From the NCBI GenBank assembly GCA_026683435.1, contig GCA_026683435.1_4866.1: a stretch of DNA of 64,000 bases; one strand, written 5' to 3'. This stretch comes from a phage. The position numbers and the translations under genes are program-made. The notes under the pieces were generated by a model that worked only from the letters and a program-made list of their open reading frames with translations, had not been told where the DNA came from and ran no database searches. Shown piece after piece: positions 1 to 64,000 of the stretch. Numbering within the stretch: position 1 is the first letter of the stretch; every line of letters begins with the position of its first letter.

Positions 1-122
1 TATAACGAACCGAAAGGGAAGAATCTGCGAGGTAAGAAAGGTCGAATGCGGGTTGCTTCTGCGAGGCTGAAGCCATCCTGGTTTAATCCTTCAATAGCAC
101 TAGGATTACTTGGTCTGTACAT
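1..122 (-). CDS. hypothetical protein, N-terminal fragment (gene runs off the window start)
   Basis: Minus-strand ATG at 120-122 preceded by AAGG RBS; frame stays open to position 1. Confidence 0.35.
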   Translation of the reverse strand, partial: MYRPSNPSAIEGLNQDGFSLAEATRIRPFLPRRFFPFGSL

Positions 123-180
123 GATGCTTACCTTTTATAGTCGAGTTGGGGAAATTCAGATGAGGCTTTCTCATCTCACT

Positions 181-199
181 TAGGTAATATCTATCTGTG
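181..199 (-). promoter_or_regulatory. conserved upstream motif P1 (plus-strand reading TAGGTAATATCTATCTGTG), copy 1
   Basis: One of four near-identical copies; lies 51-69 nt upstream of the minus-strand start at 122. Confidence 0.4.
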
Positions 200-211
200 A
201 ATATTTGGGAT

Positions 212-254
212 ACAAAAAAATAAAAGAGTTGTCCTCACTCCGAAGAGTGAGGAC
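212..254 (-). terminator. intrinsic terminator: 10-bp stem with CGAA loop (231-254) plus T-run on minus strand
   Basis: gtcctcactc-cgaa-gagtgaggac hairpin directly downstream of the 345..1166 gene, followed on the minus strand by a T-rich run (plus-strand A-run 212-229). Confidence 0.6.
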
Positions 255-344
255 TTCCCTGGTGTTGGCATGTAAATCTACAAGGTCTTACAAGGTCAGA
301 CGAGGGCTAATCGTCAGGAACATAGCTACTGGGCGTTAGCTAAT

Positions 345-1166
345 TCAGCGAAGGGCGTCGGTAGTCTTACCGTGAGAGTTAACCACGTAGACTTCGTCGC
401 CTTTATAAAACAGTTCGTACAACGCACCGGCACTGATCTGGTTATCAGGATCGTACCCAGATTCTTCTTCGATGCACATTGCGCCAATCAGTTCATCGAC
501 TGACCGGTCGCCAGGGCGAGCGCCTTTTAAAACAGTAACAACACACTCACCGTTAATCCACTGCGACTGCTCCTGGACATCAGTGAACTCGATAGATGGG
601 CCAGGCTCTAATTCGACTTGTTGCAGTTCTTCCTGAGTGTAGACAATGATCGCCATGTCGCTATCAGGAGATGGTTTGTACCAGCCTAATTTCTCTGGGG
701 GAGTACCGTAACCGATGATTTCACCACGTATGCTAGCCACAGCATCAGGTATACTGGAATTTGTGTCCAGTACCAGAACAGCATTACTTTTTTCACCCAG
801 CACATAGCTGATAAAGCCACGTCCATTGCAGTTAAACAACGCAACGTCGTCCAAATCAGGAATAACCAGATTCGGGAAAAGCTGTTTCAGGTATAAATGG
901 GCAGCTTCCTGATCTTTAAGCATTCGGGTTAGCCAACTGTAATAATCGGACGGGTGTATGGTGTTCGGATCAGGCACATCAGGGGCAACGCGTTTTAACC
1001 CCGGATTAAGGGCTAACTTTTCATCATCGACAACGATGTCGAAGCGCTCGTTCTCGAGCATTTTTAATGCCTCGCGGAATACACGAGACTTACGGTCACC
1101 GATACGAACCTTTTCATGCTCGGTAATAATGCGGTCACCATCAATTACACGTTTAACTGTAAACAT
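345..1166 (-). CDS. hypothetical protein (273 aa)
   Basis: Long ORF; AGAAGGAAG RBS upstream of ATG at 1166. Confidence 0.6.
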   Translation of the reverse strand: MFTVKRVIDGDRIITEHEKVRIGDRKSRVFREALKMLENERFDIVVDDEKLALNPGLKRVAPDVPDPNTIHPSDYYSWLTRMLKDQEAAHLYLKQLFPNLVIPDLDDVALFNCNGRGFISYVLGEKSNAVLVLDTNSSIPDAVASIRGEIIGYGTPPEKLGWYKPSPDSDMAIIVYTQEELQQVELEPGPSIEFTDVQEQSQWINGECVVTVLKGARPGDRSVDELIGAMCIEEESGYDPDNQISAGALYELFYKGDEVYVVNSHGKTTDALR

Positions 1167-1622
1167 GTTGCTTCCTTCTTACTACTATTGCTGCTTCTAT
1201 TGGTAGTCCACGACATATCCCTCGTGGGTGGGTTCGGTGTGTAACCGAATAAGTTTTTCTGTTCCCAGGGCAACGCACCAGGCTTAATTGATTTAGTTGG
1301 CAAACCAGGAACAGAAAAGGGGTATACAGACTAGGGCGCGAGGTGGCTCTGGATTGATGCGTAAGAAAAACCCAAACGGCCCTGGCCTGTAAGTTGGCCC
1401 GAAGTCACCGTGTCGGAGGACAGCCCATGCAGGTAGGCGGCAATGGACACGGTGACCGCGGAAGTGGTTCGTGTTACCCTTGACCCGTGTGTGGATACGC
1501 GTCTTATTTCGAATGCCTTCGGGATAAGGATAACACAAATAGGGCGAGCAAGTGGCAGGGATTCGAACCGTCGAAATATCCGATTATGAGTCGGGTGTTA
1601 ATTCCTCTAACTTCGCTGCTCT

Positions 1623-1691
1623 TGCTTTGACCGGTCTCGAACCGGCGACCTTCCTCAAAGAGGCTGCTCTACCTACCTGAGCTACAAAGCC
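1623..1691 (-). ncRNA. tRNA-like element, possibly a degenerate or pseudo tRNA
   Basis: Minus-strand sequence has an acceptor stem, a D-arm (GCTC/GAGC) and a good T-arm (GCCGG-TTCGAGA-CCGGT), but the anticodon arm does not fold canonically (CCTC-TTT-GAGG). Confidence 0.3.
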
Positions 1692-2452
1692 GTTGTAAGG
1701 TGCCGGTGCTTCCCGGCGTGTGTTAGTGCACTCAGCTCCCTCGGGCTTATCTGCGGCAACACGTTGCCCGGAGCACCGACATATACCACAGTAACCTCGT
1801 AAAGTCACTCTGGTATTGTTCGTTGCATACTACTAAGTTACCACGTAAACGATTTCATCACTTCCATAAATAATAATTAACCTAAATTCATTTCTGAATG
1901 CAGGTGATGGACTTCTTCTTCTGAGCCTGGCCGTAAGGTCAGGTCTTAGCGTCTCCAAGCACCACCCGCTATCACGTACATTCGTGGCGTACCGGCCGTA
2001 TGAGGTACCGCGCCTACGGTGACACACAGTCACCCTAACACTGGGAACTCAATCCCATTCGGTTATCAAATTGTGGATTTACAGGCGTAGCGTAGCGGCT
2101 TAATGGGCCGGTGCTTGCCTGTCCCCTAGGGACGGTTGTCGTGGAGACGCCAGTCTGTAAGTGGGGCCCTTGCGGGAAAACCCATCGCCTGTAAACCAAA
2201 CATGATTGAATACCCAGAACCGGACGTTGGAAATCAACATCCTGATGTACTGGAGTATTTCATGCATAAACGTGTCTCGTATCGAATGAGGTTATGACCG
2301 GTCAGATACCCAGCATCCTGTACAAGCGACCTGGTGCTTTGTGTACCTGGCTGCTACGGATTTATTGGTCTACCGTAGGTCTAAGCTACTACCGGCTCAT
2401 GCGGGACATCAACCCGCACAATCTGAGTAAGTATCACGGCTCGAATAGGGTT

Positions 2453-2470
2453 AGTGGGCCGAAGCCCACT
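2453..2470. other. CGAA-loop hairpin (gtgggc-cgaa-gcccac)
   Basis: Inverted repeat read directly; member of the recurring hairpin family; no clear T-run. Confidence 0.4.
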
Positions 2471-2472
2471 GT

Positions 2473-2715
2473 TTAGCCAGCGTTGAACGATTCATGAACG
2501 ACGGTCCCAGCAGGATAGTGCGTAGTGCCGATAAGAGTAACGGTCAGGGTAACCCCTTCATCCCAGCGCTCTTTCGGTAACCAGCGGCAGTCCATCCAAT
2601 GACCACGGTCGGGAGGAATTGCACACGCGGCTTGCTCCGTAGGAGCCGCCACGATTATGGAATCAAATTCATCATACCCGATATCGTCAGTTCGTTCTAG
2701 CAAGTACAAATTCAT
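2473..2715 (-). CDS. hypothetical small protein (~80 aa)
   Basis: ORF with GGAGA RBS before ATG at 2715 (ORF track started at an upstream TTG). Confidence 0.4.
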   Translation of the reverse strand: MNLYLLERTDDIGYDEFDSIIVAAPTEQAACAIPPDRGHWMDCRWLPKERWDEGVTLTVTLIGTTHYPAGTVVHESFNAG

Positions 2716-2769
2716 GTTGTTCTCCAACAGTTGACAAATCTGTGTCTTCTGTGTTGAACCTGAATTCGT

Positions 2770-2845
2770 TGGCTAAATGTGGCGGGGGCACGAGGTTTCG
2801 AACCTCGAACCTTCGGTTTTGGAGACCGGTGCGCTACCAATTGCG
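2770..2845 (-). tRNA. trnW: tRNA-Trp (anticodon CCA)
   Basis: Clean cloverleaf on the minus strand: acceptor GGGGGTA/TGCCCCC, D-arm GCGC-AATTGGTA-GCGC, anticodon loop CTCCAAA, T-arm CGAGG-TTCGAAA-CCTCG, discriminator G, encoded CCA. Confidence 0.85.
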
Positions 2846-2983
2846 CCATACCCCCAGAATCTTTACTCGGGTGCCATACGGATGGGAGGGGACTTCTTGC
2901 GCTGACCAAACAACGTCAAAACCGTATCCCGTAAACCCAACTGCTTTGGCTTATCCTGATTCTTCTTCGGCTTTTGAGACACG

Positions 2984-3454
2984 TTAAATCTCCTGGACTG
3001 GGCCACCCGTGTTGATATCAAACTTTGCAGCGATGCGAACAGCGTCTGCTGAACTCGCCCCTGCTGCCATTGCCCCGATTGCAAACTCGCAACCCGACCC
3101 AACCGCGACCGGTGGTTGCACAACCGCCATCCAGGGAAGTTCATCGTCTTCGTACTGGCCGCCAGTGTACACAACACCTTTGTCCGTAATCGCGATGTAC
3201 TTGAGCGTGATACCTTTGGGGAATCGGTGGTTGGACGTGAGACCGTTGTAACTCGTCAACGCTTCATGAACCGCTTGTACGCCAACCAGTTTTCCAGCGA
3301 CGCCATAAGCCACGATTTGATTACCATCCAAACGCCAGTTATCGCTGGGTTTGGCCATGAAGATTTTCTGCGTGTTCATGTCCAGGCGATAATCGCCTAA
3401 GGTCATCTGGCTGTCAGAAGCCAGGACTTTTCCGTCGAACGCTATCGTCGTCAT
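2984..3454 (-). CDS. HslV-like / proteasome beta-type Ntn-hydrolase peptidase
   Basis: Begins Met-Thr-Thr-Ile (N-terminal Thr nucleophile), has DSQMTLG and VAVGSGCEFA segments resembling HslV GDGQATLG and IAIGSGG; GAGGAAGG RBS; ATG overlaps the upstream stop (ATGA). Confidence 0.6.
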   Translation of the reverse strand: MTTIAFDGKVLASDSQMTLGDYRLDMNTQKIFMAKPSDNWRLDGNQIVAYGVAGKLVGVQAVHEALTSYNGLTSNHRFPKGITLKYIAITDKGVVYTGGQYEDDELPWMAVVQPPVAVGSGCEFAIGAMAAGASSADAVRIAAKFDINTGGPVQEI

Positions 3455-4026
3455 TGGGTCACCTTCCTCGGTGTGTACTCGAATGTCGTTTCCGTCAGGT
3501 AATCCTGGCGGATCCAAGTCAGCTCCTGGCCTTGCTCACACTTGATGTTCGTAACCAAACCGGCTTCAAGTGGTAGCTCACAGACCGAAACGATTCCGGG
3601 TTTATCACCGTCCCAATATGCGAATGCCGCAGCAGGGGTTGTTGCCCCGACGATGATTCCGGAATCGACGTAGTCTTCGGTAGCGGCGTCGCTGTACACC
3701 AGGTACAGTTTGAGCGTCGAAGGTTGTTTAACCTGAAATCCGAAATACGTCCCGGTGTTGCCTGAGGGAAATTCCCAGGAATGTCTGGCAGGTTCGGAAA
3801 CAAACTCCAAACCGGGATGGGAGTAATCTTCCCATCGGCCCATCTTCAGGACTACGCCTGCAGCGACATCCGTTGCGGCAACTGGACCGTCGTAGCAGCA
3901 CGCAACCGCTGGACGCTCTGCGCTAACCGGCCAGAAGGATTTGGCCTGCTCCTCGTTTTCGGCTAAGACAACCAAAACCGATTCTGGTACCTCGTTCCGG
4001 TAAAACCCGATGCGATACAAGTTCAT
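3451..4026 (-). CDS. hypothetical protein (191 aa), translationally coupled to the HslV-like gene
   Basis: Long ORF; its stop overlaps the downstream start. Confidence 0.55.
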   Translation of the reverse strand: MNLYRIGFYRNEVPESVLVVLAENEEQAKSFWPVSAERPAVACCYDGPVAATDVAAGVVLKMGRWEDYSHPGLEFVSEPARHSWEFPSGNTGTYFGFQVKQPSTLKLYLVYSDAATEDYVDSGIIVGATTPAAAFAYWDGDKPGIVSVCELPLEAGLVTNIKCEQGQELTWIRQDYLTETTFEYTPRKVTQ

Positions 4027-4933
4027 GGTTTAATTCTCCGTTTGGTTTATCATACCTCACGCAGAATCTGTAAATTTTAATCAGCCAGGTACTGGCGTTT
4101 CACAACGGGAGTACCCACCCCTCTCGTCTGTTCCGAGCCGTCAAGATCCGATCACCCCACTTTGGAGTTATCCCCCAAGTCTGCGGTTCTACACGCAGAC
4201 CCCTTTTCGACGCAACGCCGAATTCGAATCAGTTTTGGCCCGACGCCAGAGCGGAATCAGCGATAACTATCGGAGGTAAGTTCAACGACGTCTCTCCGCT
4301 GCCCAGTCCTCTGGCGCTGCCACGGTCAACTCGGATTTTGTCATGGGTGAGCAGTCGACTTTCTCGACACTCTCGCAAACCGAACTACGCCCGACGTAGC
4401 ACCGTCGGCAGGTCGGTTATTTACCGAGTACCTGAATGGGTGGTGATTGTCGGAATCCCCGCCGACGCTCACCGGTTCTGTTCCACGGCGAAAGTTTTCC
4501 AGAACATAATAAATCACGCAGTGTTAGATTGCGCTTTGTCGAAGACACCACGGTAGGTATTTTCGAAAAAGCGTCCTGGGTAACAATCCCAGGACTTGGA
4601 GCCCTAGCGTGCAGGGTTTAAAAGTGATTGGACCATTGGCGCGGTCAATCGCTATTCGCATATAACAACAAACTCACGTAATCAAAAAATTACCGGCTCG
4701 AGGCGTAGGCGTCCAGGAGCCGGTGAGTCACACAGCAGTGAGTCCCTCTGCGGGGATTTTCGTGGAGCTTGTCGTTGGAATAAAAATCCGTCCCCGGACG
4801 GGTTGGTATTGTGGGTCGACTTGTCAGAGTCTAACGACCAGGGAGGCGACCACCGAAGCTATGGGTTTTTGGACATCGAGTGGTGGTCTGAACACACGAT
4901 AGGGAAACCACGTAAAAAATACACGGGGTACCC

Positions 4934-5177
4934 GATCTCGGTCTTCCGTCCGATCACGATCTCTTAATAAGGATCACGCGCGCGCCCGCACGCGTTTTAA
5001 GATCTTAATATATTAATATATTTATTTATATAAATAATTATAATAATTAAATATAATACCTAAAGGTATTATTATATTTAATATTATTATATATTTTAAA
5101 AGATCCTGGAGGATACGGGTGCGCGCACGCGCACGCGTATAAGGAAAGGGTCTTCGACCCGATCCACAGGATCGATC
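4934..5177. other. GATC (Dam-site) cluster: 9 GATC in about 244 bp
   Basis: Counted directly: GATC at 4934, 4952, 4958, 4972, 5001, 5102, 5161, 5170, 5174. Confidence 0.7.
4973..5139. repeat. ~100-bp nearly pure AT palindromic core (centre near 5059-5068) flanked by alternating-CG tracts; candidate DNA unwinding element / origin
   Basis: Left flank cacgcgcgcgcccgcacgcg, right flank gtgcgcgcacgcgcacgcg; AT core with imperfect inverted symmetry around acctaaaggt. Confidence 0.6.
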
Positions 5178-5232
5178 TAAAAAACAATCTAAGTGATTGT
5201 TTTAAAAAGAAATTTTGAGAATTAGATTAAAT

Positions 5233-5252
5233 TATCCCCTAAGGGGGATTTT
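5233..5252 (+). terminator. hairpin atcccct-a-agggggat followed by TTTTAG
   Basis: Inverted repeat plus short T-run read directly. Confidence 0.35.
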
Positions 5253-5740
5253 AGAGTGAGTTAAACAACCCAAAGAACTCGTAAGTAACCGACAGTGTGT
5301 GTCGGTTACAGAACGATCCAGTTTTCACCCAGACATGGCACGAAGTGCTACCCAACGTGTGATCGTCGTCGCCGGCCGCGACCGTTGTCCCGGAACCGAA
5401 ACGGGAATGGCTCTCTCGCGCTCTCAGCGGCCCGCTGGCGCGATTTTCCGGTATAGGGAACCCAAGTGTACCGGGTCTGAGTTAAATCTCGTTCTAGCGC
5501 TTTCTAGAGCGTTTTTAATAACTGGTTAAAAAACATACAATCCTGAATCCCCATTCCCTGAATTTCCTCGCTCCGACAAAAATAAATTCTCTGTCTCGAT
5601 ACATAACCCCCTCTAAAACGCACGTAACCGACCCTAGAAAACGATAAACTGCCAAAAACGAGCTACCCTACGTCGATACCACCTAATCGTTTTCTGATGC
5701 TTCCCAGACCCCTTTAACCGGTTGGTTAAAAAGTAACCAA

Positions 5741-5789
5741 AAAAATAAAAAAAAAATAAGATTGGCGTACTCCCCGAAGAGAGTACGCC
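5741..5789 (-). terminator. intrinsic terminator: hairpin ggcgtactc-cccgaaga-gagtacgcc plus T-run on minus strand
   Basis: Directly downstream of the minus-strand gene ending at 5797; plus-strand A-run 5741-5760. Confidence 0.6.
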
Positions 5790-5796
5790 TAGTGAC

Positions 5797-6306
5797 TTAA
5801 CACTTGATGGTGTAGCCATCAAGGCCAAGGTGTACTGGTTTTATCCATAACCCTGGCTCCCCGAAAATATTCAGGTCGTAAGTTTGGTAATGCATGATCT
5901 TTGCAGGAACATGCACACCCATGCTTTGCAGAAATTCCCAGACGGCGACGTAGCGTTCACGAGTGATGAACATTAGCCCGGAGTCGAACCCGGAACCGAT
6001 GTCTAGGAAATTACCAAGAGAACTGTCAAAACTTGACACCCCATCTTGAGTAAGTGCGACCAACCCTTTAGTTAAATCTCTGTGGTTGTCAATGAAGTTA
6101 CAGAGATCTACGATGGTTATTTGACCGTAAATACGACGGAGGACGGCAGCAACAGCCAAAATCTCGCTGGTATTTCCGTAGTCACCTAAAGGGTTATGGT
6201 CCATCATCGCAGTAATTATGCTTGTGTCGCAGAGGTCGATTAACCGCTGGTCGTGTACCGCCAGGTTAAGACCTTGCCCCACCTGCACGGTTGGCGCAGT
6301 AAACAT
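5797..6306 (-). CDS. hypothetical protein (169 aa)
   Basis: ORF; strong AAGGAG RBS before ATG at 6306 (ORF track began at an upstream in-frame Met). Confidence 0.55.
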   Translation of the reverse strand: MFTAPTVQVGQGLNLAVHDQRLIDLCDTSIITAMMDHNPLGDYGNTSEILAVAAVLRRIYGQITIVDLCNFIDNHRDLTKGLVALTQDGVSSFDSSLGNFLDIGSGFDSGLMFITRERYVAVWEFLQSMGVHVPAKIMHYQTYDLNIFGEPGLWIKPVHLGLDGYTIKC

Positions 6307-6316
6307 AGGAGGCTCC

Positions 6317-7450
6317 TTACGTTTTGACTGACTGTGAAGGTAATCTGGCATCGTACATTAAAAAGATTTCCAGCAGGCTCATACCCGTCGCGTAAAAGAT
6401 TTGGTCTGTGATGACACTCACTAACGCATCTGGGTCAATCGCATCTACTGCGAAATCGCTGTCGAACTGCCAGAACTCGACGTCATCCCCCTTTTCAAAC
6501 GTCGCGGCATACAATCCAGGTTTCACACCACGCCGGAACGAAAAGAGTTTTGCGTCAGACTCAGTGTCCTTACCATAAATTTCCCCGTCGGTCCGTGTGA
6601 TCGCTGCGCGTTTACACCGAGTTACCGTAAGGAGCGCACGGTTTGCAGATGCTTGCGATTTAAACGGATAGGGGCCATCGTATGTCGGGACATTCTGGTC
6701 GCCTAAGGCATCAAGTGCCTTACTCCGATAGACTACCGGAGACTTAAAATTACACAGTCGATTCCCTTCGGTAAACATTGTGTATTCGACCTTAACGTCG
6801 GTACCGACGAGGTCAGCAGGGGACACTTTGTAGTGTGCTAACTGTCCCTGCACGCGGCGAGAGAGCATCGATGCCAGGAAGGTATGGTTGCCCTGTGTAC
6901 GCAAGACATAACCGAACTCTGTGCAGTCGACGATACGAGCGTCCATACGTCGTACAGGCTCCAGCCGGTAAGTCACATCATTCGCTTCGATAAGAAACTG
7001 ACTGATGCTAACATCGCGAGATCGATGTTTGATTGCTTCAAACACTTCACCCGCTTCCAGAATAGCTGGTTCAATTACATTGACCTGGAATGGGAGGGGT
7101 TTCGTCGGCCGTTGACCCATTGTTGTCACTGTCATCGAACGTAGCCACGGATCGTCCTCGCTAGGGTCATTGGAAAGCCAATGTGTTAACCAGCGAGAAA
7201 GGTTCTGAGGAATCGTTGCGGTTGAATATAAAATCACGGTACCCATTATGCCTGCATCGGCCAGCAAGCGCGCGAGTACCGTGTTCATCGAATCGTATTT
7301 GCCATTTCGAAGAATAGGTAATCCCCCGACCTGGACCATTTCGCAGATGACGCCGTGCGGCAGCACCCACATCTTCACTTGTTGGGCAGAATGTATCTGC
7401 CCCGTGCGTAGCTTTTCTTGCCACGCGTGCTTACGTTCATAGTTCATCAT
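6317..7450 (-). CDS. hypothetical protein (377 aa)
   Basis: Long ORF; AAGGAG RBS before ATG at 7450. Confidence 0.6.
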   Translation of the reverse strand: MMNYERKHAWQEKLRTGQIHSAQQVKMWVLPHGVICEMVQVGGLPILRNGKYDSMNTVLARLLADAGIMGTVILYSTATIPQNLSRWLTHWLSNDPSEDDPWLRSMTVTTMGQRPTKPLPFQVNVIEPAILEAGEVFEAIKHRSRDVSISQFLIEANDVTYRLEPVRRMDARIVDCTEFGYVLRTQGNHTFLASMLSRRVQGQLAHYKVSPADLVGTDVKVEYTMFTEGNRLCNFKSPVVYRSKALDALGDQNVPTYDGPYPFKSQASANRALLTVTRCKRAAITRTDGEIYGKDTESDAKLFSFRRGVKPGLYAATFEKGDDVEFWQFDSDFAVDAIDPDALVSVITDQIFYATGMSLLEIFLMYDARLPSQSVKT

Positions 7451-7522
7451 TGGGTAAAATCTCCTTCAGGTATACTCTCAGTATGATAACATATATCCGT
7501 AAATTTTTAGAGGTTTAGTGCC

Positions 7523-8899
7523 ATGTCTGAACTGGTTTATGATTTCAGTACCGGTTGTTATCGCGATACCGGAGTGAAGGTTGCCGTCGAATCATTCGGA
7601 CGTGACCCATTCTTCGACGATGACACGTATTCTACGGGCTTGTATTACGACTACGGTTTTGGCGGCTACGTTCCGATGGGGCTGGTAGTTGCTGCAGAAG
7701 CCATGAAGAATGACCGATTACGTAAAGTGTTTGACGAATGCTTTAAACACGTCGTAATCGATCGTCGTTTTGCAAAGCAAATTCAACTTCACGTAGACAA
7801 CATCCTTAAACGTGAAGGCAATGTGGAGTGGCTAGGGTCTAATCTATTAGGCGTCCACACCATTCGTTTCTACGATTCTGACCGTAACCGCTTTTTTGAA
7901 GATGTCTTGAAAGTGGATGAAGATTATCTGTTCGAGATGATTAAAGAATCGGGTACGATTAACACCGACTGGGCAGTGGCGGGTGATCCGTATAACCTCT
8001 CTACAGTGTATACTCTACATCGAATGATGTCGAAATTCGCCGATCGTGAAATCCACGCCGCGGCGGTATCGTTGGTAACGTTGCTGCAATTCAAATTCTA
8101 CTCCAGTATATATTATCACTTCTTCCCCAAGCCGGTCGACATGGCCGCTGCCGACGCCGCATACTCGATGTTGTCGTTAAAGTTCGATATCCGTCGTTTA
8201 GGCAACTGGGGTCTGCACATGCAGGAGCGTTCAGAATACTTCTGTTCTCCGGAGTACCCAAACTACGACGCGGTTAAACGTTTTGATACGCCAGACCTGG
8301 TATTGCGTTTTATCACCGACCTGAACACCCGTACCAAACAAACTGTGAAGGACTATTACGCGGTGCTGGACAAAGTGCGTCGTGATAACAGTCGTGTGAT
8401 TACGCAGTCAACCCGAATTGAGTTAGACGGTGAATCGATTATCCGTGACAAAGTGGGTGCGCTGGATATCGCTAAGCAGAATTTGTTCGATGCGTCTTAC
8501 GACATCAACAATCTCTACAAAGAGCAATTGGCAAAAGTGGTGTTGGAGCTAGTACCCAAAGCATCTCCCGCGGCACTGAAAACTTTGCTGGCGTATATTG
8601 CAAGTCTACCGCTTGGCAAAAAGCGTGATGAGATTAACGCTATCATGGAGGACACGCTATCGCACGCGTTCGATGAAATTGTTACCTCTCGTCTGAACTT
8701 TAACGATGCGAGCACGGTTCTACTGCGTATGCGTTCGTTGTACCAGGCTTCGAAGTCCCCTAACCCATACGTGTTATCGTTGCGTGAACGGATTGAGAAA
8801 CTGGCCGCACGGGAAACACACATCCGCCATGAAGCCGCTCTGGCTGCCTTACGTAATGCGTTACTGTTGTACTTCTTGATCCGCTCTTTGCAGAAATAA
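7523..8899 (+). CDS. hypothetical protein (458 aa)
   Basis: Long ORF, lone plus-strand gene here; followed by a terminator. Confidence 0.6.
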   Translation: MSELVYDFSTGCYRDTGVKVAVESFGRDPFFDDDTYSTGLYYDYGFGGYVPMGLVVAAEAMKNDRLRKVFDECFKHVVIDRRFAKQIQLHVDNILKREGNVEWLGSNLLGVHTIRFYDSDRNRFFEDVLKVDEDYLFEMIKESGTINTDWAVAGDPYNLSTVYTLHRMMSKFADREIHAAAVSLVTLLQFKFYSSIYYHFFPKPVDMAAADAAYSMLSLKFDIRRLGNWGLHMQERSEYFCSPEYPNYDAVKRFDTPDLVLRFITDLNTRTKQTVKDYYAVLDKVRRDNSRVITQSTRIELDGESIIRDKVGALDIAKQNLFDASYDINNLYKEQLAKVVLELVPKASPAALKTLLAYIASLPLGKKRDEINAIMEDTLSHAFDEIVTSRLNFNDASTVLLRMRSLYQASKSPNPYVLSLRERIEKLAARETHIRHEAALAALRNALLLYFLIRSLQK

Positions 8900-8907
8900 A
8901 ATAAAAT

Positions 8908-8950
8908 GCCACCTCTCCAGTTTCGGAGAGGTGGCTACGTCGTATTTTTT
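8908..8950. terminator. bidirectional intrinsic terminator (gccacctctcc-agtttc-ggagaggtggc)
   Basis: 11-bp stem; T-run downstream on plus strand and A-run upstream (T-run for minus strand); sits between convergent genes. Confidence 0.65.
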
Positions 8951-8965
8951 CGAGTTAAAGTTGAT

Positions 8966-9208
8966 TCAGGCGAGTGCTCCCGATACGGCAACTTGATGTA
9001 GGGTATACACAACGTGTAGCCCCGCGGTCGATAGTCCACCGATAAGCAATACGCCAAAGCTACAGATAATCTGTCCGAGCCGCATTGTGCGTGTGCAGAC
9101 ATCGTGGCTTTGTGCGTGTATGCGTATTACTTCGATGGTGTGGCGTAAGCCAAAGTATAGGCAAATCCACATTACCAGCACGATTGCGTAGTAGAGTTGA
9201 GTCATCAC
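8966..9208 (-). CDS. small predicted membrane protein (80 aa, two hydrophobic segments)
   Basis: ORF whose ATG overlaps the stop of the terminase gene (ATGA coupling); two hydrophobic stretches. Confidence 0.45.
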   Translation of the reverse strand: MMTQLYYAIVLVMWICLYFGLRHTIEVIRIHAQSHDVCTRTMRLGQIICSFGVLLIGGLSTAGLHVVYTLHQVAVSGALA

Positions 9209-11316
9209 TTCATCCTCTGTCGTTGGATTAGCTCTTTCAAGCTTTCCATCGATGCGACGTTACGAACGTCAGTGTTGAGTTGAGAGACGAGCGCTTGAAT
9301 ACGATTCTTGTACATGAGCTGTTGTACCGGGTCGGCTACAACTTGACTCTGCCTAATCATCGTTTCAATTTGCCCCATCAGTTGTTGTTGCTTTTCTTCT
9401 TCCTCGACTGCAGCCTCTTCATCGAATTCACCTGCCATGCCCCCAAGCATATTGCGGTTGCGCATCATCAGTCGGCTGTTACTTATACCGTAGTGGCCTA
9501 AGTTGTTGCCGAACAGAAGTAACCACATTGCCAGAAGCCAGGATATTACCAGGTCATCGTGACCGGATGCACGGTGGTCTATGCGCCCGTTTCGTTCGAC
9601 GAGACCGAGGATTTGGTCGATCAATTCGCCTGACCGCAGTAAGTCCGCAGAAAGACGCAACGCCGTGGTAAATACTTCACCATACAACTTACGGCGTTTA
9701 TCCTGGTCGGTTGAGAAACCGATGTATTTACGGAATTTGTCCCAGAAGCGCTCTGGACTGCCCACAGGGCCACGATGGAACTCTTTGTAAAGTTCATCGT
9801 TCCTTGAGTAATCCTGGGTCACTTTCACGTACAAACGACGATGCAAATCGCGAACCTTAGATTGCAGCTGCAGTATAATGGCATCTGCTACCGAGGAGCC
9901 GGTAGACCGTCGTTCCAGAATGAGTACCGTGTTCGGATATTCGATCATGAAGTCTGCTAAGTGAATCGCAAACCCGATGACGTTTGTTTCGTTCACGGTG
10001 AGCTTGCCGGCATATTCGGCAGTGACAGAGTTGACGATTGACATGGCAATGGCGTCCCGCCCCACGGCTTCGGAAGTATCCAAACCGATGATGTGGCGGT
10101 CTTGCATTTTAACCAGCATCTGTTCTTCAGTGTAATACCAATCCGTTACGTAGTTGGAAGCAGAGATAATTTTCTGTGCTGCCCGAATACGCGAGGCGTT
10201 CATACGTCTTGCATCATCGCCTGAGAACGGTTTGTTGTAACCACCGGTTGTCCATTCACCACCGAAGTCACGGCGGATTTGGTCTAGTGTACCTGGGGCG
10301 TTCGCAATCATATCTGCGAGTTCTTCGTCCGTGGTACCGAGTTGGCGGTGGTTGTATTTCACGTAGAACATGATACGTGGAATCTTCGCAGTAGAGCCTT
10401 TGCGAATCATGTCAATCAGTTGTGCACGAGTCGGAATGTCGATATACCGTTCATCCCACGAAATCCCCGACGTCATCAGGCTGTACATGTACTCGCCTTC
10501 TTCTGTCGCCAAATCCCCAGGCGTTGTTGCGAAGACGTTGCCGTATGGAACACCTTCGGCTTCGTTAATACGACGCGCCGCAGTACCCGATGCTAGTGCA
10601 GCGGGGAGGATATGGTGGATGTTGTTGGTAAACGGTCCTTCATCCGAGAACAGGCGTCCGGCTGTGAGTCCACGGCCTACCCCGTTCGCAGCTTCCTTAT
10701 CGTTTTGACCGATGCCGGTGATAAGTTTGTTACCCTGTGCTAGACAAGCAAATGTCTCACGGTTATCAGGATCGTCCGGATGATGAGGCCAGAGATAATC
10801 CGGTAACGCGTTACGCAGTTGTTTCATTTTGTTGATAGTTTCTTCACGCAGGGCAGGACCCTTCGTGATAAGAATCGTACGTGAGTTCTCCAGGAAGCGC
10901 ATCAGCCACAATAGCAATGCGGACATCCCGACAGTCTTACCATGCTGACGGAGAAACTCGATAGCGGCGTCGATGTTGTTGAAGAAAATCCAATACATCG
11001 AAAAGTTACCGCGGTCTAGACGAAACGGCATCCCGTTCTTTACACCATCCGCAGGGACCCGGACACACTCACGGAAGAAGTACCATGGGTTTTCCGCACA
11101 CTCCGTAACAATCATCGCTTTTTGTTCGAGTGTTAAATCCGGGCTAAACGGATCAACACCACGGAGTTCGGGATTGTGTAATGCCAGGTGGACGTACCAA
11201 TGCTGGACACCTAATCCTTGTAGTGTTGTGGCGAATTGAAGGAAGTGCACGTTTGGTGTGACATCGTCAACAATCGCCCCCGGATAGTGTCGCCAATCGT
11301 TTTTTCGCAGTATCAT
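9205..11316 (-). CDS. terL: terminase large subunit
   Basis: Deviant Walker A LRQHGKTVG as in T4 gp17-type terminases; C-terminal nuclease-like GHDDLVISW motif; 703 aa. Confidence 0.75.
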   Translation of the reverse strand: MILRKNDWRHYPGAIVDDVTPNVHFLQFATTLQGLGVQHWYVHLALHNPELRGVDPFSPDLTLEQKAMIVTECAENPWYFFRECVRVPADGVKNGMPFRLDRGNFSMYWIFFNNIDAAIEFLRQHGKTVGMSALLLWLMRFLENSRTILITKGPALREETINKMKQLRNALPDYLWPHHPDDPDNRETFACLAQGNKLITGIGQNDKEAANGVGRGLTAGRLFSDEGPFTNNIHHILPAALASGTAARRINEAEGVPYGNVFATTPGDLATEEGEYMYSLMTSGISWDERYIDIPTRAQLIDMIRKGSTAKIPRIMFYVKYNHRQLGTTDEELADMIANAPGTLDQIRRDFGGEWTTGGYNKPFSGDDARRMNASRIRAAQKIISASNYVTDWYYTEEQMLVKMQDRHIIGLDTSEAVGRDAIAMSIVNSVTAEYAGKLTVNETNVIGFAIHLADFMIEYPNTVLILERRSTGSSVADAIILQLQSKVRDLHRRLYVKVTQDYSRNDELYKEFHRGPVGSPERFWDKFRKYIGFSTDQDKRRKLYGEVFTTALRLSADLLRSGELIDQILGLVERNGRIDHRASGHDDLVISWLLAMWLLLFGNNLGHYGISNSRLMMRNRNMLGGMAGEFDEEAAVEEEEKQQQLMGQIETMIRQSQVVADPVQQLMYKNRIQALVSQLNTDVRNVASMESLKELIQRQRMK

Positions 11317-11328
11317 ACAATCTCCATA

Positions 11329-11352
11329 CCTCCACCCCCGAAGGGGTGGAGG
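11329..11352. other. 10-bp stem CGAA-loop hairpin (cctccacccc-cgaa-ggggtggagg)
   Basis: Perfect inverted repeat between two minus-strand genes; no clear T-run, so possibly a processing or stability hairpin rather than a terminator. Confidence 0.5.
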
Positions 11353-11360
11353 AAGGTTTG

Positions 11361-13004
11361 TTACTCGATGTGGTGCGCCAGCATTGGCGTAGCCGCGAGG
11401 TTAAGCGTATCCGTAGGAGTGCGACGAATCCAGCGAATAACTAACGAATCGTCCAGAGCGATACGATAATCTACCGTTTGCTCATTTAACCACTCATCGA
11501 TGCTGTGGGTGTAAACCTTACCACCGACATGCACCTCAAAGTGTGTAGGCTCGGGAGCCTCAGATTCATTACGACGATCGTAGAGCGGATAAATCGGCTC
11601 GTACAACGCTTTAAGCCACTCGGCTTTAGAGGCACAACCACAACGAAGGTTCAGCGTGGAGTAGTTGACGTTAGAGTATTTGAACTCCGCCCAAATTTCA
11701 TTACCGTAGACCAGCCCATCGGGCAGGTATTCGATAAGGAAGTTGGTATTCAACTCGTTACCTGGGTTCACTAACGTGATGGCGAAAGACTGCGCCTGGA
11801 TGAATGCGCGGAATTGTGGATTTACTTTGCTGATATCCACCTGCACATTCAGACGCTGTTTCACACCCATCAATAGTGGGTCGAAAGTAGTCCCTGTGGT
11901 GTACTGGATGTTTGCGGTCGCGTCGTAGACTTGGCCGCGTGTCAGGTTGTACAGCAGGAACGACAGACGATAACCACGGTTCGCATCCAACCAACGCGGA
12001 ACCACAAACAGCTTCATGGAATAAGCACCATCGACTGTTTCGGTTACAGCGGTGTAGTCTTTGACAATTGTATCTTTAACAATGTCAGTACCACCGTAGG
12101 TTTCACCGCGAGCCAACTGATAGCTTAACTGGCAAGGTAACTCATTACCGGCGTTTGAAGCGATGTAAAACGTGTCATGTGCACCAGAGTTACGCAGACC
12201 GTTAAACTTCACACGCGAACCATCGATAGGTAGGCGTTTGGTTCCGTCGCTGTACTGGATGTCACACCACAGCGGAATAGATTCCAGCGGGATGTTAATC
12301 GGCAGCGTTAGCGTAGTACCATTGTCGTCTACCAGGAACGGTGAAACCAGTTTAATACCTAGCACAGTGCGAGATGGAGTCTCTTGCGCCATCACCAGAT
12401 TGGTCTTGATGATGTGACCGTGGGCGATCTGAACAACGTTACCGGTGTCAGAGTAAACCAGGAAAGTACACTCTTCACCGTTACTGACTTCGGCCAGACA
12501 GCTCCCAGGAATCGCTTGTTTCACCACAGTTTCTGCGTCAGCCGCACTGATAGTCTGCACCGGCAGATAGTTCTTTTTCAGAACCCCGTCTTTGTAATAA
12601 CCAGACAGGATTTCCGCAGCATCGTTTACAGATGAGCCACGCAGGATACGCACACCATCGATATCAGGACCGTTGAAAGTGACGGCATCATCGATAACCA
12701 TCGTCGGTGGAAGTTTGGTGCTGTCCACGTAGACGCGATATCTGTCAGAGCGTAGTGGGTAGTGACCATTAAGACGCCCGTCTTGGTTTGCCACACCAAC
12801 GCCACCGAACGGTTCTGTTTCCCACGACGGTACCGAATAGTTTACGCTAACCACGCGGTCAAAACCGGAGGTCATGTCGTTCACGATAAGGTCACGTGGG
12901 TTAGGTACGTAACCTGTTGGTTTGTTTGGTTCGTACAATTCACTCGGGTCCCAGACTTCGAACCCGCGATCCTTGTCGATTAATTTGGACGCAATCTTCG
13001 CCAT
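11361..13004 (-). CDS. hypothetical protein, putative virion structural protein (547 aa)
   Basis: Long ORF in the structural block between terminase and sheath. Confidence 0.55.
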   Translation of the reverse strand: MAKIASKLIDKDRGFEVWDPSELYEPNKPTGYVPNPRDLIVNDMTSGFDRVVSVNYSVPSWETEPFGGVGVANQDGRLNGHYPLRSDRYRVYVDSTKLPPTMVIDDAVTFNGPDIDGVRILRGSSVNDAAEILSGYYKDGVLKKNYLPVQTISAADAETVVKQAIPGSCLAEVSNGEECTFLVYSDTGNVVQIAHGHIIKTNLVMAQETPSRTVLGIKLVSPFLVDDNGTTLTLPINIPLESIPLWCDIQYSDGTKRLPIDGSRVKFNGLRNSGAHDTFYIASNAGNELPCQLSYQLARGETYGGTDIVKDTIVKDYTAVTETVDGAYSMKLFVVPRWLDANRGYRLSFLLYNLTRGQVYDATANIQYTTGTTFDPLLMGVKQRLNVQVDISKVNPQFRAFIQAQSFAITLVNPGNELNTNFLIEYLPDGLVYGNEIWAEFKYSNVNYSTLNLRCGCASKAEWLKALYEPIYPLYDRRNESEAPEPTHFEVHVGGKVYTHSIDEWLNEQTVDYRIALDDSLVIRWIRRTPTDTLNLAATPMLAHHIE

Positions 13005-13006
13005 GA

Positions 13007-15520
13007 TTAACCCTTGATTATCAGATACTGATTAAGCTGCACTTCGCCATTCAGATAACGTTCATTGACGCGGTCTAAGAAGGCAAAGCCAAGTTCGTTG
13101 ATTTCTACCGTTTCGTACTTCACATGCGGATGCAGTTTCACAAACGCTTTATCGTAACCGATATAGGCCGGGTCAAACGGCAGGAGGTCTTTATAACGCT
13201 CCATGATGTCATCCAGCTGTGACGTCGAGATACGATACTCCGGATCGTCTTCCCGCAGAATCAGAATACCTTGCAAGTAGTCCCACAAGATTTTGTTCAG
13301 GGTTGGCGAATAGAGGTGATACAGATACGGCAACGGTACCGGGTTAACCGGCGGAGGTGTCGGGAACCAGTTAGACAGATAAGCCTCGACGCGTGTGTCC
13401 AAATCACGGGCAGTGTCGCGCAAGTCGTACGTATCGCCGCTTACCAGCGTCCGCAACGGAATAGTCGGATCGTCGACCGAGTATGGGAACCCGTCTTGCA
13501 CGATGTCAACACCTACAGTGTTGTCTTCACGGAACACGACTTCGTCACGCAATAGCAGTGAACCACCACCCACGACACGAATCACTTTGTCGTCACGGCA
13601 ATCAAACTGGCTGTTATTAGACAGCAGTCCGTTTGACACGAAACCATGTTTAGGAATACGGAGTTCACCGGTCACGCCACGACAACGCACTGAGACTTTA
13701 TTTGTATCCCCGTCCGCCATCCACGCTTTACAAACCACCACAATTTCCGGCCAGCGGGTGTGGTAATCGATACCGTGCACCAGTGGGTGGTTGTTCAACC
13801 ACACTTCAACCGTTTCCATCGGTAGCCACAGCGTGCGCTGCTGCCCGTCTTGGTTGCGTGCTACAATCGGAATACGTATCTGACCTTCCGACACCTTAAC
13901 ATCCACTTCGAAGAACAGATGGAAGTCGTCGTAAATCACTGTCGGGTGACGTCGTGTCCGATCTACGGTCCAGGTGATTTTATTTCCGTCGCGAGTATAA
14001 TCCGTTCCTTCCTCGGCTTTGTAGTAGTCGTTGGTTGGAACTTCCCCGATGACCATTCGAATCCACAACCCAACGTTTGAACCTGGCTCAATTTCAAAGT
14101 CGGGAGCGTTGTCAACAATCTTCACCGCATCCGAGACTTCACCCGCAATAGCCTCGATGATTCGTGCTTCTGGATTGCGAGGGATGTAAACATCGTAGCC
14201 TGCATTACGGTGATGTTCTAACAGCAACCCATCGGCATCGTACTCGTATACAGTTGACAGCGTTGCCAGTAAGTCGGGCAAAGTACCACGATAGCCACCG
14301 GATGTAAGTTCCAGACGCTGTGGAGTGTCGGCACTGTAACGTGCGGCGGCATTGTAGCCGTACGCATCAGTGCAGAGATCGCGTGTGATGTTCCGGAGTT
14401 TGGCTGCTGCTAACCGATTCGCTGCCGATTCTTCGAGCGCTGCTGCGGTCCACTCTGGTACGTTAGAGTTTGCCCCCACCATCGCACCGATGATCTGCTC
14501 GTCACTAAGACGATAGAGATCGTGCGTGTGGGTGGAGTTATACAACGGCTTCAGGTCAAGGAAATCGTCACGTATCAATAAACGAATCGTTAGTTCGTCG
14601 ATATCATTCATTGGGTTAGTGAAAGCGGTGCGGTATTTCGAAATCCGCATCGACGGAATCGATATATCGTTCCACGTCAATTGACGCACGGCCTGATGAC
14701 GGTGGCGGTGGTAGTAACGCCCTTCGCCTTTCCACAACAACTGAATTTCACAGTCGTTGTTGAAAATCCAAATGCCATCCCCTTTTGGAATGTGCAGCAG
14801 GTATTTTCGTGTTTGGTCAAGCGTTGAGTAGAACGTTTGCAAATCCCCACAACGGTATTCAATCACACGACGAATACGCCCATCGACACGGATTTCAACA
14901 TCATCCCATGCTTTGATATCCGCGGGCTTAGGATTAGCAATCATCTTTCCGTTTACCCAGAAATCGACATAGCCGATTTTCTGGCCTTTCAACAGATTAT
15001 AACGGTCTAAGACGATCTGGATCTGTTGTGGGTTCGGCGGATTATACGGTTCGATGAATGTCGGTTTAACAACAGGAGCGTTTTCGCCGCCATCATTACC
15101 AGCATAAATGCGCAGATAACACGGCGTGTCGTCTAACCACTTGTAGCGTTCCGTTTGCGGAATCGCCATGTAAATCTGACCAGAGAGTGTCCGCCAGAAA
15201 TACACAGAGTTCGACGGGATAATTGTCCCATCTTCGTTGTACACCTGCATCCACGCATGGAAGTTATTTACACACGTAGTAAGTTTCTTCCAGCGCTCAG
15301 GAGGGATACTCAAGTTGCCGTAGTTGAGGTGGAGCTTGTCAATTACAAACGCGTGCCACCACCCCTCGCCCGGTAAAGGAATCGGATTACGCCCGTGCTT
15401 GAAAAACCCGATCGCTCCGGTCTTTTCAGTTAATCGAAAAGGCGCAATGTTCAACACCCCATCGAGGTACGGACGCTGCCACGCATTTTTAACGGCGTGA
15501 GCGACCAGCCAGTTCTCCAT
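13007..15520 (-). CDS. hypothetical protein, putative virion structural protein (837 aa)
   Basis: Long ORF packed against neighbours. Confidence 0.6.
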   Translation of the reverse strand: MENWLVAHAVKNAWQRPYLDGVLNIAPFRLTEKTGAIGFFKHGRNPIPLPGEGWWHAFVIDKLHLNYGNLSIPPERWKKLTTCVNNFHAWMQVYNEDGTIIPSNSVYFWRTLSGQIYMAIPQTERYKWLDDTPCYLRIYAGNDGGENAPVVKPTFIEPYNPPNPQQIQIVLDRYNLLKGQKIGYVDFWVNGKMIANPKPADIKAWDDVEIRVDGRIRRVIEYRCGDLQTFYSTLDQTRKYLLHIPKGDGIWIFNNDCEIQLLWKGEGRYYHRHRHQAVRQLTWNDISIPSMRISKYRTAFTNPMNDIDELTIRLLIRDDFLDLKPLYNSTHTHDLYRLSDEQIIGAMVGANSNVPEWTAAALEESAANRLAAAKLRNITRDLCTDAYGYNAAARYSADTPQRLELTSGGYRGTLPDLLATLSTVYEYDADGLLLEHHRNAGYDVYIPRNPEARIIEAIAGEVSDAVKIVDNAPDFEIEPGSNVGLWIRMVIGEVPTNDYYKAEEGTDYTRDGNKITWTVDRTRRHPTVIYDDFHLFFEVDVKVSEGQIRIPIVARNQDGQQRTLWLPMETVEVWLNNHPLVHGIDYHTRWPEIVVVCKAWMADGDTNKVSVRCRGVTGELRIPKHGFVSNGLLSNNSQFDCRDDKVIRVVGGGSLLLRDEVVFREDNTVGVDIVQDGFPYSVDDPTIPLRTLVSGDTYDLRDTARDLDTRVEAYLSNWFPTPPPVNPVPLPYLYHLYSPTLNKILWDYLQGILILREDDPEYRISTSQLDDIMERYKDLLPFDPAYIGYDKAFVKLHPHVKYETVEINELGFAFLDRVNERYLNGEVQLNQYLIIKG

Positions 15521-15530
15521 AGTGGGCCTC

Positions 15531-16436
15531 TTACTTGATGTTCAGTGGTTTGGTGTTTTGATTCATCAGAAGGTTGTAGGTGAATTCAAACTTATCGCGT
15601 TTCTTAGCGGTGTCTGACTTCTTCACAATCCCACCTAACCGACTGCGGTTAAACATGTTATTATCCAGACAAGCCTTAATCATAACGAAGAGACTAGGCG
15701 GATATTCGATGGCGCTAGTAGCGAGTTGTTTTTCATAACTCACCCCGAAGAAGCTGGTATTCAACATCTGCTGCAGAGACAGAATGCTCAGGTCACGCAC
15801 CCGCGGAGTGATATCTGCAGCCTGCACCATTTCGACGAATTCTGCGATATTACGCGGGAAAAGATATTCTGTGTGGCCTGTCACTGATTCAAACAGTTCT
15901 GCAGGTAAGCCTAATTGCTGCTCCAGCATCTGCTGCAAACGTAACGCTTTCACATCATCTTCGATGTGATTATAGAACTGCCCCACAGAGAACAATGCAG
16001 CCAACGCTTTGATTTGCCCACTTTGATATGGAGCAAGTGCAAACGTGTGGGTAATCGCATCCGACACCCATTTGCTGAAAATCTCATGGTGGTAGGGCAT
16101 CTGTGCCATCAGTGCAGCAAGCTTACCATTACTCCGTTTCCACACCAATTCCCAGCGAGCCTGGTCGAGACGCAATGCGTGTTCGACTGGGTTTCGTATT
16201 TTTAGCTCGTTGGTCTTATCCAGCGTGGTAAACGTGGCTGCGTATACATAAACGTCGTCGCCGATAACAATCGGCAAAGGAAACGGTTTTACATCAGCGG
16301 TCTCAACAACGTAATGAACTTCATCGGACTGCGGGACAGTTTGGTTAAGTTTACGGGCTAATTCCAGGTCTGCCTTGGTGCGAGTAAGGTCGATTGCATT
16401 AAATGGATTACCGCTGTAAGCGTTTTCGAGTGCCAT
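15531..16436 (-). CDS. hypothetical protein (~301 aa)
   Basis: ORF; start placed at the ATG at 16436 with AAGGA RBS to avoid overlapping the divergent sheath gene. Confidence 0.5.
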   Translation of the reverse strand: MALENAYSGNPFNAIDLTRTKADLELARKLNQTVPQSDEVHYVVETADVKPFPLPIVIGDDVYVYAATFTTLDKTNELKIRNPVEHALRLDQARWELVWKRSNGKLAALMAQMPYHHEIFSKWVSDAITHTFALAPYQSGQIKALAALFSVGQFYNHIEDDVKALRLQQMLEQQLGLPAELFESVTGHTEYLFPRNIAEFVEMVQAADITPRVRDLSILSLQQMLNTSFFGVSYEKQLATSAIEYPPSLFVMIKACLDNNMFNRSRLGGIVKKSDTAKKRDKFEFTYNLLMNQNTKPLNIK

Positions 16437-16493
16437 GAGTATGATCCTTAGTATGACCATCAGGTCTTTAAGACGAATATATGGAGACGTTCC

Positions 16494-18539
16494 ATGACTT
16501 TTATTCCACGAAACGGCGCGCCGTTGAATAACAAGCAAGGTTGGCAGGATAACTCTGTCCCCGAGCTTGTGCGTACCCCTACGGGTGACGCAATTCATAA
16601 GCCGCTGATCTTCACCTTTGCCGCGCGCGGGGTAGACAACGAGGCGTTCCCGTTAACCGGGGATAATGCACTGTCTCTGCTTGGTCGCAATGTCTTTGAC
16701 TTGCGAGGCCCCTACGCGACGTTTAACACGCCCTATCAGGCGATGTTCAACGCTAACGCAAACGAGTGTATGTATCAGCGCTTGATCCCTGAAGATGCGA
16801 AAACCGCAAGTGTTCGCGTATTCGCCGACGTACTCGAAACGAAAGTTCCGTCCTACGAACGCGACAGCAACGGGATCGTTCAGTACGGCAACTCGGGCAA
16901 GCCCAAGATCAAAGAACAAGTTGACGGTTTGGTAATCGTCTTCCGTTCTGTCGTAATCGACGAAACTACCCCGGCCATCGGCGCAGGTGTGGTTATCGAG
17001 GGGACGATGACTGGCGAAGGCGGCACGAAATCGAAGCTGTATCCGTTGTTCGATATCGCAGGCCCGTATGCGGGTGCTGACGTCAACGGTTTCGGTTTCA
17101 AACTGATCCCACTCAGCGAGAAATCCAGCCCGGCTCTGACCTCCTCCTATCAAAATGAAGTCGGTGGTCGTGTTTACACCCTGCAATGGTTCGAAACCCT
17201 GGCAGGCGTGACTTCTCCGGTAGTGTGGAAAACTCTCACTGGCATGAGTAGCATCAATTTTAGCTTTAAGCCCGATGCATACTATCAGCCGATGAGAACG
17301 CAACTCGACTTCGAAGTTGTTGTTGCGGATGCATATCGTCAGACGATGCCTGACATTGGCGAGCTGCCAGATTATGGTCCTTTCGAGCAGTTCTATCTGT
17401 ATCGCGAGAACCTGGAAACTGTACTGGGCTTGGCTCAGGCCGCTATCACAACTGATGCGCCTGCTGACCCGTATATGGTTGACATCTTTGGCGGCTATGA
17501 TTTACTGGGCCAGCCTTACGATGGTCTTCAGGTAAACCCGGCTACTGAAACCGGTAAAGTTGTGTTCTCCGCATCCAACATCCACTACCTGCAAGGTGGT
17601 AGCGATGGTACCATGAACAACGACGTTTACGACGAACTCGTTCGCCGTGAAATGCTGCTGTTCCCGGATGGTGGTAAAGTCCGTTACGACAACGAGCTGA
17701 AATACTCGCTGGGTTGTTTCTGGGACTCTGGCTTTAGCTTCGATACTAAAGCTGCGCTCGTGAACTTCATCGGTCGTTCACGTAACACCTTCTTGACGCT
17801 GGCGACTCACGTTTACAGCCAAGGCCGTAACGATGAGCAGACAGAAGAAAGTGCAAAAATCGCCCTGATCGAATTGATCACAGCGGTACCGGAATCTGCC
17901 TATTACGGCACTCCGGCTGCACGTGGTATGGTCACCGGCCAATCGGCGTTCATCAAGAACTCTTCCTACAAGAAGCCTGTTCCGATGAACTACTCCCTGG
18001 CGAACTTCTTCTCGAAGTACCTGGGTGCAGGCGACGGTCGTGCAAAACCGGCTTATCGTTTCAGCCGTGGCGAACTGACGATTATCGAAGATCTGACTGA
18101 CCTGAGTATGCCGTGGAAAGGCAACGAAGTGTATGCGTCTGACTGGGATGTGTCGCTGATCACTGCCCGTTCCTACGACTACTATCGCTTGTTCATTCCG
18201 GCGATTCAGTCAATCTACAGCGAAGATCGTTCTGTACTGAACAACGCCCTGTTCAACTTCATGATGACCTACGTCTATCGTGTTTCCGACCGTGTATGGG
18301 CGGACATGTCTGGCGAAGCGGCCATGACGGATGATGAACGTGCGAAGATGATTGAGAACAAAATTATCGAACGTCTGGAAGGCCGTCTCGATAACGTTGC
18401 TGTCGTCACTCCGAAGGCGTACTTCACTGCAGACGATAAATCCAATGGTTACTCTGTGACGCTGGACCTGATCGCTGAAGGCGGTGTGCTGCTCACCCAG
18501 TTCAACACCACTATCAAAGTTTACCGTCGGGAGAGCTAA
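16494..18539 (+). CDS. putative tail sheath protein (681 aa)
   Basis: Size and pairing with a ~290-aa downstream gene match phiKZ-type sheath/tube pairs; GGAGA RBS; strong terminator after the pair; no diagnostic motif checked. Confidence 0.5.
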   Translation: MTFIPRNGAPLNNKQGWQDNSVPELVRTPTGDAIHKPLIFTFAARGVDNEAFPLTGDNALSLLGRNVFDLRGPYATFNTPYQAMFNANANECMYQRLIPEDAKTASVRVFADVLETKVPSYERDSNGIVQYGNSGKPKIKEQVDGLVIVFRSVVIDETTPAIGAGVVIEGTMTGEGGTKSKLYPLFDIAGPYAGADVNGFGFKLIPLSEKSSPALTSSYQNEVGGRVYTLQWFETLAGVTSPVVWKTLTGMSSINFSFKPDAYYQPMRTQLDFEVVVADAYRQTMPDIGELPDYGPFEQFYLYRENLETVLGLAQAAITTDAPADPYMVDIFGGYDLLGQPYDGLQVNPATETGKVVFSASNIHYLQGGSDGTMNNDVYDELVRREMLLFPDGGKVRYDNELKYSLGCFWDSGFSFDTKAALVNFIGRSRNTFLTLATHVYSQGRNDEQTEESAKIALIELITAVPESAYYGTPAARGMVTGQSAFIKNSSYKKPVPMNYSLANFFSKYLGAGDGRAKPAYRFSRGELTIIEDLTDLSMPWKGNEVYASDWDVSLITARSYDYYRLFIPAIQSIYSEDRSVLNNALFNFMMTYVYRVSDRVWADMSGEAAMTDDERAKMIENKIIERLEGRLDNVAVVTPKAYFTADDKSNGYSVTLDLIAEGGVLLTQFNTTIKVYRRES

Positions 18540-18542
18540 TAG

Positions 18543-19418
18543 ATGGCAATCAAAGATCGTCTCATTTTGCCTGATCAGGGTCTGCACGTCGACGGCGGCC
18601 AGTACGATATGGTCAACGCGTTCTCCTCGGGCCAAAACGGCCCGGTTGGACAGGTTGGCAAGTTCGTTACTAACGCCTCTCGTCTGCGTCGTAACGTCAT
18701 CGCGCGCGTCATGGAATTCCCTCGTTGGGTGGATTACATGCCGAACCCGCAGATGTGGCGTCAGGCTATCAAGTCCTTTATCGAGGTTCACTCCGAGATT
18801 ACTGGTCTGGATAAAACCCTGAGCCATGCGGCTGTTGAAACTCAGCAGGGTCGTAACAACCGCACCCAGTATGAAGCTGGTCTGGTAACGGAAGCACTGT
18901 CCTCTGTTACCTTCACCACCCCGGATAAACTCGGGAAGGTGTACCAAAACATGCTGTGGGCGTGGCTGGTTTACGGTGTTTGTGATCCCCAGACTGGTCA
19001 CCCGGGCCTGGCCGCAATCAACCCGAACGTTCCTGACCACCTGCCGGATATGTACAGCATGACCGTGCTGTTCATCGAGCCAGATGCGTATCAGCGTAAA
19101 CCGCAGAACGCGTGGTGGTTAACGAACATGATTCCGGAAACCGCTGGCCAGGATATCGGTGAGCGTGAAACCAACACCGGTCCGCAGATTAACGAACTGT
19201 CAATCGCCTTTACCTCCCAGCAATGGACAGGTTGGGGTCCGATGCAGGCTGCTGCGAAAGAGCTGGAGCGTATGAAGCTGTACGGTCTGCGTCCTTACGA
19301 GCGCAAACTGTGGCTTACTCCGTCTCAGCAGACCGATGGTATCAACCCGGACGTCAACGCAACCCCAGGTGGTTACAACTCTGTCTCCGACGAGCAGATG
19401 GCCAACCAGATGCGCTAA
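18543..19418 (+). CDS. putative tail tube protein (291 aa)
   Basis: Starts 4 nt after the sheath stop; followed by a strong terminator. Confidence 0.45.
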   Translation: MAIKDRLILPDQGLHVDGGQYDMVNAFSSGQNGPVGQVGKFVTNASRLRRNVIARVMEFPRWVDYMPNPQMWRQAIKSFIEVHSEITGLDKTLSHAAVETQQGRNNRTQYEAGLVTEALSSVTFTTPDKLGKVYQNMLWAWLVYGVCDPQTGHPGLAAINPNVPDHLPDMYSMTVLFIEPDAYQRKPQNAWWLTNMIPETAGQDIGERETNTGPQINELSIAFTSQQWTGWGPMQAAAKELERMKLYGLRPYERKLWLTPSQQTDGINPDVNATPGGYNSVSDEQMANQMR

Positions 19419-19420
19419 GA

Positions 19421-19476
19421 CAAAAAAAAACAAGCGTTACCTCTCTCCAGACGGAGAGAGGTACGTTTTATTTTTT
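19421..19476. terminator. bidirectional intrinsic terminator (acctctctcc-agac-ggagagaggt)
   Basis: 10-bp stem 19439-19462 flanked by A-run upstream and T-run downstream; between convergent genes. Confidence 0.7.
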
Positions 19477-20013
19477 CGGTTGGCTAGCATCAATTTCACG
19501 CTGCGCATTAGCACGAATTAATAGGTTCTTAATTTGCAGCAGTAACAGATAAGTTACGAGCACATCGAACTCAGACGGTGGTTGAACGTCACCTAGGTCA
19601 GGATGGGCAATCTTCCAGAGAGACATCCCGTCTTTATAACCTTGCCCCGATTCGGCCGCGAGAATGTCGTTGGCAGACATGCTAATGAGTTCGTGTTCCA
19701 GCCGACGGAGTACCTCGTCACCCAGCTCTACTTGCAACAAGCACTTAAAGCGGATGATAAAGCCCGCGATAATACGCCCGCTACTACCTTTGGTGATCGT
19801 GTCGAGAAAACGTTGGTAGCCGTTGATGGTGTGCGGAATAATCTCAACCGGATATTCGGCAATGGTTTCGAAAGCATCTTCCAATATGGCTTTCATGGAC
19901 AACGTAAACACGTCACCGATCTGATTGATGTGGCGAATAATGTCTTCACGTTTCATATCAGATGGAATCGGTTTGATATCATCCTGACCGAGAGTATTAA
20001 GTTGCTTCATTGT
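19468..20013 (-). CDS. hypothetical protein (181 aa)
   Basis: ORF; start placed at the ATG at 20013 preceded by GGAGCT. Confidence 0.5.
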   Translation of the reverse strand, partial: TMKQLNTLGQDDIKPIPSDMKREDIIRHINQIGDVFTLSMKAILEDAFETIAEYPVEIIPHTINGYQRFLDTITKGSSGRIIAGFIIRFKCLLQVELGDEVLRRLEHELISMSANDILAAESGQGYKDGMSLWKIAHPDLGDVQPPSEFDVLVTYLLLLQIKNLLIRANAQREIDASQPKK

Positions 20014-20065
20014 AGCTCCAAAATCAAAAAAAAATAGGGCAGTCATAAGACCACCCCATTGTTTA

Positions 20066-20269
20066 CTACTTCCGACCGTATAGCGAAGCAAGCCCTTCTA
20101 ACTGCAGCGGCTTCGGCATAGGTTTAGGGAAGGTGACAGTGAGACCGATTTCCTCGTGTGACGCAATGGTGCCATCCCAACGTAACCCAGTAGCAGGATT
20201 CACATTAGGATGGCATTCCACTTTAGCCCCGAGTAGCTCAGCGAGTTCCTTTGGGCTGGACGGAATCAT
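20066..20269 (-). CDS. hypothetical small protein (67 aa)
   Basis: ATG overlaps the stop of the upstream gene (TAATG coupling). Confidence 0.3.
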   Translation of the reverse strand: MIPSSPKELAELLGAKVECHPNVNPATGLRWDGTIASHEEIGLTVTFPKPMPKPLQLEGLASLYGRK

Positions 20270-20757
20270 TATTCGTCGTCTTCGTCTTCTTCATCGGTTG
20301 CCATCATGGACTTGGCAAACTCTTTACGCAGCTTGCCTTCCAACGCTTTAGACTTCGGAGAACCGAAACCGTAAGAGATGGACGCTGCCCATTCTTTCTG
20401 AGTTGGGTTTTCAGTAACCGGGCGAGAGAACACGGTAGAGAATGCTGCGTTACCGATATCCAGCGTTAAGTCCAGTGCACCGATATCGCTATCCGCTTTC
20501 GCACGGTCAGCAATCAGACCACCGGCAATGCCACCGAACAGTTCAGTGAAGTTTGCGTCGTGCTGTCGCAGAGCGTCCGCGTCTTCCAGTGTGAAGCGAT
20601 AGTCCACATCCCCAACACGTGTTACGGGGAGTGTTTCTTCGTAAATCTTAACCAGCGGCTCAGCATTCAGCGCCAGGTCTTCGGACAGGGTTGCTGCCGG
20701 CGTGTCCAGTTCAGCGATCAGTTTGTGCAGTGCTTTCATTGAAGTTACTTCAGCCAT
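20269..20757 (-). CDS. hypothetical acidic protein (162 aa, C-terminal EEDEDDE tail)
   Basis: ORF with AAGGAA RBS. Confidence 0.55.
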   Translation of the reverse strand: MAEVTSMKALHKLIAELDTPAATLSEDLALNAEPLVKIYEETLPVTRVGDVDYRFTLEDADALRQHDANFTELFGGIAGGLIADRAKADSDIGALDLTLDIGNAAFSTVFSRPVTENPTQKEWAASISYGFGSPKSKALEGKLRKEFAKSMMATDEEDEDDE

Positions 20758-20783
20758 CTTAATATTCCTTAAGGTCGGTGTGA

Positions 20784-21455
20784 TTAATCGTGTGAAAGAC
20801 GAGCTTCGAGGTCGTCGATAATGGTATCTGTGAAATAGCTAATATCTAGCTGCTCCACGAAATCCCTGCGTTCCAGAATGCGCTCTGCGAAGAGCGTACC
20901 GTACCAACTAGGGACATTACTAATACCGTTGCGTCCGAACTTCTGTTGGACGTGACCAACGGCATGGAATTTTGCATCGCCTTTACTTTTACCCTGTTCA
21001 CGGGCAAACAGATAAGAACGGTGCATGTAATTACTCACGTCATCTACAGACGGTATACCACGGTCAGCTGCGGCAACTATCTCAGAGACAATCCCGTTGT
21101 AGTTCCCTTTGTGAGAACTGCGGTGTTCTAAGACTGCATGGGCAATCGTCAAACATTCATCATCGGTAAGTTTATACTTACGTTTGAGCACTGGCTTGTT
21201 ATCCAGTATCCAGCTATACCCTTTGATGTGGTGCGATGCACGGTCTTCTTTGGTAGAGAAGATATCGTGAGCTGCCACCGCAATCAGTACCAGCTTCAGG
21301 TGTTCGGTTTGCCCAAGCATATACGCGATACGAATCGCATTTGATTTAACTGAGTTGATGTGATCCATGCGATGCGCACTATCGGTATAACGATAGAAGT
21401 CGCGGAATTGACGAACCAGTTTTTCCCAAAGTTTGTTGAGTTCAGTGCCCTGCAT
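20784..21455 (-). CDS. HD-domain phosphohydrolase
   Basis: H...HD signature (AHRMDH, VAAHDIF); TAAGGAATATT RBS. Confidence 0.6.
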   Translation of the reverse strand: MQGTELNKLWEKLVRQFRDFYRYTDSAHRMDHINSVKSNAIRIAYMLGQTEHLKLVLIAVAAHDIFSTKEDRASHHIKGYSWILDNKPVLKRKYKLTDDECLTIAHAVLEHRSSHKGNYNGIVSEIVAAADRGIPSVDDVSNYMHRSYLFAREQGKSKGDAKFHAVGHVQQKFGRNGISNVPSWYGTLFAERILERRDFVEQLDISYFTDTIIDDLEARLSHD

Positions 21456-21473
21456 GTAAATATTCCTTACGAT

Positions 21474-21487
21474 AATGGTCGATTAAC
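21474..21487 (-). promoter_or_regulatory. conserved palindromic motif P2 (TAATGGTCGATTAA), copy 1
   Basis: Same 14-mer, one mismatch allowed, found 18-34 nt upstream of three minus-strand starts. Confidence 0.4.
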
Positions 21488-21489
21488 TA

Positions 21490-21879
21490 CTACGAGAATG
21501 TGTGATAACAACGTGTCAGTGTAACCTTCACGTTATCAGAATGGTCTTCGTTGGTATACAACACCGGCCAGATAATGTTATCAGACGAAAGCGCCTTTGA
21601 TAACCCTTCAATCAATTCCTTCATTGAGGTTCCCTTCAGCCGATGGGTCGTACGCCACCTGTGTGACGTCATACGGCTATAAACCACCATATCTGGTGTA
21701 AGGGTACTACTTTCCTCTTTAATCTCCTCTAAACGCTTCTCCTCGCTTTCTACGAAGCTTAGTAAAGCATCTGGATTTCGAACAAACTCACCGAAACGAT
21801 CGTCTCGGCGCAAGCCACAAAGAACCCACAGCGTGAATGGGTCTCTGCACGCATCTACTAACCCCTCTGCGATTTTCAT
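21490..21879 (-). CDS. hypothetical protein (129 aa)
   Basis: ORF in operon context. Confidence 0.5.
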   Translation of the reverse strand: MKIAEGLVDACRDPFTLWVLCGLRRDDRFGEFVRNPDALLSFVESEEKRLEEIKEESSTLTPDMVVYSRMTSHRWRTTHRLKGTSMKELIEGLSKALSSDNIIWPVLYTNEDHSDNVKVTLTRCYHTFS

Positions 21880-21933
21880 TTTATTCCTTCCTACACAGTC
21901 AAAGGATTTGTACGATTCGTGATTTTTGAGAGA

Positions 21934-22332
21934 TCAGATTAGCTGCTCGGCGCGCAAACGTCTCAAAGTGTTCGTTGCTGTAACAAGAACATCTTGCAGT
22001 TCTTGCATTGCTTCACCAACAAAGAACGGTTTAAGATGCAGGTCGCTAGTGATGAGTCCGCCGTATTTGTACGGTAGGTCTGTAATATCACAGACGATGG
22101 GATTTTTTGCTCGCCACGTTTCATCAGCAACAAGAATAAGAAACTTCCAGGCGTCTTGATTGCCGAGCGATTCACCGGTTTCTGGCTTGTAGAGTTCTTT
22201 TAAACGTTTATCGCGCTCGGAGATAAGGTATTCGTCATCAGTCAACAGACGAATTAAATCGGCTTCGTTGCTCTCGGCTTTAGCACAAAGCATCATGGCA
22301 ACAAACGGGTCTTGGCGTAGTTGGTTAGTCAT
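21934..22332 (-). CDS. hypothetical protein (132 aa)
   Basis: ORF; AGAAGGAG RBS. Confidence 0.5.
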   Translation of the reverse strand: MTNQLRQDPFVAMMLCAKAESNEADLIRLLTDDEYLISERDKRLKELYKPETGESLGNQDAWKFLILVADETWRAKNPIVCDITDLPYKYGGLITSDLHLKPFFVGEAMQELQDVLVTATNTLRRLRAEQLI

Positions 22333-22352
22333 TGTAAATACTCCTTCTGGGT

Positions 22353-22366
22353 AATAGTCGATTAAA
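22353..22366 (-). promoter_or_regulatory. motif P2 (TAATAGTCGATTAA), copy 2
   Basis: 21-34 nt upstream of the start at 22332. Confidence 0.4.
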
Positions 22367-22388
22367 GCGTTAACGTGTAACGCTCACC

Positions 22389-22417
22389 TAAGTAATATAT
22401 ATCTCAGTTCTTTTTGA
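22389..22417 (-). promoter_or_regulatory. motif P1 (TAAGTAATATATATCTCAG TTCTTTTTGA), copy 2
   Basis: Near-identical to the copies at 181, 54049 and 63167. Confidence 0.4.
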
Positions 22418-22478
22418 ATGCAATTAATAAAATAAAAAGACTCACCCGTATCCGAAGATAGGATGAGCCTAGTGGAGC

Positions 22479-23027
22479 TTAGACTTGCAGTAGTGTCCCC
22501 GAGTGAGTAATCGGGTCATTGTAGAACGCTTCACACTGGAGGCAAATGCCATCAATGTTCGGTTCTTCAGTTCGCGACCATATTGCCGCGCCACCTTGCA
22601 AAATCCATTCTCGACAGTTACGACCATAATCGTCGACAAGCAAATTACCTCGCGAGGCGTAAGCTTTCTTCTGCCCTGAACTTTCGGTGACGATGACTTT
22701 GTCAGCTGGTACCCCAAAGTGCTTCATGAACCACCGTTGTTTTGAATCCACGACCAATTGGTGGTCGTAGTGATCTTCTGACCCAGAGGTGAGTATTGCC
22801 CAACTGTCGCAAAGTCTATCTACCGTTTCCAGGATTCGCTCTACACCCTCAATTGGTTCGAGTTTGTAAAACAAGTCAGGATCGTTCTGATACATCGAAC
22901 GAACCAAACTACGACGGCGGAGTTCAGGTAATGCGTTAAACTCTTTAATCGTCATTCCGGGAAAATGTGTGGATAAAACGTATTTACGCCAGCGTGCAAA
23001 AACGCCATCGCTATCCAGATAAAACAT
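22479..23027 (-). CDS. HAD-superfamily hydrolase, 5-prime(3-prime)-deoxyribonucleotidase-like
   Basis: N-terminal FYLDSDGVF (HAD motif I, DxDG) and C-terminal LLVDD; AAGGA RBS before ATG at 23027. Confidence 0.5.
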   Translation of the reverse strand: MFYLDSDGVFARWRKYVLSTHFPGMTIKEFNALPELRRRSLVRSMYQNDPDLFYKLEPIEGVERILETVDRLCDSWAILTSGSEDHYDHQLVVDSKQRWFMKHFGVPADKVIVTESSGQKKAYASRGNLLVDDYGRNCREWILQGGAAIWSRTEEPNIDGICLQCEAFYNDPITHSGTLLQV

Positions 23028-23080
23028 TTTCTTGTCCTTATTTTGTTCCCCAACACATGAAACCAACCTCATGTAAAAAA

Positions 23081-23425
23081 TTACATCTGCTTTATTGCCA
23101 TATTCGAACGATACGGCTCAGTGAGTAGAAAGTAAGTACGGCGATAGTCGATTGTCACTCCGGCCTCTTTAATGTCGCAATAGAGCGCCATGATATCTAG
23201 CGACGCGATTCCGGAGATAATGTTATTAACCTTGCGTTTTGTATCAAATCGTTCCGATAAGATTTCGGCAAGCACTTCCTTACCAGCCTTTCCTTGGATG
23301 GCGTAGATCGCTAACGCTTTCAGTTCTTCCGGCGTCAAACAACGAAGGGTCGGAGGTATTGCGATGTTAACGACCTTCATGCGTCCCCCTACTGTAGTGG
23401 TTTTTAGTTGTGATTTGCAGACCAC
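23081..23425 (-). CDS. hypothetical protein (114 aa)
   Basis: ORF. Confidence 0.45.
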   Translation of the reverse strand: MVCKSQLKTTTVGGRMKVVNIAIPPTLRCLTPEELKALAIYAIQGKAGKEVLAEILSERFDTKRKVNNIISGIASLDIMALYCDIKEAGVTIDYRRTYFLLTEPYRSNMAIKQM

Positions 23426-23435
23426 GAACTAGGCA

Positions 23436-24065
23436 CTACGGTGAAACGACGTATTCGTTCAGTGCGTTATCAAAAGCAGTACGCGCAGTGGCGACCGCCT
23501 CCGAGACCTTAACTTCACCGCGCTCCCAGTTGACGCTGATAATCAGCCGATAAAACTCGCCGGCTTTCAGCAGTTGACTGGTAGACAGGCGCACATCTTG
23601 TCCGAAACTTAAGTGATAGACAAAAACATGACCACCGTTGCGAAGTTCTGACAACCGCATCTCGCCCAGGTAAATCGGTTTGATATCCCAGTTCGACATG
23701 CGGTGTGGTACAATCCATACTTCACCCGCCCGATTCGGTTCCTGTGTCAGGTTGACCGAAGGCTGCGCTACATCACGTTCATCAAAACCGTAAAGATACA
23801 ATCGTGTGGGTATTTCGATTGCAGAGAAGTTGTGACGTGCACCCTTAATCGCTCGCTCTAAATCTACCGAGCAGCAAATCCTGGGCACGGTCTTGTCTTC
23901 ATCCGGCGCGCACGAAAGTGGGATACGCGGCGAAAACGTCGGTATCTTACACTTGCTTAAATGCAGCGGCTGTTCAGTCAGTTTACGTAACGTCAACTTT
24001 TTGGCGACGTGCGGCATCTGGCGTTCACACCACCGCTCTAATGACGGGTCGACATGTTCTGCCAT
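23436..24065 (-). CDS. hypothetical protein (209 aa)
   Basis: ORF. Confidence 0.5.
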   Translation of the reverse strand: MAEHVDPSLERWCERQMPHVAKKLTLRKLTEQPLHLSKCKIPTFSPRIPLSCAPDEDKTVPRICCSVDLERAIKGARHNFSAIEIPTRLYLYGFDERDVAQPSVNLTQEPNRAGEVWIVPHRMSNWDIKPIYLGEMRLSELRNGGHVFVYHLSFGQDVRLSTSQLLKAGEFYRLIISVNWERGEVKVSEAVATARTAFDNALNEYVVSP

Positions 24066-24069
24066 TTTT

Positions 24070-24873
24070 TTACCAGCTCCTTACACCCATGCCCATTACC
24101 CGCAGATTGGACACTTTCGGAGCCAGCTGCAGGTATTCCTGCGCGAGTTGCTGGAGAGCACCACGACGGGACTCAGTGGCAACAGCGCTGGTCGTTGTCG
24201 GATTGTACAGAATGTCTTCCAACACTTGACGACTGATAGGGCGGTCGACGTAAGTGCGAGTAGATTCCTGTGCCACTTTACTACCGCGTTGAATCGCAGA
24301 GTATTTGTTACAGATTTGCAGGCCATCTTCAATAACCCAGTCAAAGGTGACCAGTTTATCGATGCGGCGTACGATAGTCGTACCCAGACGACCTTCACGA
24401 ACGATAGCACGCAGTGAGAAACACACGTTCTGATGTGGGTTCTCTAGTGCTTCCGCCAGAAGCGGACCACGTTCACGGTTAGGTTTAATCCAACCCCAAA
24501 TTTCCATCACCGGCAGACCGTTACACATCTGGTCGGTCGGCTTCACTTCTACTTCGCGAATGTGCATACACACGTTACGCGTTTCGATCCATTCGTTACG
24601 TTCGATCCACTGGGCTTCGCTCATGCCTTGTTCGTATTGCGGATGGTCTTCTTCACCGAAGAGATTCCCCGCCAAAACTTTACGCATGAAAACGTTAGAG
24701 CGCTCGAAGACATGTTTTGACTCGTTATAGGCGTAGTAAATATTCTCAGAGTTGAAAATATTCAGTGCACCTAACAGGACGTAGTAATACCCGTCCGCAT
24801 CTTTCTTTAGCGTTGCCCCTTTATTGACCCCAGCGAGTGCCACGCAGTTATAACGTAGTGACAAGTTTTCCAT
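24070..24873 (-). CDS. hypothetical protein (267 aa)
   Basis: ORF. Confidence 0.55.
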   Translation of the reverse strand: MENLSLRYNCVALAGVNKGATLKKDADGYYYVLLGALNIFNSENIYYAYNESKHVFERSNVFMRKVLAGNLFGEEDHPQYEQGMSEAQWIERNEWIETRNVCMHIREVEVKPTDQMCNGLPVMEIWGWIKPNRERGPLLAEALENPHQNVCFSLRAIVREGRLGTTIVRRIDKLVTFDWVIEDGLQICNKYSAIQRGSKVAQESTRTYVDRPISRQVLEDILYNPTTTSAVATESRRGALQQLAQEYLQLAPKVSNLRVMGMGVRSW

Positions 24874-24935
24874 TGGTTTCCCCAGTTGTTATTACCGAAG
24901 CGGGTTATTGGGGACGTACAATAACCCTACCTCAG

Positions 24936-25664
24936 TTACCTCATATACAAATCCTCGAGTGGCTCTGCACGTACCGGATCGACCTGGAGTGCAGAACGGA
25001 TACCCTGTTTCAGTTCCACATCTGCAATCTTGGCCAACCGGGAAGTTTTGTTCAATGAACCTGAACGCAGCGGAATAAACTGCACCCGATTCATCAAATC
25101 GCTGTCTTTTTTCAGGGTGTAGCGGAAATACGTCCGCGGGTCGCCAACCTTACGCTGTGTGTGGGCAGCATAACAGTCAGCGGTGATCTGGTCGTTAAAG
25201 ACCGTAAAGCCGTTCCACGTCTTAGTGTCAGACAATAGCTCAGCGTCATCTACTGCGGTGTACCAGAAAGGCCGGTTTCCGAAGTCGTAGATGTACGAAG
25301 CGATGTTGTAGACTGGCGAGGAGAGCACTTGCAGCATTCGGTTGGGGAACACCACCGTGCCGGGGTCAAAACGGAACTCGTAATACGGCACACCCTGAAC
25401 GTCAATTTCCTCAAACGCCGACGGGGTAATTTCAATGAACGTCGTGACGTTCGATACCCCGTAGGTTTTGCGGTCAGTGGAGATAGCGAAAATGCCGACG
25501 ATTTCGACTTGCGAAGAAATTACCGCCAGCTCTTTAGCCACGAAGCCAACAGGGATGTAAATGTAACATCCCCCTTTGGTGATGGTGGCCGTGCCTTGGT
25601 CCACTAAATCTGCATGAATTTTCGTCGCGTCACGACGTGCTGTTTCAATGGCGCTCACGACCAC
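24936..25664 (-). CDS. hypothetical protein (242 aa)
   Basis: ORF. Confidence 0.55.
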   Translation of the reverse strand: MVVSAIETARRDATKIHADLVDQGTATITKGGCYIYIPVGFVAKELAVISSQVEIVGIFAISTDRKTYGVSNVTTFIEITPSAFEEIDVQGVPYYEFRFDPGTVVFPNRMLQVLSSPVYNIASYIYDFGNRPFWYTAVDDAELLSDTKTWNGFTVFNDQITADCYAAHTQRKVGDPRTYFRYTLKKDSDLMNRVQFIPLRSGSLNKTSRLAKIADVELKQGIRSALQVDPVRAEPLEDLYMR

Positions 25665-25673
25665 CTCTCTTTA

Positions 25674-27149
25674 TTAAACTTTGCTCGGTACAGAAATAAC
25701 CACACCGCCACAAATCCAATCCAGAACGTAGTTAATCATCCAGTCGGTTGCTACTTCGTCAGGTTGACGGTTAGCAATCATACCACGATGAATATCCAGC
25801 ATCAGCTTGGACAGTTCGTATTCGCCGAAGACCTCAGTCGCGGAGACTTTGATAACGAACTCTGTGATGTCGGTGGTGTCGGTTGTGAAGAACGAATCGA
25901 TGAAGCTTGCCGTTGATTTCTTAACGAACTCCGGCGTTGCTACCTGACCGTCCTGTCCACGCCAGAACAGCTCAGGATCGGTCGCATCGATAGCCACGTT
26001 AAACGCTTGTTTCAGTGACTGGCGATTGCGCGTTACCCAACTGTTGTCGAGCTTAGCACGCTGAATCGCAGAACGGTGCCCCCAGGCAGCGATGTAGTCT
26101 TTCTGTTTTTCCAACAGTGAAGCTACACGCGTGGAGACATTGGTGTCACCTTCGTCCAGCTGGTAGATAGCGCCCAGTAACGCTTCAACGCTACCGCCTT
26201 TTTCCAGATAGTCGTCCATCACTTCCTGACAGATATACACTTTCTTCTCAACGTTGTCGTATCCGAAGACAATGTTACCGGTCTTGATGCGGGTAACGAT
26301 GTTCTGGGTGTAGGCGTAAACCCAACCGATATAGCTGTAATGCAATGGCAGCATCTGTGCTTTCCACTGCCCGCTATTCAGACCAGAGTCTTTCCACGGC
26401 ATTTCCAGGTAGTAGCCAGAAAGCAGCATAAACAGAATGTTGCGTTTCAGGTTGTGTGGTGCCTGGTCGCTTACCGGAGAGAGCATGTTCCCTTCGAGCA
26501 TGTTGCGAACGGCTTCGTTGATATTCCAACCCAGCGCATTCAACAGTTCTTTAACCAGATCGTCGTATGCTTTGCTGCCGGTTTCTGGCAGTTCGATATC
26601 GGCAGGGACGTTGGCTTTAACTGCAGGGTGCGTAGTACCATTGCCCAGCGGGTTTTCTACCGAATCAATTAACGCCTGTACCACCGGGGAGTTCAACGCC
26701 GGGTCCATACCTGCAGGCACAAGTGCCCATTCTTCGCTAACTGCCTGGTTTTCAATACCCTGGTTGTTTTGGATAACCAGTTGAACAAACGGCTGAATAA
26801 CGTTACGGGCAAAGTCAAGCATACCCTGACAACGCTGGATCGCCATACGTTTCAGTTCGAACAGTGTCGGTTCGTGGTCTTCGACGTTCAGCGTTTCTGG
26901 ACCCGCTGCCGTGTCCGCGATTACAGACGCTTCGCCTGTACCGGCCTGCGGCGTTTTCAGTGCAGTGATATCCGGCAGAGACTGGAAGAACTCTTCGTCA
27001 GTTATCTGTGTATCGAAAACGCTCTGCTGCGTAGTCGCTTTTGTCAGTAGACCAACAGGACTGTCAACGTCAGCTTCCAAACGAACCTGGTGTTGTTTCG
27101 CCAGTTTCATTGCGTTGGTGACAGCATTAAGTGAATATAAGTTGATCAT
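25674..27149 (-). CDS. hypothetical protein (491 aa)
   Basis: Long ORF. Confidence 0.6.
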   Translation of the reverse strand: MINLYSLNAVTNAMKLAKQHQVRLEADVDSPVGLLTKATTQQSVFDTQITDEEFFQSLPDITALKTPQAGTGEASVIADTAAGPETLNVEDHEPTLFELKRMAIQRCQGMLDFARNVIQPFVQLVIQNNQGIENQAVSEEWALVPAGMDPALNSPVVQALIDSVENPLGNGTTHPAVKANVPADIELPETGSKAYDDLVKELLNALGWNINEAVRNMLEGNMLSPVSDQAPHNLKRNILFMLLSGYYLEMPWKDSGLNSGQWKAQMLPLHYSYIGWVYAYTQNIVTRIKTGNIVFGYDNVEKKVYICQEVMDDYLEKGGSVEALLGAIYQLDEGDTNVSTRVASLLEKQKDYIAAWGHRSAIQRAKLDNSWVTRNRQSLKQAFNVAIDATDPELFWRGQDGQVATPEFVKKSTASFIDSFFTTDTTDITEFVIKVSATEVFGEYELSKLMLDIHRGMIANRQPDEVATDWMINYVLDWICGGVVISVPSKV

Positions 27150-27439
27150 GCCTGACCCCCGTTTTTGGTGCTGATGGAATCCTGGATGCGGCCAGTAATA
27201 CGCGCACCCACCATATCAGCGATGTCTCGTTTCAGCAAACGCTGATCGCCCATGCGGTCAGACAGGCCATTGCTGCCCTTCAGCAGTCCGTGAATAATTT
27301 CGGTGGCCAATTCAACCGCATTGCCCAGAACAACAAAGTTCATGCGTTGCTGTGGGGAATAACCTTCCGTTTCCGGATTCGTGCTATTACGGCCCACCGG
27401 AATCCCATGCTGCTGCTTGAGCGTATCTAAAATTCCCAT
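27146..27439 (-). CDS. hypothetical protein (97 aa)
   Basis: ORF; stop overlaps downstream start (ATGA). Confidence 0.45.
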   Translation of the reverse strand: MGILDTLKQQHGIPVGRNSTNPETEGYSPQQRMNFVVLGNAVELATEIIHGLLKGSNGLSDRMGDQRLLKRDIADMVGARITGRIQDSISTKNGGQA

Positions 27440-27463
27440 TATTAACTCCGGAGTTTATTTACC

Positions 27464-27482
27464 GGGCGGGAGCGACCCGCCC
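27464..27482 (-). terminator. hairpin gggcggg-agcga-cccgccc downstream of the RNAP beta-like gene
   Basis: 7-bp GC stem just past the stop at 27487; weakly T-rich tail. Confidence 0.35.
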
Positions 27483-27486
27483 TACA

Positions 27487-30400
27487 TTAGTTGATTTTAG
27501 CCGGCAAGGCTGGGACGTCTTCACCATCTAAGATGCGTCCGATATTCTCCCCACCACGATACCCGACAGCGTTGGTGGTTCCGATGCGCATGATAGAACC
27601 TACGATACGTGCGTCGACGGAATCACGACCAAAGATAATGTCGAGTTCCTGCCCGTCTTCCGTTTTGTTGGTTCCATACATCACTTCCTGAACCGTCGTT
27701 TTCAGCTGGTTAGCAATAACCATCTTATCCGCTGCTGCCATCTCTACCCGGTGTGTGATGTAGAATCGGACACACAGGCTATTGTACGCTAACGGCACCC
27801 CCTCAACACGAAAATCACCGTTGACTCGACCGTCCTTCGGCACGTCACGTTTGAGAGCCAGCGCAGTCTTCCGACGTATACGGTCGTATTTACGAACCAT
27901 CTCCGCCAAAGACGGGGTCATATCTTCCACCTCGCCGTGGTAAACCACTTCGATTTTGTCGATAAACCCACGAACACCAGAGCGTGGTGCAAAGGAGCTT
28001 AACTCACGCAGCGTTTCCGCTGCTTCTTTACTGAACCCGCTCATATCGCCGGTCAGGTTGTCGGTGAAGGTGCATAGAATTGAATCCACGTCTACGTGGT
28101 CCCCTTCTTTTACCATCTCCAACAGGTTCTGGGTAAACGTCATTGTGACTTCTTTGAGTTTGGTAACATCGGCTTCAGCCTTAGCAGCGAACCGCTCACT
28201 AATGGCGTTGGAGTCCTCAATTACTTCTTCCCCTTCAATCAAAGCGACAGTTGCCAGTATCCCGTTTTTAAAACTGACCTGCGTTGGATCGTAGATGTCT
28301 GGTTCAAAGTGTTGTTCGTTGTACGTGATAACGGCACCGGCGGGGAGTTTATCTCCGCGCTTCCATTTCGTTACCAGGGTGTGTGGGTAGTAAGTCCCTT
28401 CGTGCGGACCGAACCAACGGCCCAGTGGGAAAGCTTCTTCCTCTCCGTCGTCGTATTTGATTTTAACGTGGTCGTTAAGAACCTCCACAATCTTGCCTGG
28501 TTTATCGATTACGCGTGCGTGCTTCACAGAAGTACGGTGTGCCACGAACTTTTCTTGCTCGGTACGATACGGTGTGGTGGTTGCGCCAACACAACTGGTC
28601 GCAGAACCGAATTGAATCCCAACGAAGTTCTGACGCTTAGCATCGTCCATCAGGGTATCCGGCACCAAGCCATCAATAAATGACAGTGCCTCACCTGGCT
28701 TCAGTTTATCGAGGTCCTTTTTAAAGGTCGTGCCGTCCACGGTGTCGTAACGCGGATTGTTTGTTGCAAAGGCGGTGATACCTACGTCGCCGTTATCGAC
28801 CGTGTTACCGGAGATAATCCCCAGGTCGCTCGGTTGGAATTCACGGGTACTGTATACCATGGTTTTGCGGTTACGACCGCCTGTACCGCCCATGGTAACA
28901 ACATCTTTTTCTTTGATGTTCTGTACCGGGTTTGCGCCAGGTGCCAGCAGAACAGACGGGTCGGAGTTAATTGCACCCCACACCATGTCCTGCGTCAACT
29001 CAAACTTACGATTCGAGTTAGGCGCGTTGTTGTAGTTACGCATCGCCCGCACCATCGCGGTGTAGATGTGATACGAAATACGTTGGTTCCCGATGAACAT
29101 CATTTCGTCACCGTTAATTTCCGGTAACGTGTGGTCCGTCTGCAGCAGTTCGTTAGAACGCTCCAGTAAGCCGATAAAGGTTTCCGGCTCGCCCATTTTC
29201 CTGAGGATACGCGCGTGCATGTCATCAACAAATGCGGTCCGCATCAGTTTCAGCTCTTTGATGTAGCGTGGTGTTAGCCCATCTGCATCGCGTAACAGGT
29301 TCAGATAAATGTCTTCCCGGTCAACTTCCGACTCGGTATACGTGGTAAAGTGTTTGATGTAACGGTCTAAGCCGTTGACAATCATCCTCTGTTGATCGTT
29401 CTCGCAGACAATTGCAATTTTCGCATCCTGGAGACGAATAATGGAGTCGAACTGACCTTTATCGATACGTTGTCCGACAGAGAGAACCTCGTAACTGATA
29501 CCAAAGTGTTTCAACATCCCGGTTAACCCGAGATAGTACGAAAACACAAAGCCCAGCGAGATTGATTTGCCCATCAGTGACAGTTCGGTCATTTCTCGTG
29601 GAGCCTTAGAGGTGTCCACGCCAAAGACTTCGGCGAGCGTACCCAGTGGTTCGGTCTTATCCTTATCCACTCGATAGAGCTGGGAGTTTTTATCCATACC
29701 GACGATGACATGACTCCGCGGTTTCTTCGCCACAGGTACCAGCTCGACACGGTCCGCGTCTGCCAGTTGCCCTTCGTTAAAGAATGCCGCTTTCTGTTTA
29801 ATGTCAAAGTTCCATTGGTACCCAATTGCGTTGAACGCTGCTACACGACGTGCCACCTCGGTGTACTGACGCGGCAGTTTAGACAGCGGATCGAACACAT
29901 TCGCCAGTTTTGCATCAGTGATTTCGGTGTTCTTTGGATCGACTGCACGAGTAATAATCGCGTTAGTGAGCCAACGTCCGTAATCATTGACGACTTTATC
30001 ACTGCGACGGACAAAGTTCTTCCCGTAGGCAGTGGTTAACGCTACAGTATCGTGGGACACTTTACGGATAGGAACATCAACGCGCTGACGACGCATTGTA
30101 TATTCCACACCATTCGCAACCCAAGTACCGTCTTCGGTTAATGCAGGAATTGAGAAACGTACCGTGGTTGGTTCTCCGCCAATCGGCTGAATACGCAACG
30201 TGTGGTGTTCGATATTCCCGGTAACGGAAATCTCTTTCTCAACAGTGTGATTGTGAATCGCCAAACCGAGACGCTGAGATGACGCCACTGCACCCAGAAC
30301 ATCTTTCGGGAAGATTTCCTGGTTGTACTGACGAATGATTTGGTCGGTAGTATTTTCCGCCCAGGCTTCATCCGTAACTAAGCGTTCAATCTTCTTAGGC

Positions 30401-31692
30401 TCGGCTTTAACTTCGAGTTTCTTCGGATCGATGGTCAGGCCTTCGCCGTACGTCTCTTTAGGATTGTACGGGTTGGGTAAGTTTACGAAACGTTTAGAAG
30501 ATTCGTTCAGGAACTGATACGCTTTGGCGGTGACGCGGCCCGCTTCTGCCAGGCGCTCAACTTCCTGTTTAATCACAGCATCGTGTGGGATGGTGCGTTC
30601 TACGACGATGGTGGTTGGTTTGACATCTTCTTTCGGCGCTTCGATGACCAGATCTTCTTTCTCATCGAACTCATGATCGTTCAATATATCGTCAACGTTG
30701 TCGCTTTGTGTTGCTTCATCGTCGACGATATCGAGGGTTTCTTCCGGTTTACTGGCAACGGCTTCAACAACATCGTCGTCCTCTCCCAGATGTACGCGTT
30801 CGTCCCCTTCCGGTGTAACGAACTCGTCATCTTCGTAGTCGGTAGACGGCGGTGTGGTCATCACAGTAGTCAGTGTACGGTAGAACATTCTGCCCATCTG
30901 TACGTCAGTCAAACGACCACCGGCAGACTTACGCATTCTTTCAATTACACCCATGTTCATGGATGTAAAACCACCGTTGTGCGTGAAGATAAAGTTCACA
31001 CGTGACAGCTGGTTCATGTCCATACCGTCAAACAGTGTTGCTTGCTGATCGCCGTACACCCAACCGAACAACTCCAGTAACCACAGGAGATTAAAGTCCT
31101 TAAAGCGCTCCAGTTTGGTTTTAACACGATCGTTATACGTCATTTTAAAACGATCGAAAGAAGGCAGTACGTTACCCAGTTCGATGATGTAGTAGTTCTG
31201 ACGCATGTACTCACGTGAGTCAGTTTTCATCTGGTTAGTTATCAGCAGCTGAATGTTGTGCAGACGTTCGTACCAGGACATCAGAGTATCAGGGTAGAAA
31301 TAATGCGGCAGCATCGGGGTGTAGTTTTCGATGAGCAGCACTTTCGGATCTGAACGCACCACGCCGTCTTCAATCATGCGACGAATACGACGATTGTTAC
31401 GATGGTACTGGAAGATTTGACGTTCTTGACCAACAACCGGTTTCTTACGCGGGTGGCCAATAATGCCGTCTTCAGGCAGCTGGAAGTGGTGACGAATCAT
31501 CGCCGGTTTTTCCAGCTGACCAAAACATGGTGTGGTTAACGGTGGTGCTAAAACCACCTGGTCTAAATCGATGGTGTGGTAGATAGAACCACGTGGGAGC
31601 TGGAGCTTCTCCAGCGGGATAATACGCGGACGACCGAACTCATCGGTCTTGCGCACGGTAAAGCGCTGGTTAAACTGTTTCAGAAAAATCAT
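27487..31692 (-). CDS. multisubunit RNA polymerase beta-like subunit (1401 aa)
   Basis: C-terminal half carries beta-like segments (IEDSNAISERF vs E. coli NFEDSILVSERV; AADKMV...EDGQELDIIFGRDSVDARIVGSIMRIG vs GDKMAGRHGNKGV...[26 protein letters not shown]); immediately downstream of the beta-prime-like gene. Confidence 0.6.
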   Translation of the reverse strand: MIFLKQFNQRFTVRKTDEFGRPRIIPLEKLQLPRGSIYHTIDLDQVVLAPPLTTPCFGQLEKPAMIRHHFQLPEDGIIGHPRKKPVVGQERQIFQYHRNNRRIRRMIEDGVVRSDPKVLLIENYTPMLPHYFYPDTLMSWYERLHNIQLLITNQMKTDSREYMRQNYYIIELGNVLPSFDRFKMTYNDRVKTKLERFKDFNLLWLLELFGWVYGDQQATLFDGMDMNQLSRVNFIFTHNGGFTSMNMGVIERMRKSAGGRLTDVQMGRMFYRTLTTVMTTPPSTDYEDDEFVTPEGDERVHLGEDDDVVEAVASKPEETLDIVDDEATQSDNVDDILNDHEFDEKEDLVIEAPKEDVKPTTIVVERTIPHDAVIKQEVERLAEAGRVTAKAYQFLNESSKRFVNLPNPYNPKETYGEGLTIDPKKLEVKAEPKKIERLVTDEAWAENTTDQIIRQYNQEIFPKDVLGAVASSQRLGLAIHNHTVEKEISVTGNIEHHTLRIQPIGGEPTTVRFSIPALTEDGTWVANGVEYTMRRQRVDVPIRKVSHDTVALTTAYGKNFVRRSDKVVNDYGRWLTNAIITRAVDPKNTEITDAKLANVFDPLSKLPRQYTEVARRVAAFNAIGYQWNFDIKQKAAFFNEGQLADADRVELVPVAKKPRSHVIVGMDKNSQLYRVDKDKTEPLGTLAEVFGVDTSKAPREMTELSLMGKSISLGFVFSYYLGLTGMLKHFGISYEVLSVGQRIDKGQFDSIIRLQDAKIAIVCENDQQRMIVNGLDRYIKHFTTYTESEVDREDIYLNLLRDADGLTPRYIKELKLMRTAFVDDMHARILRKMGEPETFIGLLERSNELLQTDHTLPEINGDEMMFIGNQRISYHIYTAMVRAMRNYNNAPNSNRKFELTQDMVWGAINSDPSVLLAPGANPVQNIKEKDVVTMGGTGGRNRKTMVYSTREFQPSDLGIISGNTVDNGDVGITAFATNNPRYDTVDGTTFKKDLDKLKPGEALSFIDGLVPDTLMDDAKRQNFVGIQFGSATSCVGATTTPYRTEQEKFVAHRTSVKHARVIDKPGKIVEVLNDHVKIKYDDGEEEAFPLGRWFGPHEGTYYPHTLVTKWKRGDKLPAGAVITYNEQHFEPDIYDPTQVSFKNGILATVALIEGEEVIEDSNAISERFAAKAEADVTKLKEVTMTFTQNLLEMVKEGDHVDVDSILCTFTDNLTGDMSGFSKEAAETLRELSSFAPRSGVRGFIDKIEVVYHGEVEDMTPSLAEMVRKYDRIRRKTALALKRDVPKDGRVNGDFRVEGVPLAYNSLCVRFYITHRVEMAAADKMVIANQLKTTVQEVMYGTNKTEDGQELDIIFGRDSVDARIVGSIMRIGTTNAVGYRGGENIGRILDGEDVPALPAKIN

Positions 31693-31710
31693 ACATGTGC
31701 CTTATGGGTA

Positions 31711-33324
31711 TCATTTCAACAGCGCAGCAGTCGTTCTTTTAATCACGTTGTTAACCGGATTGATTTTGAAACTGCCGTCTGTTGCAAACCAGTAGTTTTT
31801 CGAACTGACCCACTTCCGATTTTCCTCGAGCGCTTCGGTTGACATCGGGCAGTTTGCTGAGCCGGTGTCACCATCGTAGTCACCACCCAATCCACCTAAT
31901 CGGGATGGATGCGGTGCCATGGATTCCACAAAGGTTTTCACGGTACGGTCAGGGAAGCTAATTGCTCCCTTCTCTTTTAACGTGACCCAATCGTCTTCCA
32001 GTTCATGCAAATAGAGGGAAGAGGTGGTGGTCTCCAATCTTATGGTCGAGGAGTAAGTCGAACCGCGTCCCGTAACCGGATAACGCGTGATGAACGAGAA
32101 GTAGTCATTCCAAATATCGTAACCTGACAAATAGAGGAGTTCCGCTAAGCTCAGTCCGCGGACAAGCTTACGGTCACGTCCTTCCGGCAGGTCTTCAATA
32201 TCGTAAAAGATTTTGAAGCTGCGTTTGTCCTGGTAGATTAATGCCACGTAATGGTCCGGATCAATCATCAGCGGTTTATGTCGAAGCTCGCGCGCTTCCA
32301 TTCTGTTGATGAGTGTTTCGATGCCATCGTCGGTAGTGAAAAGGTCATACACCCGCCCGGAGACTTCCAGGAACTCACGCTTGAGTGTTTTGGTGTTAAC
32401 GCCGTATAAGTTGCCGTCCCCTGCCCGGATGTTACTGAGGTAACGTTCACGGATGTGGTATTGAGCCACAGGCAGTAATGCCTTCAGGGTTTGGTACAAA
32501 CCGATACGGGTATCCGTTGGACGAATCGCATCTTCGCGACCCATGACCTTGGAACCGGTTGAGAATGAAGACAGTACGTTACGCGTACCGTTCATTAACT
32601 TACGTGACGTCACTTTACGACGTGCAAAACCACCTTTACCATCCTGGATGTTGAAGAAGTACATCCAGATGTCATTAAAGGTTTGTTGGAGCTTCCAGCG
32701 AACCGGGTCAGTCAGTTCCGTTCGCGTACTGCGGTCGGGGATTGCACGCGCCAGAGAAATCAGACGACGGTAGAGTCCGCCAATCTCTTCTTCTTGGTCG
32801 CGGCCATCCTGACGAATGACCAAATCACGTAATCCCGCAGGCAGAACCAGCACATAGCGGCTGAGACTGACCGGACGGAACTTATTGAAGAAATCGACTG
32901 TCTCGTCGCGACGCATCGACTCGTTGCGACCCGGAGTCAGTTGTTCGTAGTAGCGTAGGAAGAAGTTGAAGCCGGTGTCTGCACCTTTATCACTGGGCAG
33001 AGCCGGCTCGAAATCTTTTTCTTTCTCATTCCAGATAGCGAATCGCTTCCCGGAACAGATTTCTTCGTACAGCTGTTTCAGCTGGAACAATGCCAAACAA
33101 ACGGTCGGCGAAATGATATCCAGTTTGATATCAATGTACGAGAACGTTGAGTCTCGTGCTTCGCTCCCTGTGAGGCCAAAAATTTCGGTTGAATACAGTC
33201 CTTCAGGGTGAAAGTTTTTCGTCAGTCCCTGAAAGGTGTCTGTTGTTGTAACTGGTTTTAAATGCGACACCAGGGACTTATTAACGTTCAGTAGATAAAA
33301 ATCTACCCAGTTAAGCTTTCTCAC
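31711..33324 (-). CDS. multisubunit RNA polymerase beta-prime subunit, N-terminal portion including the catalytic loop
   Basis: GLYSTEIFG (cf. GLFCARIFGP), YVLVLPAGLRDLV (cf. LPVLPPDLRPLV), GGLYRRLISLARAI (cf. NDLYRRVINRNNRL) and GGDYDGDTG (cf. NADFDGD); GTG start with AGGAG RBS. Confidence 0.75.
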   Translation of the reverse strand: MRKLNWVDFYLLNVNKSLVSHLKPVTTTDTFQGLTKNFHPEGLYSTEIFGLTGSEARDSTFSYIDIKLDIISPTVCLALFQLKQLYEEICSGKRFAIWNEKEKDFEPALPSDKGADTGFNFFLRYYEQLTPGRNESMRRDETVDFFNKFRPVSLSRYVLVLPAGLRDLVIRQDGRDQEEEIGGLYRRLISLARAIPDRSTRTELTDPVRWKLQQTFNDIWMYFFNIQDGKGGFARRKVTSRKLMNGTRNVLSSFSTGSKVMGREDAIRPTDTRIGLYQTLKALLPVAQYHIRERYLSNIRAGDGNLYGVNTKTLKREFLEVSGRVYDLFTTDDGIETLINRMEARELRHKPLMIDPDHYVALIYQDKRSFKIFYDIEDLPEGRDRKLVRGLSLAELLYLSGYDIWNDYFSFITRYPVTGRGSTYSSTIRLETTTSSLYLHELEDDWVTLKEKGAISFPDRTVKTFVESMAPHPSRLGGLGGDYDGDTGSANCPMSTEALEENRKWVSSKNYWFATDGSFKINPVNNVIKRTTAALLK

Positions 33325-33354
33325 TTTTTAGGCTCCTGAATTGGAAGAAACATT

Positions 33355-36300
33355 ATGGCAAAAAGAGGCAAAGACGGTTTCGATGATATCGATTTAGATA
33401 GACTCGACGACTGGGATGATTTCGGTGAACCACCCCGTCCCAAAGACGAGAAAAAACGAAGCCCGATACTCAGTACCCTGAATGTTGCCAGGAAGTCGGC
33501 GTTGTCAACTATCTGGCCAGAAGGGAAACGCGACCAAGTTATCCTCAAGGGGATGCCTAAGCCGGCAGCTGATGCATACGAGGGCTATCAGTCAGCGGCA
33601 GCTGCAGCAAAGGACATTTACGCCCATACGAAAGGGGAGCTTGAGAAGACCGAGCGCACGCTGAAGATGCAAGCGCGCCAACTCGGTCCGACAATGAAGA
33701 AATACTTGCCGGATGCAGTTACTAAGCGCATCGACAAGTGGTCAAAATCTGACCAGTTAGATTACCAGAACTACGATCCGAATCAGGCATTGATGGATCG
33801 TGAACTGGGCGACGTATTCTCAGGTGTGCCAAAGGACGCCGACGAACAACGTCAGCTGCAGGACCGCATGGTAGAGGATAAGCTCCGCGACAGCATCAAA
33901 GAGATGCGCGCGGATGCAATGCACCAAACCATGATTGGGATGGCGAAAGACATTAACCTGCTAACCGGGTTAAGCCGTGGGGTATTCTTAAACATCGAGC
34001 GTAAGAAACTCGAATTGCAATACCGTACCCTGTTCGCCATTCAAGACATCGTGAAGATGAAGCAGTCGGAGTTCGATCGTAACACGCCTGCTTTAGAAGC
34101 CATCGTGAAGAACACGGCGCTGCCAGACTACGCGAAGGAAGATTTCTCAGAAGTCCGTTGGGCAAACGTTAAACGCCAGGCTGCGGAATGGATGAACCCA
34201 TTGCGTTATGCTGACGGGTTTATGGACATGATTCGCGAAAATACCAAGAAGAAAATTTCTGGTATATTCGGCGAAGGTCGTGGTTTGTTAGAGTCTGTTC
34301 TCGGCATGGGTGTTGAAGACGATTTCGGCATGAGCGACAGCTCTTCGTTGACTGCCGAACGTCGCAAAACAAATGCTCGCGATAAAGCAACTGCATGGGG
34401 TAGCGGATTCCTTGCGAAGAAACTACTCGGCCCACAAATCGAGAAACTCCAGAAATGGACTCGTGAGGAGATGGAGAAAAATCCAGAGGTCATGAAACGC
34501 CTGCAGAAGGGCGCGTTCACCTTTGGTAATCTTTCCTCTATCTCGAACTCAGCTATCGCAGGCGAAACGCAAGGACCTTTGGCGGATTTGTTCCGGGTAC
34601 TGAATGAACTCGGTATTGTCCAACCGTTAAACCGTGAGAAAGCCTTCCTTGATGAGCGTAATGGCGAAACGTTAAGTCGCTCGGCGAAGTTTGACCGTAA
34701 AGCGTATCTTAGCCTGGTTGAAGTTATTCCTGCCTGGCTGGCAGAGATTAACAAATCTGTTCGTCGTGGCTATGGCGAACATGCCGATCTGGAATACGAC
34801 ATCACCAGTCGTGGTTTCGTGGACCGCAAAGTGGTCGGTAACCGTGTACGCAAAGCGGTTGCAAACGATGAGCAGCGCCTGCGTCTCCAAAATTCCATTA
34901 ACAGCACTGTGGATTTTGTTGACCGTGGCAAAACGCTCTCGCAGAAGGATCGGCAGCATCTTGCCGACTATATCGAGTCACGTGCCTCGCAGGGCCGCGC
35001 ATTCGACGTAGAAGCGATTCTGAAAGACCCGATGCATCTTCATCGGTATATGCCAGGAAACGCCGCAGAACGCATTAAGGAAGCGTTACAGGGGCATTCT
35101 GATAGCTTGGTCGGTGGTAGCAACGAATTAAGTAACGAGCTGGCCCGCAAAATCTCCACAGTGCAGTCATCTATCACCCAACGTCAGGCAATTATCGACG
35201 AGGCGGTGAATATTTACGGTGAGCGAGCATTGCGTGATGCGGGTATCTTTAACTACGACGCGAAGAGTGACACTTTCGGCGTGGATAAAGACCTGTCCGA
35301 TCCCTATACCTTGTTTAATGACTTGGCGATGGGTAAGACACGCAGCGGGCGTGCATTGACTCGTGACCAGGAGATTCAACGTAAGCTGCAAAACGGTTCG
35401 GCGTTAGGCGACTATCTGCGCCGAATGAACCAAGGGGCAAGTGGTGGTGCCGATGACACGTCGTTGCCGCCGGCTTTACGTGGCGGTGGTAAAGGCCGCG
35501 GAATGTCGCCTCGGCAGTTAGCCGCAGTTCTCTACGGTGAAACCTCGACTAACTTTGTTGAATTGTTGAGTCAACGTAACCGCGGCGAAGAAGCACCACG
35601 GAATAACTTTGACGGCATCATCGAAGCGATTCGGGGTAATAACAACAGCGACACCCTCCAGAAAATTCTGGAACACGTTAGAAGTATGGACGAAGAAGGG
35701 GTTCTCCTGGCTTCGTTAGCAGGGGGTGCTGGTTCTGGTGACGAAGAGATGGGACCACCTCGTCCTGGTGGTGGTAGCGGTGGCGGTAAACGCCGCCGTA
35801 TTATCATCGGTGAGGATGGGCTTATTCGTCGTTGGGGCGGTGTGTTGTTCGACACTGCAGCAGGAATCGGTGGCTTTGCAAAACGTGGTGTTAAAGGTGC
35901 CTGGAATAAACTGAATCAGTTCGGTGGCTGGGCGCGCGGTAAAATCGCGGGGATGGGCGGCGGAGAAGGTCCTGGTTTCTTAACCCGGATGCGTGGCCTT
36001 ATCAGCGGTAGTGTCCGTGGGGGCTTTGAAGCGGTAAGCTCTTTCGGTAAAGGATTGCTGGGTATCCGCGACGTTTACGATGACCATGGTAATGTTGTAC
36101 TGCAAGGTGCACGTCTGGAAGCTGGAGAATACTATCAGGTCATTGATGGTAAAATGGTTCAGCTGAAAACGCTGGACGACATCAAACTGGGGAGTGATAT
36201 TGTTGACTCCGCAGGTAATCTGGTATTAGCAGCCGCTGACTTAGCCGCTGCGGGTAAACTCCGCTACTATAAAGGCGGGAAAATCCAAGCACTGACCCAA

Positions 36301-39300
36301 GGTCTGGCCAGTAAGATTGGCTTAGGCTTTAATAAGGTGGCTAAGCTACCGAAACGGTTCCTGGATTTCCTGTCACCGAAAGCAGGCAGCATCGTTGGTA
36401 AGATTAAGGACTGGCTGAACGAGATTCCGGAGGGTGAAGAAAAGACACGTCTCCAGAAAGCGTTCAACCGCGTAACGAGCTTACCGGGTAAAGTGCTCGG
36501 TTTTGCGAAACGTGGTGTCGACCGTCTGAAAGACATGATTACCGACAACCCACTGACGCGTTGGTGGAAAGGCCGTAAAGATGGTGGGGGTGGTGGTTTC
36601 AGTATCTTCTCATCAACCGGAAAGAAAACCAACCACATTCTTATCCGTATCTACAAACTGTTGAACCAACGTTTACCGGGTGATCCGGAAGACGAAAGTT
36701 GGACAGAAGAAATGGAGAAGGGTGTCGGTGGCGGTGGTAGTACGATCGGCCGTGCAGTTCGCGGGGCGTATAATCGTGCGAAATCGTCGTTGTCTGAACG
36801 TTTTGGTGGACGTTGGTCAAGAACAAAAGCGTTCTTTGGTCGTGGACGTGACCGCCTGCGTGGTTGGTTCAGTGGTTTCCGAGGCCGGGCTGGGGATATG
36901 CTCGATGGGTATCGTGGAGCACGACACGACATTGCTACACGTTACGAAGTTGAACGTCGGTTGGCTGGACGTGATGACGACGTTGCTGAGTTTTATCGCA
37001 GTCATTTGAACGCGAAAGGTGGCCTTTCTGGCCGTAAAGTCTACGGTGACGCGAAGGACGACCTTGAGACCGCGCGCGATGCAGCAGGTCGGGTTATCAA
37101 CAAAGGGAAGAACGCTGCCAAATCTGCAGGTGCAAGGTTATTCGAACGCTTGGACCGAATGATTGGCTTGCAAGAGATGTCATGGTTTAACACCATGCGC
37201 GAATCAGTATCCCGTGCAGGTGGTGACGATGGCATTATTCGTACCATGTTTGCGAAGTTCGGTAAACGTAACAAGCCACCTGAAAGTGATGAAAAACGCG
37301 ACTACCTTAACTTCTTCAAACGTTGGCGTGAGAAACGTAAGGAGAAGAAAGAGAAAGCGCAGGGCTCCAAAGGGAAATCTGGCGGTCTGTGGGATATGGT
37401 GAAAGGCTTACCTATCATCGGTCCCATCGTCAGTATCTTGGGAACTGTGGGTAATATACTCGGTTCTATCACGAAATGGGGTGTGTTAAAACCAGTAGGT
37501 CTTTTAGGTAAGGCTGCGTGGAATGTCGGTAAGTTCGCAGTAACCCGTTTGGCGGCACCCGCGGTGTCCGCTGTGGCAACTGCGGCATCTGCCGTCGTGA
37601 CAGCAGTGGGCTGGCCGGCAATTCTTATCGGTGGTGCGATCGCTGCGGCTGGTTACGCCGCGTACAGGATTGCAACGACTACCTATACCCAGTACCTGGA
37701 TAAGATGCGTTTAGCTCAGTACGGTTTCCGTGATTACGATAAGTGGTCGTCGGACGACGGGGCGAAAGCGCGTTACTTAGAAGACGCATTGCGTGAGTAT
37801 GTGTCTTACGCGGAAGATGGCCAAGCCAGTCTCCGCGGGCTAAGTGGAAAAGACGTTCAGAAGTTAGCTGAAGGGTTCGGTATTAACGTCGAGGAAAAAG
37901 GCGAGATGTTGGCCTTCCAAGCGTTTATGCTTCAGCGCTTTATTCCGATTTATCTCCGCTGGATTACGGCACTGAAGTCAATGCCGAACAGTATCCAGTT
38001 GGCTGACGTCGGCGATGCGAAGAAAGTATCGAAAGAGGACATGCTGACTCTCTTCAACAAAATGAAGATGACTAAGGATGCAAAAGCGTTCTCTTCGTTA
38101 ACTGACCCACGCAAAGTCAACCAAGGTTTCTTCTCGAAGGCTTGGGACGTCGTAACCTTTACACCGAAGGAGTTTTTGAGCGGTGAAGAGGTTATGGAAG
38201 TGCAGAATGAAGTCGAGCGTGCAATCAAGTCCAGAATGGACGATAAGAAAGCACGTAAGTACGGAATGGCACCGGCCGTGGAGGGGATTAAATCCGCTGG
38301 CGTTGATGAAGCTATCAACAAACTAGGACAGCTGGATAACGAACGTAACAAAAATCTGGCGAAGGTAGAAGGTTGGGAAGACGGAACAGAGCAGGTTCAG
38401 ATTCAGGTAGACTGGAATGCGGTGCTCGACCAGAAAGACATGAATGCGATGGAATCGGTGCGTTGGAAGACTTACGGCTTTACCACCATCGATAACGCCA
38501 CCCGCACTTTGATCACGGTATTCGAGAAGAACGTCATCAAAGACATTGACGTGAAAACCGCAAGCTACAAAGGAGATTGGAAGAAAGCAATCGCCTCGAT
38601 GGTTCCAGACGCTATCGGCACACCGAAAGAAGATCGTTTGAAACGGTGGTTCTTTGACCGTTTCTTACCGGTATTCATGACGTATTTGGTTGGGGTGAAG
38701 CGTTACCTGCCAACAGCCGATCCGCTGAACTTGAAACTGACCGGCGGCTACCTGTACGAAATCAGTCTGATGATGTCAACTGCCTACAGCTTGAAAGGTG
38801 GTATAAGACAGTCGGTGTGGGAAGTGAATATCAACCCATTAGGGGGTGAGGCTAACACGAACCCATCGTCTATCAAAGCCGAGCTGGAAACGCTGAAGCT
38901 GTTGTCAAAAGAAGCTGACCTTGCCGTGCGTAACATGATTAAAGCCATTAAAAATAATGGCAAGCGTGCACGCTGGAAGGATCGTAACAAGAACCGCAGT
39001 TCTCTGGAAGTTACCGATGAAGATGAAGAAGACTCGAACATCAGTTCGGGAGATTCTTTGTCATCTGACGGTGCTCGCGCCTCAGGCTACATTCCATCGG
39101 GTACGAGTGGTGGTGTGCCGGGTAACTTGGGTCAAGTCGTCGATGCGGTTGGTGGTGTGCGGAACTACGCTGCAATGACCACTGGTTCGTCTTCGATTAA
39201 CCTGAGTGATGTGAAAGACGGTGATTATAAGTCACTGGCTGAAAAATACCCGATAGAAATGTTGGGTAGAAAGGGTGCGTTGAACGTTCCGAATATCAAA

Positions 39301-40476
39301 GCATTGATTACCGATGCGGCGAACATGATGGGCGTGCCACCTGCAGTAGCGTTAGCAATGGCTAAAGCGGAATCCGGTTTTAACTACACCGCTAAAAACC
39401 CGTATGCTTCGGCGTCTGGGCTGTTCCAGTTCATTGACGGCACGTGGAACGGGATGATGAAGGGGTATTCGCGGAAGTTCGGTATTCCGCGTGTTAACCA
39501 AATGGACCCGTGGGCGAATGCTATATTGGGTGTACAGTTCATTCGTGACAACATCCAACAAGCACAGCGTGACCTGGGTGGTAAAGCACCACCTCCAGCC
39601 GTGGCTTATCTGTACCACTTCTTGGGTGCAGGCGGCGGTAAGAAGTTCTTGGAAGCATGGAAGCGTAATCCGAATATGGCGGCATCAAGTGCTCCTGGGA
39701 TTACATCTGCAATACTGAGAGGGAATGCCAACGTCTTCTACAGCAACGGTCGTATACGTAGCGTAGACGGGGTTATTCAGGAACTGAACCGCCGCATGGG
39801 CGCAATTTCCGCCAACGAAGTCGCTGCCGATCCGAGTAAGACGAAGGATATGGTTGCAGGCTTGTCGCCTAATTCACCAACCAACCCGGCAGCAGCAATG
39901 GGTGCACCGGCCGCTAATGATCCGAGTCTGTCGCCAGCAGATAACCTGCCGGCAGATAATGCTAATCGTCGTGATGACGCATTGACGCAGAAAGGGGCCA
40001 TGGCGGCACAAGATGCAATGGCTACCGCCGCAGGTAATGTAGGACCAGCAGCACCTACACCAACCACAGGCGGTACCGGAACATCCGATGCCTCAACAAC
40101 GGCCGAAACCGTAGCGTCGCAAGCTGCAGCAGAAGGATTGTCTGCGACGGATGTTGCTAAAGTGAAAGCAGGCGCGGAAGCGCAGGTTAACGCAGCAGCT
40201 CGTCCAGTTGCCGCTCCAACTTCTGATGCTACAGCATCGACGCCAACGCTGAATGGTGACCCGATAGATGTTCAGCAGCTCAAGGTACTGATTCAGTCTC
40301 GCGATTACTTGAAAGAGATTCGTGATATTTTGAAATCAAATCCAAGAGCGGCAAACGACACACGGGGTGGTAGTATCCAGCAAGCGGCAAATGTGGCTCC
40401 TCCGGGCTCAGCTGCACGTAGGCAGGAAATAACCCAACCGACACCGTCGTTAAACGTAAGTCGGAAAGCAAGCTAA
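33355..40476 (+). CDS. giant virion protein (2373 aa) with C-terminal lytic transglycosylase (SLT) domain; putative tape-measure / cell-wall-penetrating protein
   Basis: SLT signature AKAESGFNYTAKNPYASASGLFQFIDGTWNGM near nt 39350-39700; hydrophobic segment (aa ~1350-1440); Gly-rich and basic repeats (AKRGVKGAW, FAKRGVDRLK); uninterrupted 7.1-kb ORF. Confidence 0.85.
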   Translation: MAKRGKDGFDDIDLDRLDDWDDFGEPPRPKDEKKRSPILSTLNVARKSALSTIWPEGKRDQVILKGMPKPAADAYEGYQSAAAAAKDIYAHTKGELEKTERTLKMQARQLGPTMKKYLPDAVTKRIDKWSKSDQLDYQNYDPNQALMDRELGDVFSGVPKDADEQRQLQDRMVEDKLRDSIKEMRADAMHQTMIGMAKDINLLTGLSRGVFLNIERKKLELQYRTLFAIQDIVKMKQSEFDRNTPALEAIVKNTALPDYAKEDFSEVRWANVKRQAAEWMNPLRYADGFMDMIRENTKKKISGIFGEGRGLLESVLGMGVEDDFGMSDSSSLTAERRKTNARDKATAWGSGFLAKKLLGPQIEKLQKWTREEMEKNPEVMKRLQKGAFTFGNLSSISNSAIAGETQGPLADLFRVLNELGIVQPLNREKAFLDERNGETLSRSAKFDRKAYLSLVEVIPAWLAEINKSVRRGYGEHADLEYDITSRGFVDRKVVGNRVRKAVANDEQRLRLQNSINSTVDFVDRGKTLSQKDRQHLADYIESRASQGRAFDVEAILKDPMHLHRYMPGNAAERIKEALQGHSDSLVGGSNELSNELARKISTVQSSITQRQAIIDEAVNIYGERALRDAGIFNYDAKSDTFGVDKDLSDPYTLFNDLAMGKTRSGRALTRDQEIQRKLQNGSALGDYLRRMNQGASGGADDTSLPPALRGGGKGRGMSPRQLAAVLYGETSTNFVELLSQRNRGEEAPRNNFDGIIEAIRGNNNSDTLQKILEHVRSMDEEGVLLASLAGGAGSGDEEMGPPRPGGGSGGGKRRRIIIGEDGLIRRWGGVLFDTAAGIGGFAKRGVKGAWNKLNQFGGWARGKIAGMGGGEGPGFLTRMRGLISGSVRGGFEAVSSFGKGLLGIRDVYDDHGNVVLQGARLEAGEYYQVIDGKMVQLKTLDDIKLGSDIVDSAGNLVLAAADLAAAGKLRYYKGGKIQALTQGLASKIGLGFNKVAKLPKRFLDFLSPKAGSIVGKIKDWLNEIPEGEEKTRLQKAFNRVTSLPGKVLGFAKRGVDRLKDMITDNPLTRWWKGRKDGGGGGFSIFSSTGKKTNHILIRIYKLLNQRLPGDPEDESWTEEMEKGVGGGGSTIGRAVRGAYNRAKSSLSERFGGRWSRTKAFFGRGRDRLRGWFSGFRGRAGDMLDGYRGARHDIATRYEVERRLAGRDDDVAEFYRSHLNAKGGLSGRKVYGDAKDDLETARDAAGRVINKGKNAAKSAGARLFERLDRMIGLQEMSWFNTMRESVSRAGGDDGIIRTMFAKFGKRNKPPESDEKRDYLNFFKRWREKRKEKKEKAQGSKGKSGGLWDMVKGLPIIGPIVSILGTVGNILGSITKWGVLKPVGLLGKAAWNVGKFAVTRLAAPAVSAVATAASAVVTAVGWPAILIGGAIAAAGYAAYRIATTTYTQYLDKMRLAQYGFRDYDKWSSDDGAKARYLEDALREYVSYAEDGQASLRGLSGKDVQKLAEGFGINVEEKGEMLAFQAFMLQRFIPIYLRWITALKSMPNSIQLADVGDAKKVSKEDMLTLFNKMKMTKDAKAFSSLTDPRKVNQGFFSKAWDVVTFTPKEFLSGEEVMEVQNEVERAIKSRMDDKKARKYGMAPAVEGIKSAGVDEAINKLGQLDNERNKNLAKVEGWEDGTEQVQIQVDWNAVLDQKDMNAMESVRWKTYGFTTIDNATRTLITVFEKNVIKDIDVKTASYKGDWKKAIASMVPDAIGTPKEDRLKRWFFDRFLPVFMTYLVGVKRYLPTADPLNLKLTGGYLYEISLMMSTAYSLKGGIRQSVWEVNINPLGGEANTNPSSIKAELETLKLLSKEADLAVRNMIKAIKNNGKRARWKDRNKNRSSLEVTDEDEEDSNISSGDSLSSDGARASGYIPSGTSGGVPGNLGQVVDAVGGVRNYAAMTTGSSSINLSDVKDGDYKSLAEKYPIEMLGRKGALNVPNIKALITDAANMMGVPPAVALAMAKAESGFNYTAKNPYASASGLFQFIDGTWNGMMKGYSRKFGIPRVNQMDPWANAILGVQFIRDNIQQAQRDLGGKAPPPAVAYLYHFLGAGGGKKFLEAWKRNPNMAASSAPGITSAILRGNANVFYSNGRIRSVDGVIQELNRRMGAISANEVAADPSKTKDMVAGLSPNSPTNPAAAMGAPAANDPSLSPADNLPADNANRRDDALTQKGAMAAQDAMATAAGNVGPAAPTPTTGGTGTSDASTTAETVASQAAAEGLSATDVAKVKAGAEAQVNAAARPVAAPTSDATASTPTLNGDPIDVQQLKVLIQSRDYLKEIRDILKSNPRAANDTRGGSIQQAANVAPPGSAARRQEITQPTPSLNVSRKAS

Positions 40477-40480
40477 TCGT

Positions 40481-40500
40481 AGGGGGTGGCAACACCCCCT
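40481..40500 (+). other. GCAA-tetraloop hairpin (agggggtg-gcaa-caccccct)
   Basis: Perfect 8-bp stem with GNRA-type loop, 5 nt after the giant gene stop. Confidence 0.5.
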
Positions 40501-40524
40501 AATCATCTTACAGAGAGGTTTTAC

Positions 40525-42747
40525 GTGGAAGCAAGACAACTAAAAGATTCAGGATGGGTAACCGGCCTGTTTGGCGGTACAACCGCACAACGCGATGAGC
40601 GTTTCCTGGGTTTGCGTCGTTACTCTAACGCGATGCTCTCGTTTGAAGATACCACGATGGGTGGTTCGCAAGCGTTAAATGCGCCGCCGCAGTTTACGAT
40701 GTTTGCTGATCCGAGTTCAACAGGCGCCTTTGCACAACCTGATGCGGGTCGTGGCTCGTACTCAAAGTACGTTAAAGGTCAAGACCAACGTGGTTCCTAT
40801 CGTTTAGGGACTTTCTATTACGAAGCTATTAACCAAAACAGTTTTTATCTTCATTGTCGTTTCGGTAAACCTCGATATATCGGGGTCGCTGCATTCTTCG
40901 CGAATATGTACGATTCCAACCTAGCGTATCTGGCGCGCACAGGTGACTACCCTGGTATGTTGCGTGCGATGGGGACGTATGTTGCCGCCGCAGCAATATG
41001 GGCCGCAGTAGGTACGGTTGCCTTTGCGGTTATTCTAATTACACCACGTATGTTGAAGATGGTGCTGAACAAGCAGACTTCTCGCTACTACTACGTGAAA
41101 CCGACAATGCACTTGTATCTGCGCGCTGTGCAGAATATGGTTAACACCCAGTTAGTTTATCGCCGATTGGTACCAACGGGTGTGTTAGGGACTTTCCAGC
41201 TTGCTAATGCTGTAGACGGGTCTGAGAAAGGCGGTACTGCTAATAAGTACAACGGCGACCGTAAAGAGTGGTACTCCATGCTGCCAGAAATCTGGACAGC
41301 TGATGGTGAGTTCGATATCTATCGAATGATTAACCGCTACCAAACATTAGCCAACTACCAGGCGAAAACCATCGATAAAATTCGTAAAGAGTCGAGTAAC
41401 GAAGAGGACATGGCTCGTCGTTTGCGAAACTTCTATCTGGAAGCGACGTATTCAACAACCCATTTGGAGAAAGCTGCGCAGTACGAGGTTTCTTTACGTA
41501 ACCTTGAATACGTAGCCAAAGCTGGTAAAGGGTACGATGCTGGTTTTGAAAACGTCGACAACAAAGAAGACGAACTGGTAGCAGGGATGAACGGCAGCAT
41601 TCAGGATGCTCAGTCACAAGGAGGTAAAGCTGAAAACTTCGAAAACGAAGGTGATGCGCAACGTAAAAAGCTTGCCGAGCGTATGGCACAGGTTGAAAAG
41701 AACCAGGCTCAGGTTGCTAAAAGTCAGACTGAAGCAAACTCAATGGATGAGAATAATCTCGACATTGGGAAGATTGAAAACTGGATGGACCAAGGCCAGA
41801 AAGAATCTGTCGGTAGCGTCTTCAAAGACTATATCGATATTTTAGAAGGCGCTATGGATGGGTTAACTTCGAACATCGCTTCGGAGATACGCAATGGTTC
41901 GCAGTGGATTACTTGGCGTGTTGATGGACGTGATACCGTAGGGCGTTCGTTCTCCAACACCACCAAAGAACCTGAAATCTCTGGCACGGTTAACTCCGCC
42001 ACACAGAAAGCACGTTCTTTAGAAGTAAACCTCTCTGGTGGTAAGACTGGTTTCGACGCAGTCGATGGTCTCATTACTGGGTTGAAGTCCGCCTTTACAG
42101 GCGCACTCGATTTCTTGCATTTATCAGGGATTATGTCGCTGTACAACTCGTCAGTGATTGACTTCCCGGAAGTGTGGGACTCCTCAGACACCTCAGGTGA
42201 CGATATCTCGCTAAGTATTCCCCTTCGCTGTTGGTCGGGTAACGACTTAGATGTGTTCCAGGATCTGATTGTCCCGTTGTCGTTCTGGTTAGCGGCAGTT
42301 TGCCCGTTAGCAACCGGTAAACAATCGTTTACGCACCCGTTCTATCTGGAGTGTTATTCTCGTGGTCATTATTCCATGCGTAATGCCATGGTAACTAACT
42401 TGAGTCTCCAGTTTGGTACAGGTGGGTTAGGGTGGCGTGCTGACGGTCTGCCGTTGTCGTGTGATATACAGGTAACTATTCGTGACCTGTCGCGTGTTAT
42501 GTACATGCCGATTGTAACTGATATTGGTGTGTTTGATGATGATAACAAGTTCAGTGAATTTATGTCTGTGTTGGGCGCTGCCACGCTTTACGAGCGTACC
42601 AACGGTATCGCGCAGGCTAAAATCAATGCGTCTATCTGGGCGCAGAACTGGGCAAGTGCCTGGTCACAGGGCAGCATCGTCAACGCCGCATTAGATATCA
42701 TACCAGCACGACAAATCGCGAACATTTTCCTACCACAAGCGCGATAG
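40525..42747 (+). CDS. hypothetical protein, putative virion protein (~740 aa)
   Basis: Long ORF; start placed at GTG 40525 preceded by AGAGAGG RBS (ORF track began at GTG 40486, inside the hairpin). Confidence 0.55.
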   Translation: MEARQLKDSGWVTGLFGGTTAQRDERFLGLRRYSNAMLSFEDTTMGGSQALNAPPQFTMFADPSSTGAFAQPDAGRGSYSKYVKGQDQRGSYRLGTFYYEAINQNSFYLHCRFGKPRYIGVAAFFANMYDSNLAYLARTGDYPGMLRAMGTYVAAAAIWAAVGTVAFAVILITPRMLKMVLNKQTSRYYYVKPTMHLYLRAVQNMVNTQLVYRRLVPTGVLGTFQLANAVDGSEKGGTANKYNGDRKEWYSMLPEIWTADGEFDIYRMINRYQTLANYQAKTIDKIRKESSNEEDMARRLRNFYLEATYSTTHLEKAAQYEVSLRNLEYVAKAGKGYDAGFENVDNKEDELVAGMNGSIQDAQSQGGKAENFENEGDAQRKKLAERMAQVEKNQAQVAKSQTEANSMDENNLDIGKIENWMDQGQKESVGSVFKDYIDILEGAMDGLTSNIASEIRNGSQWITWRVDGRDTVGRSFSNTTKEPEISGTVNSATQKARSLEVNLSGGKTGFDAVDGLITGLKSAFTGALDFLHLSGIMSLYNSSVIDFPEVWDSSDTSGDDISLSIPLRCWSGNDLDVFQDLIVPLSFWLAAVCPLATGKQSFTHPFYLECYSRGHYSMRNAMVTNLSLQFGTGGLGWRADGLPLSCDIQVTIRDLSRVMYMPIVTDIGVFDDDNKFSEFMSVLGAATLYERTNGIAQAKINASIWAQNWASAWSQGSIVNAALDIIPARQIANIFLPQAR

Positions 42748-42769
42748 TACACCACAGAGGTAGCGCATT

Positions 42770-43309
42770 ATGAGTTTATTTGGAAAGACCGCAAAAGAGT
42801 TGGTTTACGATCTTATCGTGTCCCAGAATCCCGGACTGGCTGGTAAGGGCGTGACCATCGATAAATTGTCGTTCGGTAACCCGTCGCACATCACCGCAGC
42901 CGATCCTGACCCAGAACAGTACACCAGACTGAACACCAGTCTCGATGTTTCTGGTATCGTTGAGAAAGGTACGTTTGGTAAGATGGGTCTTACTTACCGT
43001 CGACTGGACGTAGCCCACCTGTTTGAAAACGTGGTGCTGTCTGTAGATGGTAGTAGCGCATCCACTGCTGCTGATCTTGTCCCGTTATTGCAGGCTAAGT
43101 ATAACTGGATGATTGACACATCGGAGATCTATGCAAACGAGTCAATGACATCTTCCACGAAACACAATTTGCGTTTCAATGGCAAGTCTTTGGCTTGGAC
43201 TGGCACGGTTGAAGTTTATCTAACCGAAGTTCCAAGTGATGGCGTCGATATCAGTAAACTGATCACTGTTACTGAGCTGAATGGCTTGGTTTATGAAGTC
43301 TCGATATGA
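42770..43309 (+). CDS. hypothetical protein (179 aa)
   Basis: ORF with GAGGT RBS; followed by a terminator. Confidence 0.55.
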   Translation: MSLFGKTAKELVYDLIVSQNPGLAGKGVTIDKLSFGNPSHITAADPDPEQYTRLNTSLDVSGIVEKGTFGKMGLTYRRLDVAHLFENVVLSVDGSSASTAADLVPLLQAKYNWMIDTSEIYANESMTSSTKHNLRFNGKSLAWTGTVEVYLTEVPSDGVDISKLITVTELNGLVYEVSI

Positions 43310-43320
43310 CGCAGGCGTAA

Positions 43321-43375
43321 CAAAAAATAAGTATTACGAGTACCCCGTCGGGGTACTCGTTTGCTTTATTTTTTA
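43321..43375. terminator. bidirectional intrinsic terminator (acgagtacccc-gtc-ggggtactcgt)
   Basis: 11-bp stem 43336-43360 followed by ttgctttatttttt; A-run upstream; between convergent genes. Confidence 0.7.
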
Positions 43376-43795
43376 GCGTTCAATAATCACTTTTACGATA
43401 TCTTCTACCGGAGGGTAATACCACAGAACCACGCTGTTTCGTCCCAAGTCTTTTGGAAACGTTTGACAGTACGCAATGTCGGTGCCGAAGCGCTCAGAGA
43501 GCTTTAAAACGTTCTCTGGGAATTGACAGCCTCCTCGCCAATCATGCGTATAGAGTACCTGCTGTAGTAACTTCACATTAGCATCGAAGAAGTACAGATT
43601 TTCCACTGGCGCAATATGTGGTACCGGAATTGGCGTGTCTGTAAGTACGAACTCCAAACCACCACATTGTTCTGAACGCTCCGCTAGGAATTTCAGATGC
43701 CATGGCATTAGACCGTGGTCTTCCCAGACGATATTGTTGACCAGTAAACGATCAACGTATTCATCGTAATCAACCGTGAACAGTTTCTTCGCCAT
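43373..43795 (-). CDS. hypothetical protein (~140 aa)
   Basis: ORF; start placed at the ATG at 43795. Confidence 0.45.
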   Translation of the reverse strand: MAKKLFTVDYDEYVDRLLVNNIVWEDHGLMPWHLKFLAERSEQCGGLEFVLTDTPIPVPHIAPVENLYFFDANVKLLQQVLYTHDWRGGCQFPENVLKLSERFGTDIAYCQTFPKDLGRNSVVLWYYPPVEDIVKVIIER

Positions 43796-44711
43796 CGGTA
43801 AACGCCTCATCTTTTACAGTAAGGGAACCGTTTACTTCGATTTCAGCGGCGGTCATGTCTGCTTCTTTAACGAATATACCGTCCGCGTTCAGGAAACCCT
43901 TACGGTCTTTGATTTCATCCCACGCCAGAGAGAAACACTGTTCCAGAGTCATATCGTACGCATTAGCCAGCGCATTGGCGTATTCGACCATCTGCGCGAA
44001 GTGACATTCGATCATTACCGCGTCGCTGTTCTCGAAGTGTTTATATTCGAGTTGCTTAGCTGAGTCGATGCCGGCTTGATCCCAGATGTAATCAACAGCT
44101 GCTGTGAGATGGAAACGCATTTTGTGGAACAAGTAATGACTGTTCCCGGCATGTGGGTTCTTTGAACGCGCTTCGTTGACATATGTGCTGATATCGGTCG
44201 AGTCAAACTTAATGAGTTCCATCAAGTTAACCAGCACGACCAGAGCATCACCGATACCGTCCATGATGTAACGGCGTTTGTTTTTACTGATACCGGTTGC
44301 CGCTTCACCGTCTTCTTCGTAGAGTTTGGTGGCTTGGCTATACCAGACGCCGTTATCCAGAATACCACGCGCTTTAGACCAACCCATAACGTTAGTAATA
44401 CATTGTGGGATGGTGTACAAAGGTACGTAACGCGGACGATCAACCGTACCACGATACTCGACACCTTCCAATGTCCACGGCATTTCGAAATCGTTTACTT
44501 CTAAACTCTGATCGCCGGTAAAGACTTTACCTTCGACGTAAGTGTGACCGGTTTCACTGTTCACGCACAGGGTGTACAGTTTCTCAAAGGACCACGGTTT
44601 AACAAACTGACGTTGGCAAAATCCAGCCAGAAGCTCATTAATCTGTGCCAGGTACTGGTTAGGTTCAACAATTACGTTGTACGGAATCTGGATAATGAAA
44701 CGATCGCCCAT
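43770..44711 (-). CDS. hypothetical protein (313 aa)
   Basis: Long ORF; no secure motif. Confidence 0.55.
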   Translation of the reverse strand: MGDRFIIQIPYNVIVEPNQYLAQINELLAGFCQRQFVKPWSFEKLYTLCVNSETGHTYVEGKVFTGDQSLEVNDFEMPWTLEGVEYRGTVDRPRYVPLYTIPQCITNVMGWSKARGILDNGVWYSQATKLYEEDGEAATGISKNKRRYIMDGIGDALVVLVNLMELIKFDSTDISTYVNEARSKNPHAGNSHYLFHKMRFHLTAAVDYIWDQAGIDSAKQLEYKHFENSDAVMIECHFAQMVEYANALANAYDMTLEQCFSLAWDEIKDRKGFLNADGIFVKEADMTAAEIEVNGSLTVKDEAFTDGEETVHG

Positions 44712-44724
44712 TTTGATAGCTCCT

Positions 44725-44763
44725 TAAACAAAAAAATAACTAGGGTGTCCATATGGACACCCT
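44725..44763 (-). terminator. hairpin agggtgtcc-atat-ggacaccct with T-run on minus strand
   Basis: 9-bp stem; plus-strand A-run 44727-44737. Confidence 0.5.
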
Positions 44764-44974
44764 AATACGTATTTTAAATCTTGCACGCACCACCGGTGCA
44801 GTTGTCGTCGTCTTTCGACGGGTCAACGCCACCTTCCACACCTGCATCCGGGTCAAGTCCAGGGATAACCATCTCGTCATCCGGAGACATGTTTACATCC
44901 GCACCTAACCCATCACGATACATGAACGTTGTGGCTTGCCCACGACCGAGTTCTCCAGCCATATTTTCCTCTAC

Positions 44975-45454
44975 TTAATTAATCAGGTGTATCACAACGT
45001 CTGGCGTTACTACGTCGACCAGACTGCGATAGATTTTATCGTAACTGAACTTGTTGAAGAAGAAACCCGCTTCGTCGACAATAACCAAGCCGAATTTCTC
45101 GTAGCCGGATATACCAGCACCCGTCGCGCGTTTCCAACCCTCGGGCAAGTAGTTACAGTGTACGGTCAACCAACCGTTCCCGGCAGCCTTTTCATGGAAC
45201 TTCTCCACTACTTCGTTTCGTAACGATTCATTGTGGACCAGATACAGAACGCTGCCGTGGAACTTTGCTGACATATCAACGGCGTGTGTTGTAACGCCCT
45301 TCTGACGACCGGCACCGTAACGGATGGTACGGAACTCACTCAGTGCAATGTGTGGCAGGAAGCCACAGCTGCGGGCTTCATCGGAGTCCAGTTCGATAAG
45401 ACCTTTGGACAGTTCTTTTACCACGGCACGATAATCGATCCGAGTTATAGACAT
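44975..45454 (-). CDS. hypothetical protein (159 aa) with Walker-B-like LVIVDEAGFF
   Basis: ORF; resembles the thymidine kinase DEAQFF segment but no N-terminal P-loop. Confidence 0.5.
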   Translation of the reverse strand: MSITRIDYRAVVKELSKGLIELDSDEARSCGFLPHIALSEFRTIRYGAGRQKGVTTHAVDMSAKFHGSVLYLVHNESLRNEVVEKFHEKAAGNGWLTVHCNYLPEGWKRATGAGISGYEKFGLVIVDEAGFFFNKFSYDKIYRSLVDVVTPDVVIHLIN

Positions 45455-45465
45455 CTGTTTTCACC

Positions 45466-46233
45466 TTATTTGTAGTTAACCATATACGGCGCGCCCTGCT
45501 TAGTAAAGCCAACCGTCAGCTTGCTCGCCTCTTCTTTTACCCATGCGGGTAATTCTTCACGGAATGCCGGATTCAGGAACCAAATCTGCTCATAGCGCCC
45601 GTCAATCTTTTCAACAACACGTTCCCAACCTTCGACGTACGTCAACGAGAACCATTTAGAACGCGCCTGGCGTGCCCAGTAGTGGTATTCGATGGTTCGA
45701 CCGACGTGAGTCAAGACATCAATCAGAACTTGGTAGAAGCTCGGCTTTCCGATGACATGGCTATACTCGAAGATAACAGACTCTTCGCCAGGGACGAAGT
45801 TATCTTCAAAATTCTTCTCCCCTGTTAACGGTACCATTATCGTGTCGTCGTTGATACATAACAACCAGTGCTTATTCGAAAATATCGGCGTGTCGCCTGA
45901 GAAACGAGCCCAGCGATAATTTTCAATCGCGACGCCAATCTGTGGCCGTAGTGTATCGACCACCTTCGCTATCGCTGCAGGGTCTATCGGCTCATAAACC
46001 AGACAAATCGCTTGCGCTTGCTCTCTTTCCTGCTCAGGTTCCGCAGGTCGTGGTCGCCGCCCCAGCATCAAAATACCACTAAGATTAGTTTCCCCAATCT
46101 CAATGATTTCTATTTCGCTAGTGGGAAGCTGCCGTTTAGCGTCCTCCATGTCGACGGCCCCTAATAACCCGTATTCGTAGTCGTCAAATTCCACTGTGTA
46201 GAATTCATCGGAGAACGCAAAGAGTTTCATCAT
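45466..46233 (-). CDS. hypothetical protein (255 aa)
   Basis: ORF. Confidence 0.55.
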   Translation of the reverse strand: MMKLFAFSDEFYTVEFDDYEYGLLGAVDMEDAKRQLPTSEIEIIEIGETNLSGILMLGRRPRPAEPEQEREQAQAICLVYEPIDPAAIAKVVDTLRPQIGVAIENYRWARFSGDTPIFSNKHWLLCINDDTIMVPLTGEKNFEDNFVPGEESVIFEYSHVIGKPSFYQVLIDVLTHVGRTIEYHYWARQARSKWFSLTYVEGWERVVEKIDGRYEQIWFLNPAFREELPAWVKEEASKLTVGFTKQGAPYMVNYK

Positions 46234-46234
46234 C

Positions 46235-46486
46235 TTATTTCTCCATTGTTTTAAAGAGAACGTCTACGCTGTTACGGAGCATATTCAGTTCTTCTTCTTT
46301 CTTACGCAGCAGCATTTCAGGAGCGTTCTTTGCAAACTCTTTCAATGCCATTTGGACGACATGCGAATCGGTTTCGTCCGGGAACAGAGCCTTTAATGCG
46401 ACCCATTCTTCCGCCGTGAAAACGTCGCCTTTGCGAACATTACGCTGTTGTGGTAGTCGAATTGTTTTAGTGAGTCGGTCAGTCAT
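46235..46486 (-). CDS. hypothetical protein (~83 aa)
   Basis: ATG at 46486 overlaps upstream stop (ATGA); GGTGGAG RBS. Confidence 0.45.
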   Translation of the reverse strand: MTDRLTKTIRLPQQRNVRKGDVFTAEEWVALKALFPDETDSHVVQMALKEFAKNAPEMLLRKKEEELNMLRNSVDVLFKTMEK

Positions 46487-47019
46487 AGCTCCACCCAAAT
46501 CAGTTTAAAGGTATCACCTTCTAAGCCAGTCGGATGGATAATCATCGCTTCGGTATAGATAGGCTCTTCTTCTGCAATGCGGTGTTCAGCTGCTAAGCCT
46601 GAAAGGTGCATGTAGAGGTCTTCATCCATATCCCCGTTAAAAGATGAGGTCAGGATGAAAGGTGTGGATTCTGCGATTTGCAAAAGCGTTTCTTTGCTAA
46701 TCTGCATCTCCATTGTCCGACGTCGTTCCATCCAACTGCCTTGTTCGTGGATATACGGGTCGGTATTAATGCGAACGACAGGTTCCGTAGACACACCCAG
46801 ACCACGCGACATCATCTGGATGGCCAGAAGCGTCCACCATTCTTGTTCAGCTATCGGGAAACCGATAGCTTTCATCGTCCCGTCCGGTTGTGGAACGTGC
46901 AATTGCCCACGATGCTCGTCTGGAAACTCGATGATCTTCTGTCCATTGACAGGAACAAACGGCGGTTCGTCCGTAGCAACCACCACTTTAGGTTTGAATG
47001 GAACGACGTTGTCAACCAT
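46483..47019 (-). CDS. hypothetical protein (178 aa), co-transcribed downstream of thyA
   Basis: ORF; not DHFR-like on inspection. Confidence 0.55.
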   Translation of the reverse strand: MVDNVVPFKPKVVVATDEPPFVPVNGQKIIEFPDEHRGQLHVPQPDGTMKAIGFPIAEQEWWTLLAIQMMSRGLGVSTEPVVRINTDPYIHEQGSWMERRRTMEMQISKETLLQIAESTPFILTSSFNGDMDEDLYMHLSGLAAEHRIAEEEPIYTEAMIIHPTGLEGDTFKLIWVEL

Positions 47020-47031
47020 AAACGCTCCTAA

Positions 47032-48069
47032 TTAGATAGCGACAGGCGCAGATATTTTTTCATGAGACTGATACCCAACGATCTCAAAATCTTCGAACTT
47101 ATAATCGAAGATAGAATCCGGTTTACGCTTGATGACCAGTTTCGGTAAAGGTAAAGGTTCGCGCGTCAGCTGCAATTTAGCCTGTTCCAGATGGTTGGAG
47201 TACAGATGTACGTCACCACCACTCCAAACGAAATCGCCTGGAACCATGTTAACTTGCTGAGCTACCATGTGTACGAGTAATGCGTAAGACGCGATGTTGA
47301 ACGGTGTTCCCAGGAAGAAGTCTTGGGAACGTGCATACAGCTGACATGAAAGAATGCGGCGAGGTATTTCAAGTGCGTCCATCTCAACGTGGAACACTGC
47401 GTCGTCTGCAACAGCTTCATTACTAAAGCGGGAATCGTTAAATTGATCTGGAAGGTTCTTTTCAAACCAATCAAGACGCTCGTCGATAGACAGCTCACGA
47501 GTGTAGAACTGAAAGAACGCATGACACGGAGCTAACGCCATTTGATCCAACTCACCCACATTCCATGCGCTGACAATAATACGGCGACTGTCAGGATCGT
47601 TACGCAGTTGGTCAATCACCTTAGAGATTTGGTCGTGTAGTTTCAGAAGTACACGCGCATCGAACATTTGTGAACCGTCGTCCGCGTCGCCATAATCCAC
47701 GTATCCTGCATCTTGCAGTTTCTCGAGTAAAGCTGCATTTTTCTTAGGCACCAGTTTCACATCTTTCCAACGTCTCCACTGTTCCCCATACAGGGGGCCA
47801 AGGTTCCCATTTTCATCTTGCCACTCCCGCCAAATGGTAACGCCGTTATCTTCCAGATATTTGGTGTTGGTATCGCCACTAAGGAACCACAGCAGTTCGT
47901 GAATAATAGAACGCAGGTGGAGTTTTTTAGTCGTGACTAGCGGGAAACCTTTGCGCAAATCAAAACGCATTTGGCGACCAAAGACGGAGAGCGTCCCTGT
48001 TCCAGTACGGTCGCCTTTAACATGCCCTTCATCCAGAATATTCTGCATCGTTTCAAGGTATTGCTTCAT
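47032..48069 (-). CDS. thyA: thymidylate synthase
   Basis: Near-identical blocks to E. coli ThyA (MKQYLE...[51 protein letters not shown], ends ISAPVAI); two insertions relative to E. coli. Confidence 0.92.
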
Positions 48070-48929
48070 TAGATACTATCCCTCTTTAAGCTTTCAAATA
48101 AGTAAAGTAGATCATCATTCATCACCACATTCACACCGCCATCTGTGTAGGCTGCGGTTATTTCAGGTACACGTTCGAACAGGATACGATTCCAGCGCAC
48201 TGAGTCACGAACATATTTGTCCAGCAGTTCGTTTAACGTAGTTGCGAGTGCAGCATTGATTGTCGGCAACTCGTCGCGTTTAAACGGCCGGTGGCAATAG
48301 GGCGCAAGGTGCGTAGCGACACAACTGTCCAGGACAGTCTGGAACATCAGACAGATGGCTGGCCCAGACATCTGTCTAGAACCAGGCAATTTATCGCCAG
48401 TAAAATCATCAGACGCGGGAACAAACAACCCGATGCCGTTCATTTCACCTTTCGTGTTGATTAGCACACGATGTCCGTTGTATATTACACGGCCGAATTC
48501 CAGGCCGCAGATACGCGCCAACATTCGGTATTGTCGCGCCAAACTATGCAGCTCGGTAACGTAGCTGTGGGGCTCGTGCTCATCTTGCAATATGAGTCCA
48601 ACCACTTCGGTGGCAACAACAAAAAGGTTATGAAGACGGAACTCTTTGGTGTTTCCCGTGGTGCGGTCTTTTATAGCTGCATCCAGTGGAATAACGAAAT
48701 CTCCCACGTTCGTGTGCTTGCCGAAGTGCAACAGACCAACGAACGCCCAAAGAGAGCGACCCATGGCCGCCGCCACTTTCAAGTTGTCCATCTTCTGCAC
48801 ACCTTCAGCGACGTCGCCTAATGTGCGATAGAACTTGGCAAGCTGCTGCTCGCGTGTCCCGTATTGGTAAATCTTCGCTTGCCGGTACCAATCATCAACC
48901 GCCTGAGTCTGCTGAATAATACTAAGCAT
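48069..48929 (-). CDS. hypothetical protein (~286 aa)
   Basis: ORF; start placed at ATG 48929 with AGGAGG RBS; stop overlaps the thyA start. Confidence 0.55.
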
Positions 48930-49341
48930 ACTCTTCCTCCTGATACGCGTAGCAGATTGCAAAGTTAAGCTGGCCGGTTGCGCGAGAAACGACAACGGCG
49001 ATAGTCTGGTCTTCTACACCCGACATCGGTGTGCCCTGGTTAACCATTTGACCTGCGGCTTTACTTACCGGACCCAGCAAACGCCAGCTGTACAGACGGC
49101 TACGTAACGCGGCGTTTTGTAAGAAAGCGGAGCCGCAATCATAGTCGACGTTAAACGCTGCAAACATTGGACCACAGTCCGCCATTGTGCCGTTTAACGG
49201 TAACTCGCTCGTCACCACGATTTTCACCGGCTTGTCTTTGAGACGTTGCGCTAACGCTTCCCAGTTAGCGTTATTAGTGCCAGCGACGATGGTGTTGTTC
49301 AGAAGTAAGCCAACGCCTTTTTCAAACGCGATATTGTTCAT
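48922..49341 (-). CDS. hypothetical protein (139 aa)
   Basis: ORF. Confidence 0.5.
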   Translation of the reverse strand: MNNIAFEKGVGLLLNNTIVAGTNNANWEALAQRLKDKPVKIVVTSELPLNGTMADCGPMFAAFNVDYDCGSAFLQNAALRSRLYSWRLLGPVSKAAGQMVNQGTPMSGVEDQTIAVVVSRATGQLNFAICYAYQEEEYA

Positions 49342-49389
49342 TATAGTTCTCCTTGGGGTCTTTTACATACGTACAGCCGTGGCCGTAAA

Positions 49390-49752
49390 TTATCGAAGAA
49401 TAAGAATTTGGCTACTGTCGTGCACATTGTACGTATTCATCCTGGGCTTGCTAGGCGGGTTGAATCCCATCAATAATTCGCACAATACACGACCAGGCTG
49501 CCCACTGAAGATAACCAGGTGTGTGGTGTCTTCGCCGTCTCCAAGTCGGGAGAAAGCAACGCGTGGTGATGCAGCTTGCGTGTAGAGTTGCAATAGTTGA
49601 AACTTACCTTCTGCGAAGGGAGCAAGTTTCTCTTTCCACTCGACCATAGATGTTTCGTCGAGTTCTAACGTGCGTACACGTCTCCCGTCACTATCCGGAA
49701 CACCACAAACAAACACGATTCCGTGACGATTAAAGAAGAAGCCGATTTGCAT
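49390..49752 (-). CDS. hypothetical protein (120 aa)
   Basis: ORF. Confidence 0.45.
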   Translation of the reverse strand: MQIGFFFNRHGIVFVCGVPDSDGRRVRTLELDETSMVEWKEKLAPFAEGKFQLLQLYTQAASPRVAFSRLGDGEDTTHLVIFSGQPGRVLCELLMGFNPPSKPRMNTYNVHDSSQILILR

Positions 49753-49770
49753 TTACATACTCCTTAAGAT

Positions 49771-49806
49771 AAAAAATAAAGATACCCTCTCCCGAAGGAG
49801 AGGGTA
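49771..49806 (-). terminator. intrinsic terminator taccctctcc-cgaa-ggagagggta plus T-run on minus strand
   Basis: 10-bp stem with CGAA loop directly after the stop at 49811; plus-strand A-run 49771-49780. Confidence 0.65.
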
Positions 49807-49810
49807 CGAC

Positions 49811-50473
49811 TTAGATGCGGGTTTCATTATCCCAGTAGTTCCGAATGACTTCCTGGGCTTCAGCATCAGACGGGTTGCCTGGAATAGCGTCTTCTACTGC
49901 AAACGGCAATACGTCCTTGATAGACGTCAGCTCAAATCGCTCAACTTCCAGTTCGACTTTTACCCATTCACCGAATGTCGTGGAGTCACGCAGTTCGTTG
50001 ACAAGGTCTTCGAAACCTGCCTGCGATTCGATAACTGGGTGACCTGCCAGTTTAAAGAACAGATCAATATCCCAATGCTTCGCACCTTGCTCTGCCAGTT
50101 CACCTGGTTCGAGTTTGATACGACGCACGAGATGTGCAAGATTGCCATCTTCGTAGAAGGTCAGACCCGAAGCAAACCCGATATCCGAGTTCTCTTCGAT
50201 ACGTCCGTCAGATGCTTGTCGTTTTAACGTTAAGACTGCGGTTTTATCGGTGGACAACCGCACACGACGTTTGCCGTTAACGACCGGCATGATGACATCC
50301 AGGAACGTTTCACCTGTCTGACCAAACAGCCATTGCCAACCTTCTTCAGTGGGTTTAACCCACATGCAATACTCACGTTCCTTCTCCGTAGAGATGGACT
50401 CACGCGCAACAGTAATGACTTCTTTTTCCTGCTGCTCGTCTAAGTTTTTGAGAATATCAAATAGTCCCATCAT
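49811..50473 (-). CDS. hypothetical protein (220 aa)
   Basis: ORF. Confidence 0.55.
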   Translation of the reverse strand: MMGLFDILKNLDEQQEKEVITVARESISTEKEREYCMWVKPTEEGWQWLFGQTGETFLDVIMPVVNGKRRVRLSTDKTAVLTLKRQASDGRIEENSDIGFASGLTFYEDGNLAHLVRRIKLEPGELAEQGAKHWDIDLFFKLAGHPVIESQAGFEDLVNELRDSTTFGEWVKVELEVERFELTSIKDVLPFAVEDAIPGNPSDAEAQEVIRNYWDNETRI

Positions 50474-51308
50474 CGATTCCTAGTTTCTTCAAAAGTTCGG
50501 TTCGATCAAACGTACTGTCCTCAGGATCGATATGTTCAGCTATCATCTCAATCAGATTTGGTAGCCAGTCCCAGTGTGCTGGGAATATCTTACGCCCTTG
50601 CATCATGTAATAATGCTTAAGCGGGATACGTGCTCGCAGAATCTCTGCAAATACATTACCTAACGATGTCCCGTCGACCGACAGTATAAAGAGTTTATTT
50701 ACCAGCGCATGGATAAAACGGCTTTCTGTAACCGGGGTAAATGAACCGGGCTTATAGCTGGTTCCTCCGTAGATTTCCGCTTTCAGATTACGACCTAACC
50801 GGATACAGTCGGTGCCATCCAGTGCACGCAACTTCTCAATATCAGGCCAGGTGTTCACTGCCTGTCGCATGATATCAAATTCCATCACCAAAGTGCGGTT
50901 ATCAATTTCACGCATTAAGTAATCCAGAATACGCAGGTAATGATAATAACCTTCGAGCGTCCGGAAAGGTCCGTGGGGGGTAACAAAATACTCACCAGGG
51001 CGAGCATAGAAGTTACTCGCCATCCGACCTATCTCAGTTCGCCCCTGCGAATAGATGTTGAAGTGATTCAGACCGTCTGTAGACGGCGTGATGTCCACCA
51101 AGGTACTCTGGTAACCCATACGCAGTAAATAGCGTACAAAGGCTTCCTTTTCTTCTGGTGGGAGGATGGGACGTAAAACAGGATATGTGGCTTCTACCGA
51201 GGCGGGCAACGTAAACCCAAAAGCAGCTGCCAAAGCATCCACCGATGCACCATCGACACGTAGACGTTCCAACGCACTACGCAAAAACTTACCTTCATCT
51301 TTCGACAT
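50457..51308 (-). CDS. hypothetical protein (283 aa)
   Basis: ORF. Confidence 0.55.
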   Translation of the reverse strand: MSKDEGKFLRSALERLRVDGASVDALAAAFGFTLPASVEATYPVLRPILPPEEKEAFVRYLLRMGYQSTLVDITPSTDGLNHFNIYSQGRTEIGRMASNFYARPGEYFVTPHGPFRTLEGYYHYLRILDYLMREIDNRTLVMEFDIMRQAVNTWPDIEKLRALDGTDCIRLGRNLKAEIYGGTSYKPGSFTPVTESRFIHALVNKLFILSVDGTSLGNVFAEILRARIPLKHYYMMQGRKIFPAHWDWLPNLIEMIAEHIDPEDSTFDRTELLKKLGIDDGTI

Positions 51309-51317
51309 AGAGGTACC

Positions 51318-52592
51318 TTACAAGGCGAAATAGCTCTGCACCAGCGTACTGGCAGACTGATATTGGACACTACCACCGGCGATAACGTACGGACGTTTCT
51401 CGGTGGTCAGGAGTGCTTGAATCGCATTACTGTTGGCGTACGTGTAAAGCTTAAGCTCAACCATTCCCGGATTCGTTTTAGAGATATCCCAGTTTGGATT
51501 AAGCGTTTTAAACAACGTCAACAGTCGTTGGCCGTAGGTGCTGTAACCCACACCCGGCTCAACGTTAAGGTTCATCAGAAGATTCTGAATAACAGTATCT
51601 GCAATCTCAGCACCTTGACCTGGCTGTAGTTTAGGCAAGTAATACTCAACAGAATTGAGATTACCCGCAGCCGCAGCCTGTATCATCAGTTCGCCGTACA
51701 ACGCTTGTTGTGCAACAGGATCGGTGATAGCCTGAATCATCGGATCGATGCGATTCGGCAGACCGTATTGATTGAGCTTCGTGGACATACCGTATATCAA
51801 CGCAGACGAGGTGTTGATATCCAGCGAGGAGAAATTTCCACTCCCGCCCGTAAAGCTATCAATGATCCCGTCGATAGACAAGAAGTCGTCCAGGTCCTTA
51901 AAGCTATCAAACGTGTGCGTAACATCGTCAATCAGTGCGGTGACTTGCCACTTGGCGCTATTGGCCATATCGACGTAGTTACCGATTTCACGCTGTACCT
52001 CACCAGGCAGTTTGGCAAGCTGTCCCGCGATGTTCATCGTGGATTCCAGGCGAGCTTTCACTGACGCATAATCTGTCCCGACCGCGCTTAAAGCGCTATC
52101 GCGAAGATCAGTCAGTGTATCCCATCCCTTACTTAACAGACTACCTGCGCCGCCCGGTGAGAGATAGCTCAGTGCAGTTTTCCCTTCCTGGTTTACCTTC
52201 TGAAAGGGTTCGGACACATCACGCTTCTGTGGATCGATAACTGGCAGCGCTTCTTTCGTGTTGGAAGCAAAAGTAGGCACACGTTGTGGCGGCGATACTC
52301 CGGAAGCCGCTGAACCTGCTGCCTTTTTACCACCCACCGTGACTTGGTCGCCACCCCCGAACACGTTACCAAATTTTTCACTTATCGTGTTGCCAATGTT
52401 GGAGATCTTGTCGAACGTCTCTCCGGCTTTAGCAGTTGCGTTATTGTACAAATTTTGAGCACTTTCAATACCGCGCTCGGCATTACCAATCGTTGACTGG
52501 ACACGGTTTTGAACATCGTTAACTTTGTTCTCTATTGCGCCCGTTGTGCTGCTTATCTGGTTGGTAATCCCATCAAGGTTGTTCAGTTTCAT
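51318..52592 (-). CDS. hypothetical protein (424 aa)
   Basis: ORF. Confidence 0.55.
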   Translation of the reverse strand: MKLNNLDGITNQISSTTGAIENKVNDVQNRVQSTIGNAERGIESAQNLYNNATAKAGETFDKISNIGNTISEKFGNVFGGGDQVTVGGKKAAGSAASGVSPPQRVPTFASNTKEALPVIDPQKRDVSEPFQKVNQEGKTALSYLSPGGAGSLLSKGWDTLTDLRDSALSAVGTDYASVKARLESTMNIAGQLAKLPGEVQREIGNYVDMANSAKWQVTALIDDVTHTFDSFKDLDDFLSIDGIIDSFTGGSGNFSSLDINTSSALIYGMSTKLNQYGLPNRIDPMIQAITDPVAQQALYGELMIQAAAAGNLNSVEYYLPKLQPGQGAEIADTVIQNLLMNLNVEPGVGYSTYGQRLLTLFKTLNPNWDISKTNPGMVELKLYTYANSNAIQALLTTEKRPYVIAGGSVQYQSASTLVQSYFAL

Positions 52593-53451
52593 TGGAACTC
52601 CAGAATCTATACGTCGCTAACGGAACGTTGTCGCTGACCTCATATTCTCTACCACTACGATGGCGAACTTTGAAAGTGATTTCGAACTCACGCACGTCCA
52701 GCGCTTGTAAGATTATTAGAAACCAACGCCAGGTGATTGCCTCGGTGTGACGCATCGCCTGTTTCATGTTGTTTCGTCTGTCCCCACGTTTGGATGATGT
52801 GCCTGGGCACAACTTAGGGTTGTTGACGTAGTTCGTCGTCCACCGTTCCAGTTTATCACCATCGATTTTATACCCACGAATAATTTTGTAGATTAAACGC
52901 AGGAGAATATGCTTCATCACATGTTCGATGGTGTGATCGATGTTCGCGATATACTCGTTAACGTCGTGAGATGCAGGATGCTCGAAACGCTCTTTACGTT
53001 TCTTCCTGTTCTCATTACGTAAGTTCTTAATGAAGTCCTCACGCACAAACGTACTGTCGAATACAAAACACTTCGTGTCAAAGCTTCCCCGCTTAGTCAG
53101 CATGGTGACTGTTAGCGTTTGCATCTCCAGGATAACTAATCCCTCGATGAAACGTTTCCACGTAAAATCGACTGTCAGGTTACGTACCGAACCACCCGTA
53201 AGTGAGGTGTTCAGCCGGTTAACGCGGTCAGTCATCGTGGTCAGTTTGCTGTCACGAAACTGTTTCAGATACTCCGGGTCGTTGACATGTTGACGGATAA
53301 GGTCTTTCCATATCCCGTCGCTAATACCCATCAACTTAACCAGATTCCAATAAGCATTCCTTAACGGGTAGCTGGTATCCGACGCTGGTGGCGTACCGTG
53401 CCAAATTTGCTCGCGTGTGCTATTCAGCGGCGGCTTTTTCTCATCATCCAT
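52573..53451 (-). CDS. hypothetical protein (292 aa)
   Basis: ORF. Confidence 0.55.
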   Translation of the reverse strand: MDDEKKPPLNSTREQIWHGTPPASDTSYPLRNAYWNLVKLMGISDGIWKDLIRQHVNDPEYLKQFRDSKLTTMTDRVNRLNTSLTGGSVRNLTVDFTWKRFIEGLVILEMQTLTVTMLTKRGSFDTKCFVFDSTFVREDFIKNLRNENRKKRKERFEHPASHDVNEYIANIDHTIEHVMKHILLRLIYKIIRGYKIDGDKLERWTTNYVNNPKLCPGTSSKRGDRRNNMKQAMRHTEAITWRWFLIILQALDVREFEITFKVRHRSGREYEVSDNVPLATYRFWSSNETEQP

Positions 53452-53484
53452 ACATCACCTTGTTACAAGGGAATAGATTAAAAG

Positions 53485-54015
53485 TTAGAGATAGTGTTCC
53501 ACTATCACTTCTAACTCGCGGAAGATATGTGCGGTTTGATTAAACAGCGTATCCTGCTCGGGTGTTTGTTTATCAAATGCACGCTGATACAGTTCTAACA
53601 TAGCGAAGACTGTGCGCAGTTTTTCGCGCGCGACTTCAGGATCGGATGCACCGAAATAGTGATCAAGCCATCGTGGTTCTGAACTCTCTCCTTTTCTATC
53701 GATTGCCTCAGGCAACTCTAACCAACGTTGATTGGGAATGTTGCTACTGGATACACGGTTATACTCAGAAATGAAGAATTCCAATCGCTCCACCAACGTG
53801 TCAAAATCTCGAATACGTAATTCGAGTTGTCCACGCAATGAAAAAGGAAGGTATTCTTTCCCATTATATTCCAGAGGCTCTGTAATGAGTTCTAAGCCCA
53901 CCATCACTCTGTGCAGGGTGTTATGGGTATTCTTATGAAACTCAGCCTCCAAAGAGCGTCTGCGAGCTTCTACAGCCTTACGACGCAGGAGTGTTGAAAG
54001 CCATTTAAAAAGCAT
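53485..54015 (-). CDS. hypothetical protein (176 aa)
   Basis: ORF; P1 motif 34-52 nt upstream. Confidence 0.5.
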   Translation of the reverse strand: MLFKWLSTLLRRKAVEARRRSLEAEFHKNTHNTLHRVMVGLELITEPLEYNGKEYLPFSLRGQLELRIRDFDTLVERLEFFISEYNRVSSSNIPNQRWLELPEAIDRKGESSEPRWLDHYFGASDPEVAREKLRTVFAMLELYQRAFDKQTPEQDTLFNQTAHIFRELEVIVEHYL

Positions 54016-54048
54016 AGGTGTTATCCTATTATGAGATGTTGTCTCGGA

Positions 54049-54077
54049 TAGATAATATCTGTCTGAGTTCTTTTTGA
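54049..54077 (-). promoter_or_regulatory. motif P1 (TAGATAATATCTGTCTGAG TTCTTTTTGA), copy 3, in a divergent intergenic region
   Basis: Between the minus start at 54015 and the plus start at 54092. Confidence 0.45.
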
Positions 54078-54091
54078 GATGAGGTTATCCC

Positions 54092-54562
54092 ATGAGCGAA
54101 GAAGTGAAATACCAAGCGTTCGACGGAGATGTGGACAACGAAGATTCGCTTCTCCGCCAAACACAACAGCTACGCGTTAAGCTCGTCACGGATATGGTGA
54201 ACGACGGTGAAGTACACAAAGACTTAAAAGCCGTCGACCGAATCGAACGCCTAATCAACGGCATCGACAAACAGGTCATGACGAAGCGGAAAATTAAAGC
54301 TGCTGAGAAAGGCGCTGAGGCGACTCAAGATTTGGCCAACAGTTTAAACGGCTTCTTAATGACCCGTGCTGGCGTTGGTATCAAACGTCACGATGATGAA
54401 GAAGATTTAAATAACGGATACCAACCCACCGTCCCACAGATTGCCGCAGTACGGCCTCCGAAAGAAGGTGAGTTGGCACCAGTAGGCGAAAAGATTGACG
54501 TTGACCAGATCATGGCGTCTGCGTTTGCGAGTCGTCGTCCTGCTGATGACGACGAAGACTAA
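54092..54562 (+). CDS. hypothetical acidic protein (156 aa, C-terminal DDDED)
   Basis: ORF with GAGGT RBS; 3-prime end overlaps the convergent gene 54510..55238. Confidence 0.5.
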   Translation: MSEEVKYQAFDGDVDNEDSLLRQTQQLRVKLVTDMVNDGEVHKDLKAVDRIERLINGIDKQVMTKRKIKAAEKGAEATQDLANSLNGFLMTRAGVGIKRHDDEEDLNNGYQPTVPQIAAVRPPKEGELAPVGEKIDVDQIMASAFASRRPADDDED

Positions 54563-55238
54563 ACAGCGCAGTGTCCTTTACGTCAGTACCGACGTATTGT
54601 GCAAGAAAACGGGTGGACTCCTTAAAGGGGTTCACCTTATCTCTTTTTATTTGCGCGATTGCTTCTTCCGTTAATTCGCTGGTCAGCATACTCGGTCGGG
54701 TAATCGTAAAATCCGGAATCGGTTTCTGGAAATGGTTCGCGTGTTGTTCTATCCACGGATACCAATCGTACATTATCCAACCATCCCATGCAGATGCAAG
54801 TCGTCCTGGTGTAAGATCGCTGTGAGGAATAACAACGACGTCTACTTGCACTTCGTTATAGTAGTAACGCAGTTCTTCCAAAAACGCATGACGTTCTTCA
54901 TCATCGAGATCAGCGTATGGCCACAGGTTAAACGTTAAGACAGGTCGCTCGATAGGAGCGTGCATCTGTATCGTCATTAACATTGCCTGTACTTCGTTCT
55001 TTAGCGTAAGCAACATTTCTGTTGGCTGCGCGTTCTGCAACGCGCGTTTATCACGCTCCGCGAACTTTTTATTCCAGTCCTGAATTCCTACCACTTCGGC
55101 CCACGCATCTGTGAACCGCATCCGATACACTTCTAAATCAAGCTTCTCTAATACATCAGGCTGCAGCACTTTCGCCCAACCAATTCGTGTATCGAAGATT
55201 GTGTCGATATCGACTAAGAAACGGCGTCCTAATCTCAT
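54510..55238 (-). CDS. hypothetical protein (242 aa)
   Basis: ORF. Confidence 0.5.
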   Translation of the reverse strand: MRLGRRFLVDIDTIFDTRIGWAKVLQPDVLEKLDLEVYRMRFTDAWAEVVGIQDWNKKFAERDKRALQNAQPTEMLLTLKNEVQAMLMTIQMHAPIERPVLTFNLWPYADLDDEERHAFLEELRYYYNEVQVDVVVIPHSDLTPGRLASAWDGWIMYDWYPWIEQHANHFQKPIPDFTITRPSMLTSELTEEAIAQIKRDKVNPFKESTRFLAQYVGTDVKDTALFSLRRHQQDDDSQTQTP

Positions 55239-55903
55239 TCCGGGCGTCCTAAGTTGTTACCGATGTGCATTGCTTTAAAGTACGAAGACCATGTACGCGG
55301 CGCTTTTGAACTAGTACGCTCAGCCCCTTCCAGGTTGATGCGACCTTTACCGGTTTGCCGTAGCGATTGATAGAACGCACGTTGTAACGTATCGTTACCA
55401 CCACGCGCCCACAGGAACTCCTGGAGCGTTGAGTCGTGTCCATCCGAGTACATGATGTACGCTTCTGGAAACGAAACACCCGAAGCTTTGGAAGGCCCTA
55501 CTACCTGACCTGAGAGTTTATCGCGGACTTTATCGTTCTTCGCCACCGCCATTTTCTTCTCATGCATCTGCGTCTGGCGACGTGCAGGCAGGCGGAAGAC
55601 TAAATGGGGGTAACGGGTACGTTGTAGGATACCGGTTTTCGGTTCCGTGAGCCACAGGCGCTGACACAAGCTCAGTCCCATCGCTTCGCAAATTTTAATA
55701 TTGCGCATATGGTCAATTTTGACCTTGCCACCAGTTGGGTTGTAAACAGGCAACCCTTCGCGCAGACGATTGAACTCTTCGTCAGACATTCGCGAGAAAG
55801 CGCGCTTGGCAGCTTCCGCGTTAATCCCGGTCGGGTCAACTAAGTTCAGTAACTGTAAAGCATAAGCTTCTGCTTTTTTTCGCCGTGCCGGGTCTAATCT
55901 CAT
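55235..55903 (-). CDS. hypothetical protein (222 aa)
   Basis: ORF, ATGA-coupled. Confidence 0.5.
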   Translation of the reverse strand: MRLDPARRKKAEAYALQLLNLVDPTGINAEAAKRAFSRMSDEEFNRLREGLPVYNPTGGKVKIDHMRNIKICEAMGLSLCQRLWLTEPKTGILQRTRYPHLVFRLPARRQTQMHEKKMAVAKNDKVRDKLSGQVVGPSKASGVSFPEAYIMYSDGHDSTLQEFLWARGGNDTLQRAFYQSLRQTGKGRINLEGAERTSSKAPRTWSSYFKAMHIGNNLGRPE

Positions 55904-56175
55904 TTTTTCATCCTCTCGCGGAGCACTGGAAGAACCACACGTTCCAGGTCTTCAATCCAGTACGGGATATCTTCATTGTGTTCAGGCACACCGACCGCAT
56001 CAACCTTCGGTTTATCATTAATCAGGTTGCCGTAATGGGCATTTACCTGATGACTAAATTCAGACAGTGCATGTCGCGGTGCTGAGAACTCGTTATGGAA
56101 CGCGGTGCTAAGTTCCTGGCTAATACCAGCGAGACCCAGACACAGACGCTCTACAATATCTTTCTGATAACGCAT
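55900..56175 (-). CDS. hypothetical protein (91 aa)
   Basis: ORF, ATGA-coupled. Confidence 0.4.
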   Translation of the reverse strand: MRYQKDIVERLCLGLAGISQELSTAFHNEFSAPRHALSEFSHQVNAHYGNLINDKPKVDAVGVPEHNEDIPYWIEDLERVVLPVLRERMKK

Positions 56176-56190
56176 CGCTAATCCTCAGGG

Positions 56191-56216
56191 GGAAAAAACA
56201 GGCGGGTTGCCCCGCC
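56191..56216 (-). terminator. hairpin ggcggg-ttgc-cccgcc with T-run on minus strand
   Basis: GC stem just past the stop at 56222; plus-strand A-run 56193-56199. Confidence 0.5.
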
Positions 56217-56221
56217 CATGC

Positions 56222-57715
56222 TTATTTCTTCTTAGTCAAGAACTTAGGTTCCAGACCATCCACGGCCATCGCCAGTAATGACATTGCTGTTAAGCAACGC
56301 TTACCACCTTTGACTTCCTGATCCTTGAACATCCAGTATTCCACTGTATTGTCCAGAATTTCATTCCAGTCCCACTTTTCGTCGATAACTTTATAAAGCT
56401 CCGCCGGTGAGAGATGGTACTTCATTTCCAGTCGGTGGTAGTTATTCTGCATGTACGCTAGTGCGGCGGTGATTTCCAACGCACGGCGCAAACGCGGGTT
56501 GCTGTCACACATGTCGCGAATCGTGGTACGCATGAAAGATGTACCAGGTAGCAAATCGAGGGTATAGTTAGCACCACTACGTTTGTAGCCCCATTCATCT
56601 TTCAGTGTGTCGCTCAGGTAATGCCACAGAGAGAGGTGATAAAGCAGACCCATCTCCTGCGAGAAGACCATTTTGAACTTAACGCCTGTGTGACCACCCT
56701 TCGCACGGTACTGCGTGAAAACAATTTCTTTCAGGTCGTTCACCGAAGCATTCATTGCTTTCGAACGCGCAGTCGGGTATTTCTCTTCGTTTACACCGGT
56801 CTTCGCGTTGTAAGTCTGATCCTGCTTCAACTCACCAGACTTGGTTGCAACCAGCAGGGAGTTAGTTAAGAACGACAACTGACGGCGCGGGATACCCGCA
56901 AACTTCAGATCATCGCCTGCATCGTCCAGCAGTTTACCGTTCGCCTTCGGTCCACCACGGCCACCTGCCGCCATTGCTTTACCCGCATCGTCGGCCAACT
57001 GAGCAACGAAGCCCATATAGAAACCACCACGCGCAAACGCAGACGGCCAACGGCTCATCATATTCGATTTCTGCAACGCATCGTGGGCGTTCAGGATGTT
57101 CTGTTCAGAATCACCGACTTCTGATTTGGCATGTTTCTCTTCCAGGGAAGAAGTGTGCCATTCGGACAGGGAGTCAATCGAGTACAACCACGGGTCGAGA
57201 ATCTTTTTCGCAGAGCGACGGATTGGGTCCGGGAACGGTGTTTCGCGTGCCTTACCAGCCATGTACTCTTTGAAACGTTTTTCGACTTCGTCACGGATAT
57301 AAGCAGAGTAATACTCCTCACCCGCCATGATATCCGAGCCAACCATGTTGTAACGACCTTCGTGGATCAGGTCCAGCACGCCGCCCGTTGGTGGTACTTC
57401 TAATCCGTTTGCTTTCGCTGCGGAAATGTACCCTGTTTCCAGACGACTTAATGCTGCCGTAACTTCGGTATCATATTTCGATCCCCAGGCTGCATTATAA
57501 CGTTGCAGAATCATGAAAATACAGAAGTCCAATAAGGTGGACTTAAAGGTATTCCCACGACCTGCGAAGCCCATGATGTGGGCAAAACCACCGTTGAGGT
57601 AGTACAAACCATCTTCCCCGCGCTCGTAGTTACCGAGAGCGTGGTCCATGATGGTATATACGTTAAAACGAGGGCGAATCACTTCACCCATGACTTGTTT
57701 AGCTGGACCTGCCAT
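56222..57715 (-). CDS. hypothetical protein (497 aa), possible deviant P-loop ATPase
   Basis: Long ORF; GFAGRGNTFKST loosely resembles deviant Walker A of recombinase-type ATPases; tentative. Confidence 0.5.
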   Translation of the reverse strand: MAGPAKQVMGEVIRPRFNVYTIMDHALGNYERGEDGLYYLNGGFAHIMGFAGRGNTFKSTLLDFCIFMILQRYNAAWGSKYDTEVTAALSRLETGYISAAKANGLEVPPTGGVLDLIHEGRYNMVGSDIMAGEEYYSAYIRDEVEKRFKEYMAGKARETPFPDPIRRSAKKILDPWLYSIDSLSEWHTSSLEEKHAKSEVGDSEQNILNAHDALQKSNMMSRWPSAFARGGFYMGFVAQLADDAGKAMAAGGRGGPKANGKLLDDAGDDLKFAGIPRRQLSFLTNSLLVATKSGELKQDQTYNAKTGVNEEKYPTARSKAMNASVNDLKEIVFTQYRAKGGHTGVKFKMVFSQEMGLLYHLSLWHYLSDTLKDEWGYKRSGANYTLDLLPGTSFMRTTIRDMCDSNPRLRRALEITAALAYMQNNYHRLEMKYHLSPAELYKVIDEKWDWNEILDNTVEYWMFKDQEVKGGKRCLTAMSLLAMAVDGLEPKFLTKKK

Positions 57716-57730
57716 TTAGCGCTCCGTCAA

Positions 57731-58030
57731 TTAGCGTTTTTTCAGTGGGAGTAACAGACGACGTTTATGCCAAACTTCGAAATGCATTTCTGCCCACTCG
57801 GTGACTTGACTGTCATCTTTAGGGTTGATATTAGAAATGCTTTTGAAGCGGTTACGGTTACGTTCGTCGATTTCGATTTCCAGAACGCGTTGACCATCAG
57901 CACGTGTGGTCACGTTCAGGATTTTACCAACCACGATCGGACTACCATCGGTATTCTTCTTCGTCGGGGTGGTGTAAATCTCAGGTTCGATACGAGAGGT
58001 TAAAGCGCGAGTCAGTAATTTGATTCTCAT
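57731..58030 (-). CDS. hypothetical protein (99 aa)
   Basis: ORF. Confidence 0.45.
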   Translation of the reverse strand: MRIKLLTRALTSRIEPEIYTTPTKKNTDGSPIVVGKILNVTTRADGQRVLEIEIDERNRNRFKSISNINPKDDSQVTEWAEMHFEVWHKRRLLLPLKKR

Positions 58031-58128
58031 CAGATGTTACCTTTTTGCAGTTCTCGTACATAAGGTTTGGGTGATACGTAAAAGACTTACTATGTAGCCC
58101 AATCCCTTATATATTCGAGGTTGATAGA

Positions 58129-58884
58129 ATGAATGTTAATCCACTTGCAGCGTTGTCGGGCTTTGTTGCCAAAGCATCCACGATTCTGCCTAAAGCCTTT
58201 AGCGGCTCTCAACAGGAACTCGCGCTGACCACCTATGACGACATGTCTGATGTGTCCAAGTGGATGCAGCAAGAGAAGTTTTTAAACTTTACCGGAATGC
58301 TTGTACCCGTACCACCGGGCTTCAACACGTATGTGATGGACCACATAGAACGGTTGGAATCTGTATGGGCTGTGCTCCAGAAGATTCAGGAAGGGGTTTT
58401 AAGTCCCATCGACAAACGTTTCGGCGCGATGACCCACGACCTGGGCATGTTAACTCTGCCGATTGGGTTTAAGTTCAAAGACCTGAACTATCCACTGAAA
58501 AACATTAACCCGAAAGACCTGGTTGAGAAACTGGCGAAGTCGTACACCAACAATGTGATCGACCAGCGTGCGATTGAAAAGACCTACCACAGTGCAGGTG
58601 AGATTGACGTTGCGTTTAATCGTGCCAAAGCGCTGAACCTGGAAGTGACTAAGAAACTCCAGAAAGGTATTGACCGTACAGTTGAAAGCATCAACGTCTC
58701 TGTAGACATTATCTCTAATTCACAAGTCCATCCTAATGTGGCGGCAGAGTTAGTGAAAATGGCTGACATGGGTGCTGACTGGGTTGAGCTGTTCGGACTG
58801 TTTATGAAACAGATTAATGAACTGACAGAATGCCTGAACGTAACCGGTGATCGCCTCAAGACCCTGAAAGCAAACAAAAAATAA
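58129..58884 (+). CDS. hypothetical protein (251 aa)
   Basis: ORF; lone plus-strand gene, followed by a terminator. Confidence 0.55.
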   Translation: MNVNPLAALSGFVAKASTILPKAFSGSQQELALTTYDDMSDVSKWMQQEKFLNFTGMLVPVPPGFNTYVMDHIERLESVWAVLQKIQEGVLSPIDKRFGAMTHDLGMLTLPIGFKFKDLNYPLKNINPKDLVEKLAKSYTNNVIDQRAIEKTYHSAGEIDVAFNRAKALNLEVTKKLQKGIDRTVESINVSVDIISNSQVHPNVAAELVKMADMGADWVELFGLFMKQINELTECLNVTGDRLKTLKANKK

Positions 58885-58940
58885 AAAAAAATAAGCATTA
58901 CCCACTCCCATAAGGGGAGTGGGTAGGCTTTATTTTATTT
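58871..58940. terminator. bidirectional intrinsic terminator (tacccactccc-ataa-ggggagtgggta)
   Basis: 11-12-bp stem 58899-58925, A-run upstream and ctttattttattt downstream; between convergent genes. Confidence 0.7.
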
Positions 58941-59858
58941 GCATTTAGAACCGTTGACAAATGTCGGCGGTATCCATTTCAAAATCTTTGTCCGATTCCC
59001 GTCACGTGGACCGAGCCAGTAAGTACGCCAGTGTGCACGACGCATATGCGCACATCTGCTACCTTGTGTTCTTTTCTCCGTATCAGTATCAAATTCTTCA
59101 AGATACTCGCTTTGTGCTTTTACGGTGGAGAGGACAGTCGGTTTAGATTTTGGTTCAATGTGGTAATTGGCGATACGTTTCTTTCCAGTTAATTGTCTCA
59201 GTTTGACGGGTGTAGGGTTGTGCGGGATCAGTGAGAATGTAAACATGGTAGCGCCGACAATGCGTAACGTTTTCTCATTGGCCGGCGTACCAGTTTCCGC
59301 CACACGCAAGGATACAAAGCCGTCACCCACGTCCACGATTTCAAAGGTTTCCCCCTCGATACGTTTTCCAAAAATCATCATTGTTAAACAATCTTTCCCT
59401 TTAAACATTCGCCGACCGAAAACGTAAGTCTTTTCTTGGATACCGATATCTTTAGCGCGATAGCACACTGAAAAGGAGACGGCCCAACCGGGAATCTTGT
59501 CTATCCAGCTGCGTGGTATCTCAGTGAGAACGTCGCCAAGTAGAACTTGTTCAAAAATATTAAGATCAAATTCCATTTGGATACCCCCGTATCGCCAGCC
59601 GTAGGCAAGAGACAGGAAGTCTGCGGTGCATTCTTCGGCGAAGCAGTTCTTTAGGAACGCCTCAATCGGTATAAAGTGCTGGCCTATCTCGCCACAATGG
59701 GCTATTGCGTATTGCTCGATGATGGCGGGATCTCCACTTCTGGATTTCACACGTTCGTCGATTTTAGTAAGACCGTTTAAGAAATTACTCGGGGATTCGC
59801 GCATACCGATTACATCTACATTTACCGATTCTGCCAAATCAAAAAGAAAGCTGTCCAT
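58935..59858 (-). CDS. hypothetical protein (307 aa)
   Basis: ORF; AAGGAG RBS; P2 motif just upstream. Confidence 0.55.
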   Translation of the reverse strand: MDSFLFDLAESVNVDVIGMRESPSNFLNGLTKIDERVKSRSGDPAIIEQYAIAHCGEIGQHFIPIEAFLKNCFAEECTADFLSLAYGWRYGGIQMEFDLNIFEQVLLGDVLTEIPRSWIDKIPGWAVSFSVCYRAKDIGIQEKTYVFGRRMFKGKDCLTMMIFGKRIEGETFEIVDVGDGFVSLRVAETGTPANEKTLRIVGATMFTFSLIPHNPTPVKLRQLTGKKRIANYHIEPKSKPTVLSTVKAQSEYLEEFDTDTEKRTQGSRCAHMRRAHWRTYWLGPRDGNRTKILKWIPPTFVNGSKCK

Positions 59859-59875
59859 TTAATACTCCTTTAGAT

Positions 59876-59889
59876 TAATGGTCGATTAA
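59876..59889 (-). promoter_or_regulatory. motif P2 (TAATGGTCGATTAA), copy 3
   Basis: 18-31 nt upstream of the start at 59858, just downstream (minus sense) of a terminator hairpin. Confidence 0.45.
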
Positions 59890-59922
59890 AATAAAACTAC
59901 GGACACTCCGAAGAGTGTCCGT
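59885..59922 (-). terminator. intrinsic terminator acggacactc-cgaa-gagtgtccgt
   Basis: 10-bp stem with CGAA loop directly after the stop at 59927; A-rich on plus strand upstream. Confidence 0.55.
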
Positions 59923-59926
59923 TTAA

Positions 59927-60469
59927 CTAGAATTTACTAATAGCGAGTGGCTGCATTGGCTCAATCACAATCAGTATTTCTTTCAGACGTGAAACGATAT
60001 GCTCCCAGACCTGCGCTTCGAGATGACGTAGCATAGTGGTGAACTCCTCCATATACATCTTTTTATACTCTTCGCGGTTGAGATTTTCCCACGCTTCTTT
60101 CAATGGGCCTGCTTCCGGTCCAGACATCTTAATCATCATTTCGATGTCCTTCATTTCATCAAAGGCTTTACCGACCTTATCAATAACCTCATCGGTCTTG
60201 AGTTCGAGTGAGAAGCGACCCATCTTAGACTGCAGGAAGCCGTCTTCAATGTCTTCGTCGTTGTATTCGAAACACGCAATACGTTGCGCGAGTTGATGAA
60301 CTTCATTTACCGCGATATTGACATACGCTGCAGAGATAAGCCCAGCGAGGTGCTGACGATCGATATTCTTCGGTATTAGATAGTCTTCACACTTACGCTT
60401 AAACTCGAACAACGCCGCTGGAAATATTTCACGAAATTCGTCATCGAGTAAGTCAATGAATATCTTCAT
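59927..60469 (-). CDS. hypothetical protein, paralog family member A (180 aa)
   Basis: ORF; shares N-terminal MKIFIDL and length with the next two genes. Confidence 0.55.
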   Translation of the reverse strand: MKIFIDLLDDEFREIFPAALFEFKRKCEDYLIPKNIDRQHLAGLISAAYVNIAVNEVHQLAQRIACFEYNDEDIEDGFLQSKMGRFSLELKTDEVIDKVGKAFDEMKDIEMMIKMSGPEAGPLKEAWENLNREEYKKMYMEEFTTMLRHLEAQVWEHIVSRLKEILIVIEPMQPLAISKF

Positions 60470-60479
60470 TCAACACCCT

Positions 60480-61049
60480 CTATAGTTGAAAACTGAAACG
60501 CAAATGGATTTCCCTTACCGTATCTACCACTTTCCGATAAACGTCTCCCATCACATCCCTCAAATCACGCTCAAGCAGATACACGATTTTCTCACACAGC
60601 TCGCTGCTAAAAGGATAACGTGTCACTGTATAACTGCCCGGATGTTTTTCGGCATGTTCGATGATTGCTTTATCACTAACGGCATACGCGGCAACACGCT
60701 TGCCGTCGTCACGATAGACTACATAAGCGATGTTGTCGAAAGACTCGACGTGGCGTCGAAAATTCGCTACCAAATCCGAAACATCATCGCGTTCAGTCAG
60801 CGAAGTTATTCTGCCAGCATAAACCCCATCGACCAGATCGGCATCAGTAATCTCAACCTGTAAAACGCGCTCCGTTAACGCAATCAAATCTTTCAAAAAG
60901 GGATTGAGCAGCAGCAACATGATGTGCTTTCGATGTTCTTCAGGCATGATACTCTCAAGCATGGCGTCGTAATCTCTGTTGAGAGTTTCGATGAGGCCTT
61001 TCCACATTTCCTCATGCCCAGGCGTGGTCAGATCAAGGTAGATTTTCAT
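60480..61049 (-). CDS. hypothetical protein, paralog family member B (189 aa)
   Basis: ORF; N-terminal MKIYLDL. Confidence 0.55.
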   Translation of the reverse strand: MKIYLDLTTPGHEEMWKGLIETLNRDYDAMLESIMPEEHRKHIMLLLLNPFLKDLIALTERVLQVEITDADLVDGVYAGRITSLTERDDVSDLVANFRRHVESFDNIAYVVYRDDGKRVAAYAVSDKAIIEHAEKHPGSYTVTRYPFSSELCEKIVYLLERDLRDVMGDVYRKVVDTVREIHLRFSFQL

Positions 61050-61585
61050 TCAATAACCTCCCCATATTTCTCGCCGAGGTACAACAGCTCACGGCGACAG
61101 ATAGCCAGCACTTTCATTTCCGCTTCACGATACAACTTGGTGATTTTGTCAATGATTGGCTGGTCAACGATATCAGACCATGTTACCGTGTCCGTAACGT
61201 TTGACGATTGTCCGTTAATGACCACAGCAACGTACGTCTCGCCGAGGTTCTCTTGATGTAACCCCGCCAGAGATTCACCGACCTTATCAAAGGCTTCACT
61301 CAACAAGTCGGTGATTTGGTCCGTCCCTTCTACCAGTTCAAAACGATGGGGATAGTTCAGAATGTTACGCAGCCGCGTGAACATACGTTCAATAAGCTGA
61401 TTTACCATATCCCCAGTGTCACAGATAGTCACATCTACACCCGAACCTATTTCGTCAGACAAACGATTTTCGTGGACGGCCAACGCATCGTGAAGTTCAA
61501 ATTCCACGTCACGTTTTAATCCTAACAGAATTTCATCTAGCTGACGTCTCGACTCCGACAGAGCGAAGTCAATTACGATTTGCAT
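61046..61585 (-). CDS. hypothetical protein, paralog family member C (179 aa)
   Basis: ORF; N-terminal MQIVIDF; ATGA-coupled to member B. Confidence 0.55.
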   Translation of the reverse strand: MQIVIDFALSESRRQLDEILLGLKRDVEFELHDALAVHENRLSDEIGSGVDVTICDTGDMVNQLIERMFTRLRNILNYPHRFELVEGTDQITDLLSEAFDKVGESLAGLHQENLGETYVAVVINGQSSNVTDTVTWSDIVDQPIIDKITKLYREAEMKVLAICRRELLYLGEKYGEVIE

Positions 61586-61595
61586 CTAATGCTCC

Positions 61596-62003
61596 TTAAA
61601 AGTTACTTAACTCGGGCTGCGTATACCAGTATCTGCACGCTACGAGATCCACAACGTTATATTTCAGTTGTCCACCGTGCTGTGACGTGTCTGCCAATTC
61701 ACGCGCAAGCTTGAACGCCAAGTCTCCACGGTTGTCGAGGATAAGCAACACAACACGTTGCACCTCATTAAAGATATCCAGTTCACGTAAACAACTGTAG
61801 CGGTCGCTAAGATGCTTAATAACGCCTTTATAAACATCTCCTGGTACAGCAGTGCCATTTTCTGCCGCGTGGAATGAAACAAGCACGATTTTAATTAAAA
61901 TCTCGACAACCATGGAGTATATCATTCCACGGTTGCCGTTAATTTCCACATGCTTTAGATACTCTTGCAAGTCCATCAATGACTCGCTATACACCTTTAA
62001 CAT
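61596..62003 (-). CDS. hypothetical protein (~135 aa)
   Basis: ORF; start placed at ATG 62003 to avoid a 71-nt overlap. Confidence 0.45.
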   Translation of the reverse strand: MLKVYSESLMDLQEYLKHVEINGNRGMIYSMVVEILIKIVLVSFHAAENGTAVPGDVYKGVIKHLSDRYSCLRELDIFNEVQRVVLLILDNRGDLAFKLARELADTSQHGGQLKYNVVDLVACRYWYTQPELSNF

Positions 62004-62013
62004 ACCGCCCCCA

Positions 62014-62385
62014 TTAGCTGGTAGCTGGCCAAACCCCCGGCGATGGAATCGCATCGTATCCACGCCATTTCTTAATGGCAACAAGGCTAGTGCCTGGGGA
62101 GCCGTCTAAATCGAAACCGACGGTTGCAACCACATCAACTTCGGTTTCTAAGTTAGAGTGGCCGATCGGAGAGAGGTGGGAGAAGCTGACGACTTTACCG
62201 CCCTGGATGGCGGTATCTCGAACTATACGAGCCATCTGTCTTATTTCTTGAGAAACTGGGCCGCGTAGGGTGGTTACCCGCGACGATAACGTCAACCAGT
62301 TTTCGCTCTCGGGTGCGACTATGTACAGAATAGTCCCTTCTTTAAAGTATTGTTTAACCAGTGTTTCAAATTCGTCTTGCGTCAT
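62014..62385 (-). CDS. hypothetical protein (123 aa)
   Basis: ORF. Confidence 0.45.
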   Translation of the reverse strand: MTQDEFETLVKQYFKEGTILYIVAPESENWLTLSSRVTTLRGPVSQEIRQMARIVRDTAIQGGKVVSFSHLSPIGHSNLETEVDVVATVGFDLDGSPGTSLVAIKKWRGYDAIPSPGVWPATS

Positions 62386-62398
62386 GTTAAATACTCCT

Positions 62399-63133
62399 TC
62401 AGTAGTTTAGTTTCTCAGAGACTTCTTTACGGATGCGACACATCACCACCATCGCACCATTCGGAATTTGGCTCACGCAGTTATCCGTGTAAAACTTACC
62501 TTCACAGAGATAAAAGTCCAGACACATGGCATCGGTCAGTTCGTGCCACAGTGTGCCGAAACCGTACTGCCAAGGGCCAGAATGAACGACATCGTAATCG
62601 CCTTCAGTTATGCCAAAAGCGGCAGTAGCGGAAGACCACAGTGTTGAGGAGGTGGTATAAGTGTCATACCAGTAACCGAGCAGACGATGGTTACGACGTA
62701 TCTCAGCTAACCGCTCGTACATTGGGATGAATACATCTTCCACCTGCGTGACAAAATCAGCCAGCATCAACTTTTCCGTGAACCACTCGATCCACGCAAA
62801 GATTTGTTCTTCAACGTCTTGTTGACTTAACCCCGTGGAAGTGATACCTTCTTCGTAGCTGTAACCTTCGTAGACGTCAACAACATTAATCTCTACATGT
62901 TCTAGCGTGAACAACCGTTCGGTGTTGATGCAGTCGTACATCTCTTGTAACCACGCAGTGAAGACTTCTATACAGACGTTGATGGCTGTATACTTGAACT
63001 CGTCACGCAGAGGATACCACTGTGGGTTATCCTTTAGTTCGTTCTTCGCGAACGCGGGCCAATGCTTTTCGAACAACGCTTCAAAGAACTGGGGCGTGAG
63101 GTTTAAAAGCACTGGCACTTCGACTTTAAGCAT
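62399..63133 (-). CDS. hypothetical protein (244 aa)
   Basis: ORF; AAGGAG RBS; P1 motif 34-52 nt upstream. Confidence 0.55.
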   Translation of the reverse strand: MLKVEVPVLLNLTPQFFEALFEKHWPAFAKNELKDNPQWYPLRDEFKYTAINVCIEVFTAWLQEMYDCINTERLFTLEHVEINVVDVYEGYSYEEGITSTGLSQQDVEEQIFAWIEWFTEKLMLADFVTQVEDVFIPMYERLAEIRRNHRLLGYWYDTYTTSSTLWSSATAAFGITEGDYDVVHSGPWQYGFGTLWHELTDAMCLDFYLCEGKFYTDNCVSQIPNGAMVVMCRIRKEVSEKLNY

Positions 63134-63166
63134 CGTGAATAAATTCTCCTTAAGGTTACGTCCCTG

Positions 63167-63198
63167 TAGATAATATCTATCTCAGATTACTTTAAGAG
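63167..63198 (-). promoter_or_regulatory. motif P1 (TAGATAATATCTATCTCAG ATTACTTTAAGAG), copy 4
   Basis: Same spacing to the gene start (63133) as copy 3. Confidence 0.45.
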
Positions 63199-63927
63199 AT
63201 GCAAGAAGCGTGCTGCCTGTTCTGTAAAGTGAAAATACTCGATGGTATCAGGTTCGTCCGAGTGAATGTCATCCGGGTCCAGCAGGTAGCCCGAGATATC
63301 ATCCGTTAAAACCCAAGCGTCTCCCTGCAGGAAAATACCCATCGGTTTTTCTACCACGGACATCACCAAGTCGGAATAAGAGTTACCTTCTGCTACCTTT
63401 ACAATGTCTTCACACGGGTCAACAATATACAGGTTGCAGAGACTACGATCTTTAAGACTGCGATGAAACATCGCTCGATCGTACCAAATAACCTGAGAAC
63501 AATTATCTTCGTCACCCGCCACATCGACCAACTCTGTCCAGAACCGATGTAAGAACCAGTTCAACGCACCGGTTATTAGCTCGTTCGGTTTCAGCATTCT
63601 AACGTGTTCGTCGTACAACTCTTCCATTGTCCAGATTCGACAATGCTCACGATCGATTGTCGGTAGCGGAGGTATTTGCGGCGGGACTTGTTTAGGCATC
63701 GGTTCATCACATCTTGCGTTGTAACGCGCAATTGTTTCGGTAACCAGCTCTGCCACAACATCACAAGCCGCTTCAAATCCCCACTTGTACAACACGTCGT
63801 AATCTTCCATGGGCGCAGCACCAAACTCACGGTTCGTTGCCATCCACGACATCCATCCGTATTGCTCCACACAGTTAATCAGACTTTGTGTGTGGAGCGT
63901 GAGCGATTCACTCACGACTCGCAACAT
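63187..63927 (-). CDS. hypothetical protein (~246 aa)
   Basis: ORF; start placed at ATG 63927 with AGAGGTG RBS. Confidence 0.5.
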   Translation of the reverse strand: MLRVVSESLTLHTQSLINCVEQYGWMSWMATNREFGAAPMEDYDVLYKWGFEAACDVVAELVTETIARYNARCDEPMPKQVPPQIPPLPTIDREHCRIWTMEELYDEHVRMLKPNELITGALNWFLHRFWTELVDVAGDEDNCSQVIWYDRAMFHRSLKDRSLCNLYIVDPCEDIVKVAEGNSYSDLVMSVVEKPMGIFLQGDAWVLTDDISGYLLDPDDIHSDEPDTIEYFHFTEQAARFLHLLK

Positions 63928-64000
63928 GTTACACCTCTTCTTCTCGCAGTATGCGACGGTTTGCGTAATACGCACACCACAACCCATGATACTCTTTACC

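Follow-up and report, generated by a model that had tools for sequence, protein, structure and literature searches.

The window, a 64,000-nucleotide stretch of phage DNA, carries copies of a 14-mer, P2, on its minus strand. Copy 1 (TTAATCGACCATTA, 21473-21486) is intercistronic, sits inside a 34-nt gap and ends 17 nt before the ATG of a gene for an HD-domain (phosphohydrolase-like) protein (20784-21455, minus strand), the orthologue of SPN3US ACQ60_gp015. Copy 2 (TTAATCGACTATTA, one mismatch, 22352-22365) precedes by 19 nt the ATG of a 132-aa gene (21934-22332, minus strand; orthologue of SPN3US ACQ60_gp017, phrog_27024), and copy 3 (TTAATCGACCATTA, 59876-59889, with its core TCGACCATTA at 59876-59885) precedes by 17 nt the ATG of a 307-aa gene (58935-59858, minus strand; phrog_6160). 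A degenerate fourth copy, with the core TCGACTATAA at 135-144 of the same strand, is followed after 12 nt by the ATG of a gene that is truncated by the left edge of the window and is orthologous to SPN3US ACQ60_gp261. Copies 1 to 3 are on the same strand as the downstream gene and are thus in the sense orientation; their minus-strand sequences are cgtagtagTTAATCGACCATTAtcgtAAGGAAtatttacATG at the HD-domain gene, aacgctTTAATCGACTATTAcccagAAGGAGtatttacaATG at the 132-aa gene and tttattTTAATCGACCATTAatctaAAGGAGtattaaATG at the 307-aa gene. Shine-Dalgarno sequences, read from the sequence, follow on the minus strand as AAGGAA at 21463-21468 (HD-domain gene, 4 nt after P2) and as AAGGAG at 22341-22346 (132-aa gene) and 59865-59870 (307-aa gene), each 5 nt after P2. 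The claim that P2 lies directly upstream of the ribosome-binding sites of three genes therefore holds. The copies exist as first described, with the exception that the coordinates originally given for the first two (21474-21487 and 22353-22366) were one base too high.

The 4-kb stretches around the P2 sites are 97-99% identical to SPN3US-group Salmonella and Escherichia jumbo phages. By this identity the window can be assigned to a nucleus-forming, SPN3US-like jumbo phage, a group that constitutes the genus Seoulvirus, with genomes of about 240 kb. SPN3US-type phages are phiKZ-like and have virion and non-virion multisubunit RNA polymerases. The window is reversed relative to the SPN3US reference (NC_027402) and, since it covers both ends of that record, the assembly is permuted differently. 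A scan with the Rfam 15 covariance models recovered two tRNA genes in the window (1622-1691 and 2783-2855, minus strand) and nothing else; no family matched P2, and the surroundings of sites 1 and 2 were empty at E <= 1.

In phiKZ-like phages, AT-rich early promoters are recognisable bioinformatically, while those of the middle and late classes are difficult to predict (PMC7598289). The 13-mer AGATAKATATTAY is present in roughly 25-30 copies in SPN3US, typically with an A/T-rich stretch before it and CTNNNGTGAG after it, and is conserved as far as Aeromonas phage ZPAH34. By analogy, it has the character of the early virion-RNA polymerase promoters of phiKZ-like phages and is a putative promoter of that type. 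Within the window it occurs at 184-196, 22392-22404, 54052-54064 and 63170-63182 on the minus strand and at 54046-54058 on the plus strand; it is partly palindromic, and the copies at 54046-54064 are back-to-back between divergent genes. The copy at 22392-22404, AGATATATATTAC, which we call variant A, is a putative virion-RNA polymerase promoter (PMC7598289) that would drive an operon of the 132-aa gene, a 129-aa gene and the HD-domain gene. Upstream of it is a terminator-like hairpin with a T-run (22429-22470, minus strand) that was missed by a simple scan and covaries in relatives. Between this promoter and P2 copy 2 lies a 5′ stem-loop, GAGCGTTACACGTTAACGCT (22366-22385, minus strand); in SPAsTU and pEa_SNUABM_29, compensatory changes preserve its pairing. 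Copy 4 has the same kind of surroundings, with the early-promoter-like AGATAGATATTAC (184-196) upstream and a stem-loop (158-176, minus strand) between the two. Copy 3 directly follows a predicted intrinsic terminator, a hairpin with a 10-bp stem and then AGTTTTATTT (59899-59922, minus strand), which ends 9 nt before P2 and would close the upstream early operon.

A second promoter-like motif, TWAC-N13-15-TATG, is present in the SPN3US-type genome and is separate from P2. In the window it is found on the minus strand at 58059-58081, 49366-49388 and 4051-4073, 23-32 nt before start codons, and it resembles a combination of the phiKZ middle (TACT near -22) and late TATG elements (PMC8244752, PMC7598289). 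TATGA and TATGTA are also enriched upstream of SPN3US genes. No sigma-70-type promoter was predicted at any P2 site.

Inside the window alone, the excess of P2 was modest, with 3 matches at two or fewer mismatches compared to 0.38 expected from shuffles; 1 of 100 shuffles reached 3. Our comparison of complete genomes comprised SPN3US, Erwinia phage Asesino (Erskinevirus) and Erwinia phage Machina (Machinavirus). On both strands of the 240-kb SPN3US genome, the exact core TCGACYATTA was found 7 times versus 1.0 expected; genomes simulated from a Markov model contained 0.82 on average and never more than 5. All seven cores were in the sense orientation and ended 17-19 nt before an annotated ATG, a placement with a chance probability of about 3e-20. 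Scanning with a weight matrix revealed a sharp gap between P2 sites and background: 7 sites scored above 23 bits and one, 16 nt before the gp211 ATG, scored 16.6 bits, with everything below at background level. When copies with 1-2 mismatches that are followed by a Shine-Dalgarno sequence and an open reading frame were included, the count came to about 10-12 sites for SPN3US and to 12-15 for Asesino. Lack of genome-wide enrichment at gene starts had been named as the outcome that would count against the original prediction; the strong enrichment in SPN3US strengthened the observation rather than refuting it.

The position of P2 relative to the start codon was unusually constant. The distance from core to ATG in SPN3US had a standard deviation of 0.8 nt; the two promoter-like motifs in that genome scattered far more widely, with values of 19 and 23 nt. 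In Asesino this distance was mostly 16-20 nt, and in Machina the box abuts the Shine-Dalgarno sequence (cGAGGA), with the ATG exactly 13 nt after the box in four of four copies. P2 was in the sense orientation in all copies. Its distribution followed cistrons: the 132-aa gene and the HD-domain gene each have a copy and the 129-aa gene between them has none, while gp211 and gp210 of SPN3US, and gp83 and gp84 of Asesino, each have their own. One start codon may be misannotated: the ATG at 23862 of L001, which lies 24 nt upstream of the RefSeq start of SPN3US ACQ60_gp236 (23886 in L001), has a Shine-Dalgarno sequence and the P2-like box TCGACTATTC, and it is this ATG that matches the start annotated for Asesino gp47.

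Comparison of related phages defined which part of P2 is conserved. In SPAsTU and pEa_SNUABM_29 (about 78% identical overall), the core was intact at both orthologous sites, while the left arm TTAA had become TCAC or TTAC. The right arm tolerates insertion of one base (ATTA to ATTTA). In Asesino, TCGACYATT precedes the orthologues of the HD-domain gene, gp017, gp165, gp210, gp200, gp082 and gp086, as well as those of gp131, gp261, gp236 and the 307-aa gene, and also gp83; the flanks have largely diverged while the core has been kept. Across 13 Asesino sites, information content was about 1.8 bits (1.83) per core position versus 0.07-0.84 bits in the left arm. In Machina the box survives at four genes as T[CA]GACTWT, a variant that runs directly into the Shine-Dalgarno sequence, and ChrisDB and Huxley have the box in the same fused form. 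Judged from these alignments, P2 is best described as a conserved core, TCGACYATT, usually spelled TTAATCGACYATTA. Because this core is kept across diverged genomes, we conclude that P2 is old and under selection. The set of genes that carry it is largely conserved, and its spacing to the start codon is constant within each genus. As a box at a fixed distance has been kept across three phage genera, we consider P2 a real control element. The proposal that P2 marks a co-regulated gene set is supported by the presence of P2 at the same orthologous genes in a phage of a different genus, Asesino, as such a set would predict.

The description of P2 as a palindrome was correct in part. The dyad TTAAT-N5-ATTAA is perfect only at site 3, and symmetry elsewhere is partial, with 5-6 of 7 symmetric pairs in the SPN3US consensus and 3-4 of 7 in Asesino. 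The use of this symmetry as an argument for a dimeric DNA-binding site did not survive, since the asymmetric core is what is conserved and the left arm decays.

We also searched more distant sequences. A scan of IMG/VR for the composite of promoter and P2 recovered known relatives and three short metagenome contigs only, while a scan of IMG/VR for P2 plus a Shine-Dalgarno sequence returned mostly single chance matches in unrelated contigs. The three metagenome contigs (L144-L146) read ATATTACTTAGGTGA ... TTTCGACYATAAcgataggtttaatcaATG, which is the layout of promoter, box and start in more distant relatives. In the Machinavirus-like phage pEa_SNUABM_8, the position before the Shine-Dalgarno sequence is occupied by other short AT palindromes rather than P2: TTAATACCATTAAGGAG before the homologue of the 307-aa gene and TTGATTATCAAGGAG before the HTH gene (L130, about 1060-1089, and L137, about 270-300).

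The slot of the 307-aa gene differs between relatives. The gene is absent from SPN3US, and syntenic homologues are present in SaP7, Asesino and pEa_SNUABM_8. The segment containing the gene, the terminator and P2 (58885-59930 of the window) is missing at SPN3US 186719-186782, where the junction has TTCTAAAT microhomology. The use of the same slot in relatives, together with the TTCTAAAT repeats at the junction, indicates that SPN3US lost the gene by deletion. We therefore rejected the idea that the 307-aa gene is a "moron" insertion, as it is syntenic in three genera and was deleted between repeats in SPN3US. The homologue in the SaP7 slot has just 40% protein identity and 57% DNA identity, yet it stands behind a flank of terminator, P2 and Shine-Dalgarno sequence that is 84% identical. 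By analogy to the cassette-mediated allele exchange described in T4-type phages (PMC2839356, PMC4122927), this pattern suggests allele exchange at conserved cassettes.

P2 is closely associated with one form of the early promoter. It followed an early motif and a 5′ hairpin at six of six variant-A (AGATATATATTAC-YTAGGTGAG) promoters but at only 3 of the 20 remaining early motifs (Fisher p = 4e-4), and lay 24-90 nt downstream of the early motif. In the leaders of gp082 and gp086, the first hairpin is separated from P2 by a second one, which is terminator-like. At gp210, P2 is 3 nt downstream of a TATG motif (TATGtatTCGACCATTA), an arrangement kept in Asesino gp73 (TATGtttTCGACCATTA). P2 directly follows an intrinsic-terminator-like hairpin, with no other promoter seen, at the 307-aa gene, SPN3US gp082 and gp086, and Asesino gp84, gp205 and gp235. 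When the leaders were folded, P2 was predicted to be single-stranded in all of them, 2-10 nt 3′ of the 5′ hairpin, and the Shine-Dalgarno sequence was also free.

The hairpins have features of their own. Each variant-A early promoter has a stable 5′ stem-loop within a few nucleotides, and in the SPN3US leaders of gp211, gp200, gp165, gp131, gp086 and gp082 the sequence of this stem-loop varies between copies and orthologues, with compensatory changes that maintain the pairing. These structures are probably 5′-end stabilisers of early mRNAs. At gp086 (SPN3US L004, 15687-15783), gp082 (17506-17622) and Asesino gp205, the order is promoter, 5′ hairpin, terminator-like hairpin with a T-run, and gene. 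By analogy to the short 5′-UTR-derived RNAs reported in phage 201phi2-1 (PMC11512511), the terminator-like hairpins at these three genes could release such RNAs.

Our preferred model, to which we assign a probability of roughly 40%, is that P2 is an RNA operator in the translation-initiation region of conserved early cistrons that is read by a phage-encoded factor. P2 would be a cis-acting element of the mRNA leader, a single-stranded box just 5′ of the Shine-Dalgarno sequence in about a dozen cistrons of early units. A phage-encoded factor would recognise this box on the RNA. Because P2 is inside the stretch of mRNA that the 30S subunit needs, a factor bound there would switch translation initiation of exactly those cistrons that carry P2. 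The most likely effect would be repression of P2 cistrons after the early phase, and a role as an activator or a tag may also be considered. The fixed spacing, the distribution by cistron, the position downstream of promoter motifs and the sense orientation all point to the translation-initiation region rather than to transcription. Of the two alternatives offered by the original prediction, a dimeric DNA-binding site or an RNA operator in the 5′ UTR, the latter thus fits the geometry of P2 best.

The distribution among phages bears on what reads the box. Asesino and Machina share the host Erwinia amylovora, yet differ in the form of the box and in the genes that bear it, while Asesino and the Salmonella phages have the same box. 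Since the box tracks the phage lineage and not the host, its reader is expected to be determined by the phage. From geometry and distribution, we infer that P2 acts as RNA, that a phage protein reads it and that the effect is in the direction given above. In searches of Pfam, PHROGs and NCBIfam, the families recognised among the products of P2 genes were limited to the XRE type for gp165 and, weakly, a phosphohydrolase for the HD protein; for a trans-acting factor, the proteins behind P2 gave no match to an RNA-binding family in these collections. Several observations count against an RNA operator. Nine nearly invariant bases are more typical of phage promoters than of translational operators, and at several genes P2 comes right after a terminator-like hairpin with no other promoter seen. 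The best copies are near-palindromic, and the most symmetric one is at the XRE-type gp165, the only recognisable regulator gene. Lastly, orientation and spacing could in part have been inherited if P2 and the Shine-Dalgarno sequence spread as one cassette.

The first two of these observations favour a different model, that P2 is a third class of phage promoter at or just after which a multisubunit phage RNA polymerase, perhaps with a specificity factor, starts transcription. We consider this unlikely, although it accounts for a core that hardly varies, always has the same orientation and occurs nowhere but before genes, as phage promoters do, as well as for copies directly after terminator hairpins at several genes without another promoter motif. 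The intercistronic copy could then be an internal promoter. The model implies very short leaders and renewed later expression of early genes. Genes with two stacked promoter classes exist in AR9 and phiKZ, and the "continuously expressed" genes of AR9, which carry two promoters, provide a precedent (PMC7598289, PMC8244752). In addition, the purified phiKZ non-virion RNA polymerase does not use middle promoters, and extra forms of the polymerase are suspected (PMC7598289). In phiKZ, an AT-rich motif of about 10 nt centred near -10 lies upstream of early operons (PMC7598289), late promoters consist of TATG with G at +1 and require all four bases, and middle promoters have an A-rich/TACT element near -22 (PMC7598289, PMC8244752); the AR9 late promoter is AACA-N6-TA/G (PMC7598289, PMC8244752, PMC11512511). 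P2 resembles these elements in being a short, oriented, conserved box before genes of a phage with its own multisubunit RNA polymerases (PMC7598289, PMC8244752, PMC11512511). However, the role of the phiKZ early promoter is filled by AGATAKATATTAY, from which P2 differs in sequence and by its downstream position, and in place of the TATG of the other phiKZ promoters P2 has YATT. P2 thus matches neither AGATAKATATTAY nor TWAC-N14-TATG or TATG, and it has no counterpart of the G(+1), a strict requirement in phiKZ (PMC7598289). Its geometry also fits poorly: at gp210 and Asesino gp73 a TATG motif stands 3 nt ahead of P2, the Machina box abuts the Shine-Dalgarno sequence so closely that a start site ahead of the ribosome-binding site would have 1 nt of room, and the distance from P2 to the ATG is far tighter than that of the two promoter-like motifs. 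Moreover, of the approximately 10-15 copies per genome, most already have an early promoter 25-45 nt upstream.

The symmetry of the best copies raises the possibility, in our view a rather doubtful one, that P2 is a double-stranded DNA operator for an XRE/Cro-type HTH protein (SPN3US ACQ60_gp165, Asesino gp118). Binding downstream of the start sites would block the phage RNA polymerase, allowing this protein to regulate itself and early genes. The protein is clearly of the HTH_3 or Cro/C1 type, and its conservation extends to many related jumbo phages. A dimeric DNA-binding protein is still a candidate because the gp165 gene has the best and most symmetric copy, TTAATCGACTATTAA, with 6 of 7 symmetric pairs, at a site that is identical over 28 nt between SPN3US and Asesino. 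Like the operators of Cro and CI, P2 is a near-palindrome of 13-15 bp with AT-rich arms and has a copy before the gene of an XRE-type regulator. In contrast to those operators, P2 does not have its conservation in the half-sites, keeps one orientation and a set spacing to the ATG, and does not overlap the promoter motifs. A dimeric protein is not favoured, since the core is asymmetric, the left arm has been lost, and copies occur in one orientation at a fixed distance from the ATG. An invariant centre with a decaying left arm is the opposite of what is expected of a dimer site, and one-base insertions in the right arm are tolerated. Uniform orientation and fixed spacing are not needed by a roadblock, and a second copy within an operon would be redundant for transcriptional control. 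Finally, the HTH gene has no upstream P2 in Machina, pEa_SNUABM_8, Miami, PhiEaH1 and ZPAH34, and Machina keeps P2 at four other genes nonetheless.

Cleavage of the leader offers another explanation for a single-stranded box beside a stem-loop, and we regard it as improbable. A phage RNase or host RNase E would cut the single-stranded CY/AUUA stretch, and mRNA lifetime would be set by the resulting loss of the protective 5′ stem-loop or by the splitting of cistrons from each other. P2 is AU-rich as well as single-stranded, lies near the ribosome-binding site, and occupies intercistronic and post-terminator positions; T4 RegB and RNase E act at similarly placed sites on early mRNAs (PMC3014915). 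The distribution of P2, which is independent of the host and specific to phage lineage, speaks against a host enzyme, and no RegB-like protein was found among the subset of proteins scanned. RNase E prefers the loose sequence RN/WUU, and the invariant TCGAC of P2 is not its preference.

We attach similarly little weight to the idea that P2 has no function of its own and is a passive part of a cassette of promoter, stem-loop and Shine-Dalgarno sequence that was spread and homogenised by recombination. The tight association of P2 with one promoter variant would be explained, as would the 40%-identical SaP7 homologue behind an 84%-identical flank, which is the pattern of cassette-mediated exchange (PMC2839356, PMC4122927). 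Against this, in copies predating the split of the genera, the hairpin and spacers diverged freely and the 9-nt core did not. P2 also occurs without the promoter or hairpin, and 9-14 nt is too short to drive homologous exchange alone.

Other candidates were rejected. A lambda nut/boxA-like antitermination site, considered for the order of promoter, hairpin and linear box, was dismissed because P2 lies after the terminator-like hairpins at gp082 and gp086 and occurs without hairpins. P2 was a poor match, compared by eye, to an IHF site and to the RNase E consensus. Pairing with 16S rRNA is the mode of the "epsilon" of T7 gene 10, a short box 5′ of a strong Shine-Dalgarno sequence in a phage leader. 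P2 is similarly placed just 5′ of the Shine-Dalgarno sequence; unlike epsilon, it pairs with 16S rRNA (E. coli) no better than shuffles, with energies of -8.8 to -10.5 kcal/mol that 54%-82% of shuffles equalled or bettered.

A close known counterpart to an RNA operator of this kind is the set of sites bound by T4 RegA, a repressor whose operators occur on about 30 early mRNAs, including its own; these overlap or abut the AUG, are A+U-rich and unstructured, and have no clear consensus (PMC3014915). Like the RegA sites, P2 occurs once per cistron, in the translation-initiation region of early mRNAs, is A+U-rich and predicted to be unstructured, and is present at many unrelated genes (PMC3014915). 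It differs in its place, which is 5′ of the Shine-Dalgarno sequence and 17-19 nt away from the AUG, in having nine bases that hardly vary, and in belonging to a phage of another family than T4, with other RNA polymerases. Since RegA sites overlap the AUG and are degenerate, P2 is not a RegA site, and no RegA homologue was found among the P2-gene proteins scanned (Pfam, PHROGs, NCBIfam). The PeSL elements of T4-type phages, in which a terminator, an early promoter and a stem-loop are repeated between small early ORFs of unknown function, form cassettes that flank gene replacements and indels (PMC2839356, PMC4122927). The unit of promoter, hairpin, P2 and Shine-Dalgarno sequence in the window resembles these, as does the allele swap in SaP7. 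However, PeSLs are composites of sigma-70-type promoters and terminators without a conserved box next to the Shine-Dalgarno sequence, and P2 also occurs alone.

A short leader or operator box that defines a phage regulon is a known kind of element. Apparently new are the sequence of P2, its position at a set distance directly 5′ of the Shine-Dalgarno sequence, and the fact that nucleus-forming jumbo phages carry it, as our search of a literature library found no description of the motif; that search also found no map of transcript ends for SPN3US-like phages. To our knowledge, gene control in phiKZ-like phages has so far been described only through three promoter classes and two phage RNA polymerases. 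P2 defines a small, cross-genus set of genes, nearly all of whose products are of unknown function, and this set includes the HD-domain protein and the only recognisable transcription-factor-like protein. The compact cassette of promoter, 5′ hairpin, box and Shine-Dalgarno sequence could serve as an expression part for phage engineering. P2 itself provides a 9-nt handle for perturbing the gene set and a bait for its reader. We tentatively suggest that P2 may be an RNA address label that marks the first post-transcriptional regulon in nucleus-forming jumbo phages, in which a phage factor or a phage-modified ribosome would read the 9-nt box at its fixed distance from the Shine-Dalgarno sequence and so set when about a dozen early proteins are translated, a timing that would not depend on either of the phage's two RNA polymerases.

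Follow-up and report, generated by a model that had tools for sequence, protein, structure and literature searches.

The window, as we call the whole 64,000-nucleotide stretch of phage DNA analyzed here, carries three consecutive minus-strand genes of 179, 189, and 180 aa, which we refer to in transcription order as C, B, and A. An earlier note, made from the letters of the sequence, had described this region as a tandem array of three paralogous acidic genes, and open reading frames of exactly these lengths and positions were found. The genes and the end of their transcription unit are as follows.

61046 to 61585, minus strand: gene C, a 179-aa open reading frame; ortholog of SPN3US gp212 (SPN3US_0212), with 97% amino acid identity; phrog_8379.
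60480 to 61049, minus strand: gene B, a 189-aa open reading frame; divergent extra member of the gp213 family (phrog_9806).
59927 to 60469, minus strand: gene A, a 180-aa open reading frame; ortholog of SPN3US gp213 (SPN3US_0213); phrog_9806; last gene of the operon.
59899 to 59922, minus strand: intrinsic terminator directly after A, found by consensus scan, with a 10-bp G+C-rich stem, a UUCG loop, and a U tract.

At the DNA level, this region of the window is 96 to 98% identical to Seoulvirus jumbo phages of the SPN3US group. Escherichia phage EC001 and Salmonella phage JN03 match it best and cover just 86% of a 4-kb query from the region. Gene A is 96 to 98% identical to its orthologs in the SPN3US group, its amino acid identity to gp213 of SPN3US being 96 to 97%. 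Gene C, the first of the trio to be transcribed, is the most widely conserved array member, with orthologs in Seoulvirus, Erskinevirus, Machinavirus, and Wellingtonvirus as well as in new IMG/VR lineages. In SPN3US itself, gp212 and gp213, both hypothetical proteins, occupy the same position as C and A, between gp211 and the head-protein gene gp214.

The three genes make up the 3' end of an operon in which an exonuclease and an RNase H-like protein are also encoded. The terminator after A marks the end of this operon; its RNA fold has an energy of −18.1 kcal/mol (z = −5.55), and none of 200 shuffled sequences was equally stable. A scan for sigma-70 promoters returned sites that were no more numerous than expected by chance. 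Within the array, the start codon of B overlaps the stop codon of C (ATGA), with GGAGG located 9 nt upstream of the B start. All array junctions in the window and in its relatives are similarly tight, consisting either of an ATGA overlap or of TAAGGAG a few bases ahead of the ATG, and the junction DNA between array genes is itself conserved. All three proteins are acidic, as the earlier note had pointed out, with pI values of 4.5 to 5.2 and net charges of −10 to −17. Two other adjacent, acidic proteins, gp208 and gp209 (each of approximately 245 aa), show no significant similarity to each other. A 497-aa gene at positions 56222 to 57715 of the window is the ortholog of the UvsX-like gp216. For the Erskinevirus Asesino, which carries the same array, formation of a phage nucleus has been shown experimentally, and its UvsX homolog is imported into this nucleus (PMC11724907).

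Judged by sequence profiles, A and B are clear full-length homologs. Both matched phrog_9806 over essentially its whole length, A with residues 1 to 180 on profile positions 1 to 177 of 177 (E = 1.7e-65) and B with residues 1 to 188 on positions 1 to 169 of 177 (E = 6.8e-17), B being far more divergent than the other members of this family. When an A-family profile built from 15 orthologs was compared with B by hhalign, 164 columns were aligned with a probability of 98.2% (E = 5e-14); an enriched A profile gave 98.6%, and E values over both profiles ranged from 5e-14 to 1e-15. The same relationship is faint in pairwise BLASTP, where A and B were 25% identical over 104 aa (E = 6e-4), A and C matched over 22 aa (E = 0.005), and B and C gave nothing. 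Pairwise BLASTP as the sole arbiter of paralogy was rejected, being too weak to decide. The scattered internal similarity on which the earlier note had relied is thus weak by BLASTP, and the relationship becomes clear only with profiles and structure. Moreover, the A-C BLASTP match runs approximately 3 to 4 residues off the register of the shared DKVG string that had been offered as an example, and with similarity this weak and the register shifted, that example alone is not significant evidence.

A second common feature lies at the start of the proteins. The pattern M-[KQR]-[ILV]-x-[ILVF]-[DNH]-[LFM] is present in A, B, and C and at no other of the 468 candidate ATG starts in the window, that is, the ATG codons of open reading frames of at least 80 aa on both strands. 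Because this motif was defined post hoc from A, B, and C, independent data matter. The same kind of N terminus was found in every other array family of related phages (X1, X2, X3, K7, K9, and W9), and no flanking gene family has it. The shared start that the earlier note had written as M-K/Q-I-x-I/L-D is therefore real, unique to the trio in the window, and recurrent in the arrays of related phages. In both the A and the C family, the first 20 residues form the most conserved block (42% and 52%, respectively, versus 11 to 43% elsewhere).

The position of C with respect to A and B required more sensitive comparisons. C matched phrog_8379 (E = 6.3e-67, residues 1 to 176 on profile positions 1 to 176 of 180), a profile to which neither A nor B showed a match. 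Comparison of A-family with C-family profiles by hhalign gave probabilities of 12 to 38% and E values of 3e-4 to 2e-3, always in register from residue 1 and over 35 to 71 columns, whereas five non-array neighbor families used as controls gave E values of 0.06 to 0.6. An A-family HMM matched 21 of 21 C-family proteins in register, from residue 1 to approximately residue 40, with per-sequence P-like values of 7e-6 to 1e-2. The best value was 1.3e-4 among 1,050 shuffled controls and 1.3e-3 among 55 non-array neighbors, and one-third of the C-family proteins (7 of 21) scored above all 1,050 shuffles. Past about residue 40 to 80, no A-C sequence similarity was detectable by BLASTP, hhalign, or HMM searches. 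A second local BLAST match, of A residues 85 to 106 to C residues 81 to 102, falls on equivalent strand-helix elements of the two proteins.

To compare the proteins at the level of structure, AlphaFold (AF2) models of A and C were used. These models were built from shallow alignments of five sequences, and their confidence is therefore medium (pLDDT 65.8 and pTM 0.59 for A; pLDDT 68.0 and pTM 0.66 for C). The secondary-structure elements of both models, which comprise a strand at the N terminus, long helices, and a small number of short strands, follow each other in a broadly collinear order; for C, four long helices and a small sheet are predicted. The model of C had a TM-score of 0.86 to the BFVD models of its orthologs, so that this fold is reproducible. 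In Foldseek searches of BFVD, the top 7 matches of model A and the top 9 matches of model C all came from related phages and had the lengths of array genes, most of these match identities being inferred from phage name, length, and percent identity. Across families, model A matched three C-family proteins (E = 5.7e-3 with a probability of 0.98, E = 0.059, and E = 0.56), and model C matched two A-family proteins (E = 0.078 and 0.098, with probabilities of 0.69 and 0.85). Proteins of the length of X2 and W9 were matched by both models, a protein of the length of X3 by model A, and a protein of the length of K9 as well as a 164-aa Kwan protein by model C. Matches to generic four-helix-bundle proteins in the PDB were of a different kind: these had 2 to 14% identity, lacked the shared small beta-sheet and a common function, and were considered nonspecific. 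Comparison of the A and C models thus brought out a reciprocal enrichment of the two families in Foldseek, at cross-family TM-scores of just 0.31 to 0.44 and pLDDT values of 66 to 68.

We consider it likely that C is a true remote paralog of A and B. C would then be an ancient relative of the A/B family that has in common with it the N-terminal strand-helix module and probably the overall fold of a helix bundle plus a small sheet. PHROGs keeps phrog_9806 and phrog_8379 unlinked, each with unknown function, whereas in our analysis they are tied by the N-terminal module and by the reciprocal fold-search matches. Alternatively, C could be unrelated to A and B, the two being adjacent but separate families whose N termini became alike through convergence or through gene conversion at gene starts, with translational coupling or a recombination handle as the driving force. 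The low cross-family TM-scores, the lack of detectable similarity in the remainder of the proteins, the separate PHROGs families, and the conservation of the junction DNA itself would all be in keeping with this, and C also lacks the C-terminal hydrophobic strand and basic tail common to most A, B, and X members. We nevertheless regard it as unlikely, since reciprocal Foldseek searches over the whole of BFVD rank the other family right after the query's own orthologs (probabilities of 0.69 to 0.98), the order of secondary-structure elements is collinear, with the second local match on equivalent elements, and sizes and adjacency are conserved. The description of the three genes as paralogous therefore holds firmly for A and B, while for C the relationship is a remote and probable one, carried by the N-terminal ~40 residues.

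We next turn to the distribution of the array. The group of families to which A, B, and C belong is restricted to SPN3US-like jumbo phages, namely Seoulvirus and the Erwinia-infecting genera Erskinevirus, Machinavirus, and Wellingtonvirus. C (gp212) and A (gp213) are a conserved pair across these four genera and overlap by 4 bp in three of them. Erskinevirus and Machinavirus have the arrangement C-A-X, in which X is a gene of approximately 160 to 169 aa; Wellingtonvirus has five or more such array genes; and a new IMG/VR lineage has C together with two genes of 174 and 161 aa. With two to five or more array genes per relative, array copy number varies. One member of the new IMG/VR lineage, L024, lacks the 174-aa gene, which constitutes a second presence/absence polymorphism at the same place. 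Of the additional families, X2 and X3 can be linked to the A family by hhalign (probabilities of 93% and 75%, respectively); for the 174-aa and 161-aa families of the IMG/VR lineage (N174 and N161), a sequence link to A, B, or C was not detectable.

The extra genes of the Erwinia jumbo phages (for example, Asesino gp234, pEa_SNUABM_4_00242, Huxley gp226, and Kwan/Wellington gp239 to gp242) resemble B in their locus, their size (157 to 169 aa), their N-terminal signature, and their tight coupling. However, they are located downstream of A rather than, like B, between C and A, and none of them is close to B in sequence. Divergent paralogs whose copy number differs between giant phages have likewise been described for the virion paralog families A to C of SPN3US and phiKZ (Ali et al. 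2017, PMC5694885). Those families, which are not to be confused with our genes, comprise head and tail proteins detected in virions, whereas gp212 and gp213 are not in the virion table of that study, and there is no sequence relationship between the two sets. The array is defined as a clade-restricted one that consists of a conserved core pair, gp212/gp213, and exchangeable extras.

B was absent from SPN3US, EC001, and all 34 matching SPN3US-like phage records. In place of the trio found in the window, with B in between, C and A overlap directly by 4 bp in all of these phages, and the same direct overlap was found in SPAsTU, pEa_SNUABM_29, two metagenomic contigs, and Erskinevirus. The sole match to B among 5.8 billion protein clusters was B itself, on one 239-kb contig labelled E. 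coli. B forms its own cluster among 1.84 billion representatives, from which a combined A+B profile retrieved 11 proteins, all the credible ones coming from this phage group. Searches of 50,697 phage records by tblastn and distant blastn yielded no DNA or protein relatives of B beyond weak A-family similarity, and none were found in IMG/VR, GTDB genomes, or JGI metagenomes. B is a new and unique member of a known but uncharacterized phage family, located in an array of variable copy number.

The nearest relatives of B are not its neighbors. B is 25 to 27% identical to the Machinavirus-type A orthologs of Erwinia phages (phmmer E = 1e-10) and only 16% identical to the A protein encoded next to it; it groups with the Machinavirus-type orthologs in a neighbor-joining tree, and a phmmer search with B as the query did not list the co-resident A at E values of up to 10. 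Because B is closer to the Machinavirus-type orthologs than to the co-resident A, it is not a local duplicate of A, and the earlier note's term "tandem expansion" is misleading for a gene that, in addition, lies inside a recombination patch (see below). Adjacency, equal size, a common N terminus, and membership in the same family as A are what a recent in-place duplicate of A or C that has since diverged would show, but this origin is extremely improbable given the identities and the tree, the direct overlap of C and A in both close and more distant relatives examined, and the fact that the alleles of A and C on either side of B are likewise not those of the EC001-like backbone.

Very improbable, too, is the possibility that B is a decaying or nonfunctional open reading frame inserted as junk. 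B is a singleton, and its codon adaptation index of 0.646 is the lowest in the block. However, its GC and GC3 contents match those of the neighboring genes, its 189-aa reading frame is intact and can be aligned with the family profile from one end to the other, the strands at both termini included, and its start has both the upstream GGAGG and the ATGA overlap with the C stop codon. Parsimony favors a gain of B over the alternative, loss elsewhere through deletion between repeats.

The DNA surrounding B bears traces of how such a gain may have occurred.

59880 to 61340, not assigned to a strand: mosaic (recombination) patch of ~1.46 kb, which takes in A and B entirely and, of C, the 3' ~300 nt.
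61042 to 61053, minus strand: first copy of the junction repeat, TTGAATGAAAAT, located across the end of C and the start of B.
60462 to 60473, minus strand: second copy of the junction repeat, TTGAATGAAGAT, located across the B-A spacer and the start of A.

In sliding 60-nt windows, the patch is 80 to 98% identical to EC001, whereas the flanks on both sides are 100% identical. In line with this, dS is raised in A (0.44) and C (0.21) relative to neighboring genes (0.02 to 0.14), and the closest sampled phage reaches a DNA identity of 97.6% in the A region. The window has exactly two copies of the 12-mer TTGAATGAARAT, one at the C/B and one at the B/A junction, separated by 580 bp, where 0.01 would be expected by chance; SPN3US and EC001 each have a single copy, at the C/A junction. 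We suggest that recombination with an unsampled relative brought in a segment of approximately 1.5 kb carrying B, the conserved sequence at gene boundaries and gene starts being the likely crossover or insertion microhomology for the gain. This account of the evolution and anatomy of the array, in which B was acquired by recombination and C and A form a conserved pair, we hold with considerable confidence. It would provide one clean, recent gain event with visible junctions, indicating that accessory genes can shuffle at conserved gene boundaries.

We then determined the selection acting on the array genes. Between the window and SPN3US, dN/dS (NG86) was 0.03 for A and 0.07 for C, and it was at most 0.10 wherever dS was measurable. 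As far as substitution patterns tell, A and C are constrained, functional genes under purifying selection. Diversifying selection, which the earlier note had associated with such arrays in phages, is therefore not supported gene-wide. Over a longer range, A is 59% identical between the window and SPAsTU, compared with 88% for C, 89% for gp214, and 91% for gp216, and on these identities the long-range divergence of A is faster than that of its core neighbors.

The function of most genes in nucleus-forming jumbo phages is not known. Profile searches with A, B, and C against PDB sequences, Pfam, and NCBIfam gave nothing significant, and there was no match to known anti-defense proteins or DNA mimics (Ocr/ArdA-like proteins and anti-CRISPRs); the net charge of the three proteins is moderate, unlike that of DNA mimics. 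In the mass spectrometry supplement on the SPN3US virion (PMC5694885), gp212 and gp213 have no row, whereas gp214 is present, and neither protein is mentioned in PMC5105663 or PMC7411985. No function, phenotype, or virion presence of gp212 or gp213 was found in the SPN3US literature examined, including amber-mutant studies, and a literature search on gp212/gp213 and on paralog arrays in Chimalliviridae returned nothing relevant.

As a tentative proposal, A, B, and C may be soluble nonvirion proteins whose action consists in binding to other proteins. A common docking or oligomerization module could be formed by the conserved N-terminal ~20 to 40 residues, with the fast-diverging helical body conferring specificity. 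Translational coupling suggests that C and A, here together with B, are produced at constant ratios and may function jointly, and their targets could be host factors or components of phage replication or of the phage nucleus. Protein-binding factors with an N-terminal docking module, in which C and A are a coupled pair and extras such as B are exchangeable, is how we would summarize this functional proposal. To the best explanation as a whole, combining the evolution and anatomy of the array, the paralogy of C, and this function, we assign a probability of roughly 0.6.

A different function, in line with the earlier note, would be that of an anti-defense or host-takeover array under diversifying selection, in which each member inhibits a different host defense or factor and turnover of members reflects an arms race. 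Several properties of the locus point in this direction: copy number and membership differ between close relatives, B is an acquisition unique to this phage, allelic diversity is concentrated in the A region of phages that are otherwise identical, and the proteins are small, acidic, and not in the virion, with a divergence in SPAsTU above that of core neighbors. Set against these are the gene-wide dN/dS of 0.03 to 0.07 wherever dS is unsaturated, the retention of the coupled C-A pair across four genera, which is more like a clade-core than a dispensable accessory function, and the absence of both a match to a known anti-defense protein, Pfam, NCBIfam, or PDB entry and a charge resembling that of a DNA mimic. 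On balance, we think an anti-defense role rather unlikely. At its present state, the array is a modest evolutionary curiosity that has not revealed a new mechanism or a known defense or anti-defense activity.

More speculatively, the locus might be a cassette-exchange site in which the ~40-residue strand-helix module and the boundary DNA double as protein docking and DNA recombination handle, an idea that we would treat as doubtful. If it were true, jumbo phages could exchange the divergent "specificity" bodies of a translationally coupled complex for one another, amounting to a host-adaptation system resembling polymorphic effectors, in which B would be a recently captured cassette. SPN3US is a genetic model phage, and the array genes there offer compact targets for knockout, localization, and interaction studies.

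The array consists of three minus-strand genes, C (gp212 ortholog), B (an additional gp213-family member) and A (gp213 ortholog). Downstream of A lies another presence/absence gene, which encodes a basic protein of 307 aa assigned to phrog_6160. The features on this side of the array are as follows.

58129-58884 (+), gp214 ortholog (essential head protein in SPN3US); convergent to the array operon
58898-58926 (both strands), bidirectional terminator
58935-59858 (-), phrog_6160 gene

The phrog_6160 gene is flanked by the terminator that follows A and by the bidirectional terminator. It was found in the window, EC001, Asesino, ChrisDB and pEa_SNUABM_4 and was missing from SPN3US and phiEaH2, while the IMG/VR loci of related phages (L022 to L026) carry it in tandem duplicate. 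The protein had no match in Pfam or NCBIfam; a conserved motif, W-I-P-(P/A)-T-F-V, is located at its C-terminal end. For the convergent neighbor gp214, the GenBank annotation in SPN3US specifies 251 aa, shorter than the 269 aa (186782-187591) listed in a mass-spectrometry supplement (PMC5694885), and the true start may therefore be located upstream of the annotated one.

The presence/absence polymorphism of B in the window is paralleled in a new IMG/VR lineage with contigs of 220 to 225 kb. In three of these contigs, the C ortholog is directly followed by a gene of 174 aa that starts with GTG (about 10185-10727, minus strand); comparison of the loci showed that this gene is present in L022, L025 and L026 and absent from L024. 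For this gene and for a neighboring 161-aa gene, no link to any of A, B and C was detected at the sequence level. B has a single database copy, a third-party annotation (TPA) record that attributes the protein to Escherichia coli. The contig that encodes it, 239,441 bp long, is evidently the complete genome of an SPN3US-like jumbo phage that was assembled from the data set of a bacterial isolate. Several records of the SPFM series (LR5359xx) matched the array region only in 30 or so short pieces, and the A and C proteins that they encode are truncated, for example in SPFM8 and SPFM20. This pattern points to assemblies of low quality with many frameshifts and not to genuine decay of the genes.

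Upstream of C, the same operon contains four further genes; a mechanically called ORF in this stretch is listed with them.

61596-63927 (-), orthologs of gp208 to gp211
61596-62084 (-), mechanical ORF of 162 aa with a TTG start

None of the four genes belongs to a known family. The gp208 and gp209 orthologs are alike in size, and both are strongly acidic, with a pI of about 4.5 and net charges between -21 and -24, but BLASTP similarity between them was not significant. Between the gp210 and gp211 orthologs, Erwinia relatives have an additional gene of about 205 to 278 aa. The 162-aa ORF overlaps the 3' end of the gp210 ortholog; its real start is probably the ATG at 62003, the counterpart of the start annotated in SPN3US and EC001, yielding 135 aa. 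For ChrisDB gp235 (2477-2983 of the ChrisDB locus), the annotation probably places the start 8 codons too early: the N-terminal sequence typical of the family, MKLIINF, is found from codon 9 onward, and a start at this codon overlaps the C ortholog by 4 bp, as is usual.
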